A stretch of DNA of 13,531 nucleotides, from NCBI RefSeq assembly GCF_006345805.1, contig NW_021826117.1, forward strand, positions 1 through 13,531, in the 5' to 3' direction. Positions within the stretch are counted from its first letter, which is position 1. Every line of letters begins with the position of its first letter. Shown here in pieces: positions 1-13,531 of this stretch. Source of the DNA: Octopus sinensis (Eukaryota). The notes beneath the pieces are model-generated. The model was not told the origin of the DNA and ran no database searches. It was given only the letters and a program-made list of their open reading frames with translations. Made by a program: the position numbers and the translations under genes.

Positions 1-155
1 ATATATGTCACGTGCCCATAATTTACGCCACACATCTGGAAAATAGCATTGAATCTTACTCCTGCATTTTGGATAACATATTATTAAAACCTACAAATGT
101 ATGCGTGCGCCACGTATATATGGCGCACACACATGCCTAAATATACCTAAACATA

Positions 156-177
156 AGTATATATATATACATATGTA

Positions 178-214
<37 letters not shown>

Positions 215-330
215 ATTTACATACGTATGTATATATATATATACATACATACATACATACATATATGTATATGTATGTATATGTATGTATATGTGTACAT
301 AGACCTATAGACATACATATACACACCATC
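156..330. repeat. Compound (TA)n/(TACA)n/(TATGTA)n microsatellite
   Basis: Directly visible di-, tetra- and hexanucleotide runs; overlapping IY-rich ORFs are translations of the repeat. Confidence 0.95.
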
Positions 331-433
331 TGCTACTTTACCGGAGAGTTTGGTGTATGAGAATTTTGATGTATCGGTAATAAGGATAGTAATAGAAAAT
401 GGAAAACTGATTCGCTCATTATGTGCTTGGGTT

Positions 434-473
434 GTATATATGTATATGTATATAATACATACATATATATATG

Positions 474-523
<50 letters not shown>

Positions 524-583
524 GTGTTTTATTTTCGTAAACCTGCCTTCGTCTTGTGTTTATGTTCGTAAACCTTCCCGTAA

Positions 584-616
<33 letters not shown>

Positions 617-697
617 ACATGTAGACACATTCATATGCGAAGTTATGTATATATATGGTATGTATAAATACGTATATACATATGTGTGTATGTGTAA

Positions 698-730
<33 letters not shown>

Positions 731-790
731 TCTTATATATATATATAATGATATATATATATCGTTATTATATATATATATATATTTAAA
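434..790. repeat. (TA)n-rich microsatellite tracts with a small ~25-bp direct repeat (523-547 / 555-578)
   Basis: TA runs; TGTGTTTTATTTTCGTAAACCTGCC vs TGTGTTTATGTTCGTAAACCTTCC. Confidence 0.9.
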
Positions 791-1304
791 CATGTATATG
801 GATGTGCGCCAATGGGCTACAGTTGAAGATCGGCTGAGTGACACCTGTTTAGGGCTTCGTAGGGAAATTTTGCAGCGAAGTAGATTCCGATGACCGTGAA
901 TCGATTTTCCTACCAATTTGCGTCCATCCGCGACAAAACCTGCCGTCAATTCTGTGAATATAACCCATATGTTTATGATCCTAAACCGAAATTTCTACCA
1001 GCCACAATTTGCATTATGTGCCTGAGATATCGGATGTATATACTCTTAATGCACTGTGTAATATTTCGGAGGGTAAAGAAGGAGACTTAGGTTAATCTAC
1101 TCGAATGGCCAGAATTAATTTAAGTAAAACATTCAAGTGACTGCGTAACTATATTTTTAAATGGATATAAAGTTGCTCTCATGAATGTCACCATCGGTAT
1201 TAAATGTCAAGTGAGAAATAAGAGGAGCATTTAGATTCTCCTCCAGAAACGAAGCACTATAAATTGAAGGCTATAAAAAAGAAAAGTCTAGAAAGACAAT
1301 GACT

Positions 1305-2768
1305 GGAAAGACATGAAATATATTAGTGAACTTAACTCAAATAATCAGGATAGGGTAACCAAAAATCATATCAACACAAAATTTCGATACTTTTTAGATT
1401 TAGAAAATGAGATAAATATATGCGAATAAATAAAATTTTTGTATTATTTTGAAGGGTTGAGACATTCTGGCGTAGCTATATTGCCGCCGTCTTTCTGGTG
1501 TCACTGGATCGACGTCACTGAATCGACGTATTCGATATCAAACTTAACATGATATAGACTCATGGGCAAATCAGCCTTTGGGACCTGTTTGTAACAGAGG
1601 TCTGAAAATTAGAATTTTTATATTAGGGGCCCAACGTTCGCAATATATTTTTACTAGGCCTAAATGTGGGAACATAGGTTTGAAAATTAGAATTTTTACA
1701 TTAAATCCAAAAGATATACGGTGTATATATTTCAATAAAATTGCATTTGGGCATCACTATTTTAATTATATTCAAATTTTTTGGTCACTCGGAAGACATG
1801 AAAAATATTAGTGACCTTAACTCAAATAATCAGGATAGGGTAACCAAAAATCATATCAACACAAAATTACGATTGTTTTTAGATTTAGATAATGAGATAA
1901 ATATATGCGAATATATAACATTTTTGTATTATTTTGAAGGGTTGAGACATTCTGGCGTAGCTATATTGCCACCGCCTTTCTGGCGTCACTGAATCGACGG
2001 TGACGTATTCGATATGAAACTTAACATGATATAGACTCACGGGCAAATCAGCCTTTGGGACCTGTTTGTAACAGAGGTCTGACAATTAGAATTTTTATAT
2101 TAGAGGCTCAACGTTCGCAATATATTTTTAGTAGGCCTAAATGTAGGAACATAGGTTTGAAAATTAGAATTTTTACATTAAATCCCAAATATATACGGTG
2201 TATATATTTCAATCAAATTGCATTTAAGCATCACTATTTTAATTATATTCAAAATATTGGTCTCTCGGAAGACATGAAAAATATTAGTGGCCTTAACTCA
2301 AATAATCAGGATAGGATAACCAAAAATCATATTAACACAAAATTACGATTCTTTTTAGATTTAGATAATGAGATAAATATATGCGAATATATAAAATTTG
2401 TGTATTATTTGAAGGTTGAGACATTGTGGCGTAGCTATATTGCCGCCGTCTTTCTGGCGTCACTGAATCGACGGTGACGTATTCGATATGAAACTTAACA
2501 TGATGTAGACTCATGGGTAAATCAGCCTTTGGGATCTTACTGTTGTGGCCGAAATGTTTGTAATACAGGTCTGAAAATTAGAATTTTAATATTAGAGGCC
2601 CAACGTTCGCAACATATTTTTACTAGGCCCAATGGTAGGAACATAGATTTGAAAGTTAGAATTTTTGCATTAAATACCAAATATATACGCTGTATATATT
2701 TGAATCAAATTGCACTTGGGCATCACTATTTTAATTATCTAGAATATATTCCACATTTTTGGTCACGA
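1305..2768. repeat. Three-copy tandem repeat, unit ~476-500 bp (units start 1305, 1791, 2267)
   Basis: Each unit begins GGA(A)AGACATGAAA.ATATTAGTG..CTTAACTCAAATAATCAGGATAGG and aligns over its length, roughly 90-95% identical by eye. Each carries an internal sub-repeat TGAAAATTAGAATTTTTA(T/C)ATTA twice. Confidence 0.95.
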
Positions 2769-2845
2769 CTACATAGTATTTATTTATTGAGAGCAAGCCA
2801 CAATATTTATAGATAAGCATGTACATATATACATATACATGGACA

Positions 2846-2879
2846 GATAGATAGATAGATAAATAGATAGATAGATAGG

Positions 2880-2913
<34 letters not shown>

Positions 2914-2914
2914 T
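2846..2914. repeat. (GATA)n tetranucleotide microsatellite
   Basis: AGATAGATAGAT... run. Confidence 0.95.
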
Positions 2915-3223
2915 CCAAAATATATATGCATAAATATATACAAAAACATACAGCTAAAGATCTTATATTAAATTATTTCCTGATATACGTATCATATATA
3001 TATATTTTATTTTAGGTTTTTTTTCAAGAACACAGCAATATTTCTGCCTATGAAAGCGATTCTAAAGAGTATCAGGTGTTATGGCGGTTATTAGTATCGG
3101 TGAAGGGTAGGCCAAGTTACAACGTTGTCGGCGAAGTAGTAGGTGTATATAGCAGGAAGTATATAGGTTTTGCTGTTTTATAGTCTTACAGATTCCCTAG
3201 TTTTTATCGCTGTAATCGTATAT

Positions 3224-3224
<1 letters not shown>

Positions 3225-3268
<44 letters not shown>

Positions 3269-3483
3269 TGTGTGTGTGTGTGTGTATGTGTGTGTGTGTG
3301 TCTGTCTGTCTGTGTGTGTATGTATATCTAAGCATATTTATGTGTGTATGTAAAATATCTGTCAATATATACTCGCATTTATATATATACTTATATGTAC
3401 ACGTCTGTATATTAAATACTTGCATATATGGATCTATCTATCTATCTATATGTCTGTCTGTCTATTTCTCTCTCTCTCTCTCA

Positions 3484-3514
<31 letters not shown>

Positions 3515-3689
3515 ATATAATATATATACATATACATATATATACATATACATATATATATACATATATATTTACATATATATAATGTATATATATGTAT
3601 ATATATATATGTATTATATATATATATATTATACATATATATATATATATATTATATATATATATTATATATATATATATATGTATATT

Positions 3690-3735
<46 letters not shown>

Positions 3736-3760
3736 TACATAAATACATAAATACATAAAA
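3225..3760. repeat. Compound microsatellite region (TA)n, (GT)n, (CTGT)n, (TATC)n, (CT)n
   Basis: Directly visible simple repeats. Confidence 0.95.
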
Positions 3761-4209
3761 CATATTTATCACACAGAAAGACATACATGTAAGAATATGA
3801 ATGTATGTTATACATATATAAAAGCATAAATTTTACAAGTGTCTGTTTTATGGTTCTATAGGCGATAAGTGTTTGCGTATAAAAGTGTTAACAATCTTGC
3901 GGGTGTCTTTGCACATGCTTACATAGCTTAATATGCATGCGTGGGTTTGAACCAATGTCTGTTTTTGCGTGTACGTCTAACATCATTTGTGCGCGTTGTT
4001 CGCCTTCGTACAATTGCTTGCGTGCGTATATATGTGCCTATATGTGTGAGTATGTATTTGTATATATTTGCATATAATATATATACATGCTGTTATATAT
4101 GTGCTCACGCATTTCCATGTGTGTGACTCTTTATTACATTCCGATCGCCTGTTGAATGCAGCTGTAGCCTGTTCTAATAAATCTTTGAAAACAGGCGCAA
4201 TACTTTGCT

Positions 4210-5180
4210 CATGATGGCGGTAATAATAATGACGATGTTAGCTTTGGTACTGTTGATGTTGGTGGCTGTGGTTGTGGTGATATTGATAGGGCGTGTGGTG
4301 GTGTAGGTAGATGTGTTGGTACTTGTGATCTTGTCGTTGTAGTGGTCATAGCGTTGAAGCCAGTAGTCGAGGTGGTGGTTGTTGTAGTGATGTCCATGGT
4401 TTTTTTTTTTAGTTGGGTCCATAATGACTTTGGTCCTGGTTGTCTCTTATCTCGGAGATAGTTGTCATGGTTATGGGTTCCTATGGTGGTGGACGAGGTC
4501 ACATTCTTGTTGTTGTTTGTGCCTGTTGTGGTGGTGGTTGTGGTGGTGGTAGTGGTGGGGGTGGGGTGGTGATAGCGGCAGCACTCGTGCGGGTGCCACT
4601 GGTGGTGATGGTTGCATTTGTGTTTGTAATGGTAGCAGTCAAAACGGTGATAGTTTTGGAGGTAGTCCTGGTGGGATTGACGCAGAGGAAGCGTTTATAT
4701 ATGTACACTTGGTCGTGCTGGTATGATAGGGATAGTGAAAGTAGTAGTGGTTGGGATGATGGTGGTAGTACGGTGGTTGTTAATGGTAGTGGTGTTAGTG
4801 GTAGCGATGATGGTTCTATCCAATGTGGTGTAAACAGTGGTCGTGATAGTGATGGCAGTGGAGGTGGTAGTAGTGTTAGAGATGATGGTAGTATTGATTC
4901 AGTTAATAATGGTGGAGGTGGTGGTGGTGGAGGTAGTAGTGGTAGCGAGGATGGTAGGGATGATTGTGATAATAGCAGTGGTGGTTGTGATGGTGGAGGT
5001 GGTAGTGGTGGTGGGGTGGTGATAGGAATAATTGTGGTAATAGTAGTGGAGGTAGACGTGGTTGTGATGGTGGAGGTGGTGGTGGTGGAATTGGTGAATT
5101 TGGCTGTAGTAGCCGTAGTAATATTCTTGATTTTGTTCCTACTGGTGGTCAGTACTACGATGTGGTCATTACTACGATGA
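4210..5180. repeat. Cryptic, degenerate triplet low-complexity tract (GGT/GTA/GAT/GTT)
   Basis: G+T-skewed degenerate trinucleotides whose phase shifts along the tract; yields V/G/S-rich or T/P-rich pseudo-ORFs. Confidence 0.85.
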
Positions 5181-5319
5181 CCAGGTAACGTTTGACGCTT
5201 CATCTCTATGAGAAGAGGGAGGCGGCGATGGCCTGGAAGTGTGATACGTTATTGTTTGTGAAGAAGCTGGATAAAAATTGACTAATCATACAATAATGTA
5301 CAGAAGCAAACACTCGCTT

Positions 5320-5692
5320 GTGTGTGTATAAATATATATGTATGTATATATGTATGTATATATGTGTGTGTGCGTGTGCGTGTGTGTGTATCTGTGTGTA
5401 AATAAATATATTTATATGTATGTATGTATATATGTATATGTGTGTGTCTTGTATCTGTGTATAAATATTTATGTATGTACATATATATATATATCTATAT
5501 ATATATAATATATATATATATACATACATATATATACATTTATATATATATATATATATTTGTAAATAAATACACAGTATATGCGTGTGCGTATGTGTGT
5601 GTATTCGTTTGTGTGTGTGTTTTATATATTTATTTATGTATGTATGTATTTATGTGTGTATGAATGTATGTATAGCTATGTATACGTATATG
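5320..5692. repeat. Compound (TA)n/(TG)n/(TATG)n microsatellite
   Basis: Directly visible. Confidence 0.95.
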
Positions 5693-6107
5693 TAAGCCTT
5701 TTCTTTTCTTTTTTTTCCTCCGAAAGCCATATTTTGTGAGTATAAATCTATTTGCATCTATGAGACTAGCAAGCAATACGCCTTTCTCACCATTTTCTTC
5801 TTCTGGTTATCATCTTCTCAGCTTTCGATATTTTGACAAATGCCATGCCTTTTGTTGTAACCCGAAGGGATTTATGAAGACTGGGTACCCTTTCTAGGCA
5901 TCTATGTGATTAATTCATTTGGTTTTGTTATTTTTTAAGGCAAAGTCGTATTGCATTCTTTCCGTATTTACTTGGTCGTAACGATATGAATACTGCCGAA
6001 ATATTTATAGTGTCAAAATCGTAGTGATATCTGGTAGGTAGATGATGATGAGTTGCACAGGATTGTTGTGGTGGTTTATTTGTGTATGTTGCTTGTTAGA
6101 AACCCGG

Positions 6108-6487
6108 GGAGGCGCAATGGTCCAGTGGTTAGGGCAGCGACTCGCGGTCGTAGGATCGCGGTTTCGATTCCCAGACCGCGTTGTGAGTGTTTATGAGCGA
6201 AAACACCTAAAAAGCTCCACGATGCTCCGGCAGGGATGGTATTGATCCCTGCTGTACTCTTTCACCAACCACAACTTCTCTCACTCTTACTTCCTGTTTC
6301 TGTTGTACCTGTATTTCAAAGGGCCGGCCTTGTCACTCTCTGTGTCACGCTGAATATCCCCGAGAACTACGTTAAGGTACACGTGTCTGTGGAGTGCTCA
6401 GCCACTTACACGTTAATTTCACGAGCAGGCTGTTCGTTGATCGGATCAACCGGAACCCTCGTCGTCGTAACCGACGGAGTGCTTCCA
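6108..6487 (+). mobile_element. Apparently full-length tRNA-derived SINE (tRNA-Arg-like head; octopus OR-type by recollection)
   Basis: Pol III A box TGGTCCAGTGG (6118-6128), B box GGTTTCGATTCC (6160-6171), TCG in the anticodon-equivalent region, and tail GTGGAGTGCTCAGCCACTTACACGTTAATTTCACGAGCAGG...GACGGAGTGC. Possible decayed TSD TGTTAGAAACCC (6094-6105) / TGTTATGAACCC (6494-6505), 10/12 match. Family name is from memory. Confidence 0.8.
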
Positions 6488-6634
6488 CTCCACTGTTATG
6501 AACCCTTTTGAATCTTCTGCTTTCGAGGTTCTAATTTACCCTTCATCGAGACCCTAGTTATTGTTAGGATAAACTTTAAGGTGTTTTTTCCTCCTTAGTT
6601 CACGATGGTCATATTCTATAAATTTTGGTTTGAA

Positions 6635-6821
6635 AATTTTAGCACCAGGCCAGTAAATTCGAGGGATTGGTAAGCTGATGCCATCAAGTTACGCCAGTGC
6701 TCAACTGACACTTATTTTATTCACGCCTAAAGGACGAACTATGATGTTGCCCCCGGCGGACTAAAAAAGGGTGGAACAAAAAGTCGCTAAGCAGCTTAGC
6801 CGACGTACAAGAGCTTCTGCC
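6635..6821 (-). mobile_element. Old, diverged tRNA-SINE related to the family at 7184-7415 (duplicated at 8322-8508)
   Basis: CTTATTTTATTCACGCCTAAAGGACGAAC...CCCCGGCGGA aligns to CTTAATTTATCGACCCCG..AGGATGAAAGG..CCTCGGCGGA of the younger copies; GCTAAGCA and CTTCTGCC also match the head. Confidence 0.6.
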
Positions 6822-7029
6822 TATTTAGTTATATAAATATTGCTTTCAAATTCTGACACAATGCCAGTAATTATGTTGTTGAGGAAGGGATGGGGGCAAT
6901 TGTCAACTGTTACTTATTTTATCAAGTGGAAAAGAATAAAATACGAGGTCGACCAAGGGATGTATTCATTCAGAAGGGGAAATCAAACGGAATCCCGCTC
7001 ATCTCTCCGTCTGGCGTGCTAGTGTTTCT

Positions 7030-7183
7030 CACAGAGAGGACAAACAAGGACAGAAAAAGGGATCAAGTCGATTATATCGACCCCATTGCGTAACTGGTAC
7101 TTAATTTATCGACCCCGAACGGATGAAAGCTAAAGTCAACCTCGGCGGAATTTAAACTCAGATCGTAACGGCAGACGAAATAC
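7030..7183 (-). mobile_element. Head-truncated tRNA-SINE monomer abutting the next copy (duplicated at 8715-8867)
   Basis: Direct repeat of the neighbouring copy: GATTATATCGACCCCA.TGCGTAA.TGGTACTTAATTTATC...CCTCGGCGGAATTT...GCAGACGAAATAC. Confidence 0.8.
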
Positions 7184-7415
7184 CTATTTCTTTACTGTCC
7201 ACAAGGGGATAAACACAGAGGGGACAAACAAGAGCAGACAAACGGATTAAAACGATTATATCGACCCCAGTGCGTAAATGGTACTTAATTTATCCACCCC
7301 GGCAGGATGAAAGGCAAAGTCGACCTCGGCGGAATTTGAACAAAAGAACATAAAGGCAGACGAAATACGGCTACGCATTTCGCCCGGCGTGCTAACGTTT
7401 CTGCAGCTCGCCGTC
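7184..7415 (-). mobile_element. tRNA-derived SINE, full head (duplicated at 8868-9099)
   Basis: Minus strand reads GACGGCGAGCTGCAGAAACGTTAGC (A-box-like) ... GTTCAAATTCC (B box; plus 7331-7341), followed by GCCGAGGTCGACTTTGCCTTTCATCC..GGGG..GATAAATTAAGTACC, a central motif I recognise from octopus SINEs. Confidence 0.8.
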
Positions 7416-7512
7416 TTATGTTTTCCCACAAATATCTATGCATAAATATCGTGTAAATGTCTTACATGAGGATTCTAATTCTGGTAAGGGCTATACTTAT
7501 TTAGCGGAAACT

Positions 7513-7822
7513 CATAGGTTAGTGGTTAGGGAGTTGAACTAGTGACTGAGTGGTATTAGGGGCACAACCCGGCAGACGGGGATCTGGTGAAAATCCTCGG
7601 AGTGTCTGTTTCGGCAACCGGTGGTTGTGGTTTCGATTCCTAGACCGGGTGACGCGTTGTATTCTTGAACAAGCCACTTCATTTCACGTTGCTCCTATCC
7701 ACTCAAAAACGAATAACCCTTCGACAGACATGTGTCCCGTCCAGGAGGAGAATTCATACGCCATGGAAATCATAGAAACCGGGAAACCGGCCCGTATGAG
7801 TCGGCATGACCTGGCAACATAA
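7513..7822 (+). mobile_element. tRNA-derived SINE with an 80-bp foreign insert between A and B boxes (duplicated at ~9197-9506)
   Basis: A-box-like TAGTGGTTAGG (7520-7530) and B box GGTTTCGATTCC (7629-7640) match the head at 6108-6175; a CORE-like body follows (GTATTCTTGAACAAGCCACTTCATTTCACGTTGCTCC). Insert at 7545-7624. Confidence 0.75.
7545..7624 (+). other. 80-bp templated insert, exact reverse complement of 10311-10390 (second copy 9229-9308)
   Basis: 80/80 identity checked base by base. Confidence 0.95.
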
Positions 7823-8073
7823 CTTCGTCTTGTTTAGCTATACTTGTTTTGTGGTTTGTAGCTTACTGATTTGCTAGATGTTTTCATGTCGATTTTCCTT
7901 GATTTAAGCAGCGCTTTATTGCGTAGCCCTAGACTATTTACTGGGTGCAAAAAGAAGTCGGCTGTCTGTAATATTTCCTGTATTGAAATGAATTGATTTT
8001 CGATTTGATAAATTCGATTGACTTTATTTACCAGTTCAATTCTCTCTCATTCTTTCTCTACATCGGAAATATT

Positions 8074-8173
8074 TGTGGAGTGCTCAGCCACTTACACGTT
8101 AATTTCACGAGCAGGCTGTTCCGTTGATCGGATCAACCGGAACCCTCGTCGTCGTAACCGACGGAGTGCTTCC
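8074..8173 (+). mobile_element. 3' fragment of the SINE at 6108-6487, carried by the tandem duplication
   Basis: Matches 6388-6487 apart from one extra C. Confidence 0.85.
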
Positions 8174-9760
8174 ACTCCACTGTTATGAACCCTTTTGAAT
8201 CTTCTGCTTTCGAGGTTCTAATTTACCCTTCATCGAGACCCTAGTTATTGTTAGGATAAACTTTAAGGTGTTTTTTCCTCCTTAGTTCACGATGGTCATA
8301 TTCTATAAATTTTGGTTTGAAAATTTTAGCACCAGGCCAGTAAATTCGAGGGTTGGTAAGCTGATGCCATCAAGTTACGCCAGTGCTCAACTGACACTTA
8401 TTTTATTCACGCCTAAAGGACGAACTATGATGTTGCCCCCCGCGCGACTAAAAAAGGGTGGAACAAAAAGTCGCTAAGCAGCTTAGCCGACGTACAAGAG
8501 CTTCTGCCTATTTAGTTATATAAATATTGCTTTCAAATTCTGACACAATGCCAGTAATTATGTTGTTGAGGAAGGGATGGGGGCAATTGTCAACTGTTAC
8601 TTATTTTATCAAGTGGAAAAGAATAAAATACGAGGTCGACCAAGGATGTATTCATTCAGAAGGGGAAATCAAACGGAACCCGCTCATCTCTCCGTCTGGC
8701 GTGCTAGTGTTTCTCACAGAGAGGACAACAAGGACAGAAAAAGGGATCAAGTCGATTATATCGACCCCATTGCGTAACTGGTACTTAATTTATCGACCCC
8801 GAACGGATGAAAGCTAAAGTCAACCTCGGCGGAATTTAAACTCAGATCGTAACGGCAGACGAAATACCTATTTCTTTACTGTCCACAAGGGGATAAACAC
8901 AGAGGGGACAAACAAGAGCAGACAAACGGATTAAAACGATTATATCGACCCCAGTGCGTAAATGGTACTTAATTTATCCACCCCGGCAGGATGAAAGGCA
9001 AAGTCGACCTCGGCGGAATTTGAACAAAGAACATAAAGGCAGACGAAATACGGCTACGCATTTCGCCCGGCGTGCTAACGTTTCTGCCAGCTCGCCGTCT
9101 TATGTTTTCCCACAAATATCTATGCATAAATATCGTGTAAATGTCTTACATGAGGATTCTAATTCTGGTAAGGGCTATACTTATTTAGCGGAAACTCATA
9201 GGTTAGTGGTTAGGGAGTTGAACTAGTGACTGAGTGGTATTAGGGGCACAACCCGGCAGACGGGGATCTGGTGAAAATCCTCGGAGTGTCTGTTTCGGCA
9301 ACCGGTGGTTGTGGTTTCGATTCCTAGACCGGGTGACGCGTTGTATTCTTGAACAAGCCACTTCATTTCACGTTGCTCCTATCCACTCAAAAACGAATAA
9401 CCCTTCGACAGACATGTGTCCCGTCCAGGAGGAGAATTCATACGCCATGGAAATCATAGAAACCGGGAAACCGGCCCGTATGAGTCGGCATGACCTGGCA
9501 ACATAACTTCGTCTTGTTTAGCTATACTTGTTTTGTGGTTTGTAGCTTACTGATTTGCTAGATGTTTTCATGTCGATTTTCCTTGATTTAAGCAGCGCTT
9601 TATTGCGTAAGCCCTAGACTATTTACTGGGTGCAAAAAGAAGTCGGCTGTCTGTAATATTTCCCTGTATTGAAATGAATTGATTTTCGATTTGATAAATT
9701 CGATTGACTTTATTTACCAGTTCAATTCTCTCTCATTCTTTCTTCTACATCGGAAATATT
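8074..9760. repeat. 1.69-kb tandem duplication, copy 2
   Basis: Starts TGTGGAGTGCTCAGCC (as at 6388) and ends CATCGGAAATATT (as at 8073). Confidence 0.97.
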
Positions 9761-10128
9761 AAACATGCGTTAAGAAAGAAGGCAGCTTATAGAAAAAAGC
9801 CAAAGTTGATGCCTTCACAACACGTCCCGTGTTTCGTGTCCATCATCACAAACTCTCATGAATGTAGAGCAATGACCAAAAGTGGACGATCGCTAATACA
9901 AGCGACCGTAAATCGGGGTTGCTCAGAAGATGTCTAAAGTAAAGACGTCGGACAGGGTTTGTTCCTCGGATATCAGTAAGTCTCTCCGGATCAAGCTGCA
10001 ACAACTCTGCATTGAAAGATCACATCCTCATTGTAAAGGGTATGTGAAAAGAATGTGATACGAATGATGCAGAGGGCTTCTTCAAACTAAACCACTAGGT
10101 AGGCGACCTAGCAGTAAACCAAACACAT

Positions 10129-10547
10129 ACTTACATACTTGTACTTGTGGCGACATTCACCCTGGGCGAGTTGAGTCAGCTTCTTCTACTCATGGAAGAA
10201 GTTTCGTGGGAATATGTGGATTTCACAAGCGGTCCCCAACAATACCGCATGTGGAAACATCCTGCTTGCCGCAGATTGTCCGCAGACGCAGGGACAGAAC
10301 GACCGAGGAGCCACCGGTTGCCGAAACAGACACTCCGAGGATTTTCACCAGATCCCCGTCTGCCGGGTTGTGCCCCTAATACCACTCAGTGTCAGACCAA
10401 TCCGCCTTGGGTGGCCCTACCGGGAACCGAAGTTCCCGACGGCATAGCTCTGAGACTACCCGTTGCCAGCTTCCCCACCACGGTGAGGAGGGATAGACTT
10501 TGGGGAAGCTTTGGACTTTGGGGACGCGGATGGCCTTTGGGGACGAA
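10129..10547 (-). mobile_element. Non-autonomous, ribozyme-headed retroelement (probably derived from an RTE-clade LINE by internal deletion)
   Basis: GC-rich island. The 3' end on the minus strand is CACAAGTACAAGTATGTAAGT, a short tandem tail. Flanks AAACCAAACACAT (10116-10128) and AAAACAAGCACAT (10548-10560) match 11/13. It has an HDV-like fold at its 5' end, no tRNA head and no recognisable ORF. Confidence 0.65.
10352..10509 (-). ncRNA. HDV-like (double-pseudoknot) self-cleaving ribozyme candidate
   Basis: Hand fold on the minus strand: P1 GCTTCCCC (10509-10502) / GGGGAAGC (10476-10469); P2 ATCCC (10494-10490) / GGGAT (10356-10352); P3 TCC/GGT with one T-T mismatch; L3 TCACCGT; P1.1 CA/TG; GCAAC junction; P4 base CGGG/CCCG enclosing a structured insert; J4/2 G-C-A-G-A with putative catalytic C at 10362. 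Confidence 0.72.
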
Positions 10548-10830
10548 AAAACAAGCACATGATGGATAGTTAATATCCATAATCTCAATTGGTTGCGATT
10601 GGGAATCAATTAGGAAATTGTGAGATGATTCTATGGAGAATGTATGTGGCTGAAAACTACGCCATTCCCAGAAGAGTGGGTGGCAAAAATTGTTGCAAGG
10701 ATATTTCAACTAAATAATGCAAACCAAAACTTTTTCCGATATCGAAAATTTCTGATCTTTATTAATAAATAAATTTTAAATTATAATTATATATTGGCTT
10801 AATGAGATCAATTAAGGTCGGGATAGGCAA

Positions 10831-10994
10831 ACGCCATTCCGATATCTGTAATCTTTTGCTCGTTATGTTTACTCACCATTATAACCATCATCATCATCAT
10901 CATCATCATCGTCATCATCATCGTCAACATCATCATCATCATCATCGGCATCATCATCGTTGTCATCATCATCATCATCATCATCATCAGCATC

Positions 10995-11026
<32 letters not shown>

Positions 11027-11424
11027 CATCATCGTCACCACCACCACCACCATCAGCAGCAGCAGCAGCCACAACTGTATCATCATCATCATCATCAATG
11101 TCACCACCACCACGCCATTCGGATATCTGTAATCTTTTGCTCGTTATGTTTACTCACCATTATAACCATCATCATCATCGTGATCGTCATCATCATCATC
11201 ATCGTCATCGTCATCATCGTCGTCATCGTCACATCATCATCATCATCATCGTCGTCATCGTCATCATCATCATCATCATCGTCATCATCATCGTCATCGT
11301 CATCATCATCATCATCGTCATCGTCATCATCATCATCATCATCATCGTGATCGTCATCATCATCATCGTCATCATCTTTATTGTCATCATCATCATCATC
11401 ATCATCATAATCATCATCACCATC

Positions 11425-11456
<32 letters not shown>

Positions 11457-11478
11457 CATCGTCATCATCATCATCATA
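10831..11478. repeat. (CAT)n/(CGT/CAC/CAG) triplet microsatellite with a duplicated ~55-bp unique leader (10831 and 11112)
   Basis: ACGCCATTC(C/G)GATATCTGTAATCTTTTGCTCGTTATGTTTACTCACCATTATAACCATCATC occurs twice, 281 bp apart, each followed by (CAT)n. Confidence 0.95.
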
Positions 11479-11574
11479 AAAGATATAAAAGATAATTGAT
11501 ATAAACTCGACCATGTTTCTCTCTTCATCCGATTTCTCATTGCTTCTCGCTGTACAAAACATCTACCTCTTTAC

Positions 11575-11664
11575 ATACGTGTATATGATATATATGTATT
11601 ATATTTATAAATATGCATATAAATAGATATACCTGTATAGACATATATATATATATACATACAG

Positions 11665-11680
<16 letters not shown>
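11575..11680. repeat. (TA)n-rich microsatellite
   Basis: Directly visible. Confidence 0.9.
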
Positions 11681-11697
<17 letters not shown>

Positions 11698-11987
11698 TTT
11701 TACTTGTTTCAGTCATTTTGACTGCGGCCATGCTGGTGCACCGCCTTTAATCGAGCAACTCGACCCCAGGACTTATTCTTTTGTAAGCCCAGTACTTATT
11801 CTATCGGCCCCTTTTGCCGAACCGCTAAGTAACGGGGACATAAACACATCAGCATCGGTTGTCAAGCAATGCTAGGGGGACAAACACAGACACACAGACA
11901 TACACGCACATACATATATATGCATATATACGACAGGCTTCTTTCAGTTTCCGTCTACCAAATCCACTCACAAGGCTTTGGTCGGCC
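11681..11987 (-). mobile_element. 5'-truncated SINE (head missing) with internal CA/TA microsatellite and poly(A) at the 3' end
   Basis: The plus strand reads T20-TACTTGTTTCAGTCATTTTGACTGCGGCCATGCTGG...GCCGAACCGCTAAG...TTCAGTTTCCGTCTACCAAATCCACTCACAAGGCTTTGGTCGGCC, a very common octopus repeat by recollection. It stops before the tRNA head. Confidence 0.75.
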
Positions 11988-12084
11988 AACGGAGACAAGA
12001 AGTGGAACGAACCGACAAATCGAAACGAACCTGACGCGGGGCGCTGTCAGACAATAATGCGATAATTCAAAATATATGCATACA

Positions 12085-12137
12085 TTATATATATGTATAT
12101 ATATATATATATATATATTGTGTGTGTGTGTGTGTGT
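12085..12137. repeat. (TA)n-(TG)n microsatellite
   Basis: Directly visible. Confidence 0.95.
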
Positions 12138-12401
12138 AGAGGGAGGGGCAAGAAACGTAATACGCATGAAGCAGGTGCAACAAGAGGCGGGGAAGCCTTG
12201 ATCATTATTGACAAGACTATACTTGGCTTTGCCTATTTTTTCATTGATAGTCTTTATACTGCACTTTATACTCAGATGCATAGCTATATTTGTATCCGTT
12301 CATATACCTATCTATCAGTCTATAGTTTCTGCTAAATATTAATAAAAATATACATATGCTCATAATCTGAGTTCTATTTCTCCTGTTTGCACCAACCTTT
12401 T

Positions 12402-12419
12402 ATATATATATACACACAC

Positions 12420-12469
<50 letters not shown>

Positions 12470-12478
12470 TATATATAC

Positions 12479-12550
<72 letters not shown>

Positions 12551-12583
12551 ATATACATAAATACATAAATACATATATATATA
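12402..12583. repeat. (TA)n microsatellite, left flank of the RTE insertion
   Basis: Directly visible. Confidence 0.95.
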
Positions 12584-12932
12584 TTGGTTGGTTGGCATCC
12601 TTTATGTCTCGGGGGACAATGGAGTTGCGCATAAAGTAGTCTAGTCCGGCTTTTATATTTCATGTCCTGATACATTTCCTGCTGTGGCTATGTAGTCCTA
12701 TCCTGGACAAACACTTCCTCTGGCAGGTACCGCAAATGTAGCGAAGACTGTCCTGGCTGGTTTTAATGCCATAGTCTCTTGTTGACGTATCTCTTTCTTT
12801 CTATTCTATTCTCCTCTCTCTCTCTGTCACTCTTTGTATTGCCTCTTTTACGGTACGTCGCCATTCCCCACGGTTGCCGGTAACTGACTCTCAACCGCTA
12901 ATATTGATGTTGCAGGCTTTCATGTCCCTTTC
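12584..12932 (-). pseudogene. 3' end of an RTE/BovB-clade LINE: decayed ORF C-terminus, 3' UTR and (CCAA)n tail
   Basis: 12932->12660 translates ERDMKACNINISG*ESVTGNRGEWRRTVKEAIQRVTERERRIE*...YICGTCQRKCLSRIGLHSHSRKCIRT*. This contains the KRDMK..W....R..WR motif and the C-terminal CxxC...SRIGLxSH zinc knuckle typical of RTE/BovB ORFs, followed by GGATGCCAACCAACCAA. Two in-frame stops are present. Confidence 0.88.
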
Positions 12933-13082
12933 AAAATCAGAAACGTCCTGATCAAGGAGATGTTATTTGCTAATGATGCCGCTCTGGTCACACACACAGA
13001 AGAAGCCTCCAAAGGCTCATACTGTTTTGAGCAAGCATGTAACGACTTTAGCTTAGCTATCAGCCTTAAGAAGACGAACATA
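12933..13082 (+). pseudogene. Reverse-transcriptase fragment of an RTE/BovB-clade LINE (inverted relative to the adjacent 3' end)
   Basis: KIRNVLIKEMLFANDAALVTHTEEA..CFEQACNDFSLAISLKKTNI matches the RTE-type RT core (xFADD motif, here FAND). Compensating small deletions disrupt the expected EALQRLI segment. Confidence 0.9.
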
Positions 13083-13111
13083 TATTATATATATATATAT
13101 AATATATATAT

Positions 13112-13158
<47 letters not shown>

Positions 13159-13160
13159 TA
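13083..13160. repeat. (TA)n microsatellite, right flank of the RTE insertion
   Basis: Directly visible. Confidence 0.95.
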
Positions 13161-13314
13161 TATGGAAAAGAAGTCAGGATTGAAAATGGTAAGATAATTT
13201 TTTAAAACATTTCAGTACCGGTTTCAGTCATTGAGACTTTTTCAACTGTAAGTATGGAAAATAATTAATTTAGAAAAATTAAAAGAAAAGTTTTTAAAAG
13301 AATATTATGTGTGT

Positions 13315-13315
13315 T

Positions 13316-13351
<36 letters not shown>

Positions 13352-13394
13352 ATATATATATAATATATATATATATATTATATATATATATGTA

Positions 13395-13449
<55 letters not shown>

Positions 13450-13497
13450 ATATAATATATTGTATATATATAGTATGTATAATATATATATATATAA
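13315..13497. repeat. (TA)n microsatellite
   Basis: Directly visible. Confidence 0.95.
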
Positions 13498-13531
13498 CGG
13501 GAAGCTTTATGAAATAAACAAAAGACGAAGG

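What the first reader, a model, noticed from the sequence alone, without database searches (positions are those of the whole stretch)
10116..10560. TSD-flanked ~420-bp non-autonomous retroelement headed by a ribozyme rather than a tRNA
Seen: the ribozyme sits at the 5' end of a compact element that has ~220 nt of non-coding 3' sequence, a CAAGTA-CAAGTA-TGTAAGT tail and 11/13-matching flanks. Established: RTE LINEs end in short tandem tails and mobilise internally deleted derivatives; Drosophila R2 SIDEs are ribozyme-bearing short deleted elements. Inference: this may be a SINE-like family that releases its own RNA from read-through transcripts by self-cleavage instead of using a Pol III promoter. 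I do not know of such a family described in octopus. The flank match lies in A-rich sequence, so it could be chance.
Basis: partly seen in the sequence, partly recalled or inferred. Interest (0 to 1): 0.75.

Follow-up and report, generated by a model that had tools for sequence, protein, structure and literature searches.

The report
Possible ribozyme-headed short retroelement, unproven
A 419-bp GC-rich, non-coding insert carries at one end a sequence that can be drawn as a minimal HDV-like self-cleaving ribozyme, but the match is below database thresholds, the flanking repeat is within chance, and no second copy could be looked for, so a ribozyme-driven SINE-like family is plausible but not shown.

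Summary

- **Ribozyme-like motif (10453-10509, minus strand):** it threads onto the HDV-like double pseudoknot without P4. P1 has 8 bp, P2 has 8 of 9 pairs, L3 carries the U...G pair, followed by GG-CAAC. Rfam gives 19.6 bits against a gathering score of 44. My own descriptor hits 3-10% of shuffled windows.
- **Flank match (11/13):** it arises by chance in 2-5% of comparable window pairs, and an equally good match lies nearby.
- **Tail:** it is two copies of an 8-mer of the microsatellite type common in this window.
- **Gap before the cleavage site:** 38 nt lie between the upstream flank repeat and the predicted cleavage site. They are two degenerate in-phase copies of the ribozyme's first 18 nt.
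- **Copies:** only an 80-nt piece recurs in the window, inside a nearby SINE head.

None of the available collections returned anything for this genome. Copy number, shared boundaries, an autonomous partner and empty sites are therefore untested.

My best reading (about 0.4) is an aged minus-strand non-LTR insertion with a 5' minimal HDV-like ribozyme. The main rival (about 0.3) is the 3' end of a plus-strand element ending in 18-nt tandem repeats. If real, it is a new member of a known kind (R2 SIDEs, NARTc).

The parts
10548..10560 (.). Upstream flank repeat (candidate target-site duplication): AAAACAAGCACAT on the plus strand.
   Evidence: Read directly. It matches 10116-10128 at 11/13. Chance is 2-5%, and another 11/13 match lies nearby.
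10510..10547 (-). Two degenerate in-phase copies (18-19 nt each) of the ribozyme's 5' segment (GCKTCCCCAAAG...), lying between the flank repeat and the predicted cleavage site.
   Evidence: TRF gives period 18, 2.8 copies at 10491-10543. The pattern GACTTTGGGGAMGC matches at 10496, 10514 and 10533, against 0.04 expected.
10453..10509 (-). Candidate minimal (P4-less) HDV-like self-cleaving ribozyme, with cleavage predicted 5' of G10509. P1 is 10509-10502 with 10476-10469 (8 bp). P2 is 10499-10491 with 10461-10453 (8 of 9 pairs). P3 is 10488-10487 with 10479-10478. L3 is 10486-10480 (UCACCGU). The P1.1 GG is 10467-10466. J4/2 (CAAC) is 10465-10462.
   Evidence: Rfam RF02682 covers 10443-10509(-) at 19.6 bits against a gathering score of 44. 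E is 0.81 in a 1.5-kb search and 0.098 in a 181-nt search. Helices were enumerated. It is the only hit of my descriptor in the real window. 30 of 300 shuffled windows have a hit, and 8 of 300 have one with P2 of at least 8 pairs.
10391..10452 (-). GC-rich spacer containing a stable GGGAAC-UUCG-GUUCCC hairpin (10437-10422). It overlaps alternative P4-containing threadings of the ribozyme.
   Evidence: MFE folds.
10311..10390 (-). 80-nt module 100% identical to 7545-7624 and 9229-9308 on the plus strand, where it interrupts the tRNA-like head of a SINE.
   Evidence: establish the identity. The flanks are not similar. There is no Rfam hit and no unusual fold.
10149..10310 (-). Non-coding 3' body, with a perfect 7-bp hairpin CTTCTTC-N8-GAAGAAG at 10180-10201, 31 nt from the tail.
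   Evidence: No Pfam or protein homologues in any frame. Hairpin located.
10125..10148 (-). Short tandem tail ACAAGTAC-AAGTATGT-AAGTATGT. Its last ATGT overlaps the downstream flank repeat.
   Evidence: TRF at 10125-10140, period 8, 2 copies. The motif resembles window microsatellites.
10116..10128 (.). Downstream flank repeat: AAACCAAACACAT on the plus strand.

Best explanation
The block 10129-10547 is most likely one aged insertion of a short, non-coding non-LTR-type retroelement lying on the minus strand.

Its RNA would begin with a minimal, P4-less HDV-like ribozyme (nt 1 = G10509). When the element is transcribed as part of a longer host read-through transcript, the ribozyme would cut just 5' of G10509 and define the RNA's 5' end. 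A LINE-encoded reverse transcriptase would then copy the RNA by target-primed reverse transcription. Priming would use the short 3' repeat (AAGTATGT)n, which shares ATGT with the target.

The two extra in-phase copies of the first 18 nt upstream of the cleavage site would be a 5'-junction artefact: repeated template jumps or microhomology priming at the cleaved 5' end.

Shown: the sequence features, the foldability, and the absence of coding capacity and of a Pol III-type head. Inferred: self-cleavage, the orientation, retrotransposition, and above all membership of a multi-copy non-autonomous family, which I rate at only about 0.2-0.25.
For: Ribozyme evidence:
- The sole Rfam match in the region is an HDV-type family aligned end to end from G10509. 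For that one family the E-value scales to about 2e-3 over the whole window.
- All helices of the nested double pseudoknot can be drawn: P1 with 8 bp, P2 with 8 of 9 pairs, and P3 plus L3 with the U...G pair and GG after P1'.
- It is the only hit of a generic descriptor in the real window. 10% of shuffled windows have any hit and 2.7% have one with P2 this good.
- P4-less HDV-like ribozymes are known and active, with the catalytic C first in J4/2 (PMC10879173). R2 ribozymes tolerate absent P4, and their 5' junctions vary when cleavage is at the element's end (PMC3774820).

Geometry:
- The motif sits within 40-50 nt of the only sharp GC boundary and points inward.
- The innermost of the three 18-nt units is the one that pairs best with P1' (plus direct reading).
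- The flank repeat abuts that boundary on one side and a short tandem tail on the other.
- The flanks on both sides have similar GC of about 0.4, as expected for an insertion into one older block.

Content:
- No tRNA, 5S or 7SL similarity.
- No protein similarity in any frame.
Against: - The Rfam score is less than half the gathering score.
- MFE stability equals that of shuffles, with z between -0.4 and +0.2.
- In the canonical register P1.1 has only one of two pairs, P3 has 2 bp, and J4/2 reads CAAC.
- Descriptor controls with the catalytic C changed to A, G or U still hit the locus, so the C requirement is not discriminating.
- The descriptor was written after seeing the sequence.
- The flank match is at chance level for a wider search.
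- 38 nt separate the flank repeat from the cleavage site, which needs an extra assumption.
- There is no sharp compositional boundary at the proposed 3' end.
- The tail is microsatellite-like.
- No second copy is known.
- The assembly shows indel noise: 11 gap openings against 1 mismatch between the two units of the nearby tandem duplication.
Confidence: 0.4

Rival explanations
1. The block is the 3' end of a plus-strand retroelement, either a 5'-truncated LINE 3' UTR or a SINE. It would end in 2.8 tandem copies of an 18-nt unit (GGAYRGMCTTTGGGGAMGC) followed by an A-run (GAAAAAAC). The 8-bp stem would be a 3'-terminal hairpin of the kind reverse transcriptases recognise. The HDV-like reading of the opposite strand would be coincidence.
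For: - The tandem 18-nt units run in phase right up to the sharp boundary at about 10547 and are followed by A6. That is the usual layout of a non-LTR 3' end.
- GC decays gradually toward 10100, as expected for a 5'-truncated copy with no sharp 5' edge.
- The flank repeat begins with AAAA, as for A-tail priming.
- A 156-codon stop-free plus-strand frame spans 10099-10566, p about 0.02.
- The same 11/13 repeat would serve this orientation equally well.
Against: - Given a 7-bp hairpin, the remaining HDV-like features co-occur in only about 1e-4 to 5e-4 of candidates in shuffles: 8-35 hits per 300 windows of roughly 250 hairpins each. This figure is inflated by post hoc design.
- No plus-frame protein similarity to anything.
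- A LINE C-terminal template recalled from memory scored below the shuffled median.
- An 18-nt tail unit is unusually long.
Confidence: 0.3
2. The ribozyme is real, but the compact element is not. 10453-10547 would be the 5' end or 5' UTR fragment of a longer LINE, and the sequence toward 10129 or beyond would be unrelated or rearranged DNA. The tail and flank repeat would be chance.
For: - The flank match and the tail are individually at chance level.
- There is no sharp composition change at 10129-10148, and the GC-elevated block continues to about 9761.
- The 80-nt module shows that local templated copying or rearrangement has occurred in this neighbourhood.
Against: - No reverse-transcriptase or endonuclease remnant lies downstream on the minus strand within 800 nt.
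- LINE insertions are normally truncated at the 5' end, not the 3' end.
Confidence: 0.12
3. There is no discrete mobile element and no ribozyme. The block would be GC-rich debris in a repeat-dense region, in which a hairpin, a short microsatellite and an A-rich 11/13 match happen to line up.
For: - Every single feature has a chance probability of 2-10%.
- Folding energy is ordinary.
- The region is a patchwork of SINEs, LINE pieces, satellites and microsatellites.
Against: The features are mutually coherent in position and orientation, and there is a sharp GC step at about 10550.
Confidence: 0.15

Closest known systems
R2 SIDEs (short internally deleted elements) of Drosophila (PMC3414825)
   Same: Short and non-coding. 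A 5' HDV-like ribozyme is joined to a LINE-type 3' end. They propagate by TPRT using a partner's protein, and their 5' junctions are variable.
   Different: SIDEs are site-specific in rDNA, have a demonstrated autonomous parent and multiple copies, and carry ribozymes shown to cleave. Here there is no parent, no second copy and no activity data, and the insertion is not in rDNA.
NARTc / L1Tc of Trypanosoma cruzi (PMC3185411, PMC3383444, PMC4035085)
   Same: A non-autonomous partner shares with its LINE a 5'-terminal HDV-like ribozyme that defines the RNA 5' end.
   Different: In trypanosomatids the same 77 nt also acts as an internal promoter. The family is abundant and experimentally characterised. 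There is no sequence relationship to this element.
Minimal (P4-less) HDV-like ribozymes, i.e. metagenomic drz and phage theta ribozymes (PMC10879173)
   Same: The architecture of the best threading matches: P1, P2, P3 and P1.1 with no P4, a catalytic C at the first position of J4/2, and a length of about 55-60 nt.
   Different: Those are bacterial or phage-associated and validated in vitro. Here P1.1 and P3 are weak and activity is untested.
[quoted passage not shown]
   Same: The proposed role is the same: releasing the element's RNA from a read-through transcript.
   Different: Those precede an ORF, and there is none here. For RTE-type elements the review also reports truncated twister ribozymes at the 5' end (see also PMC8501958).
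Retrozymes and Schistosoma ribozyme-bearing SINE-like elements (PMC7229834, PMC7761336, PMC8501958)
   Same: Non-autonomous, SINE-like retroelements whose RNA is processed by a self-cleaving ribozyme instead of relying on a Pol III head.
   Different: They use hammerhead or twister motifs, often occur as tandem copies, and go through circular RNA intermediates.

Membership tests
HDV-like (delta-like) self-cleaving ribozymes | Nested double-pseudoknot topology, in the order P1-P2-P3-P1'-P1.1-(P4)-J4/2-P2'. | tested here: met
   The threading from G10509 is P1 1-8/34-41, P2 11-19/49-57 and P3 22-23/31-32, with GG at 43-44.
HDV-like (delta-like) self-cleaving ribozymes | P1 of 6-7 bp starting at the cleavage site, and P2 of at least 5 bp (PMC3774820). 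| tested here: met
   P1 has 8 of 8 pairs. P2 has 8 of 9 pairs including one G-U.
HDV-like (delta-like) self-cleaving ribozymes | L3 with the conserved U and G (reverse wobble) and two nucleotides pairing with GG to form P1.1, plus a 3-bp P3. | tested here: inconclusive
   L3 is UCACCGU, with the U and G present. In the canonical register only C25-G44 pairs, because A26 faces G43. P3 has 2 bp plus a U-U.
HDV-like (delta-like) self-cleaving ribozymes | Catalytic cytosine at the first position of J4/2 (PMC10879173). | tested here: inconclusive
   C45 (or C48) is available. However, descriptor controls with A, G or U at that position still hit the locus through other registers.
HDV-like (delta-like) self-cleaving ribozymes | Score at or above the curated threshold of an Rfam HDV-type model. 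| tested here: not met
   RF02682 gives 19.6 bits against a gathering score of 44. No other HDV-type family hits, even at E up to 10 in a 181-nt search.
HDV-like (delta-like) self-cleaving ribozymes | Compensatory changes in the helices among homologues, and self-cleavage in vitro. | not testable with these tools
   No homologous copy could be obtained.
SINE-like / non-autonomous non-LTR retrotransposon (SIDE type) | Many dispersed copies with the same two ends. | not testable with these tools
   No collection returned anything for sequences of this window. Within the window only 80 nt recur.
SINE-like / non-autonomous non-LTR retrotransposon (SIDE type) | Target-site duplication flanking the insertion. 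| tested here: inconclusive
   The 11/13 match is at the right places, but chance is 2-5% locally and an equal match exists elsewhere in the zone.
SINE-like / non-autonomous non-LTR retrotransposon (SIDE type) | 3' end and tail shared with an autonomous LINE partner. | not testable with these tools
   The LINE fragments in the window (12690-12962 minus strand, 12888-13070 plus strand) show no similarity to the element. No LINE library is available.
SINE-like / non-autonomous non-LTR retrotransposon (SIDE type) | No protein-coding capacity. | tested here: met
   No Pfam family and no homologue for any frame. The 156-codon open plus-strand frame has p about 0.02 and no homologues.
Classical Pol III SINE | 5' head derived from tRNA, 5S or 7SL RNA. 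| tested here: not met
   No such Rfam match, even at E up to 10. ARAGORN finds none. Caveat: ARAGORN also misses the evident SINE heads elsewhere in the window.
RTE-clade derivative | Sequence similarity to an RTE ORF or UTR. | tested here: not met
   No protein similarity. An RTE C-terminal template recalled from memory scored 18.9 bits, below the shuffled median of 19.6. A real RTE library was not available.

The most novel reading that the evidence does not exclude
The block is one copy of a cephalopod SINE-like family with no Pol III head. It would depend on a P4-less HDV-like ribozyme to cut its RNA out of host read-through transcripts, and would be mobilised by an octopus LINE through its (AAGTATGT)n-type 3' end. 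The in-phase 18-nt 5' repeats would record template jumps at the ribozyme-defined 5' end.
Probability: 0.2. Interest if true: 0.55.

Novelty: new member of a known kind. Interest (0 to 1): 0.3.

Why it matters
If confirmed, this would extend ribozyme-defined 5' ends from autonomous LINEs, and from the few known derivatives (R2 SIDEs, NARTc), to a dispersed short element in a cephalopod. I found no paper in the held library that links HDV-like ribozymes with octopus.

It would also place a P4-less HDV-like ribozyme in an animal retroelement.

A recent annotation of Octopus vulgaris lists about 900 SINE families, nearly all unclassified (PMC13282606). A ribozyme-headed class could account for some of them. 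As it stands, the case is a candidate that one genome-wide search and one cleavage assay would settle.

Tried and rejected
1. **Plus-strand LINE ORF remnant.** I suspected that 9790-10250 on the plus strand was a decayed RTE-type ORF C-terminus running through the 'tail'. That would have made the element a mis-oriented LINE 3' end. The test was tblastn with a template recalled from memory. It gave 18.9 bits, below the median of shuffled templates. Pfam (28), two protein searches and a full HMMER scan of 1.8 billion representatives (31/36) found nothing. I dropped this as unsupported. It is not disproved, because the template was from memory.
2. **Spurious ORFs as proxies for nucleotide search.** This included minus-strand frames and the SINE ORF and exact look-up of 10 window ORFs. 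Nothing was returned, so these collections do not cover this genome's non-coding DNA.
3. **Exact DNA pattern scans.** I scanned metagenome, prokaryotic-genome and viral contigs for the ribozyme core and for the 80-nt module. There were no hits.
4. **K-mer searches in the literature.** I searched an octopus transcriptome supplement (only an excerpt is held) and the paper library. There were no hits.
5. **Homology beyond the 80-nt module.** I tested whether similarity between the element and the SINE extends past the module. It does not. The module has no Rfam match and no unusual fold.
6. **Canonical P4-containing threadings of the ribozyme.** One option uses P4 at nt 48-70 with catalytic C72. 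These leave P2 with 4-5 pairs, or place it 6 nt from P3, so I preferred the P4-less threading.
7. **Thermodynamic support.** Z-scores are about 0 on both strands.

Full report
**What is there**

On the minus strand the region reads as follows:
- flank repeat ATGTGCTTGTTTT (10560-10548), then TT;
- two degenerate 18-19-nt units, TCGTCCCCAAAGGCCATCC and GCGTCCCCAAAGTCCAAA (10546-10510);
- GCTTCCCCAAAGTCTATCC..., starting at G10509.

The three units are in phase. The pattern GACTTTGGGGAMGC matches at 10496, 10514 and 10533, against 0.04 expected. TRF reports period 18 and 2.8 copies.

Downstream come a GC-rich spacer, an 80-nt module (10390-10311), and about 160 nt of non-coding sequence with a perfect 7-bp hairpin (10180-10201). 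Then follow the 8-mer tail ACAAGTAC-AAGTATGT-AAGTATGT (10148-10125) and the second flank repeat (10128-10116), which overlaps the last ATGT of the tail.

The interior is 419 bp. GC climbs from 0.41 at about 10100 to 0.62 at 10400-10500 and drops sharply to 0.35 at about 10550.

**The ribozyme**

At gathering thresholds Rfam finds nothing in the window. In E-value mode the only ribozyme match is RF02682 (HDV ribozyme from F. prausnitzii), covering 10443-10509(-) over the full model. It scores 19.6 bits against a gathering score of 44. E is 0.81 for 1.5 kb and 0.098 for 181 nt, in both cases against all 4227 families. For that one family this is about 2e-3 over the whole window. That is notable for a single window and unremarkable at genome scale.

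The aligned core (P1, P3/L3, GGCAAC) is close to the model. The 3' third is not.

Enumerating helices gives a clean P4-less threading:
- P1: 1-8/34-41 (8 bp).
- P2: 11-19/49-57 (8 of 9 pairs).
- P3: 22-23/31-32.
- L3: UCACCGU, with the conserved U and G.
- P1.1: GG at 43-44.
- J4/2: C45-A-A-C48.

P4-less 'minimal' HDV-like ribozymes are known and active, and the catalytic C is the first J4/2 position (PMC10879173). R2 ribozymes can lack P4, need P2 of at least 5 bp, and otherwise conserve few positions (PMC3774820).

Weak points are a single P1.1 pair in the canonical register, a 2-bp P3, and MFE stability no better than shuffles.

I wrote a descriptor after seeing the sequence. It hits the real window once, at this site. 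It hits 30 of 300 block-shuffled windows, and 8 of 300 with P2 of at least 8 pairs. Replacing the catalytic C with A, G or U still gives a hit at the locus.

I therefore rate a genuine, possibly decayed, HDV-like ribozyme at about one in two.

**Boundaries**

The 11/13 flank match is real. It arises in 2% of shuffles and 5% of random window pairs. A wider scan finds an equally good unrelated match.

The tail is a two-copy 8-mer of the (TATG)n type that litters this window. A LINE fragment on the minus strand at 12690-12962 is also followed by a TA/TATG microsatellite.

The coherence of the picture counts in its favour:
- the upstream repeat abuts the only sharp GC step;
- the ribozyme lies 38 nt inside that step and points inward;
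- the tail's ATGT overlaps the target repeat, as in microhomology-assisted priming;
- both outer flanks have similar GC of about 0.4.

Against it, the 38 nt between repeat and cleavage site should not be in a self-cleaved RNA. They must be explained as a 5'-junction product. R2 junctions are variable when cleavage is at the element's end, and R2 reverse transcriptase template-jumps (PMC3774820; PMC3414825).

**Copies**

Within the window only 10311-10390 recurs. It is 100% identical and inverted at 7545-7624 and 9229-9308. Those two sites are the same position in a 1.69-kb tandem duplication (6388-8073 / 8074-9760, 99.3% identity).

There the 80 nt interrupt the tRNA-like head of a SINE between the D-loop-like GGTTAGGG and the B-box-like GGTTTCGATTCC. 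The flanks are unrelated. I read this as a recent local templated insertion copied from the element into the SINE. It is not evidence of a family.

All attempts to reach other genomic copies failed. Even an ordinary SINE ORF from the window found nothing. The negatives therefore reflect coverage, not copy number.

**Orientation rival**

The same block can be read on the plus strand as a retroelement 3' end. It would have an 8-bp terminal hairpin, 2.8 tandem 18-nt units in phase with the end, then GAAAAAAC, and the same flank repeat.

A 156-codon open plus-strand frame (p about 0.02) and the gradual GC decline leftwards fit this reading. My attempt to show a plus-strand LINE ORF remnant failed.

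What favours the minus reading is that, given a hairpin, the remaining HDV-like features co-occur rarely in shuffles. Weighing priors, since most retroelement copies in a genome are 3' ends, I put the minus-strand ribozyme model at about 0.4-0.5 and the plus-strand model at about 0.3.

**Comparison and novelty**

The concept is established. HDV-like ribozymes process the 5' ends of R2 and other LINEs (PMC3774820, PMC7761336). Ribozyme-headed non-autonomous derivatives exist as R2 SIDEs (PMC3414825) and as NARTc (PMC3185411, PMC3383444). Hammerhead and twister analogues exist as well (PMC7229834, PMC8501958).

For RTE-type elements, truncated twister motifs are reported at the 5' end (PMC7761336).

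No paper in the library links HDV-like ribozymes with octopus. If real, this is a new member of a known kind.

**Verdict**

The interpretation cannot be decided with these tools. Interest is modest (0.3), rising to about 0.55 if a multi-copy family and cleavage are shown.

Noticed in passing
6388-8073 and 8074-9760: A 1.69-kb tandem duplication at 99.3% identity, with 1 mismatch but 11 gap openings. This is either a very recent duplication or a long-read assembly artefact. The indel pattern suggests indel errors elsewhere in the window too.
   Followed up: partly
7545-7624 and 9229-9308 (vs 10311-10390): An 80-nt module identical to part of the element sits inside the tRNA-like head of a SINE. 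It replaces roughly 10 nt of the anticodon region, and the flanks are unrelated. It looks like a templated filler insertion copied from 0.7-2.7 kb away in inverted orientation.
   Followed up: partly
12690-12962 (-) and 12888-13070 (+): Two LINE ORF pieces in opposite orientation that overlap. The minus-strand piece is a C-terminus with a CCHH-like motif (...CGTCQRKCLSRIGLHSHSRKC) followed by a (TA)n tail at 12401-12584. The plus-strand piece is RT-like (MLFANDAALVTHTEEA...). Pfam did not score the short pieces.
   Followed up: partly
1308-2738: A 477-bp unit repeated three times in tandem at 90% match (satellite-like).
   Followed up: no
about 6095-6500 (+); about 7040-7400 and 8720-9080 (-): A tRNA-derived SINE with clear A- and B-box-like head, and two adjacent reverse-oriented SINE-like fragments (...GGGTCGATAAATTAAGTACC...) that are about 84-85% identical to each other.
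   Followed up: no
10886-11477, with 10831-10880 and 11112-11161: A long imperfect (CAT)n array. A 50-nt segment just upstream of the array (10831-10880) recurs inside it (11112-11161) at 98% identity.
   Followed up: no
10099-10566 (+): A 156-codon stop-free frame covers the whole element on the plus strand (p about 0.02 against shuffles). It has no homologues and no Pfam match.
   Followed up: yes
10180-10201: A perfect 7-bp inverted repeat CTTCTTC-N8-GAAGAAG lies 31 nt from the 8-mer tail. It could be a 3' recognition stem-loop if the minus-strand model is right.
   Followed up: no
4200-5200: A strongly G-skewed GGT/GTG-rich low-complexity block (GC skew up to 0.69) that produces long spurious ORFs on both strands.
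   Followed up: no

What the first reader, a model, noticed from the sequence alone, without database searches (positions are those of the whole stretch)
10352..10509. Complete HDV-like self-cleaving ribozyme fold on the minus strand
Seen: all elements of the nested double pseudoknot occur in the correct order. P1 is GCTTCCCC/GGGGAAGC starting with G; P2 is ATCCC/GGGAT; P3 closes a 7-nt L3 (TCACCGT); P1.1 is CA/TG, a non-canonical swap for the usual CC/GG. The HDV-genomic-like GCAAC junction is followed by a CGGG/CCCG P4 base and J4/2 G-C-A-G-A (C-N-R-A, putative catalytic C at 10362). P4 carries a ~90-nt structured insert with a perfect CGGGAAC-TTCG-GTTCCCG hairpin (10421-10438) and a TAGTCTCAGA/TCTGACACTG stem. 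Established: HDV-like ribozymes occur in the 5' UTRs of R2, RTE and L1Tc retrotransposons. Inference: this is an RTE-type ribozyme; it resembles the 5' end of fish Rex3/Expander RTEs as I recall them. One T-T mismatch in P3 may mean this copy is weakened.
Basis: partly seen in the sequence, partly recalled or inferred. Interest (0 to 1): 0.85.

Follow-up and report, generated by a model that had tools for sequence, protein, structure and literature searches.

The report
Probable HDV-like self-cleaving ribozyme, unvalidated
The minus strand at 10509-10352 can fold into every helix of a hepatitis-delta-type self-cutting RNA, more completely than chance easily explains, but no related copies could be found, so its activity and its claimed RTE-retrotransposon origin stay untested.

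Summary
The best Rfam match for the region is an HDV-like family (RF02682), but at 19.6 bits against a cut-off of 44. The fold misses the published HDV-like descriptor in three ways. P1.1 has an A-U pair where Y-R is expected. P3 has two Watson-Crick pairs plus U.U. P2 is 5 bp with a 6-nt J4/2.

A descriptor loosened to admit these deviations hits only this site in the window. In shuffled sequence it hits about 1 per Mb, or 0.04 per Mb when the P4 basal stem and an all-Watson-Crick P1 are required (about 1e-3 per window). P4 holds the window's only G+C-containing perfect 7-bp hairpin, with a cUUCGg loop on the minus strand.

The last 39 nt of the fold plus 41 nt downstream are 100% identical to a segment inside two tRNA-like SINE copies. 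Spacing and junction microhomology indicate the SINE copied it from this locus or its family.

No ORF follows the ribozyme, and no homologous copy was found in any collection, so covariation and RTE/Rex3 membership are untested. Verdict: probably a genuine HDV-like ribozyme (about 0.6), and a new member of a known kind.

The parts
10502..10509 (-). P1 5' strand GCUUCCCC; predicted cleavage 5' of G10509
   Evidence: 8 Watson-Crick pairs with 10469-10476; duplex energy -14.6 kcal/mol
10495..10501 (-). J1/2, AAAGUCU (7 nt)
10490..10494 (-). P2 5' strand AUCCC
   Evidence: Pairs with GGGAU at 10352-10356. U10489.G10357 could extend it to 6 bp at the cost of a P3 pair (-7.1 kcal/mol)
10477..10489 (-). 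P3 (UCC/GGU: two C-G pairs plus U.U) closing L3 UCACCGU (10480-10486)
   Evidence: L3 fits U..HCG.Y but has A where the published descriptor wants Y. Rfam RF02682 aligns this block with high posterior probability
10469..10476 (-). P1 3' strand GGGGAAGC
10463..10468 (-). P1.1 3' strand U10468 G10467 (pairs with A10484 and C10485 of L3), then G-C-A-A
   Evidence: The UGGCAAC block matches the RF02682 consensus AGGCAAC; A-U here against U-A there
10364..10462 (-). P4 domain, 99 nt: basal CGGG/CCCG, stem UAGUCUCAGA/UCUGACACUG (9 of 10 pairs), hairpin CGGGAAC-UUCG-GUUCCCG at 10421-10438
   Evidence: The inner stems appear in the unconstrained MFE fold. The hairpin is the only G+C-containing perfect 7-bp/4-nt-loop hairpin in the window. 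The cUUCGg form is expected at about 2e-7 per nt in shuffles
10357..10363 (-). J4/2 G-C-A-G-A-C-G; putative catalytic C at 10362 (C-N-R-A)
   Evidence: It is 1-2 nt longer than the published CNRA* element. Elongated J4/2 variants are active in theta ribozymes (PMC10879173)
10352..10356 (-). P2 3' strand GGGAU
   Evidence: It can alternatively pair with the downstream AUCCUC run (about 10336-10341; -7.0 kcal/mol)
10311..10390 (-). 80-nt segment (RNA 120-199) shared at 100% identity with two SINE copies. It supplies part of the P4 3' strands, J4/2 and the P2 3' strand, plus 41 nt downstream
   Evidence: Shuffled versions complete the fold in 6.7% of trials, or 2.0% with the P4 base. Other real 80-mers from the window do so in 1.3% and 0.8%
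7545..7624 (+). Copy of the 80-nt segment inside a tRNA-like SINE head; lacks P1, P2 5', P3 and L3
9229..9308 (+). Second copy, made by the 1685-bp tandem duplication
10510..10546 (-). Two degenerate ~18-nt repeats of the P1-J1/2-P2 5' block directly upstream of the cleavage site (UCGUCCCCAAAGGCCAUCC and GCGUCCCCAAAGUCCAAA)
   Evidence: TRF array 10491-10543, period 18, 2.8 copies, 74% matches; sequence. Meaning unknown

Best explanation
The minus-strand RNA from G10509 to U10352 is a genuine member of the HDV-like (delta-type) self-cleaving ribozyme class, with a large structured P4 domain.

Proposed mechanism, taken from the established mechanism of the class and not shown here: the RNA folds co-transcriptionally into the nested double pseudoknot P1/P1.1/P4 and P2/P3. 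C10362 in J4/2 acts with a bound Mg2+ ion. The chain is cut 5' of G10509, leaving a 5'-OH on the downstream RNA.

The most likely biological role, also inferred, is to free the 5' end of a non-LTR retroelement, or a non-coding derivative of one, from a read-through transcript.

A 71-nt piece of its 3' part was copied into a neighbouring tRNA-like SINE by a microhomology-guided template switch. That SINE copy lacks P1, P3 and L3, so it cannot cut itself.

This particular copy may be weakened by its U.U in P3, short P2 and long J4/2.
For: 1. All helices and junctions are present in the right order and register.
2. Among 4227 Rfam families, the best match is HDV-F-prausnitzii (RF02682). It covers P1, P3, L3, P1.1 and GCAAC at 19.6 bits, E = 0.098-0.27 for all families together. 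For that family alone this works out to about 2e-3 per window.
3. The P1.1 deviation is compensatory: A in L3 pairs with U after P1, where the validated F. prausnitzii family has U with A.
4. The relaxed descriptor hits only this site in the window. The chance rate is 0.036 per Mb with the P4 base and an all-Watson-Crick P1.
5. Among 104 unrelated real sequences that share the same 18-nt L3/P3/UGGCAAC core, four have a P1 in register and none completes the fold.
6. P4 holds a 7-bp hairpin with a cUUCGg loop. It reads as UUCG only on the minus strand and is unique in the window.
7. The nested part of the fold scores -55.5 kcal/mol. Adding P2 (-7.1) makes it competitive with the unconstrained MFE of -61.0.
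8. The 80-nt shared segment completes the fold far more often than shuffled or other real 80-mers do. It has no notable fold of its own (z = +0.48).
9. The SINE head spacing is 97 nt, which equals the canonical 26 nt plus 71 nt. The junctions carry 9-nt (ACTGAGTGG) and 4-nt (GTGG) microhomologies. This makes the ribozyme locus or its family the donor, not the recipient.
10. SINE bodies built from LINE 5' UTR pieces that avoid the extreme 5' end have been described, and a 5' ribozyme was proposed as the reason (PMC5786205).
11. Each deviation has an active natural precedent: a P3 mismatch in the jewel-wasp R2 ribozyme (PMC3774820) and an elongated J4/2 in theta ribozymes (PMC10879173).
Against: - The match is below the Rfam gathering score (19.6 against 44) and no Rfam family reaches gathering in the window.
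- It fails the published RNArobo HDV-like descriptor at L3 position 3, at s4, in P3 (U.U), and in P2 length or J4/2 length.
- MFE z-scores are unremarkable.
- No second copy of the 5' half exists in the window, and none was found anywhere, so there is no covariation or conservation evidence at all.
- No ORF, poly(A) tail, microsatellite tail or clear target-site duplication defines a retroelement.
- My descriptor was relaxed after the fact, and the relaxed motif alone occurs 1-3 times per Mb by chance. That means thousands of chance matches per gigabase-sized genome.
- GGGGAU can pair equally well with a downstream AUCCUC.
Confidence: 0.6

Rival explanations
1. Chance resemblance. A G+C-richer stretch of transposon-derived DNA happens to satisfy a loosened HDV-like pattern, and no ribozyme ever existed here.
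For: - The relaxed motif occurs at 1.1 per Mb in shuffles and about 3 per Mb in real metagenomic DNA.
- Control motifs with A, G or U at the catalytic position are as frequent as C, so the catalytic C adds little specificity.
- The Rfam score is less than half the gathering score.
- There are several simultaneous departures from the published descriptor.
- No fold-energy signal and no homologues.
Against: - The joint probability is low. The core match is about 2e-3 per window for the RF02682 family. Multiplied by the roughly 2% chance that the 3' segment completes P2, J4/2 and the P4 base, this gives roughly 4e-5.
- The unique cUUCGg 7-bp hairpin sits inside P4, on the right strand.
- The P1.1 change is compensatory.
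- It is the only hit in the window even with a much looser pattern.
Confidence: 0.25
2. A genuine HDV-like ribozyme that is not retroelement-borne: a single-copy host element like the intronic CPEB3 ribozyme, sitting in an intron or a non-coding transcript. The SINE would have acquired 71 nt of it through a purely local DNA-repair or replication template switch.
For: - The donor and the SINE copy lie only 1 kb apart, in inverted orientation, and are 100% identical.
- They sit next to a recent 1685-bp tandem duplication, which fits one local complex rearrangement.
- No ORF, tail or second copy of the 5' half is present in the window.
Against: - Most large HDV-like ribozymes known in animals are at retroelement 5' ends (PMC3774820, PMC5786205).
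- The locus is a G+C island in A+T-rich, repeat-dense DNA.
- Copy number cannot be assessed without the source genome.
Confidence: 0.1
3. A structured RNA or DNA element with another function, for instance a 5' UTR or promoter structure of a repeat, in which the P4-like hairpins are real but the HDV-like core is incidental.
For: The strongest single structural signal, the cUUCGg hairpin with its enclosing stems, lies in P4, which is not part of the catalytic core. Conserved, unexplained domains exist in RTE 5' UTRs (PMC5786205).
Against: This does not explain the exact adjacency of an 8-bp P1 to P3/L3, the UG-GCAAC block, or C-A-G-A followed by the P2 complement.
Confidence: 0.05

Closest known systems
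[quoted passage not shown] 2011, Sanchez-Luque et al. 2011; PMC3774820, PMC3185411)
   Same: The same nested double-pseudoknot order. P1 directly abuts P3/L3. L3 has U at position 1, and C and G at positions 5-6. J4/2 reads C-N-R-A. P4 is variable and sometimes large. P1 starts with G at the expected 5' end.
   Different: No LINE ORF follows it. The 5'-terminal position in a repeat family is not shown. P1.1 has A-U where Y-R is expected. P3 has a U.U. P2 is only 5 bp and J4/2 is 6 nt.
Rfam RF02682, HDV-like ribozyme of Faecalibacterium prausnitzii (drz-Fpra)
   Same: It is the best covariance-model match. P1, the CCUC..CGUGG block of P3/L3, and the xGGCAAC block align. Both have one non-G-C pair in P1.1.
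   Different: 19.6 bits against a gathering score of 44. The bacterial ribozyme is 74 nt with a short P4, whereas here P4 is 99 nt. The model's 3' part (P4, J4/2) was not aligned to the proposed J4/2. The host is different (animal-like genome), so convergence on the same core is likelier than common descent.
Large HDV-like ribozymes activated by peripheral domains (Webb et al. 2016, PMC4908430)
   Same: A long, stably structured peripheral domain is attached to the core.
   Different: In that study the activating domain bridges P1 and P2 through J1/2. Here J1/2 is 7 nt and the large domain is in P4.
SINE middle bodies derived from LINE 5' UTRs, including the cephalopod Ceph-domain (Kojima 2018, PMC5786205)
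   Same: A tRNA-like SINE carries, in sense orientation, an internal piece of what looks like a ribozyme-bearing 5' region. It omits the extreme 5' end, which is the pattern that paper attributes to 5' ribozymes.
   Different: Here the piece sits inside the tRNA-like head, between the A and B boxes, not downstream of it. Only one independent chimeric copy is seen, later duplicated. A local DNA-level templated insertion is an equally good explanation. No sequence comparison with the Ceph-domain was possible.

Membership tests
HDV-like self-cleaving ribozymes | Nested double pseudoknot in the order P1-J1/2-P2-P3-L3-P3'-P1'-P1.1-P4-J4/2-P2' | tested here: met
   All strands are present in order and register.
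HDV-like self-cleaving ribozymes | L3 consensus UYYHCG(N)Y, with the two nucleotides after P1 (R, N) forming P1.1 | tested here: inconclusive
   L3 is UCACCGU. Position 3 is A, not Y, and the nucleotide after P1 is U, not R. The two still form an A-U pair, so pairing is kept but the published pattern is not met.
HDV-like self-cleaving ribozymes | P3 of three Watson-Crick pairs | tested here: not met
   UCC/GGU gives two C-G pairs plus U.U. Alternatives are U21.G34 with a bulged U33, or U21.G153 extending P2. An active R2 ribozyme with a P3 mismatch exists (PMC3774820).
HDV-like self-cleaving ribozymes | Catalytic C opening a C-N-R-A J4/2 directly before the P2 3' strand; P2 of at least 5-6 bp | tested here: inconclusive
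   C-A-G-A is present (C10362). Two extra nucleotides precede a 5-bp P2, or one extra nucleotide precedes a 6-bp P2 with G.U at the expense of P3.
HDV-like self-cleaving ribozymes | Reaches the curated score of an Rfam HDV-type covariance model | tested here: not met
   The best match is RF02682 at 19.6 bits against 44. No other HDV-type family appears at E up to 10.
HDV-like self-cleaving ribozymes | Compensatory base changes in the helices among related copies | not testable with these tools
   No related copy was found in the window, metagenome contigs, genome or viral contigs, protein collections or paper supplements.
HDV-like self-cleaving ribozymes | Mg2+-dependent site-specific self-cleavage abolished by C-to-U at the catalytic position | not testable with these tools
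   This is a bench experiment.
RTE-clade LINE 5' end (reader: Rex3/Expander-like) | Ribozyme followed by the RTE ORF (AP endonuclease plus reverse transcriptase) on the same strand | tested here: not met
   No open frame of 70 aa or more on the minus strand from 10350 down to 9650, and no Pfam hit. The locus could still be a truncated or non-autonomous derivative.
RTE-clade LINE 5' end (reader: Rex3/Expander-like) | Sequence similarity to a known RTE, Rex3 or Expander 5' UTR | not testable with these tools
   No repeat library was available. The LINE loci reachable from the window's RT fragment (L105-L113) show no similarity and no HDV-like motif.
RTE-clade LINE 5' end (reader: Rex3/Expander-like) | Cleavage site coincides with the 5' boundary of a repeated element | tested here: inconclusive
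   G+C content rises at about 10546, some 37 nt upstream of G10509. That interval is two degenerate repeats of the first 18 nt. There is no second copy to define a boundary.

The most novel reading that the evidence does not exclude
An active HDV-like ribozyme with a reversed-polarity A-U pair in P1.1 and a 99-nt P4 domain that defines a previously undescribed retroelement family in a cephalopod-like genome. The SINE chimera that keeps only the non-catalytic 3' part would then be direct evidence that intact 5' ribozymes are excluded from Pol III-driven SINEs. The degenerate upstream repeats of P1-J1/2-P2 would record how such elements rebuild their 5' ends.
Probability: 0.2. Interest if true: 0.55.

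Novelty: new member of a known kind. Interest (0 to 1): 0.4.

Why it matters
If it cleaves, it adds a cephalopod-type genome to the hosts of retroelement-associated HDV-like ribozymes. The held literature has no paper that links the two. It would also give a natural example of three tolerated core deviations occurring together.

The more instructive part is the neighbouring SINE chimera. It carries 71 nt copied from the ribozyme's 3' part with clear junction microhomologies and without the catalytic 5' half. That is a concrete case for the published idea that 5' ribozymes shape which LINE pieces can enter SINEs. None of this changes what is known about the ribozyme class.

Tried and rejected
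Searches for related copies, all empty:
- Translated ORFs across the region against the protein collections: no hit and no exact entry.
- Metagenome scan with CCTCACCGTGG-N8-10-TGGCAAC: 104 loci, all chance matches in prokaryotic coding DNA. These were reused as a negative control.
- Bacterial/archaeal genome and viral contig scans, with the 80-nt segment and with a SINE motif: nothing.
- Full-text and supplement searches for sequence fragments: nothing.

The LINE route. The RT-like fragment at 12888-13079 led, through a representative search and a profile search, to a widespread EN+RT LINE family. Nine loci were fetched. They show no Rfam hit, no HDV-like motif and no similarity to the candidate. 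This says nothing either way, because that family is not linked to the ribozyme.

Ideas rejected:
- The 80-nt segment is a SINE piece that landed next to unrelated DNA. The spacing arithmetic 97 = 26 + 71 and the junction microhomology argue against it, as does the completion test.
- It is a tRNA or another known RNA: ARAGORN found none and Rfam found nothing at gathering.
- It is coding sequence on the plus strand: the 156-aa open frame has no Pfam hit and no homologue.
- It is an integrated delta-like agent: no antigen-like or any other ORF is present.

Comparisons with the hepatitis delta agent itself were made only through Rfam models and published descriptors. No viral sequence was fetched or used.

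Full report
**The observation**

I read the minus strand from 10650 to 10250 and numbered the RNA from G10509 = 1.
- P1 is 1-8 GCUUCCCC with 34-41 GGGGAAGC, eight Watson-Crick pairs.
- J1/2 is 7 nt.
- P2 is 16-20 AUCCC with 154-158 GGGAU.
- P3 is 21-23 UCC with 31-33 GGU, two C-G pairs and a U.U. It closes a 7-nt L3, UCACCGU.
- P1.1 is C25-G43 and A26-U42, followed by GCAA.
- The P4 base is 48-51 CGGG with 143-146 CCCG.
- J4/2 is G-C-A-G-A-C-G, with the candidate catalytic C148 at window 10362.
- P4 is 99 nt. It contains UAGUCUCAGA/UCUGACACUG (9 of 10 pairs) and the perfect hairpin CGGGAAC-UUCG-GUUCCCG at 10438-10421.

**How it compares with the published definition**

The RNArobo descriptors for HDV-like ribozymes (supplement of PMC4870747) require L3 = UYYHCG(N)Y, then R-N after P1, three Watson-Crick pairs in P3, at least six pairs in P2, and J4/2 = CNRA plus at most one nucleotide. 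The candidate departs from this in three places.
- L3 position 3 is A and the nucleotide after P1 is U. These two still pair with each other, so the change is compensatory. The validated F. prausnitzii family has U with A at the same pair.
- P3 has a U.U.
- P2 is 5 bp behind a 6-nt J4/2. Alternatively it is 6 bp with a G.U behind a 5-nt J4/2, which leaves P3 with two pairs.

Each departure has an active natural precedent: a P3 mismatch in the jewel-wasp R2 ribozyme (PMC3774820) and an elongated J4/2 in a tested theta ribozyme (PMC10879173). All three together have not been tested anywhere that I know of.

**Independent model-based check**

No Rfam family reaches its gathering score anywhere in the window. 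With permissive thresholds, the best of 4227 families at this site is an HDV-like family, RF02682. It covers 10509-10443 on the minus strand at 19.6 bits against a cut-off of 44, with E = 0.27 for 501 nt and 0.098 for 181 nt. The model aligns P1, the P3/L3 block and UGGCAAC with high posterior probability. It does not reach the proposed J4/2, because of the long P4. For that single family the score corresponds to roughly 2e-3 expected matches in the whole window.

**Chance estimates**

I wrote a descriptor just loose enough to admit the candidate:
- P1 of at least 7 bp with G.U allowed
- P2 of 5 bp
- P3 with at most one mismatch
- L3 = U..HCG(N)Y with P1.1 pairing
- P4 up to 150 nt
- CNRA plus 0-2 nt

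It hits only the candidate on both strands of the window. A much looser version also hits only the candidate, and only with C at the catalytic position.

In 55 Mb of dinucleotide shuffles of 6000-10600, the descriptor hits 1.1 per Mb. Adding a P4 basal stem gives 0.34 per Mb. Requiring an all-Watson-Crick P1 instead gives 0.07 per Mb. Requiring both gives 0.036 per Mb, about 1e-3 per window. Control motifs with A, G or U in place of the catalytic C occur at the same rates, so the C itself adds little specificity. This is the same control used in PMC10879173.

In 1.35 Mb of real metagenomic DNA the loose descriptor hits about 3 per Mb. Because I loosened the pattern after seeing the candidate, these figures flatter it. 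On pattern alone, a gigabase-sized genome would hold hundreds to thousands of chance matches.

The metagenome scan gave a useful empirical control. It returned 104 unrelated sites that share the exact 18-nt L3/P3/UGGCAAC core. Four of them have a P1 in register and none completes the fold.

**Other structural signals**

- The hairpin CGGGAAC-UUCG-GUUCCCG is the only G+C-containing perfect 7-bp/4-nt-loop hairpin in the window. The cUUCGg form is expected about 2e-7 per nucleotide in shuffles. It reads UUCG only on the minus strand.
- The inner P4 stems and P1 appear in the unconstrained minimum-energy fold, although the energy z-scores are not significant.
- With the P2, P1.1 and J4/2 nucleotides held single-stranded, the nested part of the fold scores -55.5 kcal/mol. 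P2 adds about -7.1. Together this is competitive with the unconstrained optimum of -61.0.
- GGGGAU can pair about as well with a downstream AUCCUC run (-7.0 kcal/mol). That pairing is a possible attenuator.

**The shared 80-nt segment**

The stretch 10390-10311 (RNA 120-199) contains part of the P4 3' strands, J4/2, the P2 3' strand and 41 nt beyond. It is 100% identical to plus-strand 7545-7624 and 9229-9308, and identity stops sharply at both ends. Those two copies belong to a 1685-bp tandem duplication (6388-8073 and 8074-9760), so they count as one independent event.

They sit inside the tRNA-like head of a SINE, between ...AGTGGTTAGGG and GGTTTCGATTCC.... They lack P1, the P2 5' strand, P3 and L3. 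This raised the possibility that the 3' third of the fold is a foreign SINE piece, which would make the fold an accident. Three results argue the other way.
- **Completion test.** With the 5' part fixed, shuffled versions of the segment complete the relaxed fold in 6.7% of trials, or 2.0% with the P4 base. Other real 80-mers from the window do so in 1.3% and 0.8%.
- **No structure of its own.** The segment alone has no notable fold (z = +0.48).
- **Spacing and junctions.** The spacing between TTAGGG and GGTTTCGATTCC is 25 nt in a canonical SINE head in the window (about 6106-6180). It is 26 nt in an Octopus vulgaris transcript that shares the same T-arm (comp3271_c0_seq1, supplement of PMC9115989). 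It is 97 nt in the segment-bearing copy, and 97 = 26 + 71. This fits a SINE that natively read ...AGTTGAACTAGTG-ACTGAGTGG-TTGT... and received a 71-nt insert, UAUUAGG...CCGGUGG. The junctions carry 9-nt (ACTGAGTGG) and 4-nt (GTGG) microhomologies.

I therefore infer that the ribozyme locus, or its family, was the donor and the SINE the recipient. The copy is in sense orientation relative to the SINE.

Two mechanisms fit equally well. One is an RNA-level template switch of the kind proposed for SINE bodies built from LINE 5' UTRs. There, the extreme 5' end is thought to be excluded because a complete ribozyme would cut off the Pol III head (PMC5786205). The other is a local DNA-level templated insertion, since the donor lies only 1 kb away in inverted orientation, next to a recent tandem duplication. 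The second mechanism would say nothing about copy number or transposon membership.

**What it belongs to**

The window is A+T-rich, full of (TA)n and other microsatellites, and dense in tRNA-like SINEs. I recognised the SINEs as octopus-like from memory. The only test is the 19-nt identity to an O. vulgaris transcript, so a cephalopod origin is a lead, not a finding.

Downstream of the ribozyme on the minus strand there is no open frame of 70 aa or more, no Pfam domain, no tail and no convincing target-site duplication. G+C content rises at about 10546, some 37 nt upstream of G10509. That interval consists of two degenerate repeats of the first ~18 nt of the ribozyme. I cannot explain these repeats.

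[quoted passage not shown] Both clades are among those reported to have 5' HDV-like ribozymes (PMC5786205). That makes a retroelement origin plausible, but it does not single out RTE, let alone Rex3/Expander.

**Search for relatives**

Everything available came back empty. The RT-like fragment at 12888-13079 (plus strand) belongs to a widespread EN+RT LINE family. Nine loci of that family show no HDV-like motif and no similarity to the candidate. That family is not linked to the ribozyme, so the result is uninformative. Covariation, the decisive computational test, could not be run.

**Verdict**

The joint evidence makes a genuine HDV-like ribozyme the best explanation, at about 0.6. That evidence is the core match to an HDV-type model, the compensatory P1.1 pair, a 3' segment that completes the fold and was the donor rather than the recipient, the minus-strand cUUCGg hairpin in P4, and competitive energetics.

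Chance resemblance remains a serious rival at about 0.25, because the motif is information-poor, the candidate needs three relaxations, and there is no comparative or experimental support. The RTE/Rex3 attribution is unsupported.

As a kind of thing it is known: a new member of the HDV-like class, probably retroelement-associated. Its one instructive side feature is the half-ribozyme captured inside a SINE head.

Noticed in passing
window 6388-8073 and 8074-9760: A 1685-bp tandem duplication, about 99-100% identical and packed with SINE copies in both orientations. Its right end lies 550 nt from the ribozyme's 3' side.
   Followed up: partly
window 7500-7700 and 9186-9390 (+): A tRNA-like SINE head carries a 71-nt insert between its A-box-like and B-box-like motifs (spacing 97 nt instead of 25-26). 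The junctions have 9-nt and 4-nt microhomologies. ARAGORN calls no tRNA in the window.
   Followed up: yes
window 10510-10546 (-): Two degenerate ~18-nt repeats of the ribozyme's first 18 nt (the P1-J1/2-P2 5' block) lie directly upstream of the predicted cleavage site. The nearer one (GCGUCCCC, 10527-10520) could form 7 of 8 pairs with the P1 3' strand. Unexplained.
   Followed up: partly
window 10333-10357 (-): GGGGAU, which contains the P2 3' strand, can instead pair with a downstream AUCCUC run at about the same energy (-7.0 against -7.1 kcal/mol). This is a possible competing fold once downstream RNA has been made.
   Followed up: partly
window 12888-13079 (+): A reverse-transcriptase fragment (...MLFANDAALVTHTEEA...SLKKTN). 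It has no Pfam hit but is 50-68% identical to a widespread EN+RT LINE family of about 1045 aa found in amphioxus, oyster, snail, shrimp and fish records. It is truncated by a (TA)n array.
   Followed up: partly
window 1308-2738: A 477-bp unit repeated three times in tandem at about 90% identity.
   Followed up: no
window 10886-11477 and 4440-5180: A (CAT)n array of about 590 nt, and a strongly G-skewed stretch of imperfect GTG-rich repeats. These create long spurious open frames on both strands.
   Followed up: no
window about 6106-6480 (+): A different tRNA-like SINE copy with a canonical head (25-nt spacing). It served as the internal reference for the spacing argument.
   Followed up: partly
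L105 2157-2915, L106 1-759, L113 2067-2528: The fetched LINE family has a 5' UTR of at least 460-760 nt that is conserved between members (69-77% identity). Neither my descriptors nor Rfam detect an HDV-like motif in it.
   Followed up: partly
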